Source of the DNA: Dehalococcoidia bacterium
GTDB taxonomy: Bacteria; Chloroflexota; Dehalococcoidia; Lucifugimonadales; UBA3495
Direction of reading: 5' to 3'
Assembly (NCBI GenBank): GCA_965261925.1
Contig: OZ253486.1
Coordinates: forward strand, 1,030,134-1,094,133
Length of the DNA: 64,000 nt
The notes under the pieces were generated by a model that searched no databases, was not told the DNA's origin, and was given only the letters and a program-made list of their open reading frames with translations. The position numbers and the translations under genes are program-made. Numbering within the stretch: position 1 is the first letter of the stretch; each line of letters opens with the position of its first letter. This document shows positions 1-64,000 of this stretch, one piece after another.

Positions 1-326
1 TTGCTGGCGGACGAGCCGCCGGCGTCAGGGCCGTCGGCTTCACCGGCGGCGATGATGGCGGAACGCTGCAGCGATTTCATGCCGTACCATAGCGTTTCGG
101 ACAGGATCAAGACACCCCGCACAAAGGGGACACGCCGGATGCGCCCGGAGAAACGGGAGCTGACGGGCTCGGTGTCGCAGAAGATGCCGCCATCGGGCTG
201 ACGCACCGCCAGGCTGTAGTGGCGCACCCCGCGGATCATCACGCCTTCGATCACCGCCTGGCCGCCGTACAACGGCGGAGCGGACCGGGGGCCGGCGGGC
301 TGGGAGTCTGTGGGGGAACTAGCCAT
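1..326 (-). CDS. DUF1385 (YqhQ-like) domain protein, N-terminal part; gene runs off the window start
   Basis: Own translation from ATG at 326-324: MASSPTDSQPAGPRSAPPLYGGQAVIEGVMIRGVRHYSLAVRQPDGGIFCDTEPV... The GGQAVIEGVMxR N-terminus is typical of DUF1385, a frequent rpmE neighbour. Open at the window edge, so not listed as such in the ORF track. Confidence 0.7.
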   Translation of the reverse strand, partial: MASSPTDSQPAGPRSAPPLYGGQAVIEGVMIRGVRHYSLAVRQPDGGIFCDTEPVSSRFSGRIRRVPFVRGVLILSETLWYGMKSLQRSAIIAAGEADGPDAGGSSAS

Positions 327-726
327 CCAGCTTGTGCCACGCTTCCTGGAATAGCGTCTCGGAGAAGGCGTCGGGCTGCAGCCACAGGGCTCCGCCGAAC
401 TCCTCCTCCAGCCGGCCCTGGTCGCGGACGTCGTTCCGAGAGAGCAGGTACGTTACCGGAAGGTCCGCCAGGATTTCGGTGCTGATGACCAGGTACTCCC
501 AGTCCCAATCGAGGCCGTCGGCATCGTAGAAACGCACGGCCTGGCGATGTTCCTGCGAGTGGAACTTCAACCGGACTTCTCGAGATTGTTCGGGGATCCC
601 GGCGATCACTTCGTCCTCATTGGGGCTGCGGCGAGCGATGAAGCACTGCCAGCCGTACTCGGCCAGGCGTTCCGCCAAATGGATGCGACCGTACTCGCGG
701 ACGGTTTTGGGCACGTAGCGCGTCAT
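319..726 (-). CDS. hypothetical protein (135 aa)
   Basis: ORF track 319..726. Its stop (TAG 321-319) overlaps the DUF1385 start (ATG 326-324) by 8 nt, suggesting co-translation. No recognisable motif. Confidence 0.55.
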   Translation of the reverse strand: MTRYVPKTVREYGRIHLAERLAEYGWQCFIARRSPNEDEVIAGIPEQSREVRLKFHSQEHRQAVRFYDADGLDWDWEYLVISTEILADLPVTYLLSRNDVRDQGRLEEEFGGALWLQPDAFSETLFQEAWHKLDG

Positions 727-756
727 CGGTCTGCCTCCCGGGTCGGTGGGATGCGA

Positions 757-819
757 TTACCAGCGTGGCGCGGCGAGGTTGCCGCGTCGCTGCGCACCTT
801 GCAATGACGGTAGGGGTGA
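757..819 (+). repeat. REP/MITE-like intergenic repeat (GAGATTGCCACGC..GCTCGCAATGAC family), diverged copy
   Basis: gaggttgccgcgtcgctgcgcaccttgcaatgacggtaggggtga closely resembles the right arm at 51247-51294. It is preceded by accagcgtggcg, as in the left arm at 51081. Confidence 0.6.
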
Positions 820-967
820 GGGTTCCTCACGACGACGCACGGGGAGAGCAGTTCAAGCGATGTCCGACAGGGATGGTCGTTGCTGGCGGTGAGCGAGAAG
901 AGGCAGGGCAATAGCAAAACGGGAGCCGGTTGAGGCTCCCGCAGCATGGTTGTCTTTGCGCGTAGGG

Positions 968-1171
968 CTAACCGTCAAGGTTGAAGCGCCGGCTAAAACG
1001 CTCGATTCGGCCCTGCGTGTCGACGATGCGCTGCTCACCCGTATAGAAGGGGTGGCACTTGCCGCAAATCTCGACCCGGAGCGCCGGTTTGGTGGCGCCG
1101 GTATCGAAGACGTTCCCGCAGGAGCAGGTGACGGTGGCCTTGAAGTACTGGGGATGGATTTCTGCTTTCAT
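968..1171 (-). CDS. rpmE: 50S ribosomal protein L31
   Basis: Internal start of ORF 968..1372: [63 protein letters not shown]; classic L31 sequence with a CxxC..CxxC zinc motif. Confidence 0.95.
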
Positions 1172-1194
1172 ATTGTAGCCTCTGGTTATAGCCT

Positions 1195-1473
1195 CTACGC
1201 AGCGGTGGCGACGGCGTCGGCCATCGGATACACGCTGACCCGGCGCTTGCCCCTGGCGAGCCATTCGTAGGTCACCTGTCCCTCGATCTTGGAGAACAGG
1301 GTATGGTCCCGGCCCATGCCGACGTTGGTGCCGGGGTGAATGCGGGTGCCGCGCTGGCGGACGATGATGCAACCGCCGGTGACCCGTTCGCCGCCGTATT
1401 TCTTGACGCCGAGTCGCTTGGCGTTGCTATCGCGGCCGTTGTTGGTGCTGCCGCCGGCCTTCTTGTGGGCCAT
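1195..1473 (-). CDS. rpmA: 50S ribosomal protein L27
   Basis: [60 protein letters not shown]...; ATG at 1473-1471. The longer 298-aa ORF in the track is an upstream shadow extension. Confidence 0.97.
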
Positions 1474-1477
1474 GTCT

Positions 1478-2146
1478 CTATCCTCCGGTCTGGGTCTCGG
1501 ATCCGTTCTCGGGTTCGTGAACGGCCTCGGGCTCGTGCGCGATCTCGGGTTCGTGAACGGCCTCAGGCTCGTGTGCGATCTCGGGCTCGTGAACGGCCTC
1601 GGGTTCGTGCGCGATCTCGGGTTCGTGCGCGATCTCGGGTTCGTGCGTGGCCTCAGGCTCGTGAACGGCCTCGGGCTCGTGCGCGATCTCGGGTTGGTGA
1701 ACGGCCTCGGGCTCGTGTGCGATCTCGGGCTCGTGAACGGCCTCGGGCTCGTGAACGGCCTCGGGTTCGTGCGTGGCCTCGGGCTCGTGAACGGCCTCGG
1801 GCTCGTGAACGGCCTCGGGCTCGGAGTCGTATCCGGTCGCGATGTCTTGAATGCGGATACGAGTGTAGTTCTGCCGATGCCCCTTCTTGCGGCGGTATCG
1901 GGTCTTGGCCTTGTACTTGTAAACGATGATCTTGCGATCTTTGTAGTGGGACTGGACCTCGGCGATGACCCTGGCCCCGTCCACGGTGGGCGCGCCGAAG
2001 CGCATCTGGCCGTCGAGCGACACGGCGAGCACCTGATCCAGCTCGGTGGTGTTGCCTTCTTCGACTTCCAGCAACTCGACGTCGAGCACATCGCCGGGCG
2101 AGACGCGGTACTGCTTGCCGCCGGTTTTAACGATTGCGTAATCCAT
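1478..2146 (-). CDS. rplU: 50S ribosomal protein L21 with a 119-aa repetitive acidic/His C-terminal extension
   Basis: [28 protein letters not shown]...[25 protein letters not shown] is a canonical L21 core of about 103 aa. It is followed by ([18 protein letters not shown])x17. A GGGAG RBS lies upstream, and the rplU-rpmA order is conserved. Confidence 0.93.
1505..1822 (-). repeat. 18-nt tandem repeat (about 17.5 units) encoding the HEPEAV-type hexapeptide tail of L21
   Basis: Direct reading: ggcctcgggctcgtgaac / ggcctcgggttcgtgcgc / gatctcgggctcgtgtgc variants repeat head to tail. They translate in frame as [18 protein letters not shown]. Confidence 0.95.
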
Positions 2147-2172
2147 TTCGGTAATCTCCCAAACGGCCTACC

Positions 2173-2202
2173 ATTCTATGTTTGGGCATTTGGGGATGTC
2201 AA
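2173..2202 (-). promoter_or_regulatory. putative sigma70-type promoter of rplU-rpmA
   Basis: Minus strand reads TTGACA (2202-2197), an 18-nt spacer, then TAGAAT (2178-2173), about 27 nt upstream of the rplU ATG. Confidence 0.4.
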
Positions 2203-2246
2203 GCAAAGATGGACTTTCGGGTACGAATCCAACCTTATAGCAGCAG

Positions 2247-2864
2247 TCAGTCTGCCTCCAAGTCCTTCGCTGGAATTGTGTAGCAGTGAACTCCGGCGGC
2301 GGTCGCGTTCCGGTGCTGTCCACTCGTGATTTCAACACCGGCCACGGCGCCGGTGGCTGGCAATCCAGTGAACTCATGGAAACACTCGGCGTTCCTCTTT
2401 GCCCGTTCAATGTCTTTTGCTGCCACCGTGAACGACGCTTCGACAGCGACATAGGCTGGTTTGCCACCGGCATCCCGTACCAGCATGACCAGGTCAGCTT
2501 CGCAAAAGCTGCGCACATCGCTGTCAGGCTTGCCCGAGGCACGCGCCATGTTGGCGAATCCGATCAGCATTCCTCTGGGCAGTCGGTCGACGGTGCGATA
2601 GCCCATATCATCCGCGATGATGTCAGCGCTTCGCTGTGCAGCGTTCGCGGCGTGCGCTCCCCGGAGATAGCCGAGATGCTGGTTGATTTTCTCGAAACGC
2701 TCGCCTGCCTGATCGAGGCGGCTATGCACTGCTTCGTTGATCTCGGTTTGCTTGTCACCGTAATCCTTCAGCGCTGCGATCACCCCATCCAGCCGCTGCA
2801 CGATGGCCCGCCCCTCCGGTGTGAGGTTCTCTGGAACCTGGTCCCGTCCTTCCGGCGTGCTCAT
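2247..2864 (-). CDS. hypothetical protein (205 aa); helical N-terminal half, C-terminal half possibly PD-(D/E)XK-like
   Basis: ORF track 2247..2864. The C-terminal segment ...[38 protein letters not shown]... has a D..(E)xS/K-like pattern. The assignment is weak. Confidence 0.55.
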
Positions 2865-3269
2865 TTTGATCCTCCCACAGCTACCTCGCCTACCTGAAGA
2901 AAAGCATAGCAGAAGTGATCCCGGTGCTGGAAGCGCCGATTACGCGCGGCAGCACGCACGGGCTCATGCCACGACCTGATGCAGTGAGGGGTTGCTCTCA
3001 TTCTCAATGGACTGGGCACGGGACCGAGCATGGCGCGCGGTGGCGGGCGCGGTGGCCGAGGGCCTACCTCGATTGATCCGACCGAGACAGTCGTCTGCCA
3101 GGCCGATTGCGACTTGGGCGCTGATAGGGTTGGCGGTGAGCGCCAGTCACCTGGTCGTGGAAAGGTTTTATCACCTGCAGATCAATGATAGAGCGAATGA
3201 TAGAGCGTAAGTTCGTAACATGGCGACAGTATGGTGTCATTGATGGCACAAGCTGCCCTATCGGGGGAT

Positions 3270-3349
3270 GGGCTGTCCCCGGGAGAAACGCCGCGCTGCA
3301 ACCGTCGCATCTACCAACGCCCCTCCATAACCTTTCCTTGTAATACTGG
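3270..3349 (+). mobile_element. solo right-end remnant of an IS701-family element related to the IS at 23493-24949
   Basis: gagaaacgccgcgctgcaaccgtcgcatctaccaacgcccctccataacctttccttgtaata aligns with 24888-24949 (gagaaacgccgcgccgctggccagacatccaccagcatccctccttaacccgtcgttgtaata). The terminal 18 nt match 15/18, and the flank is ctgg versus ctag. Confidence 0.6.
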
Positions 3350-3614
3350 AATTCCCAACATGTTTTCGAACCTTTGCTGTTGGTTTGGATATGTGCCCGC
3401 CACGAATAGTCTCGCCCGCCCGGATCGCGGTCAGGCAGCCATGAAATGGGGCATACAGCGTCCCTCGGGTTTTGCGGTTGCAATTTGCGTGCGGTATAAG
3501 TATTATTAGGCAGGCGAATTGTGGGGAAAGTGATCCAAGCGAGAACGAAGTACCTGCTCGACCTATGCGGCCTCGCCAACCGGCCGTAAGCAAGAGTAAG
3601 GAGCAGCTTAACTG

Positions 3615-4715
3615 ATGGTAGCCCAGGACCCGAACGTAGTCGAAATCACCGACATGTCCCAGCTCCCAGAATCGGCGTTTTCGCCGAGGGAGTACCGGAG
3701 GGGCGACTTGGTGACCGGCGAGATAGTGCGCATCGATGATGAGGGTATGGTCATCAGCGCCGGCCTCAAGACCGAGGGAATCGTTCCGCCGCAGGAGATG
3801 CGGACACTCACCGACGAGAAGCGGGAGCAGATGCAGCCGGGCTCCAACGTGATTGTCATTCACCTGAACAATCGCGGGCCCGGAGGAATGGCCGTATTCT
3901 CCTACGACCAAGCACAGGAAAAGCAGGTCTGGGAAGAACTCATCGAGATGCACAAGCAGGACTCTGAGCTCGCGGCCAAGGTGGTTCAGCACAACAAGGG
4001 CGGTCTGGTGGTTGACTGGGAGGGAGTACGCGGCTTTGTTCCGTTTTCCCAAATGGCGCCGGTGCCAAAGGAAGGCCGTGTCGAACACCTGGATGCCCGA
4101 ATCGGCGAGGACGCCCGTTTCAACATCCTGGAGTTGGACGCCCAGCGTGAAAAGTTGGTGCTGACCGAGCGCCGGATCTGGCGTCAGTTGCGCAACGCGG
4201 CCAAGGAGCGCTTGCTGGAAGAGCTGCAGGAAGGCCAGATCGTGCAGGGCACGGTCCGGTCGATGCGCGGGTTCGGCGCGTTTGTCGATCTGGGCGACGC
4301 GGAAGGGCTGGTGCCCATCTCGGAGCTGTCCTGGGCAATGATAAAGTCGCCGGAGGAAGTGGTCAGCGTGGGCGACGACCTGACGCTCAAGGTGCTGCGG
4401 GTGGACCGGGAGAACAGCAAGATCTCGTTGAGCCTGAAGCGGACCCAGCCGGAGCCTTGGGACACCGTACCGGAACGTTACCACGTTGGCGACATCGTGG
4501 ACGGGACGGTTACGCGGTTGATGGACTTTGGCGCGTTCGTGAAGTTGGAAGACTGGGTCGAGGGCCTGGTGCACATCTCCGAACTGTCAGCGCGCCGGAT
4601 GGAGCATCCGCGGGAGATCGTCTACCAGGGCCAATTGATCAAGGTGCAGATCCTGAGCATCGACACCGAACGGAAGCGGATGAGCCTCAGCTACCGCAAG
4701 GTGTACGGACTGTAA
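3615..4715 (+). CDS. rpsA: 30S ribosomal protein S1-like protein (four S1 RNA-binding domains)
   Basis: Repeated S1-domain pattern (GDLVTGEIVRIDDEGMVISAG..., GQIVQGTVRSMRGFGAFVDLGDAEGLVPISELS, GDIVDGTVTRLMDFGAFVKLEDWVEGLVHISELS). A GGAG RBS lies upstream. Confidence 0.9.
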   Translation: MVAQDPNVVEITDMSQLPESAFSPREYRRGDLVTGEIVRIDDEGMVISAGLKTEGIVPPQEMRTLTDEKREQMQPGSNVIVIHLNNRGPGGMAVFSYDQAQEKQVWEELIEMHKQDSELAAKVVQHNKGGLVVDWEGVRGFVPFSQMAPVPKEGRVEHLDARIGEDARFNILELDAQREKLVLTERRIWRQLRNAAKERLLEELQEGQIVQGTVRSMRGFGAFVDLGDAEGLVPISELSWAMIKSPEEVVSVGDDLTLKVLRVDRENSKISLSLKRTQPEPWDTVPERYHVGDIVDGTVTRLMDFGAFVKLEDWVEGLVHISELSARRMEHPREIVYQGQLIKVQILSIDTERKRMSLSYRKVYGL

Positions 4716-4746
4716 ACGCACACTCACCACCGCGGTTACAACGATT

Positions 4747-4777
4747 TAGGGGCGATTTACATCGCCCCTATTTTATT
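4747..4777. terminator. bidirectional intrinsic terminator hairpin between rpsA and the convergent hypothetical gene
   Basis: taggggcga-tttaca-tcgccccta followed by ttttatt on the plus strand. It lies 32 nt after the rpsA stop. Confidence 0.7.
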
Positions 4778-5559
4778 GCTTGCAACGCGGGCAGGTCGGC
4801 GTAGTTGGCGATCAGGTGGCCAGGGTCGGAGGAACTCTCATCGTCGCGCAGCTCGCGGAGCCGCTCCAGGCCGCGTCGGGTATCACTGGCCACGCGGGCG
4901 GGATGCCACTTGCGGATCCGACGCTTGAACAGCCAGTAGGTGAACTCCTGCCAGGCGACCAGGGAAAGAGATTGCGGTTCGTGACCCCAGGTTCCGTCGG
5001 CATCGGAGAGGAATGCAGGAACGAGGTTGGTACGGGTCTCGCCGTACAGATGTCGGTAGGATTCCTCGACCACGTCGTCGCTGTCGCCGTAGCAACGGGC
5101 GAATCGGGTCTTGCGGATGGAGTCTTCGGTCACCAGTTGCAGAGCCTCTTCGACCACCACGCCGTACCAGAAATTCAAGTGGGCGGTGTATCGGTAGGGC
5201 CCGATGAGTTGGCGGAACCGCTCGGGGCCGATGTCTTCGGGCAAGCGGCCGTAGAACAGCAGAGGTTCCAGTTCCTCGGGCGGCACGGCGTCGGGGATGG
5301 ACAGGCAAAGACGATGGGCCAGCGTAATCCAGTCCAGCGCTTCGCCGCCGATCACGTAGTGCCAGCGCCTGCCCCGCAGGTCCTCATGGGGCAGGCTCCA
5401 GCGGCCGATGGCGTCCAGCAGGGCAATGTGCCACGGATCGGTACGGCCGGCGCGGGAACGCAGCCGCTCAATGACGTGGCCGTGTTCGGGTAGCGCACCA
5501 CCCTCGCCAAGCGCCGGCGAGACGACCGTGACACCAGTGTCGTCCACCGTAAAGGTCAT
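4768..5559 (-). CDS. hypothetical protein (263 aa), translationally coupled to polX
   Basis: Start taken at MTFTVDDTGV... The ATG (5559-5557) overlaps the polX TGA (5558-5556) as ATGA. No recognisable family motif. Confidence 0.65.
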   Translation of the reverse strand: MTFTVDDTGVTVVSPALGEGGALPEHGHVIERLRSRAGRTDPWHIALLDAIGRWSLPHEDLRGRRWHYVIGGEALDWITLAHRLCLSIPDAVPPEELEPLLFYGRLPEDIGPERFRQLIGPYRYTAHLNFWYGVVVEEALQLVTEDSIRKTRFARCYGDSDDVVEESYRHLYGETRTNLVPAFLSDADGTWGHEPQSLSLVAWQEFTYWLFKRRIRKWHPARVASDTRRGLERLRELRDDESSSDPGHLIANYADLPALQAIK

Positions 5560-7367
5560 GGTCGGGATGCCGCGGCGCTGCGAGCCTCTGCCATAGCCCC
5601 GAAACGATCGGGTCGCTGTCCTTTGGGCGCGCGGAGCCACGCGAGAAACTCTTTCGCCGGGTAGGTGTTCAGGATGTGCTCCGGGCCGCACCAGGCGCGA
5701 CGGGCGACGGCCACGCCGAAGGTGCGGTTCGTCAACCCGTCGACGTGGTGAGAGTCGGTGTTGATGACCAGCGGTACGCCGAGTTCACGGGCGCGGGCCG
5801 CGTGCGTGTCCTTGAGGTCGAGGCGCTCCGGAGCAGCGTTGATTTCCATGGCGGTGCCGGTTTCGCGGGCGGTTTGCAGCAGGGCCTCGATGTCGAACTC
5901 AACCGGATCGCGACGGCCGAGCAGGCGTGTCGAGGCGTGCCCGATGACGCTTACGTGAGGATTCTCCATGGCACGGGTGATGCGCCGGGTCATGGTCTCA
6001 CGGTCCTGGCTCATGGCGTTATGGACGGAGGCGATGACCCAATCCAACATGCCCAGCACGTCGTCGGGGAAGTCCATGGCGCCGTCGGCGCGGATATCCA
6101 CCTCGGAGCCGCAGAGGATGGTCATGTCGTACCGGGATTGGAGGCTCCTCAGTATCTCGACCTGGCGGGCGAGACGGTCTGGCGTCAGCCCGTTGGCGAC
6201 ACCAAGGCCCTGGGAATGGTCGGTAAGCGCCATGTACTCGTAACCCATGGCGGCGACGGCGGCAACCATCTCCTCCAGCGGGAACTTGCCATCGCTCCAG
6301 TCGCTGTGGAGGTGCAGGTCGCCGCGTAGGTCGGTCTCGGTGACCAGGTTGGGAAGGTTTCCGGAGCGAGCGGCGTCCAGTTCGTCGGCGCCGCGGCGCA
6401 GTTCCGGCGGGATCCAGGGCAACTCCAGCCGATTGTAGAAAGACGCCTCGTCCGGAAAGCGTTCGGTTTCGCCGCTTTCGATTACGGTGATGCCATATTC
6501 GTTCAGCGACAGGCCCCGGCGGTTGGCGTAGTCGCGCAGCCGAATGTTGTGCTGCTGGCTGCCGGTGAAATACTGGAGCATCGCGCCCATTGCGTCGGGC
6601 TCACCGATGCGCAGGTCAATCTGGATGCCGGGGTCAACCACCACTGAGGTCTTCGAATCTCCCTGCACCAGCACCTCACGGACGGAGGGCAGGGCGGCGA
6701 GGGCTGGTCCGGTTTCGGCCGGGTTGTCCGAAACGGCAATGAGGTCCAGGTCGCCGATGGTTTCTTCCCACCGGCGCAGCGAGCCGGCCGGGGTGATGCT
6801 CACCAAACCGGAGCAGGCGTCGAACAACTGGGCGGTCACGGCGGCGCAGGTCTCGGAAGCGATGCCCAGCGGGGTGCGGTCGGAGCGGGATCGCTGGGCC
6901 TGGATGTGTCGGAGGATGTTTGCGGCGGAGCGTTTGCCCATGCGCGGCAGCTGGGCGAGACGGCCATCCAACGCAGCCTGCTCCAACTCGGCGACCGAGC
7001 CGATGCCGAGCTCGACCACCGCGGCTTTGACGGTCTTGGGGCCCATGCCGGGAACTTCCAGCAGGTCCAGAACGTTGGCCGGTAGTTCCTCGGCGAGACG
7101 GTCGTAGGCGGCCACGTGTCCGGTGGCCACATACTCCTGGACCTTCTCGCTGATGGCCTTGCCGACACCCGGGATTTTCCTCAGGTCATCGCCGGCGGCG
7201 GCCGCTGCGGCCAGCGACCAACTGAGCTGTTCAATGGTGTTGGCGGCGCGCTGGTAGGCGCGAATCTTGAAGACGGTATCGCCCTTGATCTCCAACATGG
7301 CCGCCATGTTGTTGAACATTTGGACGATGTCTTCATTGGTGATTGGCGTGGTCATGGTCAATACCAT
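5556..7367 (-). CDS. polX: DNA polymerase/3'-5' exonuclease PolX (Pol beta-like domain plus PHP domain)
   Basis: N-terminus ...MFNNMAAMLEIKGDTVFKIRAYQRAANTIEQL, an HhH GIGPKTA-like motif (VPGMGPKTVKAAV), the nucleotidyltransferase GDLDLI motif, and a C-terminal PHP domain (GDLHLHSDWSDG...TDHS). Confidence 0.92.
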   Translation of the reverse strand: MVLTMTTPITNEDIVQMFNNMAAMLEIKGDTVFKIRAYQRAANTIEQLSWSLAAAAAAGDDLRKIPGVGKAISEKVQEYVATGHVAAYDRLAEELPANVLDLLEVPGMGPKTVKAAVVELGIGSVAELEQAALDGRLAQLPRMGKRSAANILRHIQAQRSRSDRTPLGIASETCAAVTAQLFDACSGLVSITPAGSLRRWEETIGDLDLIAVSDNPAETGPALAALPSVREVLVQGDSKTSVVVDPGIQIDLRIGEPDAMGAMLQYFTGSQQHNIRLRDYANRRGLSLNEYGITVIESGETERFPDEASFYNRLELPWIPPELRRGADELDAARSGNLPNLVTETDLRGDLHLHSDWSDGKFPLEEMVAAVAAMGYEYMALTDHSQGLGVANGLTPDRLARQVEILRSLQSRYDMTILCGSEVDIRADGAMDFPDDVLGMLDWVIASVHNAMSQDRETMTRRITRAMENPHVSVIGHASTRLLGRRDPVEFDIEALLQTARETGTAMEINAAPERLDLKDTHAARARELGVPLVINTDSHHVDGLTNRTFGVAVARRAWCGPEHILNTYPAKEFLAWLRAPKGQRPDRFGAMAEARSAAASRP

Positions 7368-7416
7368 ACCACCGGCCGGCGAACGCGAGCAAGGAACGGA
7401 TCAAGCGCGGCAGCGC

Positions 7417-7454
7417 TGTAAAAACGTAGGGGCGCCTGCTCGCGCAGACGCCCC
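7417..7454 (-). terminator. intrinsic terminator after aconitase
   Basis: On the minus strand, the ggggcgtctgc-gcga-gcaggcgcccc hairpin is followed by tacgttttta. It lies 25 nt after the acn stop. Confidence 0.55.
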
Positions 7455-7478
7455 GGGTCGTTCCAGGTTCGAATCTGG

Positions 7479-9761
7479 CTAGCTGCCGGCTCCCTCCAGG
7501 TTCTTCATGTGGTTCATGGCGCTGCCGGCCCGGAACCACGCGATCTGGGGGTCGTTGAGGGTATGACGCAGGTTGAGCGTCTCCTCGGAGCCGTCGGCGT
7601 GCTTGAGGACCGCCTGCACCGGCTGACCGGGGGTCAGGTCGCTGAGGCCCACGAGGCTCATGCGGTCGTCTTCCAGGATGCGATCCCAGTCCGACGGGTC
7701 CTCGAAGGTGAGGGGCAGCAGCCCCTGCTTCTTGAGGTTGGACTCGTGGATGCGGGCGAAGCTGCGGGTGATGATCGCCGCGGCGCCCAGCATTCGGGGT
7801 GATAGGGCGGCGTGCTCGCGGCTGGAGCCCTCGCCGTAGTTCTCGTCGCCGATGGCGACCCAGCGGATGCCCTGGGCGCTGTACGCGCGGGCGATCTCCG
7901 GTATCGGCATGATCTCCTCGCCGGAGAGCTGGTTCTTGCCGGTTCCGGTTTCGTCGGTATAGGCGTTGTTGGCGCCGAGGAACATGTTGTCGCTCAGGTT
8001 GTTGAGGTGACCACGGAAGCGCAGCCACGGACCTGCCGGAGAGATGGAGTCGGTGGTCGTTTTGCCCTCGGTCTTCACCAGGATGGGCACGTCTTCAAAG
8101 TCGTTGCCGTCCCAGGGCGCCCACGGATCCAGCACCTGCAAACGGTTGCTGCTGGGGTCCACGCGGACATCGACGTCGCTGCCATCTTCCGGCGGCTCTA
8201 CGTACATATCGACGCCCGGGTCGAAGCCGGTGGGCGGCACTTCCGGGGCCGCCGTCGGCGGCTGGAGCATGAACTCGTTGCCGTTGGCATCCACCAGCGG
8301 ATCGGTGAGCGGGTTGAACGCCAAGCTGCCGCCCAACCCCATGGCCACCGCCAACTCGGGGCTGGCGATGAAGTTCATGGTGCCGGCGTTGCCGTCGTTG
8401 CGGCTGGGGAAGTTGCGGTTGTAGGAGGTCACGATGCTGTTTTCGGTGCCGCGGGCTTCCGGTCGGTTCCATTGGCCGATGCAGGGACCGCAGGCGTTGG
8501 CCAGCACGGTGGCGCCGATGGCTTCCAGCGCAGCCTGCTGTCCGTCGCGCTCGATGGTGGCGCGGACCTGCTCGGAACCGGGGGTTACCAGCAGGCCGGA
8601 AGCGGCGGAAACACCCCGGGCAGCGGCCTGGCGGGCTACGTCGGCGCAGCGTTCCATGTCTTCGTACGAGGAGTTGGTGCAGCTGCCGACCAGCGCCACG
8701 GATACTCGCTCCGGGAAACCCTCCCGCTGCACCTCGGCGGCTAACTCGGAAATCGGCCGCGCCCGGTCGGGCGAGTGGGGTCCGGTGACGTGGGGTTCTA
8801 GGGTTGACAGGTCGATTTCCACAATCTGGTCGTAGAACTGTTCCGGCTGCTGCTCGACCTCTGGGTCCGACTGGAGCAGGTGGACATACTCTTCCGCGAT
8901 GGCAACGAGGTCTCCGCGGCCGGTGGCGCGGAGGTAGGTGGCCATGCGCTCATCGTAGGGGAACACGTCGCCGGTGGCTCCCAGCTCGGCTCCCATGTTG
9001 CAGATGGTGCCCTTGCCGGTGGCGGAAATGGAGGCGGTGCCGGGGCCGAAGTACTCGATGATGGCGTTGGTGCCGCCCGACACGGTCAGCTCGTAGGCCA
9101 ACTTGATGATGACATCCTTGGGGGCCGTCCAACCGCTCATGGAACCGGTGAGCTTGACGCCGATGATGCGAGGATAGCGCACCTCCCAGGGGAGGCCGGC
9201 CATCACGTCCGCCGCGTCCGCCCCGCCCACGCCGATGGCCAGGGAACCCAGGCCGCCGCCGTTGACGGTGTGGGAGTCAGTGCCGATGATGAGGGAGCCG
9301 GGGAAAGCGTACTTTTCCAGCACTACCTGGTGGATGATCCCGGAACCGGGCCTCCAGAAGCCCATGCCGAAACGCCGGCTCGCGGATTCCAGGAACTGGT
9401 AGACCTCGTTGCTCTCGTTGAGGGCATCCTGGAGGTCAGAGGAAGCGCCCACGCGTGCCTGGACCAGGTGGTCGCAGTGGACGGTGGTCGGGACGGCGAC
9501 GCGATCACGGCCCGATTGCATGAACTGCAGGATGGCCATCTGCCCGGTGACGTCCTGGTGGGCCACTCGGTCGGGCCGCAGGTTGATGTAGCTGTCGCCC
9601 GGGCGCAAATCGGCGTCGTCGACGTCGTCCAGGTGGGATAGCAGCACCTTCTCGGTCATAGTCAGCGGGCGGTTGAGCCTGGCCCGCACCTGGGTCAGTT
9701 TTTCGTCCATCTTGCGGTAGGTTTCCCGCACGAATTCCGGAGTGGAATCGATGTTGCTCAT
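7479..9761 (-). CDS. acn: aconitate hydratase (about 760 aa, mitochondrial-type length)
   Basis: MSNIDSTPEFVRETYRKMDE...RPDRVAHQDVTGQMAILQF...VHCDHL...GTDSHT...CTNSSYED...NACGPCIGQW...SYNRNFPSRNDG. Start chosen at the ATG at 9761 behind a GGAGGAG RBS. Confidence 0.93.
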   Translation of the reverse strand: MSNIDSTPEFVRETYRKMDEKLTQVRARLNRPLTMTEKVLLSHLDDVDDADLRPGDSYINLRPDRVAHQDVTGQMAILQFMQSGRDRVAVPTTVHCDHLVQARVGASSDLQDALNESNEVYQFLESASRRFGMGFWRPGSGIIHQVVLEKYAFPGSLIIGTDSHTVNGGGLGSLAIGVGGADAADVMAGLPWEVRYPRIIGVKLTGSMSGWTAPKDVIIKLAYELTVSGGTNAIIEYFGPGTASISATGKGTICNMGAELGATGDVFPYDERMATYLRATGRGDLVAIAEEYVHLLQSDPEVEQQPEQFYDQIVEIDLSTLEPHVTGPHSPDRARPISELAAEVQREGFPERVSVALVGSCTNSSYEDMERCADVARQAAARGVSAASGLLVTPGSEQVRATIERDGQQAALEAIGATVLANACGPCIGQWNRPEARGTENSIVTSYNRNFPSRNDGNAGTMNFIASPELAVAMGLGGSLAFNPLTDPLVDANGNEFMLQPPTAAPEVPPTGFDPGVDMYVEPPEDGSDVDVRVDPSSNRLQVLDPWAPWDGNDFEDVPILVKTEGKTTTDSISPAGPWLRFRGHLNNLSDNMFLGANNAYTDETGTGKNQLSGEEIMPIPEIARAYSAQGIRWVAIGDENYGEGSSREHAALSPRMLGAAAIITRSFARIHESNLKKQGLLPLTFEDPSDWDRILEDDRMSLVGLSDLTPGQPVQAVLKHADGSEETLNLRHTLNDPQIAWFRAGSAMNHMKNLEGAGS

Positions 9762-9878
9762 TGTTTTCGCTCCTCCTCGAGTGTAGCCCCGCTGGGTCGG
9801 CCCGACCGGCGCTTTGTCAACCACGAAAGTGAACTGTGACACAGAATGCCGCGGCGGGCGACCACGCCCGGGGAGATG

Positions 9879-10706
9879 TTACAGGGTTACCTTTTCGCCA
9901 TACTTTTCGGTGAGGTTCATGAAGAGGCGATGACGCCGGGGGTCGTTGGTTGGGTTTTCTGCGCGGCGCAGGTAGATGCGGTACACGGTTGCCAAATCGT
10001 CGTCCCGCAGCCAGATGGCGTAGCTGGGCAGCCCGTTGCCCAGGGTGCGGTACAGGAACTCGATCTGGCGAATGCGGCCGAGCTGCAAGGCCGCCTGGCC
10101 GTCGCCGTCGGTGGCAAGCAGGGCGATATCACCGGCTGGGTGGACCCTCCCGCTGCCGTCTACGAATTGCAAGTTTGCCAGCGTGGCCGGAATGGAGATG
10201 GTGGCAGCCGAGTTGTGCACCATGACCACGGCTTCGTCCAGCCCGACGGCGGCATCGTCCATCCCACAGCTACAGTCCGCGAGGATACGGCGCAGCAGGT
10301 CAATGTCGGCCGGAGGATTGGGTCCTGCGAGACGGTCGACGGGAACCGCCGTCTCGGCCAGGTTGTCGGACAGCGCCTGGTTCAAATTGTCTGGGATGGC
10401 GGCGAAACGCACGCGACCTCGGCGGGTGACGGCGGCTTCGCCCTCGATGGAGCCGTAAAGCGCCTTTTCGCCGGACCAACGGCGGACGACATCGAAACGC
10501 GGCCCGTAGGTGCAGCCGAGAATGCAACCGGCCGTGGTGACCTGCACGCGTTCGCCGCCCACGCGGTGTGCGGCGGAGCGAAGATCGCTCAGCACGGCGT
10601 CAGCATTGCGGCCGCGATGATACCAGCGCCCGCACCCGTACTCGTCGGTGCAGACGACAACGTTCACTTCAGGGCGAGCAGACCGCTGCGGGTCGGATGC
10701 GAACAT
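9879..10706 (-). CDS. fusion protein: thioredoxin-like [2Fe-2S] ferredoxin domain plus ChuX/HutX-like domain
   Basis: The N-terminus VVVCTDEYGCG...TTAGCILGCTYGP has the Cx5C...Cx3C pattern of thioredoxin-like 2Fe-2S ferredoxins. The C-terminal 145 aa is clearly homologous to ORF 38325..38774 (shared ...GLPSYxxWxRDxD...RxYLR...P.RH..FM.L..KY). Confidence 0.7.
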   Translation of the reverse strand: MFASDPQRSARPEVNVVVCTDEYGCGRWYHRGRNADAVLSDLRSAAHRVGGERVQVTTAGCILGCTYGPRFDVVRRWSGEKALYGSIEGEAAVTRRGRVRFAAIPDNLNQALSDNLAETAVPVDRLAGPNPPADIDLLRRILADCSCGMDDAAVGLDEAVVMVHNSAATISIPATLANLQFVDGSGRVHPAGDIALLATDGDGQAALQLGRIRQIEFLYRTLGNGLPSYAIWLRDDDLATVYRIYLRRAENPTNDPRRHRLFMNLTEKYGEKVTL

Positions 10707-10793
10707 CAGAGAAAGTGTGAACCGTTAAACGTGCGCCCGGCAGCCAAGCGCCGGGCGCACGACGGAGTCGGTGTACGCCGGGCGGCGCGACGA

Positions 10794-11036
10794 CTACTTG
10801 CTGAAGTAGTCGTAGTTTATCTTGATATAATCTTCGTACATGCCCGGTACGGCTTCCTCGGCGAAGATCGCCGTGACCGGGCAAACCGGTTCGCAGGCAG
10901 CACAGTCGATGCACTCATCGGGACTGATGAAGTACATGTCATCGTCGTCGGTGGTGTAGATGCAGTCCACCGGGCAAACGTCGACACACGCGGCGTCTTT
11001 GACACCCACGCATGGCTCGGTAATGATGTAGGTCAT
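10794..11036 (-). CDS. fdxA: ferredoxin (7Fe/2x[4Fe-4S]-type, 80 aa)
   Basis: MTYIITEPCVGVKDAACVDVCPVDCIY...CIDCAACEPVCPVTAIF; ATG at 11036. Confidence 0.9.
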   Translation of the reverse strand: MTYIITEPCVGVKDAACVDVCPVDCIYTTDDDDMYFISPDECIDCAACEPVCPVTAIFAEEAVPGMYEDYIKINYDYFSK

Positions 11037-11192
11037 AGCGGCATTCCCTCGGGTGATGTGGTGCGGGTTAACAGTGGCAAATCGAACTTGGGGCCACAAC
11101 TCACGGGTGCGAAAATTATAGCACGGCGTATAGGCAATGCAAACGAGATCGAGGCGTTTGCCGGGTTGGCGGAACCCATTTGCGCGCCCGAT

Positions 11193-11627
11193 TCATACCC
11201 GGGTGAAACGCTTCTTGGTGGACAGGGTTACGAAGGTCTGGGTCTTCTGCACGCCCTCAATGACACCGATGCGAGTGCGCAGGAAGTCGCCCAGGCTTTC
11301 GGCGGATTCCAGGGCGGTCCACACGAATACGTCGTAGGGCCCGGTGGCCACGACGACATAGTGGGCTTCGTCGAGGTCGGCGATGCATTCGGCGACGGCG
11401 TCGGACTTGCCCGGGCCGGTTTCCAGGCCGATGAGGGCGGTGGTGCCGTAACCCATTTTTTCGAGGTTCGGGACTGCCACCACATGGACGATGTCTTCTT
11501 TGATGAGGCGGCGCAGCCGACGTCTCACGGTGCCTTCGCTCACGCCCACTGCGCGTGCAATCTTGGCGTTGGACGCACGCCCGTCCGATTGCAGGATACC
11601 GATAATCTTCAGGTCAAGCTCGTCCAT
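11193..11627 (-). CDS. Lrp/AsnC family transcriptional regulator
   Basis: MDELDLKIIGILQSDGRASNAKIARAVGVSEGTVRRRLRRLIKEDIV... is an HTH_AsnC domain, followed by a C-terminal RAM/AsnC_trans_reg domain. Confidence 0.9.
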   Translation of the reverse strand: MDELDLKIIGILQSDGRASNAKIARAVGVSEGTVRRRLRRLIKEDIVHVVAVPNLEKMGYGTTALIGLETGPGKSDAVAECIADLDEAHYVVVATGPYDVFVWTALESAESLGDFLRTRIGVIEGVQKTQTFVTLSTKKRFTRV

Positions 11628-11850
11628 TGGTTGGCAGACTCCGTGCTCGGGATGCAATCACATTTCTACGCCAGGCAGCGTAGATATTCGGCATACGATA
11701 TTATTCGTTCGGACTGCGGTTGTCAATCATCAATGGGACAATGATATACTTTATCGTTTTATTCGCGACGAATTCGCTGCTTTTTCGCCGCTTTCAACGC
11801 ATCATAAACGTAATAGATACTGGGATCTCGGGGAGTTCCCGTTTTGGAGA

Positions 11851-12807
11851 TCACCCCACGCTGAGTGTGCCCACACCGCCAACAATCATAACTATAGACG
11901 CCGCTTTTACCGACAGCACCCTGGGGTTCAGCGACTCGTCGAGGAACTGCCAGCGCATACGGGACAGCAGGGTGGTCGCGATGAACACGAACAGGGGCCG
12001 CGTCGCGAGCACCGCTGCCACCAGGGAGGCAGGTCCCAGGCTGTAAGCGTAGACGGCAAGAAGGATCGAGATAGCCGGCATCAGCGATTCGCCGAACAGG
12101 AGCATCGCCAGGACCTTGGGTTCCTTCACCGCGCCCATCAACCGTGGACCACCGGTCAGCCCAACGCACAGGAAGACCACGCCCACAGTGGCCTGCTGGA
12201 TGCCGAATACGGTCAACACTGGCAGGTCGGCGTTGAGCGCCGCTTTGGTCACGACGAAGCTGGACGCGGCGCAAAAGGCGCTGACGAAAAGGAGCGCCGG
12301 GCCGTAAATCGCACTACGATCGCGCAAGTCGAAGACGGTGGTGCTGGGGATAGCCAGGCCAGGGCCGATGCGGGTAAAGGGTCGTTTCTGGAACAGCCGC
12401 ACGGAGATGAGGACGGCTCCGCCGACCACCAGGCTAATACCGCACCACTGGATCAGTGAGATGTGCTCGTCCAGGAACCACAGGGCCAGAATGGCGACGA
12501 AAATCGGATTGGTCTGAGAAATCGCGACCGCCCGAGAAGCCTCCATGAGGCGCAGGCCGCGAAACAGGAGCACAACGGAGCACCCCATGAACAGGCCGGC
12601 GCCAATTGGAGCAACCGCGACTTGCCACGCGGTGCCGGCCGGCACACCCACAATGGCGGTCACGATGGCGCCGTAGATCAGTCCGGTGGCCCCGCACCAC
12701 AGGCATAGGGGCGGGACGCCATGCAGGTGGAATGACAGCAGCCGCTTGTCGCAAACGCTGACGAAGCAAAAGGCCAGCGCGGAGCCCAACGCGAGTACCG
12801 GCCACAT
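11851..12807 (-). CDS. EamA/DMT superfamily transporter
   Basis: 318 aa and highly hydrophobic, with about 10 predicted TM helices in two EamA-like halves. Confidence 0.75.
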   Translation of the reverse strand: MWPVLALGSALAFCFVSVCDKRLLSFHLHGVPPLCLWCGATGLIYGAIVTAIVGVPAGTAWQVAVAPIGAGLFMGCSVVLLFRGLRLMEASRAVAISQTNPIFVAILALWFLDEHISLIQWCGISLVVGGAVLISVRLFQKRPFTRIGPGLAIPSTTVFDLRDRSAIYGPALLFVSAFCAASSFVVTKAALNADLPVLTVFGIQQATVGVVFLCVGLTGGPRLMGAVKEPKVLAMLLFGESLMPAISILLAVYAYSLGPASLVAAVLATRPLFVFIATTLLSRMRWQFLDESLNPRVLSVKAASIVMIVGGVGTLSVG

Positions 12808-12948
12808 TACGATTGCACCGCCTCGCGGTGAATCCGGTCGCCAACGCGAGGCACTGGTCGGCGCGCAACGATTAGCGTCGACGGCACGAACACAGATCGT
12901 CCGCTGCTCGGAGCCCGTCGATGGCAGTTGAGGGGCTTGCCAATGGTT

Positions 12949-13326
12949 TCAGACGCGGCAATGACCGTCGCACCGGCCCAGCCATTTGCTGATGCGCATC
13001 CGGTTACGGGCGAACCCACGGTAGAAAAGATCAAAGGCGGGGCGAGCCGGCCACCATTGGGTCCACCCGAGCATCCATCCGAGGCCGGCCAGGCGGTAGC
13101 CTTCGCGCAGGCTTTCCATGCCCACGGTGACGCTGCCGTCCGGCCTGATGCCGTATATGGCGGATTGGACCTGTTCGGCGTCGAACCCCCACGCCCCGGC
13201 GTCAAAGTCCGGAGCGGAGATGTCCACGGGTTCGATTGCATCAGGCCGCCGGCGATAGAGTTGGAGTACTTCGCGGCTGCACATCGGACACGAGCCGTCG
13301 TATAGCATGCGGAAACGGTCAGTCAT
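12949..13326 (-). CDS. thiol-disulfide oxidoreductase DCC family (DUF393)
   Basis: The N-terminal LYDGSCPMCSREV motif (YDGxCxxC) and a size of about 125 aa. Confidence 0.8.
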   Translation of the reverse strand: MTDRFRMLYDGSCPMCSREVLQLYRRRPDAIEPVDISAPDFDAGAWGFDAEQVQSAIYGIRPDGSVTVGMESLREGYRLAGLGWMLGWTQWWPARPAFDLFYRGFARNRMRISKWLGRCDGHCRV

Positions 13327-13368
13327 TGCTGGCCTCCCCCATCGCTGGCCTCCCAGTGAAGCTTTGGC

Positions 13369-14295
13369 TTAGTCGTCCGCAGGGGTGAGCACGGCAGCGT
13401 CGGCGGCCATCTGCGCGGCCTGGGCCGCGGCGAGGCCCGCGACGTCGGTGCCCACGTCCTGCACGCCGTACTTCTTTTCCAGCTCGTAAATGGCGTCCAG
13501 CCCAAGCACGGAGGCGACGTCCCAGCGGGTGCCGAAGCGGTCGGGGTCCACTTTGCCGGCGCTCATGAGCTCTTCGTAGGCGGCGCGCACCTGCTTGTAA
13601 ATGAGCCAGATGGTGCTGCCGCAGATCATGATCTTGTAGCCCAGTTCGTCCATGGTCTGCGTCGTGGCCAGGTCGCCGTTGTACATGCGGGGCACGTCGG
13701 CCAGGTCGGCGGCGTAGCGCTGGATGTCGTCCTGGGACTTGATGCCATCGACGAATACGAGGTCGGCGCCCGCCTCGACGTAGGCACGGCAGCGTCGCAC
13801 GGTATCTTCCCAGCCGGTGACGGCGTAGGCGTCGCAGCGGGCGATGATGACAAAGTCGGGATCGGTGCGGGCGTCGAGGGCCGCGCGGATTTTCTGGACG
13901 TGCTCCTCGGCGGGCACCACCTGCTTGCCAGCGAAGAAGCCGCACTTCTTGGGGAACACCTGGTCTTCGAGGTGGAGGGCAGCCACGCCGGCGGCTTCGT
14001 ACTCACGGACGGTGCGGTGCACGTTGAGGGGGTTCCCGTACCCGGTATCGGCGTCGCAGATAACCGGGATGTTGACGGCGTCCGCGATGTACTTGGCGTT
14101 GGCTACCATTTCGGTCATGGTGAGCAGGCCGACATCGGGGAAGCCGCGCTCGGCGGCGGTGCCGGCGCCGGTCATGTAGACGGCCTGGTGCCCCACGTCT
14201 TCGGCGATGCGGGCATGCAGGGCGTTGAGTACGAAGGGCGCAACGACCATCCGGTCGGAGGCGAGCATCTGGCGCAGCTGGGTAGTGGCTTTCAT
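13369..14295 (-). CDS. isocitrate lyase/PEP mutase family protein (methylisocitrate lyase / carboxyvinyl-carboxyphosphonate phosphorylmutase-like)
   Basis: ...VYMTGAGTAA...ICDADTGYGNPLNV...LHLEDQVFPKKCGFFAGK... Start at ATG 14295 behind a GGAGGT RBS. Confidence 0.85.
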   Translation of the reverse strand: MKATTQLRQMLASDRMVVAPFVLNALHARIAEDVGHQAVYMTGAGTAAERGFPDVGLLTMTEMVANAKYIADAVNIPVICDADTGYGNPLNVHRTVREYEAAGVAALHLEDQVFPKKCGFFAGKQVVPAEEHVQKIRAALDARTDPDFVIIARCDAYAVTGWEDTVRRCRAYVEAGADLVFVDGIKSQDDIQRYAADLADVPRMYNGDLATTQTMDELGYKIMICGSTIWLIYKQVRAAYEELMSAGKVDPDRFGTRWDVASVLGLDAIYELEKKYGVQDVGTDVAGLAAAQAAQMAADAAVLTPADD

Positions 14296-14361
14296 GGGTG
14301 CAATACCTCCACGAATCAATTTACATCGATGCACAGGATGAACAGGATCATATTGCATCGT

Positions 14362-14745
14362 TCAGAGTTCTGGTGAACTGGTAGAGCGCGTCAATCGTTG
14401 GAACTCAACCTTGGGTCTCCCAAAATTGATCAGCAGCCCTACTGGTATCCCAGTAGCATTCAGGTAGTTGATCACCTGTGCTTTGTGCTGTGGCATAAGA
14501 CGCTCCACTGCTTTCAATTCGATGATCACTTTGTCCGGCACCAATAGATCAGCATAGAAGTCACCTACGCGCGTATTACGAAACGTTACTTTGATTGGCG
14601 CCTGCGCCCTGACCGGGATACCGGCATCCGCGAGGGCAACGACCATAGCGTTTTTGTACACCGATTCCAAAAAGCCAGCTCCGAGTTCATTCTGTACTTC
14701 GAACGCACAACCGATTATCACCCTCGTCAATTCCGAATGCAGCAA
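14362..14745 (-). CDS. GxxExxY family protein
   Basis: ...IIGCAFEVQNELGAGFLESVYKNAM...DLLVPDKVIIELKAV...QVINYLNATG...GLLINFG is the typical GxxExxY family sequence. Confidence 0.85.
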   Translation of the reverse strand: MLHSELTRVIIGCAFEVQNELGAGFLESVYKNAMVVALADAGIPVRAQAPIKVTFRNTRVGDFYADLLVPDKVIIELKAVERLMPQHKAQVINYLNATGIPVGLLINFGRPKVEFQRLTRSTSSPEL

Positions 14746-14794
14746 TTCCCGATCCTGTCCATCCTGTGCATCGATGTAAATATTCCGTTCGTGC

Positions 14795-15502
14795 CTAAAA
14801 GATGCGGTCGGTTTCTTCTACCAGGGGAGGCAAGAGGGCCTCCATCCAGGGGACCATGTCACGCAGGACTTCCGCGGGTATTTCGTGGCCCATGTTGTAT
14901 TCGTGGTAGGACAGGTTGTAGTTCTCCGCGTCGAGGAACTCGCGGGTGCGGCGCGCGCTGTCCATCGAGACCATCTGGTCGTGGAGACCGTGGGCCACGA
15001 AAACCGGCTGCTCGCGGTGGTCGGGCAGCCGTGGGCGCAGGATCTCCGGGTCCGGCAGCGAGGCGCTGAGAGCGACCAGGGCCACGAACTTGTCCGGCCG
15101 TTCCAAACCCATGCGGTACGTCATGCCGCCGCCCTGCGAGAAGCCGAGCAAAACGGCGCGGCTTTCCTCGGCCCGGAACTCGTTCAGCGCCTCGGTGAAG
15201 AAGGCGTCGAGGAGCGACTCGGCCTGGTTGAAATGCTCATCGGTCGCCTGACCGCGCGGCGGATGCCAACCGTAGCCGGTCATCCCGGGAGCCAACTCGA
15301 AAGGGATCGGCGCGTTGGGACAAACGTACACGTAGCCCTTGCGGTTGATCGACGGAGCGAGGCCGGCGAGGTCCTGCATGTTGGCGCCAAAACCGTGCAG
15401 CATGACGACCAGCGGGTAGCTGGCGTCGGCGTCGTAATCGTCGGGGAAGATGACCAGATAGTTGAGGCCGTCGTCGGCTACCCGGCGCTGTTCGGCGTGC
15501 AT
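14795..15502 (-). CDS. alpha/beta hydrolase (phospholipase/carboxylesterase family)
   Basis: LHGFGAN..., the nucleophile elbow GFSQGG, then ...AHGLHD...MGHEI as a catalytic-triad-like pattern. Confidence 0.8.
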   Translation of the reverse strand: MHAEQRRVADDGLNYLVIFPDDYDADASYPLVVMLHGFGANMQDLAGLAPSINRKGYVYVCPNAPIPFELAPGMTGYGWHPPRGQATDEHFNQAESLLDAFFTEALNEFRAEESRAVLLGFSQGGGMTYRMGLERPDKFVALVALSASLPDPEILRPRLPDHREQPVFVAHGLHDQMVSMDSARRTREFLDAENYNLSYHEYNMGHEIPAEVLRDMVPWMEALLPPLVEETDRIF

Positions 15503-15852
15503 CAGTCAGGCTCCTTTCGGTCGATATGCAATGGCGGCTGACCCAATCGTAACATATCGAGGTTCGCAGGCCTTTTTGCAAACGCCGGCGATCTCCATGC
15601 GCCGGTCACGCCGGCGCGGGATCAGCGGCGTCAACAGCCGGGTTGGCCGTGGTTTCCGCAGCAGCCGCGTCGCGAGACCACCTTGCGCCGCGTATTGGAG
15701 ACCACCAGCGCCACTACCTTGCGCCACGGTAACCCGGTGCCCCGGAGGTTCGCGAACGGTGCGCCCAGGCTTTCGGGGCCGCCGTGTTGGTGGTCGTGGG
15801 GATGGCCGTGGTCAGGCTCTTGGTCGGCCATACGCGGAACTCGCGGCCGAGT

Positions 15853-16662
15853 TCAGGCTCGGGAAGCCGCGGCGTTGGTGTCGCCGCTGCCGAACACGCC
15901 GAACGGGTTCAGCGAGCGCGGCGCATCGTAAACGTCCATTTGCTCGGTACGCTTCAGCCAGCCGACCACGATGTAGGTGAGCGGCGTGGCGACGATCTCG
16001 TAAACCGACTTGGCGATCCACGCGCAGATGGCGGCGTTGAACACCGGAAGCCACGAGCCATCGGGACCGATCCACAGGCCCGAAACTCCGAAGGCGATGG
16101 TGAAGAACAGGATGGAGTCGATGCCCTGACCAACCACGGTGGAAGATATGGTTCGCAGCCACAGCATCCGGCCTTGCGTGCGGTTCTTGAGCAAGACCAT
16201 GATGGCGGCGTTAGTGAACTCACCCACGATGTAGGCGACGAATGAACCGAGGAGGATCCACCCGGTGGCCCCAAGGATGGCTTCGTAGGCGTGCTCGCTG
16301 GGCAGGTTGGCGACTAAGTTGCCGGCGTCGTCAGAGATCACGACGGGATCGATCGACCAGAACACCGCGCCGGGCATCATATCGCCGACCCAGAACAGGA
16401 GCACCATCATCAGGTTGCACACGAATCCCAGCCAGATCACACCGCGAGCGACGCGAAAACCGTAAACTTCCGTCAGTATGTCGCTGATGATGTACCCGAT
16501 GGGGAAGCAGACAATGGCGGCGGAAACCACGAACAGGTTGCTGCCGATGAAGTCGAACGGCAGGGTGAACAGCGAAACCGGTTTGATGGCGATGATGTTG
16601 CTGACCAACAGCACCGTTACCGCCAGCGCGGCGATGATTACCAGCTTCCCGGAAAATTGCAT
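15853..16662 (-). CDS. yhhQ: queuosine precursor transporter (YhhQ/VUT family)
   Basis: ...FVVSAAIVCFPIGYIISDILTEVYGFRVARGVIWLGF...; start at ATG 16662, only 29 nt after the glnA stop. Confidence 0.8.
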   Translation of the reverse strand: MQFSGKLVIIAALAVTVLLVSNIIAIKPVSLFTLPFDFIGSNLFVVSAAIVCFPIGYIISDILTEVYGFRVARGVIWLGFVCNLMMVLLFWVGDMMPGAVFWSIDPVVISDDAGNLVANLPSEHAYEAILGATGWILLGSFVAYIVGEFTNAAIMVLLKNRTQGRMLWLRTISSTVVGQGIDSILFFTIAFGVSGLWIGPDGSWLPVFNAAICAWIAKSVYEIVATPLTYIVVGWLKRTEQMDVYDAPRSLNPFGVFGSGDTNAAASRA

Positions 16663-16691
16663 CAGTGTCCTCTCTGCCAGGGCCGCCGAAC

Positions 16692-18032
16692 CTACAGCAA
16701 CGGCAGGTAACGTGAAATCTCGTAGTCGGTGACCGTGGAGCGGTATTGCTCCCACTCCTGCTTCTTGTTGCGGATCAGCGTTTCGTAAACGAAATCGCCG
16801 AGGGTTTCGCGCAGGAGTTCGCTGTTTTCCGCCAGTGTTATGGCCTCGCCCATGCTGGTGGGCAGGCGTCCGATGCCACGCGCGGTCCGCTCCTCGGCGG
16901 ACATGGACGCGACGTCGCTCGTGATGGGCGAGGGCACCGGGTATTCGTCCTCAATGCCCTTCAGTCCGGCGGCCAGCAGTGCGCTGAACGCCAGGTACGG
17001 ATTGCAGGCCGGATCCGGGGCGCGGTACTCGACGCGCAGCGAGGTTTCGTAGCCGGCCTTGTACGACGGAACCCGTATCAAATCCAGGCGGCTGGACATG
17101 GTCCAGGACACGTGCACGGGCGCTTCGTAGCCGGGCACCAGCCGCTTGTAGGAGTTCACCCACTGGTTGGTCACCAGGGTGATTTCCGGCGCGTGCCGCA
17201 GCAGGCCGGCGATGAACCGCTTGCCGATCACCGAAAGATGGAGGTCGTCGTCCGGGTCGTAAAAGGCGTTGCTGTTGCCCCGGAACAGCGACTGGTGGGT
17301 GTGCATGCCGCTGCCGTTGGAGGTGGAAAAGGGCTTGGGCATGAATGAGGCGTAGACGCCCTGTTGTTGGGCCAGTTCCTTGATGACCATGCGGGCGGTC
17401 ATTACGTTGTCGGCCATGGTCAGGGCGTCGGTGTACTGGAGATCAATCTCGTGCTGGCTGGGCGCGCCCTCGTGGTGGGAATACTTGACGGGGATGCCCA
17501 TTTCGGCGAGGTTGAGCACGGTGTCGCGTCGCAGGTCGGAAGCCGGGTGGCTGGAGAGCTGGTCGTAATACCCGTAGGTGTCCAGCGGTTCCGGGGTTTC
17601 GGCGTCCCGCAGGTAGAAGTATTCGAGCTCCGGGCCGACATAGTAGATGTACCCCAGGCTGGCCAGGCGCTCCAGGTTGCGCTTCAACACGTGGCGCGGA
17701 TCGCCGATGAACGGCTCTCCCCGCGGGGTGCGCACATCGCAGAAGATGCGGGCCACGGCGTTGCGCCGGGGCCGCCACGGCAGGAGCGTGAAGGTGGTCG
17801 GGTCCGGGAAAGCCCGCATGTCGCTTTCCGTGTCGGTGCTGTAACCCTCGATGGCCGCGCCGTCGAACCCGACGCCCAGCTCCAGCGCGTCCTCCAGGTC
17901 GTCCACGGTGATGGCGAATCCCTTGAGGTTGCCGAGGATATCGGTGAACCACAGGCGAATGAATTTGACGTCGAAGTCACGAGCGCTGCGGAGCACGTAC
18001 TCGCGTTCGGCGGCGTGGTGGTCAGTCAACAC
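16692..18032 (-). CDS. glnA: glutamine synthetase, type I
   Basis: 446 aa; ...VKFIRLWFTDILGNLKGF..., ...GPELEYF..., ...MPKPF...NGSGMHTHQSLF..., ...NSYKRLVPGYEAP... GTG start behind an AGGAGA RBS. Confidence 0.93.
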   Translation of the reverse strand: MLTDHHAAEREYVLRSARDFDVKFIRLWFTDILGNLKGFAITVDDLEDALELGVGFDGAAIEGYSTDTESDMRAFPDPTTFTLLPWRPRRNAVARIFCDVRTPRGEPFIGDPRHVLKRNLERLASLGYIYYVGPELEYFYLRDAETPEPLDTYGYYDQLSSHPASDLRRDTVLNLAEMGIPVKYSHHEGAPSQHEIDLQYTDALTMADNVMTARMVIKELAQQQGVYASFMPKPFSTSNGSGMHTHQSLFRGNSNAFYDPDDDLHLSVIGKRFIAGLLRHAPEITLVTNQWVNSYKRLVPGYEAPVHVSWTMSSRLDLIRVPSYKAGYETSLRVEYRAPDPACNPYLAFSALLAAGLKGIEDEYPVPSPITSDVASMSAEERTARGIGRLPTSMGEAITLAENSELLRETLGDFVYETLIRNKKQEWEQYRSTVTDYEISRYLPLL

Positions 18033-18097
18033 GGGAGATCTCCTGAAGCAATGGGTTCACGTCGCGCCATCGCGCTCTGGGCGTCATTGTACCAGTA

Positions 18098-18119
18098 GGG
18101 GCGGGTCGCCACCCGCCCC
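18098..18119 (-). terminator. GGGGCGGG hairpin (terminator-like) between the GS fragment and the glnA promoter region
   Basis: ggggcgggtcgccacccgcccc is a 8-bp G/C stem with no U-tract. On the minus strand it is followed by tactggTACAATgac, a possible glnA -10. Confidence 0.4.
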
Positions 18120-18153
18120 GTAATTTGGTCTGCTGCGACCAACAGGTCCGCGA

Positions 18154-18276
18154 CTAGGCGTCGAGGTACTTGAAGAATTCGATGGTATGCGGCCGCCGGC
18201 GCAGGTCGGTGAACCGCAGGTCGATGATCCCGATGTCATTTGACTTACAAAATTCGATGACTTCTGTCGGGGTCAT
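18154..18276 (-). pseudogene. 40-codon ORF equal to the N-terminal beta-grasp start of a type I glutamine synthetase (fragment or micro-ORF)
   Basis: Own translation: MTPTEVIEFCKSNDIGIIDLRFTDLRRRPHTIEFFKYLDA*. Compare the E. coli GlnA N-terminus ...[32 protein letters not shown]. Too short for the ORF track. Confidence 0.6.
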
Positions 18277-18354
18277 GGTGGGTCCCCCTTTGGGACCAAT
18301 TGTGGCGCGGGTTAGCGTCAATCGTCGGCGGTTGCCGACCGGGAGTACGGCCGC

Positions 18355-19572
18355 CTAGTTCATTCCCTCCCCGTGCTGCGTCAGGTCAATGCCGGTCTCC
18401 TCTTCCTGGTCGGTGATACGCAGGCCGATGGTGTACTTCAGGGCCAGCAGGATGATCGCGGAGACTACGAAGGACCAGCCGAAGGCGGCGCCGATGCCGA
18501 TAATCTGGTAGAAAATTTGCTCAAGCCGTGATACGTCCGCTTCCAGCGCGCCGAACCCGATGCCGACGAAAATTCCGGTGGCCAGCGCGCCCCACATCCC
18601 GCCGATCCCGTGGATGCCGAACACGTCCAGCGAGTCGTCGACGCGGAACTTGTGCATCAGCTCAACCGCGATGAAGCAGGCCCCGCCAGCGCCGGCGCCG
18701 ATGATGATCGCCGGCATGACGCCGACAAAGCCGGCGGCCGGGGTGATGGCGACGAGACCGGCCACCGCGCCGGCCGCAGCTCCGCTGGCCGACGGACGCT
18801 TGGTGATGAACCAGGAGATGATGGACCACGAGGACATGGCGGTGGCCGCCGCAACGTTGGTCACAACAAAGGCGTTGGCGGCGCTTGCGGTGCTGAGGTC
18901 GAAGCTGCTGCCCGCGTTGAAGCCGAACCAGCCGAACCACAGCAGGCCCGCGCCGAGCAGTACCAGCGGGACGTTGCCGGGCGTGAGGTTCACCGTGCCG
19001 AACCCGGTGCGGCGTCCGACGATGAGCGCGGCGGCCAGGGCGGCCGTACCCGAGGCGATGTGCACCACGGTGCCGCCGGCGAAGTCAAGGGCAAAACCGG
19101 CTTCACTCATTCCCAGGATGCTGCCCAGATTGCCGAGCCAGCCGCCGCCCCAGACCCAGTGGCACAGCGGGGCGTACACAATGGTCACCCAAAGGGCGGC
19201 GAAGATGATGTATGACTTGAACTTGAACCGCTCGGCAAAGCCGCCGGCGATAAGGGCCACGGTGATGATGGCGAACATGCCCTGGAAGATCATGAATGCC
19301 TGTTCATCCGGCTCGACACCAATCATGCCGAACTTGGCGAGGTCGCCGACGAAACCCAGGCCGCCAACGCTGTCGCTGAAGGCCAGGCTGTATCCCCAAA
19401 GGACCCAGAGCACGCTGACCACTCCGATGGCTGTGACGGAGTGCATCATCGTCCCGATCACGTTCTTGTGGCGAACCAGGCCGCCGTAGAACAGCGCCAG
19501 GCCGGGCACCATAAGGAACACCAAAGCGGCTGAAATCAGGAAGGACAATACTTGCAGTTCGGTGAATTCCAT
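18355..19572 (-). CDS. amtB: ammonium transporter
   Basis: 405 aa Amt family: ...MVPGLALFYGGLVR..., ...DFAGGTVVHIASG..., ...VFGIHGIGGMWGA... Confidence 0.93.
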   Translation of the reverse strand: MEFTELQVLSFLISAALVFLMVPGLALFYGGLVRHKNVIGTMMHSVTAIGVVSVLWVLWGYSLAFSDSVGGLGFVGDLAKFGMIGVEPDEQAFMIFQGMFAIITVALIAGGFAERFKFKSYIIFAALWVTIVYAPLCHWVWGGGWLGNLGSILGMSEAGFALDFAGGTVVHIASGTAALAAALIVGRRTGFGTVNLTPGNVPLVLLGAGLLWFGWFGFNAGSSFDLSTASAANAFVVTNVAAATAMSSWSIISWFITKRPSASGAAAGAVAGLVAITPAAGFVGVMPAIIIGAGAGGACFIAVELMHKFRVDDSLDVFGIHGIGGMWGALATGIFVGIGFGALEADVSRLEQIFYQIIGIGAAFGWSFVVSAIILLALKYTIGLRITDQEEETGIDLTQHGEGMN

Positions 19573-19724
19573 GTCTTTTTCTCCCCACTATCAGCGGCCG
19601 GCACATGCATTTTTGCGGGGACACCGCCGCGGCCTGCCCGAAAGGGGGTGACCATACCGTCAACGGTGGTATTGGGATGCACTTGTCGGCGCAAAAATTT
19701 ACCGGGATAGTGTAGATTTCCAGT

Positions 19725-19762
19725 GTTACGGACTAATGACGGAAATGTTACAAAGTTGTTAC
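19725..19762. promoter_or_regulatory. four 5-nt boxes with 11-nt periodicity upstream of amtB (GlnR/OmpR-type-looking site)
   Basis: GTTAC-ggacta-ATGAC-ggaaat-GTTAC-aaagtt-GTTAC, 153-190 nt upstream of the amtB start codon. Confidence 0.35.
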
Positions 19763-19994
19763 GCCCAACCGGGACTTCGCCAGCCACCCCCCGGCCGAGT
19801 ATCCGCGCCACATCGCAGAGCGGGCTCTCACTGATAGGTGCTGTTCCACCGCGTGATCGTGGGCCGCGGCGGCGTCAAATGTTGAAGAGGCGCGTACACC
19901 GAGCAAGACGTTGCGGATGCTAAACCCGTGATCCGATCCAAACCCATAGGTGCTCAGGTGGGTTTGATCCCAAAGCCGTCTCCGCCGCCCAAGC

Positions 19995-20118
19995 CTACCC
20001 ACTTCGTCATGTCACGCGTACCCACTTCGTCATCGCGAGGAGCGGAGCGACGCGGCGATCTCGTTGACTAAAGACACGCTGTTCTCCCAACGAGATTGCC
20101 ACGCTGCGCTCGCAGAGG
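19995..20118. repeat. REP/MITE-like repeat cluster (inverted pair)
   Basis: ctacccacttcgtcat (19995) and gtacccacttcgtcatcgcgaggagcggagcgacgcggcgatctcg (20018-20063) face cgagattgccacgctgcgctcgcagagg (20091-20118). Confidence 0.8.
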
Positions 20119-20484
20119 CAGTTCGGCTGGTCGCGATGGCAGTTCCGCCAGACTGAGTACGCATGAGGACGGTCCCAGATTGGACACTGGTCCAGGCCAA
20201 ATATATTTTCGTTCGGCTGAATGTCCCGCCGGCGCAATCGACGGCGCTCGCCGTCTCATAAATTCGGTCCTCACTTCGTCCAACGCTACGAGGTTTCCTT
20301 CCTGCAGGTCACGAATACCCCGCCGCACGTCCGCCATTATCTCAGCATCGCCCATGATTTCCATGGTGTCGATGATGGACTGAAATAGATCCCACGGCAT
20401 CAGGGCGAGCACCGGCTTGCCCCGGCGCGTCAGCGCGACCGCCCGGTTGTCCTCCGCCAACAATTCCGGCAATTGGGTGAGCAT
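20068..20484 (-). CDS. Phd/YefM family antitoxin with an aberrant repeat-derived C-terminal tail
   Basis: MLTQLPELLAEDNRAVALTRRGKPVLALMPWDLFQSIIDTMEIMGDAEIMADVRRGIRDLQEG is a Phd/YefM domain of about 75 aa. The last 60 aa have no homology signal and read through the repeat (..RAQRGNLV..). Confidence 0.7.
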   Translation of the reverse strand: MLTQLPELLAEDNRAVALTRRGKPVLALMPWDLFQSIIDTMEIMGDAEIMADVRRGIRDLQEGNLVALDEVRTEFMRRRAPSIAPAGHSAERKYIWPGPVSNLGPSSCVLSLAELPSRPAELPLRAQRGNLVGRTACL

Positions 20485-20709
20485 CGCCCTTGCCTTGACG
20501 AGATGGGAATGTGTTCTGTGTCAGTTTCCCATGCCGACGCCATGATGCTCTCCTAATCCTGCGGCGGTTCCACCAAGCCCAACCTCAGCGCGAGTGCGTA
20601 GATGTCGTGACGATGGCCTTCGCGAGGGATGCCGACCGCAGGCGGCGGCAGGTGTCCATGCGCTGGGAGGATGGATACCCCCAGCACCCAACGTCCCGCC
20701 CCGCATGCG

Positions 20710-21837
20710 TCAGGAGTTCTCTGAGCCTTCTTGGTATCGCCGCGTCGTAGCCTGAAGTTGTATTGTGAAGTTCGAGATTTCCTGCACGCTGTCTATAGGG
20801 TACCGATTTTCAATCAGTGCGCCGCTGCCGGACCGCGTACCGTCGAACAGGCCGATATATTTTTGGGATCGGTTAAAGCGCAAGCGGCACAGCGGCCGCC
20901 GATTGTTGTCATCCCAGAGGATGGCGCAGTATTCTTGTGCGTCTCGGATGGTCACATGGTTTGCGTCAAACATTTCTCCGACAAGCTCTTTGACAATTTC
21001 GTAACCTTCCATTTCTTCGGGCGTTGGCTGATCACCGGAAGCCGCAATGTCGTCGTCCGCGGCAGCTTCTTCTGTAATTTGCGACTGATCCTCTGGTTCT
21101 TGCACTACCGGCGCTCGATGGGTTATTGATTCTGCTGCCCGCCCGGCACCGCTGATTATTTGGTCCCTTATGAACTCTTGGAAGGCGGTCTGGACCAAAG
21201 ACCTGAAATTCTCCCTGACCGACGAAATATAGTTGCCACCGGAATGCAATGGGCGGGCAAAGACATCTACAAAATCGTCGTCAGGATCTTCAAGCTGTGA
21301 AGCCAACCGGTCTCTGATCTTGTTGATGTATGTCAATTCAGAAGCCGCCTCCACCGCCTGCTTTAGATCTTTGCCCTTTGCAAATTTCTCCAACTGTTCA
21401 AGATCCCCGCTGTTGAGGGACTCGAGATTAAGAACCCAGAACGGATTCTCATCCATGATATTCGCCTTGTCTTGATCTGTGTAAAATTTGTAAACGATCC
21501 CGTTGGTCACTAGTCCAACGGAAGCGTCAGTTTGGTAGAAATACCTTGCAAGTTGTGGGGTTACGCCGTTCAAATCGTTGGAAACAGGTTTGCATTCAAC
21601 GATTACGACCGGTTGCCCGTCGGACATTAGTGCGTAATCGGCCTTCCACCCTTTGGCGTCTCCCCGCTCTGCATCGAACTCAGGCTCGACTTCGTCGAAG
21701 TTGGTAAAGTCGTAACCTAAAGCACTGAAGAATGGCAGCACCAAAGCAGTTTTGGTCGCTTCTTCATTACTACTCAACCTACTTTTCAACCCCGGTATGC
21801 GGCTGGCAAGGATATTTATATCTTCTGCGAATGGCAT
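20710..21837 (-). CDS. type I restriction enzyme HsdR N-terminal domain (PD-(D/E)XK) protein, standalone
   Basis: MPFAEDINILA...NEEATKTALVLPFFSALGY...KADYALMSDGQPVVIVECKPV...GLVTNGIVYKFY. ATG at 21837 behind a GAGGAG RBS. Visibly more A/T-rich than the neighbours. Confidence 0.75.
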   Translation of the reverse strand: MPFAEDINILASRIPGLKSRLSSNEEATKTALVLPFFSALGYDFTNFDEVEPEFDAERGDAKGWKADYALMSDGQPVVIVECKPVSNDLNGVTPQLARYFYQTDASVGLVTNGIVYKFYTDQDKANIMDENPFWVLNLESLNSGDLEQLEKFAKGKDLKQAVEAASELTYINKIRDRLASQLEDPDDDFVDVFARPLHSGGNYISSVRENFRSLVQTAFQEFIRDQIISGAGRAAESITHRAPVVQEPEDQSQITEEAAADDDIAASGDQPTPEEMEGYEIVKELVGEMFDANHVTIRDAQEYCAILWDDNNRRPLCRLRFNRSQKYIGLFDGTRSGSGALIENRYPIDSVQEISNFTIQLQATTRRYQEGSENS

Positions 21838-21861
21838 GACGAACTCCTCGATGTTTTGCAA

Positions 21862-22037
21862 CTAGGTCTCTAACCTGCGTCCAAGTCCCCGAACCATTAC
21901 CCTGATTTGGCAATCATACTTTTGCCGCGTGTGATCGGGAGCACATGTTTGGGAACCAACCTGCTGGCACGGCAGACCGAGGATAGTTTGGCGGGTCAGA
22001 TTATATGGCTTTCCGACATTTGTGACGAGTCTGTTAG
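21862..22037 (-). pseudogene. possible MazF/PemK middle and C-terminal remnant, left of the IS block
   Basis: The frame ...NRLVTNVGKPYNLTRQTILGLPCQQVGSQ...DCQIRVMVRGLGRRLET* resembles E. coli MazF HRPAVVLSPFMYNNKTGMCLCVPCTTQSKG...DQVKSI. Its stop abuts the HsdR_N gene. The similarity is weak. Confidence 0.35.
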
Positions 22038-23492
22038 CTGGACTTTGCACAAAAGTTAGATGAATTATAAGAACAGGGTAAGCTGGCCGGACCCTCCTGG
22101 AAAAAGGCCAAGCGATGCTCACCCTGCCCAACGCGATTGTACCCGTACTCCATCCCTTCGCCATGCTGTTTCGCAGCCCGACCTGGCGGAAAGCCCAAAT
22201 CCTGTTGATCGGCGCGATACTGGCTCCCGGCCAACGCACCGTGGCATCGGCGCTCCGTGTCATGGGACTGAGCGACGACCGCAACTACGCCCGTTATCAT
22301 CAAGTGCTCAATCGGGCGGTGTGGTCGCCCCGCCAAGCGGCACGCATCCTGTTGGGACTGCTAATCCTCCACTTGGATCAAGGCGATGGTCCGTTGATCT
22401 TCGGCATCGACGAAACCCTGGAACGGCGCCGCGGTCCTAAAATCAAATCCTTGGGCATCTACCGCGATGCGGTGCGTTCCAGCCGGAGCCACCTGGTCAA
22501 GGCCAGCGGCCTGCGCTGGATCTCCCTGATGTGGCTGGGCCAGGTCCCCTGGGCGGGACGCTATTGGGCCTTGCCTTTTCTCACCGTGCTGGCGCCTTCG
22601 GAACGCTACTACCGGCAGCGCGGACGTCGCCACAAAAAACTCACCGACTGGGCTCGGCAGATGGTCATGCAACTGCGCCGCTGGCTGCCGCAGCGCCCCC
22701 TGGTGCTGGTGGGCGACGGCGGCTACGCCGTCCTCGACCTGCTCCACTGCTGCCAATCCCTCCGTGAACCCGTTACCCTCATCACCAGATTGCGCTTGGA
22801 CGCGGCCCTCTATGAACCGGCCCCGCCCCGTCAGCCCGGTCAGAACGGTCGGCCCCCGCTGAAAGGCCGACGGCTGCCCGCGCTGAAATCACTCGTCGAC
22901 CATCCCGGTCAGTCCTGGGCCACCGCCGCGGTAGCCTGGTACGACGGCACGACCCGTACGGTGGAGCTCACCTCGCAAACTGCGGTCTGGTATCGTTCGG
23001 GCAAGCCGCCGGTGCCCCTGCGCTGGGTCTTGGTTCGAGACCCCCAAGGCGAATTCGCCACACAGGCTCTGCTGTGCACTGACCTGGCCGTGGAACCGGC
23101 GCAGATTCTGGAATGGTTTGTGCTGCGCTGGCAACTGGAGGTCACCTTCCAGGAGGTGCGAGCGCATCTGGGTGTGGAGACCCAACGCCAGTGGTCGGAC
23201 CGCGCCATCGCCCGCACCACGCCAATCCTCATGGGCCTATTCTCCTGGACCACCCTGGCGGCTCACTTGATGCAGGAACAACAGCCCATGAGCCATCGCA
23301 CCGCGGCCTGGTACGCCAAGCCGTCGCCGACCTTCGTAGATGCCATCGCTCTGGCGCGCCGCCACTTGTGGCTGGCCTCCGAGGGTTTTTCACTGTCCGA
23401 CGCAGAACCGGATATATGGAAAGTCCCGGCTGTCCTGTACCACCGACTTGTAGATTCACTCGCCTACGCGGCTTGAAATGTGCAAAGCCTAG
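22038..23492 (+). mobile_element. IS element 1 (about 1.45 kb, IS4/IS701-superfamily DDE transposase)
   Basis: Imperfect terminal IRs CTGGACTTTGCACA (22038-22051) and TGTGCAAAGCCTAG (23479-23492) match 12/14. The same GTTAG pentamer lies just outside the block at 22033-22037 and 24954-24958. Confidence 0.6.
22115..23476 (+). CDS. DDE transposase of IS element 1 (453 aa)
   Basis: ...FRSPTWRKAQILLIGAILAPGQRTVASALRVMGL...YHQVLNRAVWS...LIFGIDETLERR...LVGDGGYAV... is typical of an IS4/IS701-like transposase. The exact family is not resolved. Confidence 0.8.
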   Translation: MLTLPNAIVPVLHPFAMLFRSPTWRKAQILLIGAILAPGQRTVASALRVMGLSDDRNYARYHQVLNRAVWSPRQAARILLGLLILHLDQGDGPLIFGIDETLERRRGPKIKSLGIYRDAVRSSRSHLVKASGLRWISLMWLGQVPWAGRYWALPFLTVLAPSERYYRQRGRRHKKLTDWARQMVMQLRRWLPQRPLVLVGDGGYAVLDLLHCCQSLREPVTLITRLRLDAALYEPAPPRQPGQNGRPPLKGRRLPALKSLVDHPGQSWATAAVAWYDGTTRTVELTSQTAVWYRSGKPPVPLRWVLVRDPQGEFATQALLCTDLAVEPAQILEWFVLRWQLEVTFQEVRAHLGVETQRQWSDRAIARTTPILMGLFSWTTLAAHLMQEQQPMSHRTAAWYAKPSPTFVDAIALARRHLWLASEGFSLSDAEPDIWKVPAVLYHRLVDSLAYAA

Positions 23493-24949
23493 TATTACAA
23501 CGACGGGTTATGTGGTAGGATTTCACGGCGCAGTCGGAGGCTACGGGAGGTGAGGTGGGGCGATGGACGCGGCAGCTTTGGACCGAGTGTACGAGGCCTT
23601 CCAGGATTTTCACGACTACTGTGCGCCGGTTTTCGGTCGCAAGCAGTGGCGGGAGCGTAGTGGGCAATACCTGCAAGCCCTGCTGGTGCAGTCCCAGGAG
23701 CGGCGCAATGCGGAAAACCTGTCAGAGACGGTTACAGCGTCGCCGCGTGTGCTGCAGCGTTTTCTTACCGAAGCCCGCTGGGATGACGACGCGGTCATCG
23801 GCCGGCTGCAGGAGTATCTGGGTTCTCGGTTGGAGCATCCGCAGGCGGTGTGGGTGTTGGACGGCAGCGACTTTCCCAAGCAGGGGATGAAGTCGGCGGG
23901 AGTCGCTCGGCAGTACTGTGGAGCATTGGGGAAGATTGCCAACTGCCAGGCTGGGGTGTTCTTGGCCCACGTGGGGCCCCGGGGCCGGGCGCTGGTGGAC
24001 AAGAGGCTGTATCTGCCCCAGGAATGGACTGGGGATGGGGAGCGTTGTGCGATGGCGGGGGTGCCGGCGAACCGGCGGGAGTACCAAAGCAAGACGGAGT
24101 TGGCCATGGATATGCTGGAGTGTGCCCAGGCCAGAGGCCACCTCAGCGCACAGTGGGTGGCTGGCGATTCCGCTTTCGGGATGTCGCCGACGCTGCGGGA
24201 GGGCCTGGCGTCTGCGGGAATGTACTACGTTTTGGACGTGCGTCCGGATATGACGGTGTGGCCGCTGGAACCCACTTGGACCGATCCGCCTTACCAGGGT
24301 AACGGGCGTCCCCGCAAACCCAGACCGCGGCGTGAGGAGCGGCGGACCATGTCGGAGCGCAGTACGGCGCTGCCGCCGGATGCCTGGCGAGAGCTAACCA
24401 TTGCGGCGGGCAGCCAGGGACCACGCACCTACCTATTCAGCGCCCAGCGGGTGCGGGTAACGCGCCGACGCAAGCCCGGCGAAATCCTCTGGGCCATCTA
24501 TCGCCAGAACCGCGACGGCAGCGAGCCCCGCTACTATCTATCCAACACTCCGGAGGACACGCCTCTGGAAACCCTGGCCTATGTGGGCGGCTCCCGCTGG
24601 CGCATTGAAACCGAGTTCGAGACCGAGAAGAGCGACGTGGGCCTCGATGAGTACGAAACTCGCACCTGGACCGGCTGGCATCACCACATCACCATGTGTC
24701 TGCTGGCCGGCGCCTTTCTACTGACCTTACAACAGGACTGGGGGGAAAAAGATGCCCCTGATCACCCGGCCCCAGGTGTACCGAGTGGTGCGTGAGCTTT
24801 TGCCGCGGGAGCGGTTCGGGCCGGAGGAGTTGCTGCTATGGCTAGATGGTGTCCAGCAACGCAACGAGCGAGCCAGACAGTCCCATGAGAAACGCCGCGC
24901 CGCTGGCCAGACATCCACCAGCATCCCTCCTTAACCCGTCGTTGTAATA
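23493..24949 (+). mobile_element. IS element 2, IS701 family, inserted at the terminal CTAG of IS element 1
   Basis: Perfect 18-bp IRs tattacaacgacgggtta (23493-23510) and taacccgtcgttgtaata (24932-24949). They are flanked by CTAG on both sides (23489-23492 and 24950-24953), consistent with a 4-bp YTAR target duplication. Confidence 0.8.
23563..24934 (+). pseudogene. IS701 family transposase, split by a frameshift at a G6A5 tract
   Basis: ORF 23563..24795 (...RFLTEARWDDDAV...VLDGSDFPKQG..SAGVARQYCG.LGK..NCQ...) ends shortly after ctgGGGGGGAAAAAgatg (24740-24750). The expected C-terminus (KKMPLITRPQVYRVVRELL...WLDGVQQRNERARQSHEKRR) continues in the +1 frame to 24934. Confidence 0.75.
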
Positions 24950-24954
24950 CTAGG

Positions 24955-25032
24955 TTAGTGTCCGCTTTGTGGATCGAAGTTTATCCAAACGACGTCACCC
25001 CGCTCGGGGACGTCAGGGTAGGATGTCACCAT
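24955..25032 (-). pseudogene. mazF: mazF/pemK toxin 5' fragment (25 codons) ending at the IS junction
   Basis: Own translation: MVTSYPDVPERGDVVWINFDPQSGH*. It matches the MazF N-terminal consensus (P..GD..WVDFDP..G). Its ATG overlaps the mazE stop (ATGGTGA). Confidence 0.7.
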
Positions 25033-25268
25033 GCTTCCCGGCCCACCGCGCCGCCGGTTTCGATCTCATTGTGCAGGTTGTTCTCGGTGACCCTGGCCAA
25101 CAAATCGTCTAATTGCGCTCGTGGTTGTCTTGCTTGGGAGATGATGATCGTTGAGCCGTGAAGCGCTATGTCGACCAACGAGTTCGGCTTTAAACCAAGT
25201 TAGGCAGCGAACGCCTCAGGGATGGCGAGCGTCAATCCTTGATCCAGTTTACCGGTGTGAACTTCCAT
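25026..25268 (-). pseudogene. mazE: mazE/AbrB-SpoVT family antitoxin with an in-frame TAA at codon 23
   Basis: Own translation: MEVHTGKLDQGLTLAIPEAFAA*LGLKPNSLVDIALHGSTIIISQARQPRAQLDDLLARVTENNLHNEIETGGAVGREAW*. Typical MazE layout (..IPKAFA..LGL..G..V.....LDELLA.IT.EN.H.E.D.G..VG.E.W). Confidence 0.7.
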
Positions 25269-25693
25269 GTCCCGTTCCTTCCTTGGGGCGTGATCGCCGC
25301 GATGCGCGCATAGGTCCATGAGAGCCAGCCGTCCCGGAATCATATCACCCACCTCAGTGCCGCGCGAAATACGGCTCCAACGCCAGGGCAATCGCGTCTA
25401 AATTGAGTTTGGCGGAATAACAGCTGGCGCTGACAGGAAAAGGTATCTCGTTACTCGAAAATGCAGGTGGTGAGCTTTGCGACCGCCCATTTCGACGGTA
25501 ATCGAGGCTGGCATCGGCGCTCAAACGGTAATAAACCGTGGCCGACATCTGTGATACTAATACTTTGCATCGCTTGTTATGCCGAACACGATAAGACGCG
25601 ATTGCCCTGGCTCCAACGCGACACGTCACAACCCACGCTCGCGGTTTGTTACAATGCCGGCACGATTTTCTACTATCCACAGGAGGGCAAAGC

Positions 25694-26356
25694 ATGCCAG
25701 TTCATCATCAGGCGCAGGGGGCGGGCGACGTCACCGTCCACAAGATCGAGAATATGGGTTCCCTGGGCAACAACGGTTACATCGTCATCTGTCCCGAGAC
25801 CAATCAGGCCGTCTGCATCGACACGCCGGACCAGCCCGAGAAAATGATCAACGAGGTGCAGGCCAGCGGCGTCAACGTTCAGGCCATCCTGGTGACCCAC
25901 GGGCACGGCGACCACCTGGCCGGCTACACTGAGATCACCGGCACCATCGGCGCGCCGGCCGCCATCGGCACGGCGGACGCGCACCTGCCGCCCAGCCCGC
26001 CGCAGCGCCAACTCAACGATGGCGACACCGTCGCCTTCGGCAACCGTACCATCCAGTGCATCGGCACGCCCGGCCACACCGATGGCTCGACCTGCTTCCT
26101 GGTGGGCGGGTTCCTGTTCTCCGGCGACACCCTCTTCCCCGGCGGACCCGGCCGATCCCGCAGCCCCGAGGCCCTGCAGCAGGAGCTGAACAGCATCAGC
26201 GCCAATCTGCTCACTTTGCCAGCCGACACCTACGTGTACCCCGGCCACGGTCCGGATAACACCACCATCGGCGAGGCGAAGCGCCGCTACGACGTCTTCA
26301 TGTCCAAGTCTCACCCGTCGGACTTGCAGGGCGACGTAGACTGGCTGAACACCTAG
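25694..26356 (+). CDS. MBL-fold metallo-hydrolase (glyoxalase II-like)
   Basis: ...GNNGYIVICPETNQAVCIDTP...ILVTHGHGDHLAG...GTPGHTDGS...GDTLFPGGPG. ATG at 25694 behind an AGGAGGG RBS. Confidence 0.85.
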   Translation: MPVHHQAQGAGDVTVHKIENMGSLGNNGYIVICPETNQAVCIDTPDQPEKMINEVQASGVNVQAILVTHGHGDHLAGYTEITGTIGAPAAIGTADAHLPPSPPQRQLNDGDTVAFGNRTIQCIGTPGHTDGSTCFLVGGFLFSGDTLFPGGPGRSRSPEALQQELNSISANLLTLPADTYVYPGHGPDNTTIGEAKRRYDVFMSKSHPSDLQGDVDWLNT

Positions 26357-27645
26357 TGGGGCCGGCCGCGACTCCGATGTACCGCAGGACGGTGCTGGAA
26401 AATGGTCTGCGGGTGTTGACGGCAGAAATGCCGCACACCCGCAGCGTTTCCATGTTCGTCTCCGTGGGCGCCGGCTCCCGCTACGAACCCGATGAACTGG
26501 CCGGCCTGTCCCACTTCCTGGAGCACCTGCCCTTCAAGGGGACCCGACGCTGGCCCACGGCGCTGGCAATATCCGAGGCTGTCGAGGGCGTCGGCGGCAT
26601 GATGAATGCGGCCACCGACCGGGAGATGACATCCTTCTGGTGCAAGGTGGCCAGCATGTACGCCGACCGGGCGCTCCCCGTGATCCTGGACCTGATCCGT
26701 CACCCGCTCCTGGAGCCCGCCGAAATGGAGAAGGAGCGAGAGGTCATCCTGGATGAGTTGCGGATGACCAACGATTATCCCGCCCAGGTGTGCGATCTGC
26801 TCATCGACCGGGCCCTGTGGCCCGACCAGGCCATGGGCCGCGACGTGGGCGGCACCGCAGAGTCCGTGGCCGCCATCAATCTTGACGACGTGTCCCGGTA
26901 CATGGACCGCCAGTACCGTCCCAACAACACGGTCATCGGCATCGCCGGCGCAATCAGCCACGATGAGGCCGTGCGCATGGTTGCCGAAGGCACGGGCGAG
27001 TGGCACCCCGCGGACACCCTGACCTGGCAACCCGTTTCCGAGACTCCCGCCGACTCCCCCGCCATTCTCCTGGACAATCGCGTAACCGAAGACACCAGCA
27101 TCTGCATCGGGTTGCCGGGCTTCGCCCTGGTCGACCCGGATCGCTACGCCGCCACTGTGCTCAACGGCCTCCTCGGCGACGGTATGAGCAGCCGCCTGTT
27201 CCAGAACCTGCGGGAGAACCTGGGGCTGACCTACGATTGTCACAGCTCATTGAGCAGCTATCGTGACTGCGGCGCGCTGGTGGTGTCCTGCGGCACCGAG
27301 CCGGCGCGGGCGGCGGAGGCCGTGGCCGCAACTCGGAAGGAACTGCAGGGTCTGCTGACCGCTCCTCCGGAAGCGGAGGTCCACAAGTCCAGGGAATATA
27401 TCAAGGGCCGGATGCTGATGCGCATGGAGGACTCCCGCTCGGTGGCCTCGTGGCTGGCCTCGCAAGAGCTGTTGATGGATGAGATCACCACGCCGGACGA
27501 AACGGCCGCCAGTATCGACGCGGTGACGCCCGACGACGTGCTACACGCCGCCCGGCGGTTGGTGGACGTCGAGGCGTTCCGCCTCGCCATAGTCGGCCCC
27601 CACGAGGACGCCGCAGAGTTCGCTGCCGCGATCAACGAAGGATAG
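26356..27645 (+). CDS. M16 family (insulinase/pitrilysin-like) zinc peptidase
   Basis: ...GLRVLTAEMPHTRSVSM...GAGSRYE...GLSHFLEHLPFKGT includes the HxxEH zinc motif. The start is ambiguous: GTG at 26356 (overlapping the upstream stop) or ATG at 26377. Confidence 0.85.
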   Translation: MGPAATPMYRRTVLENGLRVLTAEMPHTRSVSMFVSVGAGSRYEPDELAGLSHFLEHLPFKGTRRWPTALAISEAVEGVGGMMNAATDREMTSFWCKVASMYADRALPVILDLIRHPLLEPAEMEKEREVILDELRMTNDYPAQVCDLLIDRALWPDQAMGRDVGGTAESVAAINLDDVSRYMDRQYRPNNTVIGIAGAISHDEAVRMVAEGTGEWHPADTLTWQPVSETPADSPAILLDNRVTEDTSICIGLPGFALVDPDRYAATVLNGLLGDGMSSRLFQNLRENLGLTYDCHSSLSSYRDCGALVVSCGTEPARAAEAVAATRKELQGLLTAPPEAEVHKSREYIKGRMLMRMEDSRSVASWLASQELLMDEITTPDETAASIDAVTPDDVLHAARRLVDVEAFRLAIVGPHEDAAEFAAAINEG

Positions 27646-27647
27646 TA

Positions 27648-27675
27648 GTAGGGGCGAACAATCATCCGCCCCTAC
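27648..27675. terminator. G/C hairpin after the M16 peptidase gene
   Basis: gtaggggcg-aacaatcatc-cgcccctac starts 3 nt after the stop. No U-tract. Confidence 0.4.
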
Positions 27676-27703
27676 TTGCACTGACACCACAGGAGGCAAA
27701 GGC

Positions 27704-28564
27704 ATGGCGGCAACACGCTACAGCAAGGTCATCCAGTTGCTTGAAGAAGGCAAGCCGGTGTTTGGCACCGGGTTGATCTGGAACGGCAACCTGGACGAGA
27801 TGATGTACTTTGCCGATTCCGACTACGATATGGTGATGATCGAGATGGAGCACGAGGGGTTGTCCTTCAACAACCTCCGCGCGTCGCTCCAGTTCCTGCT
27901 CAATCGCAAGCGTGTCGCGGAGGGCGGCGGCCTGATGGCCGATCCCACCCCTGTGGTCCGCATCCCGCCGAACACCCGCGAGCAGAACCAGTGGGTCATC
28001 AAGCAGGCCCTGGACACCGGCGTGTACGGTCTCATCCTGCCCCACCTGGACACCGTGGAAGGCGCGATGTCGGCGGTGCAGTCGGCGCGGTATCCGCAGG
28101 TCCCCGGCGTCGCCGACTTCGAGCCCCACGGCGAACGCGGCTGGTGGCAGCGTATCGCGCCTCGCTACTGGGGATTGTCTGCCGGCGAGTACTACGACGC
28201 CGCGGACCTGTGGCCCCTGGACCCCGACGGCAACATGCTGCTCATGGGTATCGTTGAGGAACCCACCGGCGTGCGCAACCTGCCGGACATCCTGCGCGAG
28301 GTCAAGGGCATCGGCGCCGTCTGGGCCGGCCCGGGCGACATGTCAGTCGCGTTGGGGCACAAGGGCAACGCCGGCCACCCCGAGGTGCAGGAGATGCTGC
28401 TGCGGATCCTGGCCACCTGCAAGGACGCCGGCGTGCCCTGCGCCGTGGGCTGCACCGCCGAGGAGGTGGAGATGCGGTTGGAGCAGGGGTTCAGCATCCT
28501 GATCACCGCGCCCACGCGGACTGCCGGCGGACTACAGGAAGGACGGCGTATCGCCGGACGCTGA
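27704..28564 (+). CDS. HpcH/HpaI family aldolase
   Basis: ...DYDMVMIEMEHEGLSFNNLRASL...VVRIPPNT...IKQALDTGVYGLILPHLDT...; AGGAGG RBS. Confidence 0.8.
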   Translation: MAATRYSKVIQLLEEGKPVFGTGLIWNGNLDEMMYFADSDYDMVMIEMEHEGLSFNNLRASLQFLLNRKRVAEGGGLMADPTPVVRIPPNTREQNQWVIKQALDTGVYGLILPHLDTVEGAMSAVQSARYPQVPGVADFEPHGERGWWQRIAPRYWGLSAGEYYDAADLWPLDPDGNMLLMGIVEEPTGVRNLPDILREVKGIGAVWAGPGDMSVALGHKGNAGHPEVQEMLLRILATCKDAGVPCAVGCTAEEVEMRLEQGFSILITAPTRTAGGLQEGRRIAGR

Positions 28565-28593
28565 CGGCAGGTGCGGATCGGATCCCAAAGAGT

Positions 28594-28616
28594 GGGGCGG
28601 GTTTCAAACCCGCCCC
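28594..28616. terminator. GGGGCGGG hairpin between convergent genes
   Basis: ggggcgggtttcaaacccgcccc is an 8-bp perfect G/C stem. It abuts the Uma2 stop codon. Confidence 0.5.
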
Positions 28617-29290
28617 TATTGCATGTCAAATATGTACTGCCGTACCTGGAAGGAAAATCCCGGCAGCACATCTTCGCCGTCCAGGGCTACGGGATCTTCG
28701 AGCACTTCCGGCTCCGGTTGGCCGGCCCGGTAAACGTGGACCCTCCGGTTGGGTGGATCGATGAGCCAACCCAGCCGCGCGCCGCCGTCCATCCACAGTT
28801 TCATCTTGCGTTGCAGCGGAGCGAGGTTGTCGGTGCGGGACCTGATCTCGACGACGAAATCGGGCGCACCGGGAAAGACGGTCTCCCGTTCTTCCGCGGT
28901 GGCGGCGTCATAACGCTCCTGGGTGATCCAGGCAGCATCGGGCCCGCGGATGGCTCTGGTGGCCAGGCGGAACCGGCTGGTCTGCGACGCGTTGATGCCG
29001 CCATTGGCGCGCCGGAAGATGGTTAGTTCAGTATTCAGCTCCGTTTCTTGCCGGTTCCCTCTGAAGCCAACCATAGGCAGAATCACCAGCTCCCCGGCCT
29101 CGTTCACTTCAATTTCGTAGTCGCCGTTGGCTTCGCAGAACTCTATGAACCGGGTCGGGAAATCGGCGGCGCGAAAATCAACCCCCAGCGCGTCGAGGCT
29201 CAGCACAACGGAACCGGTCGGCTCCGTTTCCGACTCGGCGCCAACCACGGTCTCGGCAGCAACCGACGGCTCTTTCGGTCGGGTAGTCAT
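28616..29290 (-). CDS. Uma2 family endonuclease (DUF820), copy 1
   Basis: ...YEIEVNEAGELVILP...GPDAAWITQERYD...PGAPDFVVEIRSRTDNLAPLQRKMKLWMDGGARLGWLIDPPNRRVHVYR...LPGFSFQV. Confidence 0.85.
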   Translation of the reverse strand: MTTRPKEPSVAAETVVGAESETEPTGSVVLSLDALGVDFRAADFPTRFIEFCEANGDYEIEVNEAGELVILPMVGFRGNRQETELNTELTIFRRANGGINASQTSRFRLATRAIRGPDAAWITQERYDAATAEERETVFPGAPDFVVEIRSRTDNLAPLQRKMKLWMDGGARLGWLIDPPNRRVHVYRAGQPEPEVLEDPVALDGEDVLPGFSFQVRQYIFDMQ

Positions 29291-29339
29291 GCGGCGTTAA
29301 GGATGCCGAACGGCGCGCGGGTTCGCCCGGCAATCCGCT

Positions 29340-30290
29340 CTAATTGCCCTCAGCGGTCGAGATGGGTCCAACCAGGTAGTTGAACAGCGGGGCGTCGGAC
29401 GACAGGATGATCGTGTCCTGTTGGCCGATGATGCGCTGGTAGGCCTCCAGGCTGCGCAGGAAGGCGAAGAGTTCCGGGTCGCGGTTCAGAGTTTCGGCCA
29501 GGATGCTGATGGCCTCGGCTTCACCTTCACCCCGCCGTTTGTTGGACTCGCGCTCGGCCTCGGCGAGAATGACATCGCGGTCCCGGTCGGTGGCGGCGCG
29601 GATCTTGCGGTCCTCTTCCTCACCTTCGGCGCGGAAACCGGCGGCGATGCGGTTACGCTCGGCGCGCATCCTGGTATATATGGACGCGGTTACGGCCTCG
29701 GGAAAGTCGGCGCGCTTGATGCGCACGTCGATCATCTCAATGCCGAAAGAGTCCCGCTGCGTGGTCTGGCGGACCGCTTGCAGAACCTCATCCAGAATTT
29801 GCGTGCGCGTTGTCTGCGCTTCCACCAGCGGCAGTCCCTCGGCGTCGAGGACGGGGGTGCCGTTCTCGTCAACCAGCGGCTTGGCGCCAATGATGTCGGT
29901 CCGGTCGCGCAGGGCCACCCGGTCACGCAGGGTGGAGGTCACGATGTCTCCCAGGCGGCTGCGGGCCGTGTTCTCGGTTTGCAGGGTCTTGCGGAACTGC
30001 ACCGGGTCGGTGATCCGGTAGCGCGCGTAGATGTCGATCACCAGGTTTTCCTTGTCCTGGTCCGGCATGGAAACCGGCGCCGCGTCAATTCTCAAGATCC
30101 GCCTGTCCATGCGGACCACGGTGTCCACGAAGGGCGCCTTGACGCTCAGCCCGGGAGAGGTGCGGGTGTCCACCACCTCGCCGAAGCGGAGGATGATGAC
30201 CTGCTCGGTGACGTCCACCACGTAGAGGGCCTGACGCAGCACGACAAGTCCTACGATGATGACGATGGCTACTATGATCAAATTTCGCAT
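29340..30290 (-). CDS. hflC: protease modulator HflC (SPFH/band-7)
   Basis: N-terminal TM helix plus an SPFH domain, immediately downstream of hflK. Confidence 0.85.
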   Translation of the reverse strand: MRNLIIVAIVIIVGLVVLRQALYVVDVTEQVIILRFGEVVDTRTSPGLSVKAPFVDTVVRMDRRILRIDAAPVSMPDQDKENLVIDIYARYRITDPVQFRKTLQTENTARSRLGDIVTSTLRDRVALRDRTDIIGAKPLVDENGTPVLDAEGLPLVEAQTTRTQILDEVLQAVRQTTQRDSFGIEMIDVRIKRADFPEAVTASIYTRMRAERNRIAAGFRAEGEEEDRKIRAATDRDRDVILAEAERESNKRRGEGEAEAISILAETLNRDPELFAFLRSLEAYQRIIGQQDTIILSSDAPLFNYLVGPISTAEGN

Positions 30291-30337
30291 TGGGGATTCT
30301 CCGGGAGTATGAGACGGTCAGTCTGGATTACCTGCGG

Positions 30338-31432
30338 CTACGGGCCGGGAGGACCGATGGGGGCAGGTATGACGTTTCCGTCCTGTCCCAGAATGAGTAC
30401 CGGTTCGGTGTCGGGGTCAACGATGATCTTGGTAACCCTTGGGAAGACGTTTTCCAGGGCCTCCAGGTAGAGACGTTGGCGAGTCACTTCGGGTGAACTC
30501 TGGTACTCGTTACGTACCGACTCGAAACGCTGGGCTTCACCGTTGGCGGTTTCGATCCGGGCGCGCTTGAACGCCTCGGACGCCTCGATGATTCGCTCGG
30601 CGTCACCCCTGGCTCTCGGTATAATCTCGGCTTCGTAGGCCAGGGCCTGGTTGATGCGAGTTTCGCGTTCTTGGCGGCCTCTCAGCACGTCGTCGAATGC
30701 GTCGCGCACTTCTTCCGGCGCTTTCACGTCCTGCAACTGCACTGAGATGACCTCAATGCCGGCCTCGTACTCGTCAAGGATGTCTTGCAACCGCTCGCGA
30801 GTGTCGGTTTCCACCAATTCGCGGCCCCGCACCAGCACGTCGTCAATGGAGCGCTGCCCCACCACTAAACGCAGGGCGGCTTCCGCGCCGTCTTTAAGGG
30901 TGCGCCCGTCGGGGCGTCCCTCTGGTATCAACCGAACCGGCTCGCCAGGATCGTCAACCTTGAACAGGAAGTTGTTCAAATTGCTGATGCGATACTGCAC
31001 CACCATCTGGACGTCAACAATGTTCAGGTCGCCCGAAATCATCAAGGCTTCATCGAGGAATGGGGTGTTGACGGCCGCGTCGTTGGAACGGAACCCCAAC
31101 TCCATGCGCCGCGTCTCGGTGACCAGCAGAACGTCCTTCTTGCCCGCCGGCGTGGGCCACCACCAGTGGAGACCTTCTTCCGATACGGGCGCGCCCTGCA
31201 CGGCTCCGAACAACCGAAGTGCGGCGTTTTCACCGGGGCTCACCGTGTACACTCCGGTGGCCGCCCAGATGATAGCGAGCAAGGCGACCACGGCGATAAT
31301 TAAAATGCTCAGGTTTCCGCCGCTAAGGCGTCCACCGGCGCCACCAAATATGCCGCGTACGCGACCGAGTAGTTGTTCAAGGTCGAATTCAGGCTGACGA
31401 GGCGGTTGTTGACCTCCGCCGGGTGTGAACAT
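30338..31432 (-). CDS. hflK: FtsH protease activity modulator HflK (SPFH/band-7)
   Basis: Gly-rich N-terminus, TM helix and SPFH domain (...VVQYRISNLNNFLF...), paired with hflC. Confidence 0.85.
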   Translation of the reverse strand: MFTPGGGQQPPRQPEFDLEQLLGRVRGIFGGAGGRLSGGNLSILIIAVVALLAIIWAATGVYTVSPGENAALRLFGAVQGAPVSEEGLHWWWPTPAGKKDVLLVTETRRMELGFRSNDAAVNTPFLDEALMISGDLNIVDVQMVVQYRISNLNNFLFKVDDPGEPVRLIPEGRPDGRTLKDGAEAALRLVVGQRSIDDVLVRGRELVETDTRERLQDILDEYEAGIEVISVQLQDVKAPEEVRDAFDDVLRGRQERETRINQALAYEAEIIPRARGDAERIIEASEAFKRARIETANGEAQRFESVRNEYQSSPEVTRQRLYLEALENVFPRVTKIIVDPDTEPVLILGQDGNVIPAPIGPPGP

Positions 31433-31662
31433 ATAAAACGGTCCTTTACAAATGTGCGCGATGATTCCTGATCAATGTCAACCGGTTTATCTGGTTTGAC
31501 CCACGCAATCACCGCTGGGCAGTACGATTTTCGGGCGGTTGGCCGACACAGTATAACACCAACGCCGGCGGGCTGGTTTATAATTGGCCGGCCGCGTTGA
31601 GCGGTGTTTCGAGGCCGACGCCGCAGGCCGCGCAGGGCGGTCAACAACAGGAAATTGGCAGT

Positions 31663-31986
31663 ATGACTACACCCATTCGGTCAACGCCGGACGGCGGGGA
31701 GACCGCCCCGCAACCCCAGGGGCTTACCGTAAAGACAAGCGAGGATATGGCGCGGATCCAGGTGACCTGCCCGCACCAGAGCGGGCTCATCTACGCCGTG
31801 CCTGGCGACCTCAGTTGGGTGTGCACCGACGAACTGCGCCACGCCCACGCCATGGCCGGGTTTTTGCGTGAGCTCATCGCGCTCAAAGACCCGCGGGTGG
31901 AGACCCTGATGCAGCAGTGGGGGCTCTACTACCGCAGCCTGCCCCTTGATGTTGCAGCGGCCGAGGGCGCGGCAGAAAATGCGTAG
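31663..31986 (+). CDS. hypothetical protein (107 aa from MTTPIRS; the ORF could start at 31597)
   Basis: ORF track 31597..31986. No recognisable motif. Followed directly by a GGGGCGGG hairpin. Confidence 0.45.
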   Translation: MTTPIRSTPDGGETAPQPQGLTVKTSEDMARIQVTCPHQSGLIYAVPGDLSWVCTDELRHAHAMAGFLRELIALKDPRVETLMQQWGLYYRSLPLDVAAAEGAAENA

Positions 31987-32008
31987 GGGCGGGATTAGAT
32001 CCCGCCCC
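31986..32008. terminator. GGGGCGGG hairpin between convergent genes
   Basis: ggggcgggattagatcccgcccc lies between the hypothetical gene (+) and the ftsH stop (-). Confidence 0.5.
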
Positions 32009-32038
32009 CATTGATTGGTCGCACTGTGGGGTGATGGG

Positions 32039-34039
32039 TCAGTCGTCTGCCGGCGAGGGTCCCGGTATCGGCTCCGCAGTGCTGGCGCTGCCGAAGGCTG
32101 GCGCCGGGTTGGGGAGCGGTCCACCCTGGGTAACCGGAGGAGCCGGCGGTGCGTAAGGGGAGGGCGTTGGCGCCTCCGGTACGGCCGGTTCCATTTCCGT
32201 GCCCGGCAGGTCGTCGTTGAACAGCTCGTTCAGGGCATTGCCGGAGATGGCCTCGTGCTCGATCAGGTACTCGGCAACCTGCACCAGCTTGGGTTTGTGG
32301 TCGATCAGCAACTGCTGTGCCTGCCGGTAGGCGTTGTGAATCAGGTGACGGACCTCATCGTCGATCTCTTCGGCGATCTTGTCGCCGTAGTCGCGCTCCT
32401 CGCTGATCTCACGCCCCAGGAATACCATCTCCTCGCGCTTGCCGAAGGTGCGCGGGCCGAGGCTGGCGGACATTCCGTAGCGCTTGATCATTCCCAGGGC
32501 CGTCTTGGTGGCGCGCTCGATGTCGTTGCTGGCGCCGGTAGTGACCTCGTCGAAGATCAACTCCTCGGCGACGCGGCCGCCCATCATGACGCCCAGCATG
32601 TCCTGAAACTGGTTCTTCGTCCAGAGGTAGCGGTCCTCATCGGGCAGGAGGGTGGTGTGTCCGCCCATGTTGCCGCGGGACACGATGCTGATCTTGTGCA
32701 CGCGGTCGGCGTGGGGCAGGTGCCAGGCGACCAGCGCGTGGCCCGCCTCGTGGTAGGCGGTCATCTCCTTTTCGCGCTGGTTGATGACCCGGCTCTTCCG
32801 CTCCGGACCGGCGATCACGCGCTCGATGGCCTCTTCAAAGTCCTGCATGAAGATGCTGGACTGGTTCTTGCGGGCCGCCAGCAGCGCCGCCTCGTTGACC
32901 AGGTTGGACAGATCCGCCCCACTGAAGCCGGGGGTTTCGCGAGCGATCACGTCGATCTTGATCTCGCGGGACAGGGGCTTGCCGGCGATGTGTACCTTGA
33001 GAATAGCCTCTCGACCCAGCACGTCGGGCAGGTCGAGAGTGACGCGGCGGTCGAAACGTCCGGGCCGCAGCAGGGCCGGGTCCAGGATGTCGGGCCGGTT
33101 GGTAGCGGCGGTGACGATGATGTTGGTGTTGGTCTCGAAGCCGTCCATCTCAACCAGGATCTGGTTCAGGGTTTGCTCGCGCTCGTCGTGTCCGCCGCCC
33201 AGTCCGGCGCCACGGTGGCGTCCAACCGCGTCGATTTCATCGACGAACAGGATGCACGGAGCGTTGCGCTTGGCCTGTTCGAAAAGGTCGCGCACCCGCG
33301 CCGCGCCCACGCCGACAAACATCTCCACGAATTCGCTGCCGGAGATGTGGAAGAAGGGTACGCCGGCTTCACCGGCCACCGCCCGGGCGAGCAGGGTCTT
33401 GCCGGTGCCCGGTGGGCCCACCAGCAGGACTCCCTTGGGGATGCGCGCGCCCAGTTGCAGGAAGCGCTCGGGGTACTTCAGGAAGTCCACCACTTCCTCA
33501 AGCTCCGCCTTGGCCTCGTCCACTCCCGCCACGTCGTTGAAGGTCACCGACGGGCGGTTGATGGACAGCATGCGGGCGCGGCTGCGGCCGAAGCTCATGG
33601 TCTGGTTGTTGGATCCCTGGGCCTGCCGCATCATCAGCAGTATCAGCCCGCCAAAGAAGATCAGGGGCAGGAAGTTGAGCAGAATGCCGAAAACGCTGCC
33701 GAACCCGCTCGATCCCTTGTACTCCACGTCGGGCGCGCTGACCTGGTCCCAGATGCCCGTGGTGATCAGCAAGCTCTCCAGGTCGGTGTTCTTGCCGATG
33801 CGGCTGCTGTACTTCTGGGCCTCATCTCCCTGCCGGCCCACCGTGGGTATCACGGTGAGTTTCTCGCCGTCCACTATGATCCGATCGATCTGGCCGGCTC
33901 GGGCCTGAGTGAGCACCTCGGTCAACGCCAGACGTTCGCTGCTGCCGAAACTCGGGAGCAGCGTGTAGAAGATGACGATGACGCCAATGATGATCAGGAG
34001 ATAGATCAGGCTGTTGCGAACCCAGCGGTTGTTGGTCAT
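32039..34039 (-). CDS. ftsH: ATP-dependent zinc metalloprotease FtsH
   Basis: Walker [19 protein letters not shown], Walker [13 protein letters not shown] ...[18 protein letters not shown], and the zinc motif HEAGHAL. Confidence 0.97.
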
Positions 34040-34234
34040 AACGTTCCTGCCGTTGGAGTGTGCACGGCTGTGCTGCGGCGCAAATAAATCACCCAGACTA
34101 GCCCAATATACTAACCGCGTGCGGGTGAATTTGCAAAGTTGCCGTCGTCAATAATTGGAAATTTCGCTACTCGGGATCCGCGTGGGCAGTAGTGGGAGTT
34201 CTCCGCCGTCGCGGCGTTCCTAGTCTGGTAACGT

Positions 34235-34774
34235 TCAAGCTCCGTCTTCGGGCGGTCTTGACCCGAGAGATGTGCGGTCGGTGCTCTTTACTTTGAGCCA
34301 CTTGATCGCCTCAAATGCGTCGAATATGTTGTGGTATTCGGCTCCGTTTGGCACGGAGGGCGGGCGAAACGGGTCGCTTCCCGGCAGGATCAGGTCGTAT
34401 GCCCTGAATGCGCCGCGAACCTCTCTCTTTTCGTCAAACGTCAGCGTGTCCGCCCTACCTTCCAGCGTCTTTGCTATTTCCCGGTATATTTCGACGAAGT
34501 ACGCCCCACGAACCATGTCCAGCGGGAACTCCATTCTTGGTAGTTCGGCAGGGGAGTCGTTGCGCGCGCTGTCCGTGGGTGGGATAGCTTGCGCGGACAG
34601 TATCAACTCTTGGGACTTTTCCACTATTCGCCTGATGTACCTGATTTGCCCACGCCTTTTCATCTTGAAGTCAACATACCGCCTGGCTTCGACAATGATG
34701 GCAAGGATGACACCCGCGGAAACGCCGGCAATGACGCCTGTGATTACGTTCGCGGCTATTGCGGGTGCGTTCAT
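34235..34774 (-). CDS. hypothetical membrane-anchored protein (179 aa)
   Basis: N-terminal TM helix (AIAANVITGVIAGVSAGVILAIIV) followed by a soluble domain with no recognisable motif. More A/T-rich than the surroundings. Confidence 0.5.
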   Translation of the reverse strand: MNAPAIAANVITGVIAGVSAGVILAIIVEARRYVDFKMKRRGQIRYIRRIVEKSQELILSAQAIPPTDSARNDSPAELPRMEFPLDMVRGAYFVEIYREIAKTLEGRADTLTFDEKREVRGAFRAYDLILPGSDPFRPPSVPNGAEYHNIFDAFEAIKWLKVKSTDRTSLGSRPPEDGA

Positions 34775-35046
34775 TCCTACGCTCCTGTGCCTTGCTCCGC
34801 CAGAGGGTTAGGCTTGACCTCAGGTTCCGCATCTACCCCTGGGAGTACTGTTCACTGTTGAAACGGCCGCCAGGAACTCCGTCGCGGCCGTGGGCTTTTC
34901 CGGTTGTAAGTCAGGAGAATTTCGAGTCACGAAATCTCGTTGTCAATAATCGGGATTCGTCGTCTGGTAACCGCAACGGCCGGCGTAGAATGGTATTTTC
35001 ACCTGGCTGGTCGAATTCATCCGTACAGTCGAAAAGGGAGTTTCAA

Positions 35047-36057
35047 ATGGCATACGAACCTAATCGCCGAGTGTATCTGTTTGGCACGGGGGGCACCATC
35101 TCATTCGTCGGCGAATCTCGCATGGATTTCTTCAACTACAGCTACCGGGGACAGCAACTGACCATACATGAGATGCTGGCCCGGGTGCCCGAGGCCTCAG
35201 AGTTCGCCGAGGTCATACCGGAGCAGGTGATCAACGTGGGCAGCACCGAGGTCTATCCGCCCCACTGGCTCACCCTGGCGAAACGCATCAACGAGCAGTT
35301 CTCCGCCGACCCGGACGCCGCCGGCGCCGCAGTCACTCACGGCACCGCCACCCTCGAGGAAACGGCCTACTTCCTCAACCTGACCGTGCGGGACCGTCGC
35401 CCGGTGGCCGTGACCGGCGCCATGCGCCCGCCCTCCGCCATGGGCACTGACGCCGACAACAACCTGTTCGATGCGGTACGGGTCGCGGCCGCGCCGCAGT
35501 CCGCCGGACGCGGCGCGCTGGTGGTGCTGAACAACGAGGTCCAATCGGCCCGCGACGTGACCAAGACCGACTCCTACCGGGTGGAGACCTTCCAGTCCGG
35601 TCACATGGGCTTCCTCGGGTACGCCGACGCCGACGGCCAGGTAACCTACTATCGCCGGCCGGAACGACGCCATACGGCCGATTCAGAGTTCGACGTGTCC
35701 AGCATCGACGTGCTGCCGCGGGTCGACATCGCCTACGGGTACGCCGGCGCCGGCAGCACGGTCATCGACGCCCTGGTCGCGGACGGCGTGGACGGGATAG
35801 TGGCCGCCGGGTTGGGAAGTGGTGGTTCGCCGTCCACGTTCATGGCCGGCCTGAAACAGGCCCAGGCCGCCGGGGTTCCGGTGGTCCTGTCCACCCACGT
35901 CGGCACGGGCCGTGTCGTCCAGACCCGCCGCTTCACCGAGGAAGGCTACATCGTCGCCGACAACCTGCACCCGAAGAAGGCCCGCATCCTGCTGATGCTC
36001 GGCCTGACCCAAACCAAAGACCCCGTCGAGCTACAGCGCATGATGCTGGAGTACTGA
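35047..36057 (+). CDS. ansA: L-asparaginase (type II-like)
   Basis: MAYEPNRRVYLFGTGGTISF... contains the GTGGTI active-site motif, followed by ...VTHGTATLEETAYFL... ATG at 35047 behind an AAGGGAG RBS. Confidence 0.88.
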   Translation: MAYEPNRRVYLFGTGGTISFVGESRMDFFNYSYRGQQLTIHEMLARVPEASEFAEVIPEQVINVGSTEVYPPHWLTLAKRINEQFSADPDAAGAAVTHGTATLEETAYFLNLTVRDRRPVAVTGAMRPPSAMGTDADNNLFDAVRVAAAPQSAGRGALVVLNNEVQSARDVTKTDSYRVETFQSGHMGFLGYADADGQVTYYRRPERRHTADSEFDVSSIDVLPRVDIAYGYAGAGSTVIDALVADGVDGIVAAGLGSGGSPSTFMAGLKQAQAAGVPVVLSTHVGTGRVVQTRRFTEEGYIVADNLHPKKARILLMLGLTQTKDPVELQRMMLEY

Positions 36058-36213
36058 CTGGATGCTGGGGCACTGACTAATCGAATGTGTTAGGTGTGAA
36101 GGCTCGGTGATAGAATCGAATTCGGATAAGGCCCGAATTGGCGAAAAAGCAGCGAGGCCAGATCCTCACCGGCCGTAGTCGGGGAACGACTTCTTCTCGC
36201 GCATGGTCAGCAA

Positions 36214-37083
36214 ATGGACAGCACCACCGGGCAAATGACCGCCCCCGACCGAACCGCCGTCGAGGTTGCCCGGGCAGTACAGTCTGTGATGACCCCGGAC
36301 ACGGTGATACTGTTCGGTTCGCGGGCCCGGGGAGATCATCGCCCCGACTCCGACGTCGATCTGCTGATCATATCCAACTCCGGCTCAGTCGTAGCCACGG
36401 GGCGAGCCACGCGAGCGGCAACGGAGTACTTCCGACTGCATCCCCCTTGGCTCCGCGTGGACGTGGTGACGATGGACGTGCACCGGTTCAACTATTGCCG
36501 CCGCGCCAAGAATCACGTGGCCGCGCAGGCGTTCCGAGACGGGGTACTAATGAGCGAGGGAAACCTGGATCTTTCCGGCCGGCACGATGACGGTTACCCC
36601 GACAGTTGGCCGGATGTGAGAGAGCGGCTACAGGCCGCCTACCGACACACGCGCGCGTTCAATCACCTGATAGATTTTGAGGAAAGCGACCAGGAGATGT
36701 ACGGCTTCCACGCCCAGCAGGCCGTGGAGAATGCCATCAAGGCGTGGCTGTCCGCCGCTAACCTGAACTACCGCAGCGTCCATGACCTCAGGGAGGTCGC
36801 CGACCAAATTCTGCGCGACCCTACTCAGGCCAACACCCTGGCAGCAGCACAACTCCGATCGCTGATCGACTATACCTCGTTCCAAAACCCTGACCGTCCC
36901 GGGGAACAGGACAACTGGCTTACCCGCTACGCTGTTTCCTATCGATACAGCGGCGCGTCCTTCCGCATGGACGACATTGATAAAGACCGTTTCATCAGAG
37001 AGATCAACCTGGCCGTCGGCACTTTCATCAACCGAGCGTACGAGCTCACCGGTACGAACGAATCAGACGTGACCCGAGGCTAA
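36214..37083 (+). CDS. fused nucleotidyltransferase (MNT) plus HEPN domain protein
   Basis: The N-terminus ...ILFGSRARGDHRPDSDVDLLI is the GSxxxGx..SDxDL minimal NTase motif. The C-terminus ...FHAQQAVENAIKAWL...SVHDLREVA...YAVSYRY... is HEPN-like (PF05168-type). Confidence 0.7.
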   Translation: MDSTTGQMTAPDRTAVEVARAVQSVMTPDTVILFGSRARGDHRPDSDVDLLIISNSGSVVATGRATRAATEYFRLHPPWLRVDVVTMDVHRFNYCRRAKNHVAAQAFRDGVLMSEGNLDLSGRHDDGYPDSWPDVRERLQAAYRHTRAFNHLIDFEESDQEMYGFHAQQAVENAIKAWLSAANLNYRSVHDLREVADQILRDPTQANTLAAAQLRSLIDYTSFQNPDRPGEQDNWLTRYAVSYRYSGASFRMDDIDKDRFIREINLAVGTFINRAYELTGTNESDVTRG

Positions 37084-37291
37084 CCGGCTGCGTGCCGCAG
37101 TGCGGGCGCGTCACCTGATCGGTAGGGCGGACTACACAACGGCTAGCCTGGAGGCGCGAAACGTGAATAGAGGCAATTGCAAAAGGGCTTGACAGAACTA
37201 AATCAGCATAATTTATCGTTGATCTGCGGCCCGTTTTGAGCAGGTTTGCGCCAGCTTGCAAAACGCCAATTTGGTGAAGAAGTGGTCCAAA

Positions 37292-37567
37292 ATGTCCAGA
37301 ACCGTAAAAACAATATGGGGAGCTTTCGTGGGAGCCCTAATGGGACTCAGCGGAGGATGTACTCTCGGAGTGATTCTGTATTTCGGGGTGGATATAGCTG
37401 CGTATATCCGCAAAGGCATTTATGACGTGCCGGAGGCTGCCATAGTTTTTTGGGTCTGCCTTGTGTTGGGTGGCATCGCTGGAGTTGTTGCCGGCTGGAT
37501 TATTACTGACCGCCACCAGAGGATGCGTGAGGCAACCCGCGAAAATGACACATCACTATGCCGTTAG
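37292..37567 (+). CDS. small hypothetical membrane protein (2 TM)
   Basis: MSRTVKTIWGAFVGALMGLSGGCTLGVILYF...AAIVFWVCLVLGGIAGVVAGWII...; A/T-rich. Start 37256 or 37292. Confidence 0.45.
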   Translation: MSRTVKTIWGAFVGALMGLSGGCTLGVILYFGVDIAAYIRKGIYDVPEAAIVFWVCLVLGGIAGVVAGWIITDRHQRMREATRENDTSLCR

Positions 37568-37655
37568 GGCCTGTTGTGCGGTATCCCACCGAACTAGGGA
37601 CTCCTTATGCGATAACAGCGGCAGAATACTCTGCGGGAGTGCAGGGGTCAAGAAA

Positions 37656-37728
37656 AGGCACTTGCAAAACGCAGTCAGGCCCCCGAAAACGAGGGCCTGA
37701 ACGAATTATTCGCCTTTTGCAAGTGCCT
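37656..37728. repeat. long stem-loop: 14-bp perfect inverted repeat enclosing a second hairpin
   Basis: aggcacttgcaaaa (37656-37669) pairs with ttttgcaagtgcct (37715-37728). An inner hairpin caggccc...gggcctg lies between them. Confidence 0.6.
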
Positions 37729-37799
37729 CGAATACCCAACGTTTGACGCATCCCCTCCAATCTGCTAACCTGTAACCGTTAACAACTGAACCCTCGCAA

Positions 37800-38020
37800 T
37801 CGCCCGCCGGTGTCCCGTCTGTCGCGCCCACATTCCGGAGCGTACAACGGGCTGAAAAGGAAATCCGGTGAGAATCCGGTGCGGTCCCGCCACTGTAATT
37901 GGTGAGACGCCCTCCTGGTCACGTCCCTGACGTGAAAAGCAAGCCACTGCCCGCTTCAGGCGGGTGGGAAGGCGGAGGAGCGTCGCTATCAGCCATCAGC
38001 CAGGAGGCCTGCCAGCGGGT
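37800..38020 (+). promoter_or_regulatory. cobalamin (B12) riboswitch
   Basis: Core aaaAGGaAAtCCGGTGAGAATCCGGtGCGGTCCCGCCACTGTaa includes the B12 box GCCACTG. The downstream conserved segment is cAGCCAGGAGgCCTGCC. The boundaries are approximate. Confidence 0.85.
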
Positions 38021-38105
38021 GTATTCCAGCTGCACTTCGTGGAACGAGTGAGCGGATTGCCGGCATATCCAGAAGACCACCGGACTCCAGCCGTAGGCTC
38101 CATTA

Positions 38106-38141
38106 CCCGACCGCAAAAGTGCAGTCGGGTTTTTCTTTTGG
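38106..38141 (+). terminator. riboswitch expression-platform intrinsic terminator
   Basis: cccgaccgcaaaagtgcagtcggg followed by tttttctttt. Confidence 0.75.
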
Positions 38142-38324
38142 CAGCGATCGACCACTTCTTCCGCGCTGCTCCGGCGGGCCGGTTCCTCCTCCATCGTCTC
38201 GTCGGGGCGCGCTTTTCACCGTTTGCCTTGCCATCGCCGCTGGGTGATAATCACTGCGGCGGCGCAATTGGAAACGCTGACATAGTTGTAACCAGACATT
38301 CGACGCCGACGCAGAGGTGAAACG

Positions 38325-38774
38325 ATGAGCGACGCGACGGACCTAATGCTCCGCGAAATACTCGAAGAATGCCGCGATGGGGCCGACGGCATCGGATTCA
38401 ACGAGGTCGTGGTCATGCTGGAAAGCACGGCCGCATCCGCCGAGGTCTACATGGATTTCGACGACTTGCGATTCACCCCCGACGGGCGGATCGTCACCCT
38501 CATGGTGCCCGGCGGCACCCACATGCACCTGGACATGTCCAAAATCCGCGAGGCGGAGTTCATTCACACCACCAACGACCAGGGCCTCCCCTCGTACCAG
38601 CTGTGGATGCGCGACGGCGATGGCAATCCGGCCATGCGCGTCTACCTCCGCAAGTCGGATGTCGACGCCACCAACCCGTCGCGTCACAGCTTCTTCATGG
38701 CCCTGCTGGACAAGTATCCGAACAAAATCGCCCTCCCTGCAGAGGCCTACGGGTCGGCCGGTGAGCACCCGTAG
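38325..38774 (+). CDS. ChuX/HutX-like (tetrapyrrole-binding fold) protein, first gene of the B12-riboswitch operon
   Basis: 149 aa with a GAGGTG RBS. ...EFIHTTNDQGLPSYQLWMRDGDGNPAMRVYLRKSD...SFFMALLDKY resembles, from memory, ChuX ...SILFFNKEGSAMLKIFLGRDD...FHTLAASL. It is a paralog of the C-terminal domain of 9879..10706. Confidence 0.6.
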   Translation: MSDATDLMLREILEECRDGADGIGFNEVVVMLESTAASAEVYMDFDDLRFTPDGRIVTLMVPGGTHMHLDMSKIREAEFIHTTNDQGLPSYQLWMRDGDGNPAMRVYLRKSDVDATNPSRHSFFMALLDKYPNKIALPAEAYGSAGEHP

Positions 38775-38782
38775 GGTTGCAT

Positions 38783-38811
38783 CGAGATTGCCACGCTGCG
38801 CTCGCCGTGAC
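38783..38811 (+). repeat. REP/MITE-like repeat, single copy
   Basis: cgagattgccacgctgcgctcgccgtgac lies between the ChuX-like gene and cbiA. Confidence 0.8.
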
Positions 38812-38839
38812 CGGATAGAGTTGATCCGATGGAGTTGAG

Positions 38840-40216
38840 ATGACCTCGGCCGTCGTAATCGCCGGCGTTCGCTCCGGCGTCGGCAAGACCACCATCGCCA
38901 GCGGCGTCATGGGCGCCCTGGCCCGCCGTGGTCTGCGGGTCCAGCCCTTCAAGGCCGGCCCCGACTACATCGACCCCTCGTATCACACCATCGCCTGTGG
39001 CGTGCCTTCGCGGAACCTGGACACCTGGATGCTGCCCCATCCGGTGGTCTCCGAGCTGTTCCACCGGGCGGCCGGCGCGGCGGACATCGCCGTGGTCGAG
39101 GGTGTCATGGGCGTCTTCGACGGCCACTCCTCGCTGGACGAGGATGGCTCCACGGCTGAGCTGGCCAAGCTGCTGGACGCTCCGGTGATCCTGATCGCCG
39201 ATGCCGGCAAGGTGGCCCGCAGCGTGGCCGCCGAGATCCTGGGCTACCAGCAGTTCGACCCCGACCTGCGCATCGCCGGCGTGATCCTCAACGGCGTGGG
39301 CAGCGAGCGGCACCTGGAGTTCTGCCAGCCGCAGATCGAGGCCACCACCGGCCTGCCCGTGGTGGGCTGGCTTCCCCGCCGCGACGACTTGGTCCAACCC
39401 GAGCGCCATTTGGGCCTCATTCCCACCGCCGAAGGCACTGTTCTCAACAACTGGTACGACGCCCTCAACGCCCAGATACAGCAGACCATCGACCTGGACG
39501 CCATCACCCGCATCGCCGCCACCGCCGGCCGGCCCGACGCGACCTCGGAGGGGGTCTTCCCGGCGACGCCCCAGGCTGCGCGAACCTCCATCGCCGTTGC
39601 CCAGGACCGCGCCTTCTCGTTCTACTATCAGGACTCCCTCGACCTCCTGGCGGCATGGGGAGCGGAGATCATCCCCTTCTCGCCGCTGGACGACGCATCC
39701 CTGCCCCACGGCGTGGGCGGCGTTTACCTGGGCGGTGGATTCCCCGAGCTGTTCGCCGAGGAGTTGTCCGGCAACGCCGGTATGCTGGAATCGATGCGCG
39801 AGGCAATTTCGCGCGAACTGCCGGTATACGCAGAGTGCGGCGGCCTGATGTACCTGGGCCGCAGCCTCTCCGATCTGGACGGCCGGCAGTTCCCGATGGT
39901 TGGCGCGATCCCCGTAGTATCCTCCATGGAGGGTCGGCGGCTGCACCTCGGCTACCGCGAGGTTGCGGCCTGTGGCGACGGCCCGCTGCTGATGGCCGGC
40001 CAGCAGGTGCGCGGCCACGAGTTCCACTGGTCGGTCCTGCAGGAACCGCCCGACGCCGCCAGCGCCGCCTACCAGGTGGTCAACCAGGATGGACGGCCCG
40101 AGGGCTTCCGCGCCGGCAGCGTGTGGGCCTCCTACATCCACGTGCACCTGGGCAGCCGCCCCGGCCTGGCGCAGCGCTTCGTCGACACCTGCGCCGCCGC
40201 AAACGGAGGGCCGTAG
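38840..40216 (+). CDS. cbiA: cobyrinate a,c-diamide synthase
   Basis: ...VVIAGVRSGVGKTTIASGVMGAL...FKAGPDYIDPSYH..., then a C-terminal GATase domain ...YAECGGLMYLG...GHEFHWS. Confidence 0.9.
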   Translation: MTSAVVIAGVRSGVGKTTIASGVMGALARRGLRVQPFKAGPDYIDPSYHTIACGVPSRNLDTWMLPHPVVSELFHRAAGAADIAVVEGVMGVFDGHSSLDEDGSTAELAKLLDAPVILIADAGKVARSVAAEILGYQQFDPDLRIAGVILNGVGSERHLEFCQPQIEATTGLPVVGWLPRRDDLVQPERHLGLIPTAEGTVLNNWYDALNAQIQQTIDLDAITRIAATAGRPDATSEGVFPATPQAARTSIAVAQDRAFSFYYQDSLDLLAAWGAEIIPFSPLDDASLPHGVGGVYLGGGFPELFAEELSGNAGMLESMREAISRELPVYAECGGLMYLGRSLSDLDGRQFPMVGAIPVVSSMEGRRLHLGYREVAACGDGPLLMAGQQVRGHEFHWSVLQEPPDAASAAYQVVNQDGRPEGFRAGSVWASYIHVHLGSRPGLAQRFVDTCAAANGGP

Positions 40217-40891
40217 ATGGTCGCTATCCAAGCCGAGGCTCCTGTCAAAGCACCGAGCGACGCGAGGCCGCCGTCCGATTTCGACGGCTACTTCCTCATC
40301 CCTCTCTCCGAGTTCGGGAGGTCATTGGACAGTCCGGATCTGGATGCGTGGTTCGAGGGATTTGCCGAACGAAACAAGGACGCGGTTGGTGATTTCGAGA
40401 TCACCGCGCAGGGAGAATTGAAGATTATGCCGCCCACTGGGGTGCCCGGCGAATGGTTTGAGCTCGAAATGGCGTCAGCTGTATTGGTGTGGGCGCGTGG
40501 CTATGGTGGCAGAGCCGGCGGAGCCACGGCGCGTTTCATCATGCCAGATGGCTCGCGTCTCGGACCCGATGCCTACTGGATATCCCAAGAACGTTGGGAC
40601 GCGCTTCCGGCTGGCGACCGCATGCCCTTCGCTGCTGTCGTACCTGACTTCGTCGTCGAGATTGTTTCCCCGTCCAACCGGCACGCAGAGATGGTAGGAA
40701 AAGTACAGCGGTACCTGGAGGGCGGCGCGCGCCTGGTTTGGGTGATCCATCCGCCCAATCGGACCGTCACCGTCCATCGCCCCGGCGCGGATCCGGAGAC
40801 CCTGCATGACCCCGATATGCTGGGCGGCGGCGACGTGCTGCCGGGTTTCGCGTTCAACGTGCAAGAACGAATCTTCGACAACGTACCCTGA
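40217..40891 (+). CDS. Uma2 family endonuclease (DUF820), copy 2, inside the B12 operon
   Basis: ...FEITAQGELKIMPP...GPDAYWISQERWD...AVVPDFVVEIVSPSNRHAEMVGKVQRYLEGGARLVWVIHPPNRTVTVHR...LPGFAFNV. Its ATG directly abuts the cbiA TAG (TAGATG). Confidence 0.85.
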   Translation: MVAIQAEAPVKAPSDARPPSDFDGYFLIPLSEFGRSLDSPDLDAWFEGFAERNKDAVGDFEITAQGELKIMPPTGVPGEWFELEMASAVLVWARGYGGRAGGATARFIMPDGSRLGPDAYWISQERWDALPAGDRMPFAAVVPDFVVEIVSPSNRHAEMVGKVQRYLEGGARLVWVIHPPNRTVTVHRPGADPETLHDPDMLGGGDVLPGFAFNVQERIFDNVP

Positions 40892-40933
40892 CATCGATCA
40901 GTGGGATGAAAGACATACAGGAGTGATGCTGAT

Positions 40934-41503
40934 ATGACAACGCAGGAAACGCGCCACGGCCCGCAGTCCGTTCGCGGCCCGCGCATCAACAAGGGCCTGG
41001 TCATCGTCAACACCGGCAACGGCAAGGGCAAGACCACTGCGGCCATGGGCGTGCTGATGCGGGCCTGGGGCCGCGACATGAAGGTCGTGATGCTCCAGTT
41101 CATCAAGCACACCACCGCCAACTTCGGCGAGCAGCGGGCGGCCCAGAAGATGGGCATCACCGTGCGCGCCATGGGTGACGGCTTCACCTGGCGCTCCCAG
41201 GACCTCGACGCCAGCGCCGATTTGGCCCGCGCCCTGTGGGAGGACGCCAAGGAAGTCATCGCCGCCGGCGAGTTTGACCTGGTCATTCTCGATGAGTTCA
41301 CCTACCCGATGCACTACGGCTGGCTCCCCGTTGAGGACGTCGTCGAGGCGCTCAAGGCCCGTCCCGAGATGCAGCATGTCATCATCACCGGCCGCCACGC
41401 TCCCGAAGCACTGGTCGAATACGCCGATCTGGTCACCGAGATGAACGTCGTCAAGCACCCTTACGACGCCGGCATCAAGGCCCAGCCGGGCATCGAGTTC
41501 TGA
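40934..41503 (+). CDS. cobO: cob(I)yrinic acid a,c-diamide adenosyltransferase
   Basis: ...[19 protein letters not shown]...VMLQFIK...[12 protein letters not shown]...ITGR.AP..L...ADLVTEM...KHPY..G..AQ.GIEF. Confidence 0.9.
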
Positions 41504-41518
41504 TCCGCCACACCTTCC

Positions 41519-41621
41519 AAGTGGGACGGTCGTCACCGCGCGGAGCGTGGCGACGTGGCAACCCCGTTCCAGCAACCACGTTCTCGCCGCGACGAGATTG
41601 CCACGCTACGCTCGCAATGAC
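41519..41621. repeat. REP/MITE-like repeat, inverted pair in the cobO-cobT spacer
   Basis: aagtgggacggtcgtcaccgcgcggagcgtggcgacgtgg (41519-41558) faces cgagattgccacgctacgctcgcaatgac (41593-41621). Confidence 0.75.
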
Positions 41622-41639
41622 AGGAGTCGTGAAAGCGCC

Positions 41640-42707
41640 ATGACCATCTCGCCACTGGTTGACCAGACCATCGCCGCCATCGGCCCCCTCGATGCCGCCG
41701 CGGTTGCCGCCGCCGAAGCCCGGCAGGGCGTGCTCACCAAGCCGCCCGGCAGCCTGGGACGGCTGGAATCTCTGTCAATCCAGTTGGCCGGCATATTGGG
41801 CCAGCCCATCCCTCAGATCACCGGCAAGGCGGTCATCGTGGTCGCCGGCGACCACGGCGTCGCCGCCGAGGGCGTGTCCGCGTTTCCCGCCGAAGTCACG
41901 CCGCAGATGGTCTTCAACTTCGTGGCCGGCGGCGCGGCCATCAACGCGCTGGCCCGCCACGCCGGCGCCAATATCACCGTGATCGACGCCGGCGTGGCCG
42001 TGGACCTCGACCCGCAGCCCGGCCTGACCATCGCCAAGGTCGGTTACGGCGCCGCCAACATCGCACGCGGCCCCGCCATGAGCCGTGAGGACGCCGTCCG
42101 CTGCCTCGAAATTGGCATCAACGCCGCCAACGAGCAGGCCGACGCCGGTGCCAACCTCATCGCCGGCGGCGACATGGGCATCGGCAACACCACGCCATCG
42201 GCCGCGATAACCGCTGCCGTCACCGGCGCCGACGTGGCCTCTGTCACTGGCCGGGGTACCGGCGTCGACGACGCCGGCCTGGAGGCCAAGATCGCCACCA
42301 TCCGGCGCGCGCTGGAGACCAACCAACCTGACGGCAGCGATGGGATGGATGTGCTCACCAAGGTGGGAGGCTTCGAGATCGGCGTGCTGGCCGGCGTCAT
42401 GCTGGGCGCGGCCGCGCGCAACTGCGCCGTCGTGGTCGACGGGTTCATTAGCGGAGCGGCGGCCCTGATCGCCTGGCGGCTGTGTCCCGATATTGCCCAA
42501 CGCTATATCGCCGCCCACCGCTCCGTGGAGCCGGGCCACAACGTCGGCCTACAGGCCATGGGGCTGTCGCCGCTGCTGGATATGGAGATGCGCCTCGGCG
42601 AGGGAACCGGCGCCGCCCTGGCCATGCCCATCGTGGAGGCGGCGGCCAAGTGCCTCGCGGAGATGGCAACCTTCACCGAGGCTGGCGTCTCCGACGGGGA
42701 CGATTAG
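41640..42707 (+). CDS. cobT: nicotinate-nucleotide--dimethylbenzimidazole phosphoribosyltransferase
   Basis: MTISPLVDQ...LTKPPGSLGRLE...VVAGDHGV...GGDMGIGNTT...LGEGTGAALA. Start at ATG 41640; the upstream part of the track ORF is repeat-derived. Confidence 0.9.
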   Translation: MTISPLVDQTIAAIGPLDAAAVAAAEARQGVLTKPPGSLGRLESLSIQLAGILGQPIPQITGKAVIVVAGDHGVAAEGVSAFPAEVTPQMVFNFVAGGAAINALARHAGANITVIDAGVAVDLDPQPGLTIAKVGYGAANIARGPAMSREDAVRCLEIGINAANEQADAGANLIAGGDMGIGNTTPSAAITAAVTGADVASVTGRGTGVDDAGLEAKIATIRRALETNQPDGSDGMDVLTKVGGFEIGVLAGVMLGAAARNCAVVVDGFISGAAALIAWRLCPDIAQRYIAAHRSVEPGHNVGLQAMGLSPLLDMEMRLGEGTGAALAMPIVEAAAKCLAEMATFTEAGVSDGDD

Positions 42708-42722
42708 CCCGCCGCCGCCACC

Positions 42723-43595
42723 GTGATACGGGCCGTCTACGCCCCGCTCCTGGTGGCGCTGTCCTTCCTGACGTTGCTGCCGGTCGGGGTGACGAACCCG
42801 ACCGACGCCGAAATATCTCGCTCCCGGGGCTGGTACCCCTTCGTCGGCCTGCTCTACGGTGCCATGGTGTTGGGCTTGGTGGTGCTCTTCGCGATGGTCC
42901 CGCCGCCCTTCGTTCATACTGTGTTGGCAGCGGCCTTGCTGGTGGTCATCCCGGCCTTGGTCAACCGGTTCCTGCACCTGGACGGATTGATGGACTTCTG
43001 TGACGCCATGTGGGGCGGGCGCACCGTGGAGCGCCGGCTCGAGATCATGCGGGACTCGCGCGTGGGCTCGTTCGCTGTGGCCGGCTGTTTCTGCGTGCTT
43101 CTGGTCAAGTTCGCCGCCCTGTCCTCGCTGATGTCGTACGCGGCTTTCGCCGCATCCCTGCTGGCATTCCCGGTAATATCCCGCTGGTCGATGACACTGC
43201 TGCTTACCGCCTTTCCCTACGGGCGGCAGCAGGGGATCGGCAGCGCCTTTTTCGCCGGCGATCGCCCCTGGCTCGCAACCGCAATCGCCCTGCTGACCGC
43301 TGCTGGCGTGTGCTGGCTGTGCCTGGGGGTGGTGGGCGTGTCTATCTTGGCCATATCCTCGCTGCTGACCCTAGCCCTGGGCCTTTGGACCGCCCGTCGT
43401 CTGGGCGGCGGGCTCACCGGCGACTGCTACGGCGCGACCAACGAGATTGTGGAGGCGTTTTCACTCGCCTGTTTCACCGCATGGCCCGGGTTCGGGCAGC
43501 CGCCATATCTTGATTCGGGGTACGGAGCGGGAATCGTCTTCCACTACCTCAACTGGCTGGCCCCGCAGGCCGGCTGGTACTCGTACTCCCCATGA
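42723..43595 (+). CDS. cobS: adenosylcobinamide-GDP ribazoletransferase (cobalamin synthase)
   Basis: GTG start. ...LVALSFLTLLPV...; a polytopic membrane protein of CobS size in the expected operon position. Confidence 0.85.
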   Translation: MIRAVYAPLLVALSFLTLLPVGVTNPTDAEISRSRGWYPFVGLLYGAMVLGLVVLFAMVPPPFVHTVLAAALLVVIPALVNRFLHLDGLMDFCDAMWGGRTVERRLEIMRDSRVGSFAVAGCFCVLLVKFAALSSLMSYAAFAASLLAFPVISRWSMTLLLTAFPYGRQQGIGSAFFAGDRPWLATAIALLTAAGVCWLCLGVVGVSILAISSLLTLALGLWTARRLGGGLTGDCYGATNEIVEAFSLACFTAWPGFGQPPYLDSGYGAGIVFHYLNWLAPQAGWYSYSP

Positions 43596-44572
43596 ATGCA
43601 GTAGCGGAAACGCTCGGCGGGCTGCCCGTCCCGCTGGACGTGCTGGTTTTGTTGCTGGCCCTCCTGATGGACCTCGCGCTGGGCGAGCCCCCCAACCGCC
43701 TGCATCCCACGGTGTGGATCGGCAACACCGTTGCCCTCGCTGAACGTATAGCGCCGGGCCCACAAACGGCCCCGCCCCTGCAACTCACCTTTGGCATCGG
43801 CATGGCCCTGCTGATACCGGCAGCCTGGGGCGCGGCGGCGTGGGCGCTGAGCTACGGGCTGCTGCAACTCCACCCGCTGGCCTACCTGCTGGTGGTGGCC
43901 GCATTGCTGAAAACCACATTCTCGGTGCGGATGCTGCACCGGGTCGCGGCCGGCATCGGCCGGGTCCTCACGGCCGGTGACATCGCCGAAGCGCGGCGGC
44001 AGATGTCCGCCCTGGTCAGCCGCGACACCTCCCTGCTGACCGCCGGGCAGATGGCCGCCGGCGCCATCGAGTCCGTCGCCGAGAACATCACCGACAGCAT
44101 CGTCGGGCCGTTGCTGGCCTTTGCCCTCTTCGGCCTCCCCGGCGCGGTGGCCTATCGCGCCATCAACACCCTGGACAGTATGGTCGGCTACCACGGCCGC
44201 TACGAATACCTGGGCAAGGCCTCGGCGCGGCTGGATGACCTGGTCAACCTGCTCCCCGCGCGGCTGGCGGCGGCGCTGCTGTGGCTCGGCATCGCGATCC
44301 TGCCGGCGATGGCTGGAGGCCGGGCGTGGCGCATCATGTTCGCCCACCGGGGCCGTACCGAGTCGCCCAACGCCGGCTGGACCATGGCGGCCATGGCCGG
44401 CGGCCTCGGTGTGACGCTGGAAAAGGTCGGCCACTACCGCCTCGGCGACCCCGCCCCGGAGCCGGAAACCCACCACATCGGCCGCGCCAACCGCGCCCTC
44501 TACGTCACCACCGCGCTGACCGCCGCCGTAGCCATTGGCATCCTCTGGCTGCGGTGGGCCTTCTGGCCGTAG
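43592..44572 (+). CDS. cbiB: adenosylcobinamide-phosphate synthase
   Basis: ...DLALGEPPNRLHPTVWIGN...; membrane protein. ATGA overlap with the cobS stop. Confidence 0.85.
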   Translation: MNAVAETLGGLPVPLDVLVLLLALLMDLALGEPPNRLHPTVWIGNTVALAERIAPGPQTAPPLQLTFGIGMALLIPAAWGAAAWALSYGLLQLHPLAYLLVVAALLKTTFSVRMLHRVAAGIGRVLTAGDIAEARRQMSALVSRDTSLLTAGQMAAGAIESVAENITDSIVGPLLAFALFGLPGAVAYRAINTLDSMVGYHGRYEYLGKASARLDDLVNLLPARLAAALLWLGIAILPAMAGGRAWRIMFAHRGRTESPNAGWTMAAMAGGLGVTLEKVGHYRLGDPAPEPETHHIGRANRALYVTTALTAAVAIGILWLRWAFWP

Positions 44573-44619
44573 TGTAAAATGCCGGTAATGAGGCTGATGA
44601 AGTTCCAGGGAGGTCCACA

Positions 44620-45210
44620 ATGACCACCGTACAGCATGGCTCAAAGCTCACCCTGGCTGAATACCGCGCCCTGGAACCGATTGACGAAGGCGTGTGGGAA
44701 CTGTCCAATGGAGAGTTATTTGAGATGGCGCCGCCTACCTACGACCATCAAATCTTGATCGACTACCTTGTTCGGATGATCAATAATTTCCTTGACACCA
44801 CGAATCCCTTATTGGGCACCATAGTGTCCGGGATTGGGGTCATCCTGTCGGAAACCCGTGCGCCCACGCCGGACGCAGTATATTTGAGGGCGGAAAGAGC
44901 GCACCTGATCCAGGGAAGTTTTGTCGAAGGTGCGCCGGACCTTGTGATCGAAGCACTTTCCAGCGACCGAGCGCGCGACCTCGTGCTGAAACGAGGCTGG
45001 TACGATGAAGCTGGCATACCGGAATACTGGACCGTGGATCCGGTTAACAACTCGATCAATGTGCTGGAGCGTACGCAAACGGGATATGTTCAGCGTGCGG
45101 CTCTAAGTCGTGGAGATATTTTGACTACGCCCGCGATTCCGGGATTCGAACTGCCACTGAATATGCTGTTCGATAATGCTGCTCGTTATCTCCCCGGTCG
45201 CCAGCGCTAA
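44620..45210 (+). CDS. Uma2 family endonuclease (DUF820), copy 3, inside the B12 operon
   Basis: ...WELSNGELFEMAPP...TPDAVYLRAER...GAPDLVIEALSSDRARDLVLKRGWYDEAGIPEYWTVDPVNNSINVLE...IPGFELPL; GGGAGG RBS. Confidence 0.85.
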   Translation: MTTVQHGSKLTLAEYRALEPIDEGVWELSNGELFEMAPPTYDHQILIDYLVRMINNFLDTTNPLLGTIVSGIGVILSETRAPTPDAVYLRAERAHLIQGSFVEGAPDLVIEALSSDRARDLVLKRGWYDEAGIPEYWTVDPVNNSINVLERTQTGYVQRAALSRGDILTTPAIPGFELPLNMLFDNAARYLPGRQR

Positions 45211-45220
45211 TCGACCGCCC

Positions 45221-46366
45221 ATGACGGCCCCTGGACGATTGTTCAACCCCGACCCGTTGCCCCGACCCATCCACGGCGGCATCAAGGAGGCCGAGCTGCG
45301 GGCCCTGGGCCTCCGCCTGGAGGACTGCCTCGATTTCTCTGCCAGCGTCAGCCCTCTGGGTCCCCCGGAAGGCGTTGCCGCCGCCATCGCCGCCGTCGAC
45401 TTGACGGCATACCCCGACCCCCACTGCCTCGCGCTGACCGAGGCAATCGCCGCCCACCACTCCGGCGACGGCCTGTCCGTCGGCAACGTCATCGTCGGCA
45501 ATGGCTCCACCGAAATCATCCACCTGCTGACCCGCTCGTACATCGGCGCTCCGCCGGCGGGGTGCGCCAACGCCGCCCTGCTGCTCACGCCGACCTACGG
45601 CGAGTACGATGGCGCCGTGCGTATCTGCGGCGGGAAGGTGTTGACGCTGACCGCGACGCGGCACAGCGACGGGTTCGCATGGGACACGGCAGCCCTTTGC
45701 GCCGCCGTCGCCGCCGAGCGGCCGGCCTTGACCTTCATCTGCAATCCCAACAACCCGACCGGCGTGCTCATGGGACGCGATCAACTGGCGGCGATTGCCG
45801 ACGCGGTCGCGAACACGGGCGGCCTGCTGGTGGTCGATGAGGCGTACATCAACCTGTCGGAGCGCCGGGCCGATGCCGATGTGATCGAATTGGCGGCACA
45901 TCACGGCTCGGTGATCACGTTGCGTTCCATGACCAAGGACTACGCCCTGACCGCCCTGCGGCTGGGCTACGCGGTCGCCAGCGAGGCGGTAATCGCCCGC
46001 CTGTCAGCCCTTCAGCCCGACTGGAGCGTCAACGGTCTAGCCCAGGCCGCGGGCCTGTCAGTCATCACGGACGACGCATATCTCCAGCGGGCACGGCAGG
46101 CCGTGGCGGCGTCCCGCGAGTGCGTCGTGCAACGGCTCTCCGGCCTGAGCATCCGCTGCTATCCCACGGAAGCCAACTTCGTGCTGGCGCAAGTGGGCAA
46201 CGCCGCGGATTTGCGCGACCGCCTCGCCCGGCGCGGCCTGTTCGTGCGGGACTGCACATCCTTCGGCCTGCCGGATTGCATCCGCATCGGACTGCGCCCG
46301 GTGGAAGACTGCGCGCGGCTGGCCGACGCCATCGCCGACGTCTGGAGCGAAGAACCCCAACGATAG
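45221..46366 (+). CDS. cobD: threonine-phosphate decarboxylase / histidinol-phosphate aminotransferase family (CobD-type)
   Basis: ...HGG...DFSASVSPLGPP...NPNNPTG...VVDEAYI...LRSMTKDYALTALRLGY.. is a class I/II PLP enzyme in a cobalamin operon context. Confidence 0.8.
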   Translation: MTAPGRLFNPDPLPRPIHGGIKEAELRALGLRLEDCLDFSASVSPLGPPEGVAAAIAAVDLTAYPDPHCLALTEAIAAHHSGDGLSVGNVIVGNGSTEIIHLLTRSYIGAPPAGCANAALLLTPTYGEYDGAVRICGGKVLTLTATRHSDGFAWDTAALCAAVAAERPALTFICNPNNPTGVLMGRDQLAAIADAVANTGGLLVVDEAYINLSERRADADVIELAAHHGSVITLRSMTKDYALTALRLGYAVASEAVIARLSALQPDWSVNGLAQAAGLSVITDDAYLQRARQAVAASRECVVQRLSGLSIRCYPTEANFVLAQVGNAADLRDRLARRGLFVRDCTSFGLPDCIRIGLRPVEDCARLADAIADVWSEEPQR

Positions 46367-46392
46367 AAGAAACCCAGCCATAAGGGAGCAAA

Positions 46393-47022
46393 ATGGGCAT
46401 CATCTACATCACCAGGCACGGCGAGACCGAGTGGAACGCTGAGGGCCGCATCCAGGGCCATACCGACGTACCCCTGTCCGAGCGAGGCCGCGAACAGGCG
46501 CAAATGCTGGCCCGCCGCATCTCGTCGATACGCATCGACGTCGCCTACTCGTCTGACCTGGCCCGCGCCGCTGAAACCGCCCGCGTTGCCATGGGCGAGC
46601 GAGATATCCCCATCACCTTTACCGAGGAGCTGCGCGAGTACAGCAAGGGCGTGTTCGAGGGCCTGACCGAGGCCGAGTACCGTGAAGCCTACCCTGAGCT
46701 GTACGAGCCGTCGATGGAGAACAACCTCGACTTCGCGCCGCCCAACGGCGAGACCATCCGCGACACCAGCGCCCGCCTCGCCCGCATCGTGCAGCGGGTG
46801 AAGCGCGATCACATGGACGAGAACGTCCTGCTCGTGGGCCACGGCGGCAGCCTGCGCGCCGGCATCGTTTCCCTGCTGGAGCTGCCTCTGGAGGCCAACT
46901 GGAAGTTCGCCATGCACAACTGCTCCCTCACCGTCATCCACACCTACCCCGACAACGCCGTCATGCACCTCTACAACGACACCTCCCACATCACCGGCGT
47001 CGTGCGCGCCTGGGACAGATAA
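46393..47022 (+). CDS. cobC: histidine phosphatase family protein (alpha-ribazole phosphatase-like)
   Basis: MGIIYITRHGETEWNAEGRIQGHTDVPLSERG... carries the RHGxTxWN motif and ...VGHGG... It is the last gene of the B12 cluster. Confidence 0.8.
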   Translation: MGIIYITRHGETEWNAEGRIQGHTDVPLSERGREQAQMLARRISSIRIDVAYSSDLARAAETARVAMGERDIPITFTEELREYSKGVFEGLTEAEYREAYPELYEPSMENNLDFAPPNGETIRDTSARLARIVQRVKRDHMDENVLLVGHGGSLRAGIVSLLELPLEANWKFAMHNCSLTVIHTYPDNAVMHLYNDTSHITGVVRAWDR

Positions 47023-47123
47023 ACTCGTTCCGTATTCGACCACCGCAGCAGGTATGTATAATATCGTCTCAACCGTAGGAGACCGGCAGACCCTTTCTGA
47101 TCCAGAAGCGGGGAGTTTGCGAC

Positions 47124-47480
47124 ATGATTGACCATGCTCATCCGGACGGTGGCTACGAAGTGGTATCCGTGCCCATTACGTCCAGTCTGGCATTGGAGTT
47201 GCACGCCCGCGCCAGCGAGGTTGGGCTGGATGTCGCCGAGTTGATACAGGACCTCTTCATTGGAGCGCTGCGGACCACGCGGGCGAGGGCGTGCCCGACG
47301 TTCACGGTTTCCGATGATTTTGCCGGAGACTTTGTCTCCGACGGGTTCCGGGTGGTGGCGCGCCGCAATGGCCATTCCACCCTCTGCCCGTTCGATGGGC
47401 TTCCGTTCGATGACGCGATGGCGTCATTCCGTGCTGCCAATCTCACCGATGATGAGATTATCCAGGTTGCCCGCTCTTGA
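47124..47480 (+). CDS. hypothetical protein, possible antitoxin of the downstream PIN gene
   Basis: 118 aa with a GGGGAG RBS. Its stop overlaps the TTG start of the PIN frame (TTGA). No confident domain. Confidence 0.4.
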   Translation: MIDHAHPDGGYEVVSVPITSSLALELHARASEVGLDVAELIQDLFIGALRTTRARACPTFTVSDDFAGDFVSDGFRVVARRNGHSTLCPFDGLPFDDAMASFRAANLTDDEIIQVARS

Positions 47481-47889
47481 CCGTCCCGCGAATAGTCGCG
47501 GATACGAGCTCGCTTTTGACCCAGGCTAGACAGGTATCACTGACAGCAGCCTCTGGGATGCCATCAGGAATGGCCGTGCGATCCCACTGGTTTCTCCGGC
47601 CACCTACGAAGAGTTTCGAGGTAAATTGGGAGACCCGCGGTTCGGCATCTCCCCAGCCGCGCGTGACACCATTTTGGCCGAATACTTGCACTATGCCGAG
47701 TACACTCGGGACGTTCCCGACTCGGGTGACACGGAATGCCGTGACGAAAAAGACAAGCCTTTCGTGGATTTGGCGATGGCCAAAGAAGCCGACGCCATTG
47801 TGAGCGCCGACCTCGATTTGTTGGATTGTAACGGCTTGTGGGATTTTCCGGTGCTGAACGTGACGGAGTTCATACAGCGTTTCGCGTGA
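47477..47889 (+). pseudogene. PIN-domain toxin (TIGR00305-like) with a -1 frameshift near 47525-47532
   Basis: Frame 2 reads LTVPRIVADTSSLLTQAR.. and frame 1 then reads ..TGITDSSLWDAIRNGRAIPLVSPATYEEFRGKLGDPRFG...CRDEKDKPFVDLAMAKEADAIVSADLDLL. A TAG at 47527 blocks frame 1 upstream. Confidence 0.6.
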
Positions 47890-47910
47890 CCGCCGTTTTC
47901 AACCGCGCCG

Positions 47911-48190
47911 CTACGTCACCGCCCCAATCGCCGCGTCCAAAATCTCCGCCGCCAAGTCCATCTGCTCCTCCGTCGTGGTGAACGGCGGCACGAACCGCAG
48001 CACCGACCCCTGCCGCCGGATGCTCACGATCAGCCCGTTTTCCAGCAACATGCGCCCGATCCGGTGACCCTGCCGGTATCGGCTGATCCGGTCGGCCACG
48101 TCAACCAGGTTCTCCTCCAGGATGGTGTCCAGGCTGGCGTTTGGCGTGTTGCAGGTCAGCGGGTGTTGTGATGAGAGCGGCCTGCCACAA
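47911..48190 (-). pseudogene. 3' fragment of a class III aminotransferase gene (diverged duplicate of the 49687..51060 3' end, with a 120-nt internal deletion)
   Basis: ...HPLTCNTPNASLDTILEENLVDVADRISRYRQGH|RIGRMLLENGLIVSIRRQGSVLRFVPPFTTTEEQMDLAAEILDAAIGAVT* compares with ...DPLTCNAAIASLDIILEESLVDVADRIGRYWQGH[40 aa]RIGRMLLENGLIVSIRRQGSVLRFVPPFTTTEDQMDLAAEILDAAIGAVT*. Nucleotide identity is roughly 85-90% by eye. Confidence 0.85.
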
Positions 48191-48331
48191 CAGCGCAGTC
48201 CGCGCTTGGGATAGATAAACTTTTGCGGTGCAATTCCGTATTGCAAGGATACAATTTCCACTACAATTTCATGAGTATTCACGCGCGGTGATCCACATGG
48301 TGATCCAGCTTGCATAAGGAGAGCGAACAAT

Positions 48332-49588
48332 ATGCTAAAGAATTCTCGGATATGGAAAACTCCCCGGGTGGCGATACCACTGCTCGCATTGCTGGCGGCC
48401 GCGCTGCTGGTGACCGGCGTCGCCTGCGGCGGAGACGAACCGGCCGCGACCGCCACGCCTGAGTTCTCGCTTCCCACGGCGCTCCCCAGCCCTGAGGCGG
48501 CCCCCGCGCCCGGCGCCGGTAGCGAAGCCACGGCCGCTACGGTCCCATCCGCCTGGCAAGAGCCCAGGACCTGGGAACCGGAAGACGTCAGCACCCTGGA
48601 ACGGGTAACCCAAGAATTGGTGGCTCCGCCCTTCTTCCCGGAGCACGAGCAGGTGTACGACGGCGATCCGCGGGTGGTTGAGATCCGGATGGAAGTTGAC
48701 GAGCAAGAGATCGAGGTCGCACCGGGCGTGTTCATGTGGGCCTTTACCTTCAACGGCTCCGTGCCTGGCCCCATGGTCGTGGTGCACGAGGGCGACTACG
48801 TAGAACTGACGCTGGTCAACCCGGACGGCAACGAACTCCTGCACAACATTGACTTCCACGCCTCCATCGGCGCGCTGGGCGGCGGCAGTCTGACCCAGGT
48901 GGGTCCGGGTCAGGAGGTTGTGCTGCGTTTCCGCGCCACCAAGCCGGGGGTGTTCATCTACCACTGCGCGCCGGGCGGGACCATGGTTCCGTGGCACGTC
49001 ACCCACGGCATGAACGGGGCCATCATGGTGCTGCCTCGCGGCGGCCTGAAGGACCCCGCTGGCAATTCCATCTCCTATGACCGGGCCTACTACGTCGGCG
49101 AACAGGACTACTACCTGCCGCAGGACGAGAACGGGGAATTCAAGCGCTACGACAGCCCTTCCGCGTCCATGGTGGACGACCTGGAAGTGATGAAGACCCT
49201 GATCCCGACCCACATCGTGTTCAACGGCGTCACGGGAGCCCTGCAGGGCGACGGCCAATTGACCGCCAATGTGGGCGAGAACGTCCTCATAGTCCACTCG
49301 CAGTCCAACCGCCATTCCTATCCCCACCTGATCGGAGGCCACGGTGACTACGTGTGGGAGCGCGGCAGCTTCGCGGATGCGCCGGAGACCGGTCTTGAAA
49401 CGTGGGTCATCGCCGCCGGCTCCGCCGGTGCGTCCATTCACACCATTCGCCAGTCGGGAACCTACGTGTACCTGTCGCACAACCTGATCGAGGCGTTTGC
49501 CTTTGACGCGAAGGCCATCCTGGTTGCTGAAGGCGAATGGGACAACGACCTGATGGAGCAGGTGAAACCGCCCAGTCCCATCCAGTAA
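48332..49588 (+). CDS. nirK: copper-containing nitrite reductase, lipoprotein form
   Basis: Lipobox LLVTGVAC. Cu ligand motifs ...[10 protein letters not shown]..., ...[22 protein letters not shown]..., ...[17 protein letters not shown]..., ...LSHNLIEA... AAGGAGAG RBS. Confidence 0.9.
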
Positions 49589-49631
49589 GTGGACGACGCG
49601 GGGCTACAACCTGTAAAACTGCCTGAAAAAG

Positions 49632-49660
49632 GGAGCGCGGCCGCATTGCGGCCGCGCTCC
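49632..49660 (+). terminator. intrinsic terminator after nirK
   Basis: ggagcgcggccgc-att-gcggccgcgctcc is a 13-bp stem, followed by tcgcgtttgt. Confidence 0.65.
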
Positions 49661-49686
49661 TCGCGTTTGTGGAAGGCGATACAGTG

Positions 49687-51060
49687 CTACGTCACCGCCC
49701 CAATCGCGGCGTCCAGAATCTCCGCCGCCAGGTCCATCTGGTCCTCTGTCGTAGTGAACGGCGGCACAAACCGCAGCACCGACCCCTGCCGCCGGATGCT
49801 CACGATCAAACCGTTCTCCAGCAACATCCGCCCGATCCGCTGGCCCTGTTCATAGGCCGGCTCCCGCGTCTCCCGGTTGGTGACGAACTCGATCCCCTGG
49901 AGCAGACCGCGCCCCCGCACGTCGCCCACCAGCTCGTGCCGCTCCTTCAGCCGCAGCAGGTGGCCCTGCCAATACCGGCCGATGCGGTCGGCAACGTCCA
50001 CCAGGCTCTCCTCCAGGATGATGTCCAGGCTGGCGATGGCGGCGTTGCAGGTCAGCGGGTCGTTGGAATGCGAGTGGGCCACCACCAGTCCCGTTTCGAC
50101 GGCCTTCTCCTCGATCTCGTCCGTGGTGATGGTCGCGCTGATGGCGATGCCTCCGCCGAAGTGCTTCGAAATGGTGAAGATGTCCGGCACCACCCCCTCC
50201 TGCTCAAAGGCCCACATCGATCCCAACTTGGCCAATCCGGTCTGTGCCTCGTCCAGGATCAGCAGCATGCCTCGCCACTCGCAGCGCAGCTTCAGCTCCT
50301 GCAGCCAGCCCGGGGGCGGTTCGATGACGCCGCCGGCGCTGAACAGCGGCTCGGTGATGACGGCGGCCATGCGCCCGTCGGCCTGCGCATCCAGCAGTTC
50401 AAAGCTGGTATCCAGGCAGGTGTAGTCGCACGCTCCCTTGTCTTGGCAGAAGGAGCAGCGGTAGCGGTAGGGCGCGATGATGGGATAGTTGCCCGGCGCG
50501 AAGGGGCCATATCCTTGGCGCCAGCCCGAGAAGGTCACCGCCCGGGCCGCGTCGGTCATGCCGTGGAAGCTGACCACCGGGCTGGCCACCTCGTAACCCC
50601 CCGTGTAGCGCTTGGCGATGGCCATGGCCGCCTCGTTGGAGTCGCTTCCGGAGCCCAGGAACATGCTGCGGTTCAGGCCGTCCGGCGTGATCTCGGCCAA
50701 ACGGCTGGCCAGGATGATCTCCCGGTCGTTGAACATGGTCATGTGGCTGTGGATCAGCGTCTCGGCGCTTTCCTGCAGCGCCTGCACGATGCGCGGATGG
50801 TTGTGCCCCAGCGCGGCGCACATCTGGCCGGAGTTGAAGTCCAGGTACTCCTTGCCGTTGATGTCGCGCACCACCGACCCTCGGCCCCACACGAAGATCG
50901 GGCCGGTGACGCCGTTGCGGTCCATTCGGCTGCGGAAGCTGTACTTCCGCGCCAGCTCGAGCAGTTCCTCTTCAGAATAGTTGTCGGGCACGGCGATCCT
51001 CCGGGGAGTCTGGGTTGGGGTGATTGTAGTGCGAGGGATACCGGTGTCAACTTCCTCCAT
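49687..51060 (-). CDS. class III PLP-dependent aminotransferase (457 aa)
   Basis: ...LDFNSGQMCAALGHNHP...GSGSDSNEAA...ILDEAQTGLAKLGSMWAFEQEGVVPDIFTISKHFGGG... Confidence 0.88.
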   Translation of the reverse strand: MEEVDTGIPRTTITPTQTPRRIAVPDNYSEEELLELARKYSFRSRMDRNGVTGPIFVWGRGSVVRDINGKEYLDFNSGQMCAALGHNHPRIVQALQESAETLIHSHMTMFNDREIILASRLAEITPDGLNRSMFLGSGSDSNEAAMAIAKRYTGGYEVASPVVSFHGMTDAARAVTFSGWRQGYGPFAPGNYPIIAPYRYRCSFCQDKGACDYTCLDTSFELLDAQADGRMAAVITEPLFSAGGVIEPPPGWLQELKLRCEWRGMLLILDEAQTGLAKLGSMWAFEQEGVVPDIFTISKHFGGGIAISATITTDEIEEKAVETGLVVAHSHSNDPLTCNAAIASLDIILEESLVDVADRIGRYWQGHLLRLKERHELVGDVRGRGLLQGIEFVTNRETREPAYEQGQRIGRMLLENGLIVSIRRQGSVLRFVPPFTTTEDQMDLAAEILDAAIGAVT

Positions 51061-51067
51061 CGCTCAC

Positions 51068-51294
51068 GCATACCCACTTTACCAGCGTGGCGGCCCTGTC
51101 CCCGGCCATTGGAGCGCAGCGTGGCAGCCCTGCCCCCGGCCATTGGAGCGCAGCGTGGCAGCCCTGCCCCCGGCCATTGGAGCGCAGCGTGGCAATCTCG
51201 TCGGCGTAGTAAGGGCATTTGGGGCGTGGTGGGTCAGTAATGCAACGGAATTGCCACGTCGCTGCGCTGCTGGCAATGACAAAGTGGGTACGCG
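51068..51294. repeat. composite REP/MITE-like element: 34-nt unit x3.5 plus an inverted partner arm
   Basis: The left end is cgcatacccacttt. The unit agcgtggc(g/a)gccctg(t/c)ccccggccattggagcgc starts at 51084, 51118 and 51152, with a partial unit at 51186 ending ..gtggcaatctcg. The right arm is ggaattgccacgtcgctgcgctgctggcaatgacaaagtgggtacgcg (51247-51294). Confidence 0.85.
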
Positions 51295-51375
51295 GGAGCC
51301 CTGTCGCCATGATGACGATCCCGAGGCAGCTTCAGATATAATCCAGTGCATAGTACCCGCACAACGTGACAGTCA

Positions 51376-52101
51376 ATGGAGCTAACCCTCCAGAGGTCCA
51401 GCATGACCGCCACCAATCCCTTCGCCAGGATACCGCAACCCGAAACTCCCTTCCGGTTGCCGGACCCTCCCGAGCGCCATCCTGACGACATGACCAGCTT
51501 CGACCACCTGGCCGCCACTGGCAGCGTACACCATCTGATCCAGCATCTTGGCAACCCGGACACCACCCTCGTCGCCGGCGAACGATACATGGTCGTCCGG
51601 CCAACTCGCCGGTTGGCCGGCAGCCGTTATCCCGACCTCCTCGTTGCCCTCGGCGTGGACCCGGCCCTCTACAAGGCCAGCAACGGCTACATCATCGAAG
51701 ACCAGGGCAAGCCGCCGGACTTCGTGCTGGAAATCGCGTCGCCGCACACCGGACATATCGATGTTGGCGCGAAGCGCGACGACTACGCGGCCTTGGGGAT
51801 ACCCGAGTATTGGCGGTTCGACGAAACGGGCGCATACCACGGCGCGCGGCTTGCCGGAGACCGGCTCGTGGAGGGAATGTACGAATCCATTCCAGTCGAG
51901 GAAATGGAAGACGGCATCGTGCAGGGTTACAGCCCGGTCCTGAACCTCCACCTCCGATGGGACCATGGTCAGTTGGCATGGCACGACCCGGCGACGGGCC
52001 GGCACATCCTGACCTACGAGGATCAGCGCGCCGCCGCCGCCGGCGCTGAAAGCCGGGTGCGTGAGCTGGAAGCCGAGCTGCGGCGCCTGCGGGACGGCTG
52101 A
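51376..52101 (+). CDS. Uma2 family endonuclease (DUF820), copy 4, with a C-terminal coiled-coil tail
   Basis: ...RYPDLLVALGVD...KPPDFVLEIASPHTGHIDVGAKRDDYAALGIPEYWRFDETG... plus the tail ..AAAAGAESRVRELEAELRRLRDG. Confidence 0.85.
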   Translation: MELTLQRSSMTATNPFARIPQPETPFRLPDPPERHPDDMTSFDHLAATGSVHHLIQHLGNPDTTLVAGERYMVVRPTRRLAGSRYPDLLVALGVDPALYKASNGYIIEDQGKPPDFVLEIASPHTGHIDVGAKRDDYAALGIPEYWRFDETGAYHGARLAGDRLVEGMYESIPVEEMEDGIVQGYSPVLNLHLRWDHGQLAWHDPATGRHILTYEDQRAAAAGAESRVRELEAELRRLRDG

Positions 52102-52385
52102 GTCCCAATCAACGGGTTACACTCCCGCCGAGCGTGCGCTACCCTCTGGCGCGAGGCTTGGTGACCAATTGAAACCTGCGCAACACCCGGACGATATCAT
52201 CCGGCGCCCCACGTGGATCGACTACTCGCGCTTGGGCACGCTGAAAAACAAGATTGCGCCCGGTACTCCGCCGCTCGACATCCAGAAGGTCAGGGAACAG
52301 CGCTGCGCCCCCCTCGTACCGTGAACGGCGTTTCCAAACTGTGAATTAGCCGTGGGCTGACAGTATCTATACGACAGGAGAACGA

Positions 52386-53165
52386 TTGTTGAACGACCCT
52401 CACGTTGAAGCGTTGATTTACGTGGTGGAATCTGACAGACCCGTCACATACAAGGACGCGACATCTGTCGAGTTCGAGCGTCCGACATTTCGCGTCAAGC
52501 TCGAAGACGAACGGGCTCAGTTTGAACTCAAGGAGCATTATGCTACTCCGGGAGAAGCGTGCGCCGTAGTTCAACCGTTTATTGAGCAGTGGGAATTCGA
52601 GGAGGCTCTGAGAATCGGGCCAGGACAGTTTGCTTTGAGTTTCGATAGAGCGGACGTAGTGGATCGTCAACCCACGCCAGGTGTTCATTCAGTATCGGCA
52701 GGTCCCATAAGTTGGCATTTCGAGTTACCTACGCCGCAGGTAACCCTGTCCAGGCCCTATCCCCAGCCGCCATCCAAAGACGCGATGGACATACACGACC
52801 CTGATGTCCAGACAATGCTCCACCGATACATAGGCTACCGCCAAGACCATGAATATCTGCCGAGCATGGCTTATTTTTGCTGCGAGGTTTTTACCAAAAA
52901 GATCAGCCACAACGCCAAGGACGCCGCAGAGAAACACAAGGTCAGCCACAGCCTCATCAGACAGATTAATAAGATCGCTTCCAACAAAGGCGGCAATCAG
53001 GGAAGGCACGCGAGCGCGATCAGCAGCCCACTCACTTCGAGCGAAGTGCAGTTTCTGGAGAAAGCGGTCATAGCCATGATCATTCGCGCCGCCAAGGTCG
53101 CCGCGGACCCTGATCAACCTATCGAAGAGATCAACGTCGGCAACCTGCTCGACATTACGCCCTGA
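52386..53165 (+). CDS. hypothetical protein (259 aa, TTG start)
   Basis: ORF track 52386..53165. An AGGAGA RBS lies 4 nt upstream. A/T-richer. No recognisable motif. Confidence 0.5.
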   Translation: MLNDPHVEALIYVVESDRPVTYKDATSVEFERPTFRVKLEDERAQFELKEHYATPGEACAVVQPFIEQWEFEEALRIGPGQFALSFDRADVVDRQPTPGVHSVSAGPISWHFELPTPQVTLSRPYPQPPSKDAMDIHDPDVQTMLHRYIGYRQDHEYLPSMAYFCCEVFTKKISHNAKDAAEKHKVSHSLIRQINKIASNKGGNQGRHASAISSPLTSSEVQFLEKAVIAMIIRAAKVAADPDQPIEEINVGNLLDITP

Positions 53166-53200
53166 CGCGGCAATGCGCCATCACCCTATCCTGCGCCGGC

Positions 53201-53228
53201 GAGATTGCCACGCTTCGCTCGCAATGAC
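53201..53228 (+). repeat. REP/MITE-like repeat, near-consensus single copy
   Basis: gagattgccacgcttcgctcgcaatgac. Confidence 0.85.
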
Positions 53229-53303
53229 GGATTGGTCAGCGGCCTCAACATGATTGGTATACTGCCTCCCACCTGTAATTGAGTACCAAGGAGCCCAGCC
53301 ACC

Positions 53304-53726
53304 ATGTCCACCGCCCCCGTCTATACCTACACCTACGACCACATCCACGTCCGCACCAAGGACCCCGAGGGCATGGCCACCTTCTTCGAGACCATGTTCA
53401 ACGCCAAGGTGCTGCGATTGACCCAGAGCGACGGCGTGCCCCGCGTCGACCTGGACGTGAACGGCCTGGCCATCTTCATCGCCTCCGTTCCGCCGGAGGA
53501 GCACATCGACCTGAGCCCCCGCGACTCGCACCTGGGCCTGGACCACTTCGGCTTTCGCGTCGACGACGTCGACGGCGCCGTAGAGGACCTGCGCAGCAAG
53601 GGCGCGGAGATCTACACCGAGCCGCGCACCATCCGCCCCGGCGTCCGCATCGCCTTCGTCCGCGGTCCCGACGACGTCCGCATCGAGTTGTTGCAGCGCG
53701 ACGGTTCCGGCCTGATGGAAGAGTAG
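53304..53726 (+). CDS. VOC family protein (glyoxalase/bleomycin resistance/dioxygenase fold)
   Basis: ...YDHIHVRTKDPEGMATFFETMF...LDHFGFRVDDVDGAVEDLRSKGAEI...AFVRGPDDVRIELLQ. Confidence 0.8.
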   Translation: MSTAPVYTYTYDHIHVRTKDPEGMATFFETMFNAKVLRLTQSDGVPRVDLDVNGLAIFIASVPPEEHIDLSPRDSHLGLDHFGFRVDDVDGAVEDLRSKGAEIYTEPRTIRPGVRIAFVRGPDDVRIELLQRDGSGLMEE

Positions 53727-53736
53727 AGGCGAATCC

Positions 53737-54879
53737 ATGCCCCGAGCCGCCTTCGTCTACGACGACGCCATGAGCCTGCACATGCTGCGCCAGGACCACC
53801 CCATGCGGCCCATCCGGCTCCGGCACACCTTCGAGCTGCTGGACGCCTACGGCGCGTTCGACGGCGCCGAATCGCTGCTGGTCACCCCGACCCTGGCCGA
53901 CGAGACCACCGTGGGCGCGTTTCATTCCCGCGATTATATGGCCGCAGTCCGCACCTTCAGCCTGGGCCTCACCGGATCCCAGCCCCAGCGCTTCGGCTTC
54001 GCCCAGGGTGGTGATAACCCTACCTATCCCGGCATGTACGAGGCCGCCATGCTCAGCACCGGCGCGACCCTGACCGCCGCCCGCATGGTGGCCGACGGCG
54101 AGGTCGCGGCGGCGTTCAACATCAGCGGCGGCCTGCACCACGCGGCGGCCCGCAACGCCAGCGGTTTCTGCGTGTTCAACGACCCCGTCGTCGCCATCAT
54201 GTACCTGCTGCAGCGCGGCCTGCGCGTCGCCTACGTGGACATCGACGCCCACCACGGCGACGGCGTGCAGAACGCCTTCTACAGCGATCCGCGCGTGCTG
54301 ACCATCTCGGTCCACGAATCGGGACAATATCTGTTCCCCGGCACCGGATTCGCCGGCGAGACGGGTTCCGGCGACGGGGCCGGCTACGCCGTCAACCTGC
54401 CCCTGTATCCCTACACCGACGACGAGATATACCTGGAAGCCTTCGAGGCCGTCGTCCCGCCCCTGCTGCAGGCCTTCGCCCCCGACGTGCTGCTCACCCA
54501 ACTGGGCATCGACTCCTACCACACCGACCCGCTGACCCACCTGCAGGTCACCAGCCGGGGCTTCACCGCCGCCGTCGCGCGGCTGGGCGGGCTCGGCTAC
54601 CCGTGGCTGGCCACCGGCGGCGGCGGGTACGACATCGGCGCGGTGGCCCGGTGCTGGACCCTGGCCTACGGCGTCATGTGCGGTACCGAGTGGCCCGACC
54701 GCATCCCAACGCCGGCCATCGAGCGCCTGGGTCGCACCACGTTACGCGATACCGAGATACCCGAAGTTCCCGACCACATCCGCGCCGACGCCCGGGCCCT
54801 GGCCGCCGAAAGCGTCGCCGCCATCCGGGACGCGGTCTTCCCGGCTCACGGCCTCCCGGTTCACGGCCTGGACGTGTAG
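53737..54879 (+). CDS. acuC: histone deacetylase family / acetoin utilization protein AcuC-like
   Basis: ...GGLHHAAARNASGFCVFNDPVVAI...YVDIDAHHGDGVQNAFY...SVHESG...FPGTG. Confidence 0.88.
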   Translation: MPRAAFVYDDAMSLHMLRQDHPMRPIRLRHTFELLDAYGAFDGAESLLVTPTLADETTVGAFHSRDYMAAVRTFSLGLTGSQPQRFGFAQGGDNPTYPGMYEAAMLSTGATLTAARMVADGEVAAAFNISGGLHHAAARNASGFCVFNDPVVAIMYLLQRGLRVAYVDIDAHHGDGVQNAFYSDPRVLTISVHESGQYLFPGTGFAGETGSGDGAGYAVNLPLYPYTDDEIYLEAFEAVVPPLLQAFAPDVLLTQLGIDSYHTDPLTHLQVTSRGFTAAVARLGGLGYPWLATGGGGYDIGAVARCWTLAYGVMCGTEWPDRIPTPAIERLGRTTLRDTEIPEVPDHIRADARALAAESVAAIRDAVFPAHGLPVHGLDV

Positions 54880-55748
54880 CCCTCTCGACCCGGCGGTACG
54901 CAGCGCACTGCCGTGGTGATGAAGCCGCTGTGGGCCACCATCCGGTGGGCCGGTCGCACGCTGCGCCGCGAAACATTCCAGCCCCGCAGCAGGGTCTCCG
55001 CAGTTTCGACACGAGCGAACCGCCCGTCGGCGTTCAGGGCCAGCACCAGTTCCTGCACCTGCAGGACCGTGGGCAGGAAGGATAGCAGGATGCCCCCGGT
55101 GATCAGCGCGTTCGCCGCCGCGTCCACGGCCTGCCACGGCTCCGGCAGGTCCAGTATCACCCGGTCAACGTCGGTATCGGAGATGCCTTCAAAGATGTCG
55201 CCCACCGTCACTTCCAGCCGGGAGGTGTCGGGGATCACCGAACGCACGTTGGACATGGCCTTCGAGACCACGGCCTCGTTGATCTCATAGGAGTGCACGC
55301 GCCCGTCGGGTCCCACTGCGCGGAGCAGGGCCGTGGTCAGCGCGCCGGACCCAAACCCCGCTTCCACGATGGTCGCTCCGGGGAAGATGTCCGCCATCGA
55401 CACGATGTTGCCCAGGTCCTTGGCGTAGATCACCTGGGGGCCGCGCGGCATCAGGCGTACGTAGTCGCCCAGGGTCGGCCGGATGCCCAGCAACACGTGA
55501 CCGCGACTGGTGGTGTACCAGCCGCCCACGGGTTGGCCGATGACGGCGTCGTGGGCCAACCATCCCAGGTGGCAGTGGAACTCGCCGCCCAGGGCCAGGT
55601 TCTCCTGGTAGGTGCGGCCCTTGCGGTCCAGGAACAACGCCAACTCTCCGGCGCTGAACCGGCCGCGGTCAGTGTCGTCTAGGGCCTGGACCGTTGGGTC
55701 TTGGCTGTCGTCATTGTCGGGGGAGGTCACGTTGTCGGGGGATGTCAT
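54861..55748 (-). CDS. trmI: tRNA (adenine(58)-N1)-methyltransferase TrmI/GCD14 family
   Basis: ...[55 protein letters not shown]... Its 3' end overlaps the convergent acuC by 19 nt. Confidence 0.85.
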
Positions 55749-55768
55749 TGGTGTATTATACCGCCGTT

Positions 55769-56167
55769 ATGCAGGAGCGGATGTTTACCCTGGAAGAGGC
55801 CAACGATCTGGTGCCGTGGCTCGAAGAGCGGTTCGAGGCAATGGCGCCGCTGCGGGCCGAGCTGGTGCGTCAGCAGGAGGAGTTGCTGTCCCTGCTCCGT
55901 CGCCGCCGCAGCAATGGTCACTCCAGCAGCGAGGAGGACATCTCCGAGTCCGAACGTATCGTCTCCCAGCTCACCCAACGCCTGCAGGAAGCCGTCGCCG
56001 AGATCACCGGCCGCGGAATACAGGTGCGCGACATCGGCCGCGGCCTCGTCGACTTCCCGGCCCGCCACGAGGGCGACATCGTGTACCTCTGCTGGCAGCG
56101 CGGCGAGCCGTCCATCAACTGGTGGCACCCCACCGACACCGGCTTCGCCGGCCGGAGACCGTTGTAA
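55769..56167 (+). CDS. DUF2203 domain protein
   Basis: [22 protein letters not shown]...[38 protein letters not shown]. Confidence 0.75.
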
Positions 56168-56188
56168 CACCCCACGTTGGCCTCCGCC

Positions 56189-56335
56189 AATGCAAGGATG
56201 GCGACGTAAAGTTGCATTGCCCGGCTGCAAATGCAAGGATCCTTGCATTTGCAACGCAGTAACGCAAGGTTGAATACCAAAAAATTGCATTGACTTCGCG
56301 GTAATGCAAGGTTGCCGTGCTATCCTTGCATTACC
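56189..56335. promoter_or_regulatory. array of ATGCAAGG half-sites/palindromes upstream of the Fic gene (putative operator array)
   Basis: aatgcaagga (56189); a perfect 28-bp palindrome tgcaaatgcaaGGATCCttgcatttgca (56226-56253); aacgcaaggtt (56261); a 12-bp inverted repeat ggtaatgcaagg / ccttgcattacc (56300-56311 and 56324-56335). Confidence 0.6.
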
Positions 56336-56377
56336 ATACAGACCTCCACAATTGGTCTGCTTCATTCGAGGACGTTG

Positions 56378-57550
56378 ATGCGAGACACTGATTTCACCGA
56401 TGCCAGCCCGGGACAACTGGTGGCCGCGCAAACGCTCGATGGCAGTTATTGGCCTGCTTTCGTGCCTCATCCTTTGCCGCCTGAATTGACCTGGACCGAC
56501 GCAACGGTTGCCTTACTGTCTCAGGCTGACCGGGCGTTGAGCCGGCTCAACGGACGCGCAGCAAGTATGCCTAATCCACATTTGTTGATCGGGCCGATGA
56601 CAACACGCGAAGCAGTGGCATCCAGCAGTATCGAAGGTACGACTTCTGATTTTCCAGATCTCTACCAGTTTCAGCTCGACGGAACGGCGCCCGACCGGGA
56701 TGATGCCGAAGAAGTGGATAATCACGTCCGGGCCATGCAGTTGGGCTTGCAGCGGTTGCAGCAATTGCCCATGAGCTTGCGGTTGATACGTGACGTTCAT
56801 CGAGAGCTGATGTCCGGCACCAGGGGTGGCAACCGCCGGCCGGGGGAATTTCGGGCCAGTCAGGTGGTGATCGGCGGGCGGCGTGGCATACGGTATGCGA
56901 GATACGTTCCTCCACCGCCTGGTGAGATGACAACCGCGCTGTACGCGCTGGAGGAATTCACCGTATCCGATAGCCCGCTTCCGATGTTGGTCCAGGCGGC
57001 GCTGATACATTACCAGTTCGAGGCTATTCACCCGTTCGAGGATGGCAACGGGCGTACTGGTAGGGTGCTGATAACTTTGCTACTTTGCGAACGCGACTAC
57101 CTACAGCATCCTTGGCTGTACGTGAGTGACTATTTCGCTAAGTATCGTCAAGAATACCTGGACTTGCTTCTGGGCGTGAGCCTGCGCGGCGAATGGGATT
57201 CATGGCTTCGATTTTTTCTGATGACTGTAGCGGCGGTAGCCGTTGACGCGTTGGCACGAATAGAAAATCTGGACAATATCAGTTCAGATTATCGGGGCCG
57301 GGTCAGGTCTCACCGTACCGCTGGCACAGCGTTTCGACTCATCGCGGCGCTGTTCGAACTGCCTTATATAACATCTCCCCGAGTCCAGTCCCTCCTCGGC
57401 CTGTCCCACACGTCAGCTCAGGGGCACTTGTCGCGCCTGGTGGATGCTGGAATACTGGCCCCGGTCGGAGAACGACGTCGGCCCCAACTATATGTCGCTC
57501 CTGGCATCCTCAACGCTATTGCCGAGGAACCGGACTTTCGCGACTTCTGA
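56378..57550 (+). CDS. Fic family protein (AMPylase-type, with C-terminal wHTH-like region)
   Basis: ...SSSIEGT...IRDVHRELM...; Fic motif HPFEDGNGRTGRVL. Start at ATG 56378. Confidence 0.88.
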   Translation: MRDTDFTDASPGQLVAAQTLDGSYWPAFVPHPLPPELTWTDATVALLSQADRALSRLNGRAASMPNPHLLIGPMTTREAVASSSIEGTTSDFPDLYQFQLDGTAPDRDDAEEVDNHVRAMQLGLQRLQQLPMSLRLIRDVHRELMSGTRGGNRRPGEFRASQVVIGGRRGIRYARYVPPPPGEMTTALYALEEFTVSDSPLPMLVQAALIHYQFEAIHPFEDGNGRTGRVLITLLLCERDYLQHPWLYVSDYFAKYRQEYLDLLLGVSLRGEWDSWLRFFLMTVAAVAVDALARIENLDNISSDYRGRVRSHRTAGTAFRLIAALFELPYITSPRVQSLLGLSHTSAQGHLSRLVDAGILAPVGERRRPQLYVAPGILNAIAEEPDFRDF

Positions 57551-58313
57551 TACTCTCCACCGCCGCCCGTATCTCATCGGCGTGGACGGCGTAGAAGGTC
57601 CCCACCACCTGCCCGCCTCCCGGCGTCCGACGCGCGGCGGCGCGCACCATGCCCACCACTTCGCCGGCAATGTTGAGAACCGGCCCGCCGCTGTCGCCAG
57701 GGTCGATGGGCGCGTCCATCTCCAGGTTCCGCCCGTAGCTCTGGGCGCCGAAGTTGGTGATCTGCGAAAGGATGCCCGCGTTGGCTTTGGGCGAGCCCAC
57801 CTCGCCGTCACCCTTGACGCCGCTGCCCGAGTATCCCAGGGCCAGCAGATCCCCGGCGATGTCGTTGATGTCGGCGTCACCGAGGACCAACGGGGCCGCG
57901 CCCGTCCCGAGCCGTGTTGCCGGGACGTCGTACTCAAGCAGCGCGACGTCCCGGCGTTTGTCCACGCCGGCCACCATCGCGGCGAATGCCGGGGCGGCCG
58001 ACTGCCGGACGGTGACCTCCGCGCTGTCGGATACCACGTGCGCCGCCGTGACGATTACCCCCGGCTCCAGCAGCCAGCCCGTGCCGTGCTGCCCCCCTTC
58101 CGGTTCGATGTAGAACACCGCCGGCCAGGCCTGTTGGTATACACCAGTCAGATTAGAAGGAGCGCTTGCTGCAAGCGCAGCATCGACCGCACGCTGTACC
58201 CGTGCGTCCAGTTCGGCGTCGCTGGGGCCGCACGCCGCTACCGATACCAAAAAAAGCGCGGCAACCCAGACCGCGGCCACGCGGACAGCGAGGTTGCCGC
58301 GGTTGTCGCGCAA
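57516..58313 (-). CDS. trypsin-like serine protease (S1C-like, no PDZ), probable lipoprotein
   Basis: Lipobox FLVSVAAC; His ...VTAAHVV; Asp ...RRDVALLEY; Ser ...DPGDSGGPVL. Its 3' end overlaps the convergent fic by 35 nt. Confidence 0.85.
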   Translation of the reverse strand: MRDNRGNLAVRVAAVWVAALFLVSVAACGPSDAELDARVQRAVDAALAASAPSNLTGVYQQAWPAVFYIEPEGGQHGTGWLLEPGVIVTAAHVVSDSAEVTVRQSAAPAFAAMVAGVDKRRDVALLEYDVPATRLGTGAAPLVLGDADINDIAGDLLALGYSGSGVKGDGEVGSPKANAGILSQITNFGAQSYGRNLEMDAPIDPGDSGGPVLNIAGEVVGMVRAAARRTPGGGQVVGTFYAVHADEIRAAVESIRSRESPVPRQ

Positions 58314-58330
58314 CGCCGGCGTGGAGGAGC

Positions 58331-59842
58331 TTAGATGAACCGCGCCTGCGCCCGCGCCTCGTCGGCGTAGTCGATATAGACCGTGATGACCTCGCTGAAG
58401 AAGTCCACCGCCTCCACGCCCTGCTCCCGTTGGCCTACGCCGGAGGCCTTGAGGCCGCCAAAGGGCAGGTGCACCTCGCCGCCCAGCGTTGGGGCGTTGA
58501 CGTGGACCATTCCGGCGTCCACCGTGTTGATGTACCGGAAGGCCCGCGGGATGTCACGGGTGTACACCGACGAGGACAGGCCGAACTTGACGCTGTTGGA
58601 AATCTCCACGGCGTGGTCCAGGTCGCGGGCGCGGAACACCGTCAGCACCGGCCCGAATATCTCCTCCCGGGCAATCCGCATTTCGGGGTCCACGTCGGTG
58701 AAGATGGTCGGCTCCACGTACCAGCCCTCATCGTAGATGCCGCCGTGCAGGGTGCGGCCGCCGAAGGCCAGGGTCGCGCCCTCGTCCCGTCCGGCGGTGA
58801 TGTAGTCTGATACCGTCCGCTGCTGCGATTCGCTGGAAAGCGGGCTCACGTCGATGCCCTCGTCCAGCCCGTCGCCGATGGTCAGCTTGGACGTGCGCTC
58901 GATCAGCTCCTCCATGAACTGGTCATAGACCCCGTCCTCCACAATCACCCGGCTGGTGGCGGTGCAGCGTTGGCCCGTCGAGCCGAACGCGCCCTGCACG
59001 ATGCCGCCCAGCGCCTTGTCCAGGTCGGCGTCGGCCAGCAGGATAACGGCGTTCTTGCCGCCCATCTCGGCCTGTACCTTCTTCAGCAGGGAGGCCCCTC
59101 GCGTGTACAGCTCGGTACCGATCTCCGTGCTGCCGGTGAAGGATATGCCGGTCACGTCCGGCGATTCCACCAGCGCGTTGCCCACGCTGCCGCCGGGGCC
59201 GGTGATCAGGTTCAAAACGCCGGGGGGCACGCCGGCTTCCTCGAACACCTCAGTTAGTTTCACGGCACACAACGGCGTGCTCGAGGCTGGCTTGAAGATC
59301 ATTGCGTTGCCGCAGATCAGCGCCGGCGCCATCTTCCACGCCGGAATGGCGATCGGGAAGTTCCACGGGGTGATGATGCCCACCACGCCCAGGGGTCGGC
59401 GCACGGTGTAGGCCACCGTGTTGGGCAGCTCCGACGGCGTGGTGTAGCCGAACATCCGCCGACCCTCGCCGGCCGCGTACTCCATGATGTTCATGGCCCG
59501 CTTGACCTCGCCCCGCGCGTCTGGCAGCGGCTTGCCCTCCTCTTCGGTGATGGTCCGCGCGATCTCGTCGGATCGACGCTCCATGATCTCCAGAGCGCGG
59601 AAGAGCACCTGCGCGCGCACCGGCGCCGGCGTGTCGGCCCAGCCGGCAGCGGCTTCGGCGGCGGCCGCCACAGCCCGCAGCGTGTCCTCGGGATTCGACA
59701 GCTGGAAGTGTCCCAGCAACGTGTTCTTGTGGGCCGGGTTGTACACGGAATAGGTGCGGCCGGAGTCGGAGGGCGTCCACTGGCCGTTGATAAAGTTGTT
59801 GTGCGTGCGAACATCGCTTGGTGAAGAATTCGGGGTGGGCAT
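58331..59842 (-). CDS. aldehyde dehydrogenase family protein
   Basis: ...FINGQW...ITPWNFP...FTGSTEIG...EMGGKNA...GQRCTA...EEIFGPV...; start at ATG 59842. Confidence 0.9.
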   Translation of the reverse strand: MPTPNSSPSDVRTHNNFINGQWTPSDSGRTYSVYNPAHKNTLLGHFQLSNPEDTLRAVAAAAEAAAGWADTPAPVRAQVLFRALEIMERRSDEIARTITEEEGKPLPDARGEVKRAMNIMEYAAGEGRRMFGYTTPSELPNTVAYTVRRPLGVVGIITPWNFPIAIPAWKMAPALICGNAMIFKPASSTPLCAVKLTEVFEEAGVPPGVLNLITGPGGSVGNALVESPDVTGISFTGSTEIGTELYTRGASLLKKVQAEMGGKNAVILLADADLDKALGGIVQGAFGSTGQRCTATSRVIVEDGVYDQFMEELIERTSKLTIGDGLDEGIDVSPLSSESQQRTVSDYITAGRDEGATLAFGGRTLHGGIYDEGWYVEPTIFTDVDPEMRIAREEIFGPVLTVFRARDLDHAVEISNSVKFGLSSSVYTRDIPRAFRYINTVDAGMVHVNAPTLGGEVHLPFGGLKASGVGQREQGVEAVDFFSEVITVYIDYADEARAQARFI

Positions 59843-60021
59843 CGTGGCTGGAACTCCTGTGTCCGTCCGCCTCCGGCGGCTTGCAAGTGCGTTGCAGAAT
59901 ACTACCGGGCGCAACCCACGGCAAGCGTCGTGGCAGCCAGCGACACGGGCGGGTTACAATGACATTGCCCGCAACGGTCTGCTCGCTGCCGGCCAGTTTT
60001 GATCGATCAAGGAGACGCCCC

Positions 60022-60309
60022 ATGGCCGCCTACATCATTGCGACGATTGAAGTTACCGACCCCGAGAAGTTTGAGGTCTACCGCGGGCAGGTCCCCGCCA
60101 CTATCGAAAACCACGGCGGCCGTTACCTGGCCCGTGGCGGCGAGGTGACAGTGGTCGAGGGCGACCAGCCCACTCGCCGCACCGTCATTCTGGAATTCGA
60201 CAGCCTCGAAAAGGCCAACGGCTGGTACTACTCCGATGACTACGCCGGCCCCAAGGAACTGCGGATCGCCTCCACCATCTCCAATGTGACGATCGTGGAA
60301 GGGGTCTGA
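60022..60309 (+). CDS. DUF1330 domain protein
   Basis: MAAYIIATIEVTDPEKFEVYRGQVPATIENHGGRYLARGGEVTVVEGD...ILEFDSLEKANGWYYSDDY; AAGGAGA RBS. Confidence 0.8.
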   Translation: MAAYIIATIEVTDPEKFEVYRGQVPATIENHGGRYLARGGEVTVVEGDQPTRRTVILEFDSLEKANGWYYSDDYAGPKELRIASTISNVTIVEGV

Positions 60310-60338
60310 CCGCCCCACGGCTTGGGAGTGAATCCAGC

Positions 60339-61232
60339 ATGACCACCGCAACCGGTAATAAAACCCGTCCGCGCATCAGGGTTCAGGAACTGGTTAGCCG
60401 GTTCGTCCGGCAGGGCCTGGATCGCCCGCTGTCCGAGGATGACCCGGACATCTACTACCCTGATTCGGACGGAAACCCCATGGCAGAAACCGACGCCCAG
60501 TTCTACCCGCTCTCCGAAACAGTACTCGCCCTGCGCCAACACTATGCCGACCGGGACGATGTCTATGTCTCCGGCGACCTCCTGGTCTACTACCGGATGA
60601 ACGACAACACGGTACGCCTCGCTCCGGACGTGTTCGTCGTGTTCGGCGTGGAGGATTACCTGCGCAGCTCTTACATCATCTGGCGCGAGGAAGGCAAAAC
60701 CCCGGATTTCGTTCTGGAAATCGCGTCGCCCAGCACCTTCGTGCGCGACATGACCGAAAAGCGGGCGCTTTACGCGGCGCTGGGTGTGACCGAATACTGG
60801 CGCTTCGACCCCACCGGGCAACTTTTCGCCCCAACTCTGGTCGGCGAGCAGTTGGCCGAGGATGGAGAATACGAACCCATCGAAATCGGGGCGGGCGATG
60901 ACGGGATGCTGCGCGGATTCAGCGTGGTGCTGGGGTTGGAAGTTTGCCAGCGTCCCAACGGTGACTTACGCCTCTACGACCCGGAAACCCTGACCTGGCT
61001 CAGCTATCTTGCGGAAGAAGTGGCCGCCCGCCAGGCCGCCGAGGATGCCCGCGCTGTCGCCGAAGATGCCCGCGCTGTCGCCCAGGATGCTCGCGATGTC
61101 GCCGAGGACGCCCGCGACGCCGCCCAGGATGCCCGGGATGCCGCCGAAGATGCCCGCGCTGCCGCCGAAGCTCGCGCCCTCGCCTTGGAGGATCGGCTCA
61201 GACAGCACGGCCTGATGCCCGATGCCGAGTGA
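60339..61232 (+). CDS. Uma2 family endonuclease (DUF820), copy 5, with a repetitive C-terminal extension
   Basis: ...YYPDSDGNPMAE...APDVFVVFGVE...KTPDFVLEIASPSTFVRDMTEKRALYAALGVTEYWRFDPTG... plus the tail (AEDARAV)x6-like. Confidence 0.85.
   Translation: MTTATGNKTRPRIRVQELVSRFVRQGLDRPLSEDDPDIYYPDSDGNPMAETDAQFYPLSETVLALRQHYADRDDVYVSGDLLVYYRMNDNTVRLAPDVFVVFGVEDYLRSSYIIWREEGKTPDFVLEIASPSTFVRDMTEKRALYAALGVTEYWRFDPTGQLFAPTLVGEQLAEDGEYEPIEIGAGDDGMLRGFSVVLGLEVCQRPNGDLRLYDPETLTWLSYLAEEVAARQAAEDARAVAEDARAVAQDARDVAEDARDAAQDARDAAEDARAAAEARALALEDRLRQHGLMPDAE
61038..61170 (+). repeat. 21-nt tandem repeat (about 6 units) encoding an A(E/Q)DAR(A/D)(V/A) heptad array
   Basis: gccgaggatgcccgcgctgtc / gccgaagatgcccgcgctgtc / gcccaggatgctcgcgatgtc / gccgaggacgcccgcgacgcc / gcccaggatgcccgggatgcc / gccgaagatgcccgcgctgcc. 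Confidence 0.9.
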
Positions 61233-61267
61233 CGTTCACCGCGACCGGCCCGGGCAAGAATAAAATC

Positions 61268-61290
61268 GGGGCGGGTGTCAAACCCGCCCC
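61268..61290. terminator. GGGGCGGG hairpin between convergent genes
   Basis: ggggcgggtgtcaaacccgcccc is nearly identical to the hairpin at 28594. Confidence 0.5.
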
Positions 61291-61321
61291 TCAAATGCGC
61301 TTATCTATGGCGTAGGGTGCG

Positions 61322-61771
61322 CTATCCCTCAAAGTCCACGCCCACGCCCACTATCTCCACCTGCATGGAGCGGATGTCCGGCGCGCCCTCGTCGAAGGTC
61401 ACGCCCACCACCACGTTGATCCCGCGATCAACCTCGGGAGTTCCCGGGATCTCGAAACTGGCGTCCAGGTTGTCGCCCTTGATGGCCATGCCCAAGTGCT
61501 CGGCGATGATCTTCTCGCCGTCGTACACCAGCACCTCGGCCACGTTGGCGTGCGAGCGCGCGCGGAAGGACACCGACACCGACTCGGCCTTGGTGCGGTT
61601 TCCGTTCTGCACCGTGGGGGTGGGTATGGCGAAGTGCAGCCAGGTGTTCTGCCCCTCGTTGCCCTCAATGCGCACGAACGGCCCGCAGTGACGCACGGCG
61701 GTGATGCGGTTCAGGTACTCTCCGGTCATGGCGGAGCCGTGTACCCAGGATGTGAATTTCTGTCCTGCCAT
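61322..61771 (-). CDS. hypothetical protein (149 aa from MAGQKFTSW)
   Basis: ATG at 61771 behind a GGAGG RBS. No recognisable motif. Confidence 0.55.
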   Translation of the reverse strand: MAGQKFTSWVHGSAMTGEYLNRITAVRHCGPFVRIEGNEGQNTWLHFAIPTPTVQNGNRTKAESVSVSFRARSHANVAEVLVYDGEKIIAEHLGMAIKGDNLDASFEIPGTPEVDRGINVVVGVTFDEGAPDIRSMQVEIVGVGVDFEG

Positions 61772-61940
61772 CGTCGTAACCTCCTGGCGGCGGCGCGGTT
61801 GGAAAACGTGATTGTCGCGATTGGTTACAGGGGATCGTATCACGGTACAGAATACCCGTCAGGCGGGTAGACCGCAACAACGTCCCAGGAGCGGCCAGGG
61901 TCATTCGGTTTTCCTGAATGCCGTGGCCCCGAAGCCCGAA

Positions 61941-61993
61941 CGTCATTGCGAACACCCACCCCTGTCACTGCGAGCACAGCGTGGCAATCCCGT
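61941..61993 (-). repeat. REP/MITE-like repeat (opposite orientation)
   Basis: cgtcattgcgaacacccacccctgtcactgcgagcacagcgtggcaatcccgt. Confidence 0.75.
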
Positions 61994-62274
61994 CGCCACA
62001 GCGCAGCCCCTCGCCGAAAGCGGTCGCATCGCTCCGTTGCTGCCGCGCTATTCCATTCCGGACGGCGACAACCTAATGACTCTCGGGAACGCCCAGGGCA
62101 AGCGCATTTGGAACTTGCCGGCCCGTCACTCCGGCGAAATCCGGAGTCCAAAAAACGACGGGACGGGGGTCTTGTACTGGATTCCTGCCTACAGGAGGAT
62201 CACTGTGGCCGGAGACGACACGGGCTGCCAGGCGGCAGCCCGTATGCTACTTCCCTGCCGGAGCGGCCGAGTGA

Positions 62275-62811
62275 TTAGAGCATCGTCCCCTGCTGCCGCT
62301 CCATTTCCAGCAGGCGCGCTTTCACGCCGATGCCGCCGGCGCCGTAACCGTGCAGGCTTCCGGTGCTGCCCACCACCCGGTGGCACGGAATGATCAGGGG
62401 GAAGGGGTTTCTGGCCATCGCCTGGCCGGCGGCGCGAGAGGCTTTGGAGTTCCCGGCGGCCTCTGCCAGCCACTGGTAGGAACGTGTTTCGCCCGCTGGT
62501 ATGCCGCGGCAAGCGGCCCAGGCCGCCCCGAAGAACGGCGAAGCATTGGAGAGATCTAGCGGAATCCCATCCAGCGCTATGACGTTGCCCGCAAAGTATT
62601 CCCTGAACGCAACCAGCGCCTTTGCGAAGACGGCCGGATTATCCTCGGCGCCGTTCACCGCATCGCCCAGGCCATCCAGGGCTTCTTGCGGCTCCGGCTG
62701 CAGGCTGACCCGGCGCAGTCCGCCCGCCGAACCCAGCAGTGCCAACCACCCGAAGGGAGTTTCCTCCAGGCAGTAGCAGAGCGCCTCACATGACCCCGTG
62801 GTTGAACTCAT
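62275..62811 (-). CDS. ogt: methylated-DNA--protein-cysteine methyltransferase
   Basis: ...IPAGETRSYQWLAEAAG...RAAGQAMARNPFPLIIPCHRVVGSTGSLHGY carries the PCHRV active site. Confidence 0.9.
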   Translation of the reverse strand: MSSTTGSCEALCYCLEETPFGWLALLGSAGGLRRVSLQPEPQEALDGLGDAVNGAEDNPAVFAKALVAFREYFAGNVIALDGIPLDLSNASPFFGAAWAACRGIPAGETRSYQWLAEAAGNSKASRAAGQAMARNPFPLIIPCHRVVGSTGSLHGYGAGGIGVKARLLEMERQQGTML

Positions 62812-62851
62812 TGCACCGCCGTTTCGTCAGAGTTGCGCGATATTCCCAGAT

Positions 62852-62957
62852 GTCATTGCGAACGAAGCGCCGCAATCGCGATTTCCCGAAAGGTCATCGC
62901 GCCGTCGTTCCGTATAAGTGGTGAAAACGTCATTGCGAGCGAAGCGTGGCAATCTCG
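62852..62957 (-). repeat. REP/MITE-like repeats, two direct copies
   Basis: gtcattgcgaacgaagcgccgcaatcgcga (62852-62881) and gtcattgcgagcgaagcgtggcaatctcg (62929-62957). Confidence 0.8.
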
Positions 62958-62985
62958 TTGCCGCAGCACGGGCCTTTGCCCTAAA

Positions 62986-64000
62986 TCAGCCTTCCCGGCG
63001 GCGCAGAGCATACCACGCCAGCGGCCCGCGAACCGCTTTCCAGGCCTCCACCACGCCGGTGTCCGTTTCCGTGCCGGAATGCTCGCGCCCGGCATACCTG
63101 TGGCGGGCGTAGGCGTTGACGATCCGGCCGATCTCGTGGCCTCGCTCCGGCACCACCGCGGCCAGCGCCCCCGCCCATTGGTTTGGCGTCTGGTGCTCCC
63201 GCAGCGGAACCGACGCGAACCGGCCCAGGCGGCGCAGGCGTCTATACGCGCCCGGCACGTCGCTGGGCGGGGCCAGCAGCCATCGCCACAGCGCCCCGGC
63301 GACGAGCGCCAGCGCTACCGCGGCGGCCGACGCGCCGACGATCCAGGGCAGGAAGCTACGGGCGGTGTTGGTCCAACCCGTACCGGTGGCATTGTCGGCT
63401 ACCAGGTCGGAATCTTCCAGCCCGTCCTCGAAGTCCAGGCAGTCCTCTTCGATCTCGCAGAGCAGATCGTCGATGTCGCTGCTGTCTCCGGCGGCCAACG
63501 CCCGGCGGGCCTGCTCCTCCGGCGGGATGGCCAACGGTATATCCCTGCCGGGAGTGGGCTCGAATGGGATCCAGCCGTAGCCGGGGAAAAACACCTCGGT
63601 CCAGCCGTGGCTGTGGCGATCCGTAACCACGTAGATATGCGATCCGTCCGCGAGGTTTCCGGTGGTATAACCGGTGGTCATGCGTGCCGGCACGCCCAGG
63701 CTCCGCATCAGCACGGTCATTGCGGAACCAAAGTATTCGCTGTAACCCTCGCGGCTTTCGAACAGGAAGTAGTCGACGCCGTCCGCGCCGAAAGGGGGAG
63801 GATCGATGGCGAGGTTGTAGGTGAAGTTGCTCTTCAGATACTGCTCAACCGCCGCCGCCTTGTCGTAGGGTGTCTCCGCCCCGGCGGTAATCTGGCGAGC
63901 CAGATCCGCCACGCGCGGTGGCATATCCTCGGGCAACTGCGTGTACCGGGCCCAGAGCCACGGAGCGTATTCCTCGCCGCCGGTGCGCAGTTGTTCCGGC
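62986..64000 (-). CDS. transglutaminase-like domain protein, C-terminal part (N-terminus beyond the window end)
   Basis: ...GYSEYFGSAMTVLMRSLGVPARMTTGY...VTDRHSHGWTEVFFPGYGWIPFEPTPG... The frame stays open to position 64000. Confidence 0.8.
   Translation of the reverse strand, partial: PEQLRTGGEEYAPWLWARYTQLPEDMPPRVADLARQITAGAETPYDKAAAVEQYLKSNFTYNLAIDPPPFGADGVDYFLFESREGYSEYFGSAMTVLMRSLGVPARMTTGYTTGNLADGSHIYVVTDRHSHGWTEVFFPGYGWIPFEPTPGRDIPLAIPPEEQARRALAAGDSSDIDDLLCEIEEDCLDFEDGLEDSDLVADNATGTGWTNTARSFLPWIVGASAAAVALALVAGALWRWLLAPPSDVPGAYRRLRRLGRFASVPLREHQTPNQWAGALAAVVPERGHEIGRIVNAYARHRYAGREHSGTETDTGVVEAWKAVRGPLAWYALRRREG

Follow-up and report, generated by a model that had tools for sequence, protein, structure and literature searches.

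A ferredoxin-like domain fused to a ChuX-like domain in a SAR202 bacterium: a candidate single-chain form of a two-gene cobalamin-metabolism module

Our analysis points to P0001, a 275-aa fusion protein encoded in the window (the whole 64,000-nucleotide stretch of DNA that was analysed), as the single-chain version of a two-gene cobalamin-metabolism module, in which a ferredoxin-like domain joined to a corrinoid-binding domain would supply electrons for adenosylation; we hold this reading tentatively, at somewhat less than even confidence. We found the two-gene module in a single SAR202 (Dehalococcoidia) family only, and what is new here is that the N-terminal domain also exists as a separate gene in sister genera. 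By Rosetta-stone logic, the existence of this split form suggests that the two domains are partners in cobalamin metabolism. Support for a link between the module and cobalamin is good, the reductase chemistry of P0001 is putative, and the protein is a good candidate for an electron-supplying corrinoid handler.

The gene and its parts were placed as follows:

9879..10706, minus strand: P0001 gene, encoding the 275-aa fusion protein, stop codon included (from the open reading frame list and its translation)
10347..10706, minus strand: N-terminal domain, residues 1-120, a thioredoxin-like, DUF1636-like putative [2Fe-2S] ferredoxin
10650-10652 (C19), 10632-10634 (C25), 10524-10526 (C61), and 10512-10514 (C65), minus strand: Cys codons of the N-terminal domain
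10305..10346, minus strand: variable linker, approximately residues 121-134, joining two former genes
9882..10304, minus strand: C-terminal domain, residues 135-275, with a ChuX/HutX/HemS fold, the paralog of P0002

The translation of the predicted 275-aa open reading frame was confirmed, and the gene is real and under purifying selection, since 131 homologs of ~275 aa were recovered, the fused gene is intact at 46 loci in GTDB species genomes, and dN/dS is ~0.2 in both domains. The loci related to P0001 come from marine and sponge-derived MAGs. P0001 itself comes from a SAR202 bacterium (Dehalococcoidia) that is uncultured and of marine or sponge origin. Searches of P0001 against Pfam and NCBIfam gave no match; fold search recovered both halves of the architecture that the original prediction had proposed, a thioredoxin-like Fe-S fold and a ChuX fold. 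The linker was poorly conserved in an alignment of 23 fused family members and, in the AF2 model of P0001 (pLDDT 77.6), consisted of one short helix, otherwise without regular secondary structure.

Elsewhere in the same GTDB family, nine or more genera carry a homolog of the N-terminal domain, 110-130 aa in length, as a separate gene (the N-gene). This stand-alone gene usually lies 3' of a cobalamin riboswitch, and at most loci it is followed by a ChuX-like gene and then by cbiA/cobB-cobO-cobT-cobS-cbiB or CbiZ. The complete order of riboswitch, N-gene, ChuX-like gene, cobB, cobO, cobT, cobS, and cbiB was seen at seven loci (L050, L057, L059, L061, L062, L064, and L067), and the same gene order from the N-gene onward at L054 and L072-L075. 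At four loci (L052, L056, L060, and L071), the riboswitch and N-gene are followed by cobB without a ChuX-like gene, a gene order also present at L070; the riboswitch scan covered the seven and the four loci just listed, and L054, L070, and L072-L075 are described by their genes alone. A riboswitch-controlled N-gene heads a cob operon at 11 loci, a position that P0001 itself does not occupy. The N-gene is followed by a ChuX-like gene and CbiZ in G417, and the order ChuX-like gene, CbiZ, cobB was found in two further genera. Over residues 14-116 of P0001, the N-gene product of L050 is 37% identical (E=5e-24). Because both halves of the fusion exist as separate riboswitch-controlled genes at the heads of cob operons in sister genera, the original suggestion of a corrinoid-handling function has become much stronger.

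Across 101 sampled genomes of the family, 69 carry a stand-alone ChuX-like gene, and in 66 of them a comparison of coordinates places it no more than 1 kb from a same-strand cobB. The seven genomes without a cobB match have neither the ChuX-like gene nor the N-gene; among the 94 with cobB, 25 lack a ChuX-like match and 54 an N-domain match, and two complete genomes of P0001's own genus carry neither the fusion nor the N-gene. The N-gene and the ChuX-like gene are each individually dispensable in relatives, which counts against our reading. Outside the family, no match was obtained with an N-domain profile in 400 evenly sampled genomes from the rest of the class, or with a ChuX-like profile in 300 evenly sampled genomes from the rest of the phylum. 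The comparative cases are non-independent because all come from genera of a single family. Complex prediction for the stand-alone N-gene and ChuX-like pair returned a score of 0.00, which speaks neither for nor against binding.

In many genera, among them g227, g233, and g246, the ChuX-like gene occurs with no N-gene, and its link to cobB and CbiZ is independent of an Fe-S partner. Both observations would suit a non-redox corrinoid escort, in which the ChuX-like domain carries intermediates or salvaged corrinoids between CbiA, CobO, and CbiZ and the Cys4 domain is structural, metal-binding (for example cobalt or zinc), or a redox sensor. The JGI label for N-gene relatives, only 'predicted metal-binding protein', is consistent with such a role. 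However, the four invariant Cys show the spacing and fold of a thioredoxin-like [2Fe-2S] ferredoxin, and electron delivery to the ligand is the simplest explanation for joining a ferredoxin fold to a domain that binds it, so we regard a purely carrying function as unlikely and continue with the electron-supplying module.

The window also contains a cob operon, at some distance from P0001:

37791..38030, plus strand: cobalamin riboswitch controlling P0002 and the cob operon (Rfam RF00174, 91.2 bits against a gathering score of 31.5)
38325..38774, plus strand: P0002, stand-alone ChuX-like paralog and first gene of the cob operon
38840..40216, plus strand: cbiA/cobB (Pfam)
40217..40891, plus strand: inserted Uma2 gene (Pfam)
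40934..41503, plus strand: cobO (CobA_CobO_BtuR match at 40988..41500)

In the published pathway, cbiA/cobB and cobO represent the steps flanking cobalt reduction (PMC7242693). The 295-nt gap that separates P0002 from the riboswitch (38031..38324) showed no N-gene remnant in a maximum-sensitivity hmmsearch of all six frames, and in this genome the N-domain is present only in the fusion. The genome encodes the anaerobic-type corrin genes CbiC-CbiX-CbiD-CbiG, with cbiX in the ring-synthesis cluster, and a third, distant ChuX-like gene whose start overlaps the stop of cobN and which is followed by cbtA and chlID. The presence of three Flavin_Reduct (PF01613, CobR-family) genes counts against our reading, although none of them is near a cob locus; P0001 had no match to the Flavin_Reduct (PF01613) domain.

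The Cx5C...Cx3C pattern initially noticed in the N-terminal domain is a genuine family feature: C19-x5-C25 and C61-x3-C65 were invariant in an alignment of 23 diverse fused proteins, and the equivalent four Cys were invariant or nearly so in 22 stand-alone N-genes. Foldseek matched the N-domain model to 5abr, 1m2a, 1f37, and complex I NDUFV2-type (V2) chains at probabilities of 0.98-1.0, with TM values of 0.5-0.62 for the small ferredoxins and E-values of only ~1e-2, and the CX3C motif aligned with that of Aquifex Fd4 (1f37). An N-domain profile searched against the PDB ranked 1f37 and 5abr at the top, yet not significantly (E 0.2-0.5). According to the model, the fold is that of a thioredoxin-like [2Fe-2S] ferredoxin, and the DUF1636-like domain most probably binds a [2Fe-2S] cluster through Cys19, Cys25, Cys61, and Cys65. 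In the proposed domain search against DUF1636 (PF07845, gathering cut-off 31.6 bits), neither P0001 nor its whole genome had a match, and stand-alone N-gene relatives reached 25-28 bits (E=3e-6 to 2e-5), below the cut-off and over model positions 2-62 only. More distant relatives of the N-domain scored 13-20 bits.

A DUF1636 gene is the first, riboswitch-controlled gene of the Phaeobacter Cbl operon, and its product was termed 'potentially involved in cobalt insertion' (bioRxiv 10.64898/2025.12.19.695462). Along with the translational coupling of the third ChuX-like gene to cobN ahead of cbtA and chlID, and with an N-gene located 3' of Opp/Nik-type ABC permeases in one genus, this could indicate a helper in cobalt supply or chelation, handing cobalt or the macrocycle to the chelatase instead of acting at the adenosylation stage. 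The module nevertheless keeps company with the late genes cbiA, cobO, cobT, cobS, cbiB, and CbiZ and not with cbiX, which makes such a helper very unlikely in our estimation and leaves the adenosylation stage as the preferred site of action.

Turning to the C-terminal domain, residues 137-275 of P0001 aligned with residues 8-137 of P0002 at 36% identity (BLASTP, E=1e-29). The full-length resemblance to 38325..38774 recognized in the original prediction is therefore significant, and this comparison marks the domain as a true paralog of the riboswitch-controlled protein. The top Foldseek match was 3fm2 (E=9e-9, TM 0.77), accompanied by ChuX, HutX, PhuS, HemS, and ChuS (6u9j, 2ovi, 5exv, 4mf9, and 2j0r), all at probability 1.0, and a profile of the stand-alone ChuX-like proteins matched 3fm2 over its full length (E=7e-8). 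The ChuX assignment was thus recovered by fold search but not by the domain profile, since against PF06228 (ChuX/HutX, gathering cut-off 25 bits) P0001 had no match and P0002 remained below at 21.4 bits. Cob-linked stand-alone relatives passed the same cut-off (31.1, 28.5, 29.4, 30.7, and 25.7 bits), and it is through P0002, by virtue of the BLASTP alignment at E=1e-29, that P0001 joins the ChuX/HutX group.

In the trees of both domains, all fused copies formed one clade with a support of 100, nested among or beside stand-alone genes of the same family, on stem branches of 1.0-1.3 changes per site. Read from these sequences, there was a single fusion event, followed by rapid divergence while purifying selection acted. 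The fused single-chain form was seen in one genus. Nineteen core residues are common to the fused C-domain and the cob-linked stand-alone ChuX-like proteins. The His of the 'GGTHxHL' motif, invariant in the stand-alone proteins, is lost in the fused protein, and His164, invariant in the fused copies, was gained there. Owing to the long stem branches, the lost motif His, and the gained His164, the ligand or role of the fused copy may have changed.

One form that such a change might take is a heme handler, with the relocated fused copy binding heme and its Fe-S domain reducing or breaking down heme or freeing the iron. The characterised proteins that the fold search returned (ChuX, HutX, PhuS, HemS, and ChuS) are heme proteins, the fused copy lies outside the B12 regulon with changed candidate ligand residues, and a chlorite-dismutase-family gene (PF06778) is found just upstream of the ferredoxin in one relative. 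That neighbour, however, occurs at this one locus only, heme-uptake and heme-oxygenase genes are absent nearby, and the nineteen core residues are still held in common with the cob-linked forms; we judge a heme function quite unlikely. From the sequence comparisons, the ChuX/HutX-fold domain most likely binds an incomplete corrinoid and not heme, with cobyrinic acid a,c-diamide, cobinamide, or cobyric acid as candidates, and the relocated fused copy presumably still serves cobalamin metabolism. Our literature search turned up no relevant work linking ChuX or HutX to cobalamin or corrinoids.

The surroundings of the P0001 gene contain the following features:

10794..11036, minus strand: FdxA, a 7Fe-type ferredoxin of 80 aa, 87 nt upstream of the P0001 gene
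11115..11143, minus strand: promoter-like site near the FdxA gene
10731..10760, minus strand: perfect 11-bp, G+C-rich stem-loop in the 87-nt fdxA-P0001 spacer, read from the sequence
7479..9842, minus strand: aconitase gene directly downstream of P0001 (Pfam Aconitase in syntenic loci)

Also against our reading, the P0001 gene lies outside the cob operon and without a riboswitch, and a search of 9700..11800 at permissive thresholds found neither a riboswitch nor another Rfam family. FdxA has the motifs of the 7Fe type (Cx7Cx3CP and Cx2Cx2Cx3CP), its best NCBIfam match being FdxA_Actino at 98 bits, under the cut-off of 125. The stem-loop has no subsequent T-run and was not called a terminator on the coding strand. 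The observation that P0001 directly follows a 7Fe ferredoxin on the same strand was correct, but the special meaning attached to it was not borne out, because FdxA is a housekeeping protein (with an ortholog in 99 of the 101 family genomes), three related genomes (G405, G417, and, from the same genus, G427) have its gene next to aconitase with no fused gene between them, and a DNA methyltransferase occupies the same spacer in G447. Judging from these loci, the adjacency is probably incidental, with an ancestral fdxA-aconitase pair into whose spacer the fused gene was inserted. FdxA is a possible electron donor to P0001.

The order of ferredoxin, fused gene, and aconitase is kept at 44 of the 46 distinct related loci, with short gaps and no clear terminator called on the coding strand, as would be expected if P0001 were a partner of the ferredoxin and aconitase, for instance in repair of the aconitase Fe-S cluster. 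Yet the neighbours of the fused gene share 88-100% identity from locus to locus, which makes the conserved order a sign of close kinship, and the two most divergent fused copies are located away from the ferredoxin-aconitase pair. A partnership of this kind is extremely improbable, and a functional fdx-P0001-acn operon was rejected as the main reading because the pair exists without the fusion and another gene can take the spacer.

Under the electron-supplying reading, the corrinoid would sit in the ChuX-like domain and its cobalt would receive one electron from the Fe-S domain, moving from Co(III) or Co(II) in the direction of Co(I); FdxA or another cellular ferredoxin would recharge the Fe-S domain. 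Adenosylation of the reduced corrinoid by the CobO adenosyltransferase would follow, and the module would in effect do the work of CobR or flavodoxin without a flavin. Electron transfer, cluster binding, and corrinoid binding are all predicted activities of P0001. In a bolder version, which we consider doubtful, the module would be a flavin-independent, ferredoxin-driven corrinoid reductase and presenter that provides the missing dedicated Co(II)/Co(III)-to-Co(I) step feeding CobO in organisms that make B12 by the oxygen-independent route, as well as in cobinamide salvage, and would represent the first ChuX/HutX fold recruited for corrinoids.

To our knowledge, no dedicated cobalt-reduction enzyme has been described for the oxygen-independent B12 pathway. 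Cobalt reduction before adenosylation is settled in a few model bacteria only, such as by CobR in Brucella (PMC7242693). The module gives two concrete, easily expressed candidates for this step, or for a corrinoid chaperone, and, if our reading is true, corrinoids join heme in the known ligand range of the ChuX/HutX/HemS fold. The deep ocean and sponges both harbour SAR202 bacteria in abundance. With such an abundant group and with related loci in marine and sponge MAGs, a possible role of SAR202 as B12 suppliers is of ecological interest.

Several known systems share parts with this module. The thioredoxin-like [2Fe-2S] ferredoxins (Aquifex Fd4, 1f37/1m2a; Azotobacter FeSI, 5abr; NuoE/NDUFV2) have the fold of the P0001 N-domain (probability 0.99-1.0) and serve as one-electron carriers; unlike them, the N-domain is fused to a ligand-binding domain, and the sequence similarity is not significant (E 0.2-0.6). 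DUF1636 (PF07845) comprises predicted thioredoxin-like [2Fe-2S] proteins of Alphaproteobacteria with the same predicted fold and Cys pattern (PMC4520260), although the match leaves the second half of the N-domain uncovered (four extra strands, residues 70-103 in the model). The operon position of DUF1636 in Phaeobacter is an independent parallel to that of the SAR202 N-gene. For the C-domain, ChuX of E. coli O157:H7, HutX of Vibrio cholerae, and their double-domain relatives HemS, PhuS, and ChuS have the same fold and are small cytoplasmic tetrapyrrole-binding proteins, among which we saw no fusion to an Fe-S domain. Their context is heme uptake (chu/hut operon), whereas the stand-alone SAR202 forms belong to cobalamin synthesis or salvage behind a B12 riboswitch. 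The closest solved structures are the structural-genomics 'putative heme-binding protein' Ava_4353 of Anabaena variabilis (PDB 3fm2) and the LFE_1968-like 3na2 (PF22684), both single-domain, unlike the two-domain P0001; the His of the 'xHL' motif aligns in 3fm2, whereas fused P0001 lacks it. In Salmonella, cobalt is reduced by flavodoxin with CobA, a route in the same proposed pathway position as the SAR202 module and without homology to it. The flavin-dependent corrin reductase CobR of Brucella, a Flavin_Reduct protein, reduces Co(II) to Co(I) ahead of CobO-dependent adenosylation (PMC7242693). It too matches the module in proposed pathway position; unlike CobR, the SAR202 module, whose activity is putative, has no flavin domain and no homology to it.

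The gene P0001 encodes a 275-aa protein with a predicted thioredoxin-like Fe-S half (N-domain) fused to a ChuX-fold half (C-domain), the latter having a stand-alone paralog, P0002, as the first gene of the cob operon. The features concerned are the following.

9879..10706, minus strand: P0001 gene, open frame of 275 codons
10731..10760, minus strand: G+C-rich inverted repeat in the ferredoxin-P0001 spacer, perfect over 11 bp, 8-nt loop, no T-run after it
10794..11036, minus strand: ferredoxin gene, 80 aa, 7Fe-type Cys motifs, 87 nt upstream of P0001
37791..38030, plus strand: cobalamin riboswitch (91 bits), preceding P0002
38325..38774, plus strand: ORF P0002, downstream of the riboswitch
40934..41503, plus strand: cobO, in the riboswitch-controlled cob operon

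The original prediction held that the C-terminal half of P0001 resembles P0002, that P0002 is riboswitch-controlled, that a ferredoxin gene lies directly upstream of P0001 on the same strand, and that the N-terminal half carries a Cys pattern. BLASTP aligned residues 137-275 of P0001 with 8-137 of P0002 (36% identity, E=1e-29), and C19, C25, C61 and C65 (Cx5C ... Cx3C), as well as C145, were invariant in 23 diverse family members; with the frames, the riboswitch and the ferredoxin gene located as listed, the observation was therefore correct in every part. P0001 is a real, conserved protein of narrow distribution. A collection of 5.8 billion proteins yielded 131 relatives at 59-96% identity; nearly all measure 273-281 aa, the exceptions being a few truncated entries, and one is annotated '(2Fe-2S) ferredoxin domain-containing protein [Chloroflexota bacterium]'. 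HMMER matched only 29 of 1.84 billion cluster representatives, and all fusion sequences fell in a single 50%-identity cluster. The fusion was present in 46 loci of GTDB species genomes; each of these is a MAG assigned to Dehalococcoidia or SAR202, and several have bin names of the sponge type. A pairwise dN/dS of ~0.2 in each domain shows that purifying selection acts on the gene, even though its sequence changes more quickly than those of the adjacent genes (60-86% identity vs 88-100% for aconitase, ferredoxin and Lrp). No obvious Shine-Dalgarno sequence was seen at the fused gene, in contrast to fdxA and P0002.

The order icl-dcc-eamA-lrp-fdx-X-acn, X being the P0001 gene, recurred in 44 of 46 distinct related loci, the organisms being very close relatives; in the window, the aconitase gene starts within 36-120 nt downstream of X. 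A role for P0001 as a partner of aconitase or ferredoxin was nevertheless largely excluded by the gene contexts. The fdx and acn genes adjoin without X, 180-280 nt apart, in G427 (a genome of the same genus), G405 and G417; the spacer of G447, also of the same genus, holds a 625-aa ORF in place of the fused gene (L077 3104..4981, minus strand), which on visual inspection resembles an N4/N6 DNA methyltransferase and suggests that the spacer tolerates insertions; and the neighbourhoods of the two most divergent fused copies are unrelated to this one. The fdx/acn spacer is thus ancestral and received the fused gene by insertion, and the adjacency is no evidence of a functional link. Orthologs of the ferredoxin, whose best NCBIfam match is FdxA (below cut-off), occur in 99 of the 101 family genomes, with or without the fusion. 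A promoter-like site precedes fdx, and terminator prediction gave none on the coding strand; co-transcription of X with fdx is possible. One relative has a gene of the chlorite-dismutase family (PF06778; L003 4796..5509, plus strand) immediately upstream of its ferredoxin, fusion and aconitase genes, and this family includes coproheme decarboxylases. G417, a SAR202-family genome, carries a group I intron (RF00028, 51 bits) in its 23S rRNA gene (L058 8335..8600, plus strand).

Our survey of a sample of the window's GTDB family (101 genomes, 27 genera) revealed the two halves as separate genes in cob operons. The N-domain occurred in 40 genomes (10 genera), the stand-alone ChuX-like gene in 69 (22 genera) and cobB in 94. 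Where cobB gave no match, in seven genomes, N-gene and ChuX-like gene were absent as well; these counts are descriptive rather than a test because the genomes are kin, and all comparative evidence comes from this one family of uncultured organisms. By coordinates, 66 of the 69 stand-alone ChuX-like genes lay <1 kb from cobB on the same strand, and where the gap was ~0.9 kb, CbiZ lay in between (2/2 loci checked). The gene for P0250, the closest stand-alone N-domain homolog (45% identity), immediately precedes a stand-alone ChuX-like gene, after which come cbiA/cobB, cobO, cobT, cobS and cbiB. Locus L050 reads riboswitch, N-gene (37% identity to P0001, E=5e-24), ChuX-like gene, cobB, cobO, cobT, cobS, cbiB. 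Among 20 fetched regions, 11 had N-gene, ChuX-like gene, cobB and cobO in that order, four had the N-gene followed by cobB without a ChuX-like gene between, one had N-gene, ChuX-like gene and CbiZ, three had the N-gene alone, and in one, from G422, the gene was the fused form. A cobalamin riboswitch preceded the N-gene in 9/9 scanned loci in which it heads the cob operon, and also in L050 and L052. Taken as a module, the two domains are quite probably linked to cobalamin metabolism.

In genus g244 (L063, L065, L066, L069), the N-gene stands away from the cob operon; in L065, the one locus examined (3137..5352, plus strand), it directly follows two Opp/Nik-type ABC permease genes, which may indicate a link to metal or peptide transport. 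In the window, P0002 is followed by cbiA/cobB, Uma2, cobO, cobT, cobS, cbiB, a second Uma2, an aminotransferase and a phosphatase. The first of the two Uma2-family (putative endonuclease) genes (40217..40891 and 44620..45210, plus strand) displaces cobO from its usual position directly after cobB, and a nucleotidyltransferase-HEPN fusion (MNT/HEPN-like; 36214..37083, plus strand) lies ~700 nt upstream of the riboswitch.

Within the family sample, long frames containing both domains were confined to the window's genus (7/9 genomes, its own included) and one genome of another genus, which also retains stand-alone N- and ChuX-like genes. In both domain trees the fused copies grouped in a single clade, supported at 100/100 (C-domain) and 100 (N-domain), whose stem was long: 1.31 and 1.04 changes per site in the two trees. 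In the N-domain tree this clade was nested among stand-alone genes of the family. Their closest neighbours were largely the same split pairs for both halves, a weakly supported placement. Two neighbouring genes thus underwent a single fusion, whose product relocated and diverged quickly. No stand-alone N-gene was found in the window's genome, nor any N-gene remnant in a sequence search between the riboswitch and P0002. That the relocated copy still serves cobalamin metabolism is somewhat favoured.

An AlphaFold2 model of P0001 (pLDDT 77.6, pTM 0.65), searched against the PDB, matched its C-domain best to 3fm2 (Ava_4353; E=9e-9, TM 0.77), and also to ChuX, HutX, LFE_1968, PhuS, HemS and ChuS. 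P0001 had no match in Pfam or NCBIfam, and P0002 fell slightly below the ChuX_HutX threshold; its stand-alone relatives at ~55% identity exceed it, and their profile matches 3fm2 (E=7e-8). Predicted structure and transitive sequence links hence place the C-domain in the ChuX/HutX/HemS fold. The N-domain matched the thioredoxin-like [2Fe-2S] ferredoxins Azotobacter FeSI (5abr) and Aquifex Fd4 (1m2a, 1f37) and NDUFV2-type complex I subunits (probability 0.98-1.0, E-values only ~1e-2). A profile of its relatives ranked the same ferredoxins on top in the PDB without significance, aligning the family CX3C with that of Fd4.

Nineteen positions were conserved and identical across fused C-domains, stand-alone ChuX-like proteins and P0002 orthologs: L142, C145, E158, M162, P227, S228, Y229, W232, R243, Y245, L246, R247, S249, N255, R258, H259, F262, L265 and Y269 (P0001 numbering). 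A tetrapyrrole that is rich in carboxylates and carries a metal centre might in principle be contacted by the common Arg, Tyr, His and Cys. In the stand-alone proteins both His of GGTHxHL are invariant, and the second aligns with a His of 3fm2 and of 3na2. At this position the fused form carries Ala, and it has gained an invariant His164, a difference that may signify an altered ligand or coordination. Speculatively, low-coordinate cobalt, which is easier to reduce, would be favoured once an axial His is lost. P0001 as a heme handler after functional change is a rival reading.

Ring-synthesis genes in the window's genome are of the oxygen-independent type (CbiC-CbiX-CbiD-methyltransferases-CbiG). 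A separate cluster contains a tetrapyrrole methylase, CobN and a third, distantly related ChuX/LFE_1968/DUF7676-like gene, with cbtA and a chlI/chlD-type gene downstream.

L084 9228..9659 (G000:C1:2381227-2381658), plus strand: third ChuX-like gene, 143 aa, start overlapping the cobN stop

This gene matched the cob-linked family in hhalign (probability 89%, E=2e-6, 50 columns); a single genome thus has ChuX-fold genes at three sites connected with cobalamin. In the known pathway, the cobalt of the CobB/CbiA product must be brought to Co(I) before CobO can adenosylate it, and in the aerobic route the flavoprotein CobR does so (PMC7242693). Exactly this need for reduction before adenosylation is common to the module's recurring neighbours cbiA/cobB, cobO and CbiZ. 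Cobinamide salvage by the CbiZ route likewise needs prior adenosylation. In the best-supported reading, the ChuX-fold domain would bind a corrinoid and the built-in [2Fe-2S] domain would donate electrons, preparing cobalt for CobO. A specific reductase or presenter mechanism is tentative, and the module could instead be a non-redox corrinoid escort or a cobalt-supply helper.

New here are the split pair, the single fusion origin and the view of the ferredoxin as a probably incidental neighbour; our literature search found no paper connecting the ChuX/HutX/HemS fold with corrinoids. Compared with ChuX/HutX, the P0001 C-domain itself falls below the Pfam threshold and its gene context differs. 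DUF1636, a predicted thioredoxin-like [2Fe-2S] family (PMC4520260), is the first gene of a riboswitch-controlled Cbl operon in Phaeobacter (bioRxiv 10.64898/2025.12.19.695462). Stand-alone N-domain relatives scored 25-28 bits against it (cut-off 31.6, E ~1e-5), suggesting that the N-domain is its divergent relative. P0001 joins two known folds in a way that is new and confined to this lineage, probably with a new ligand.
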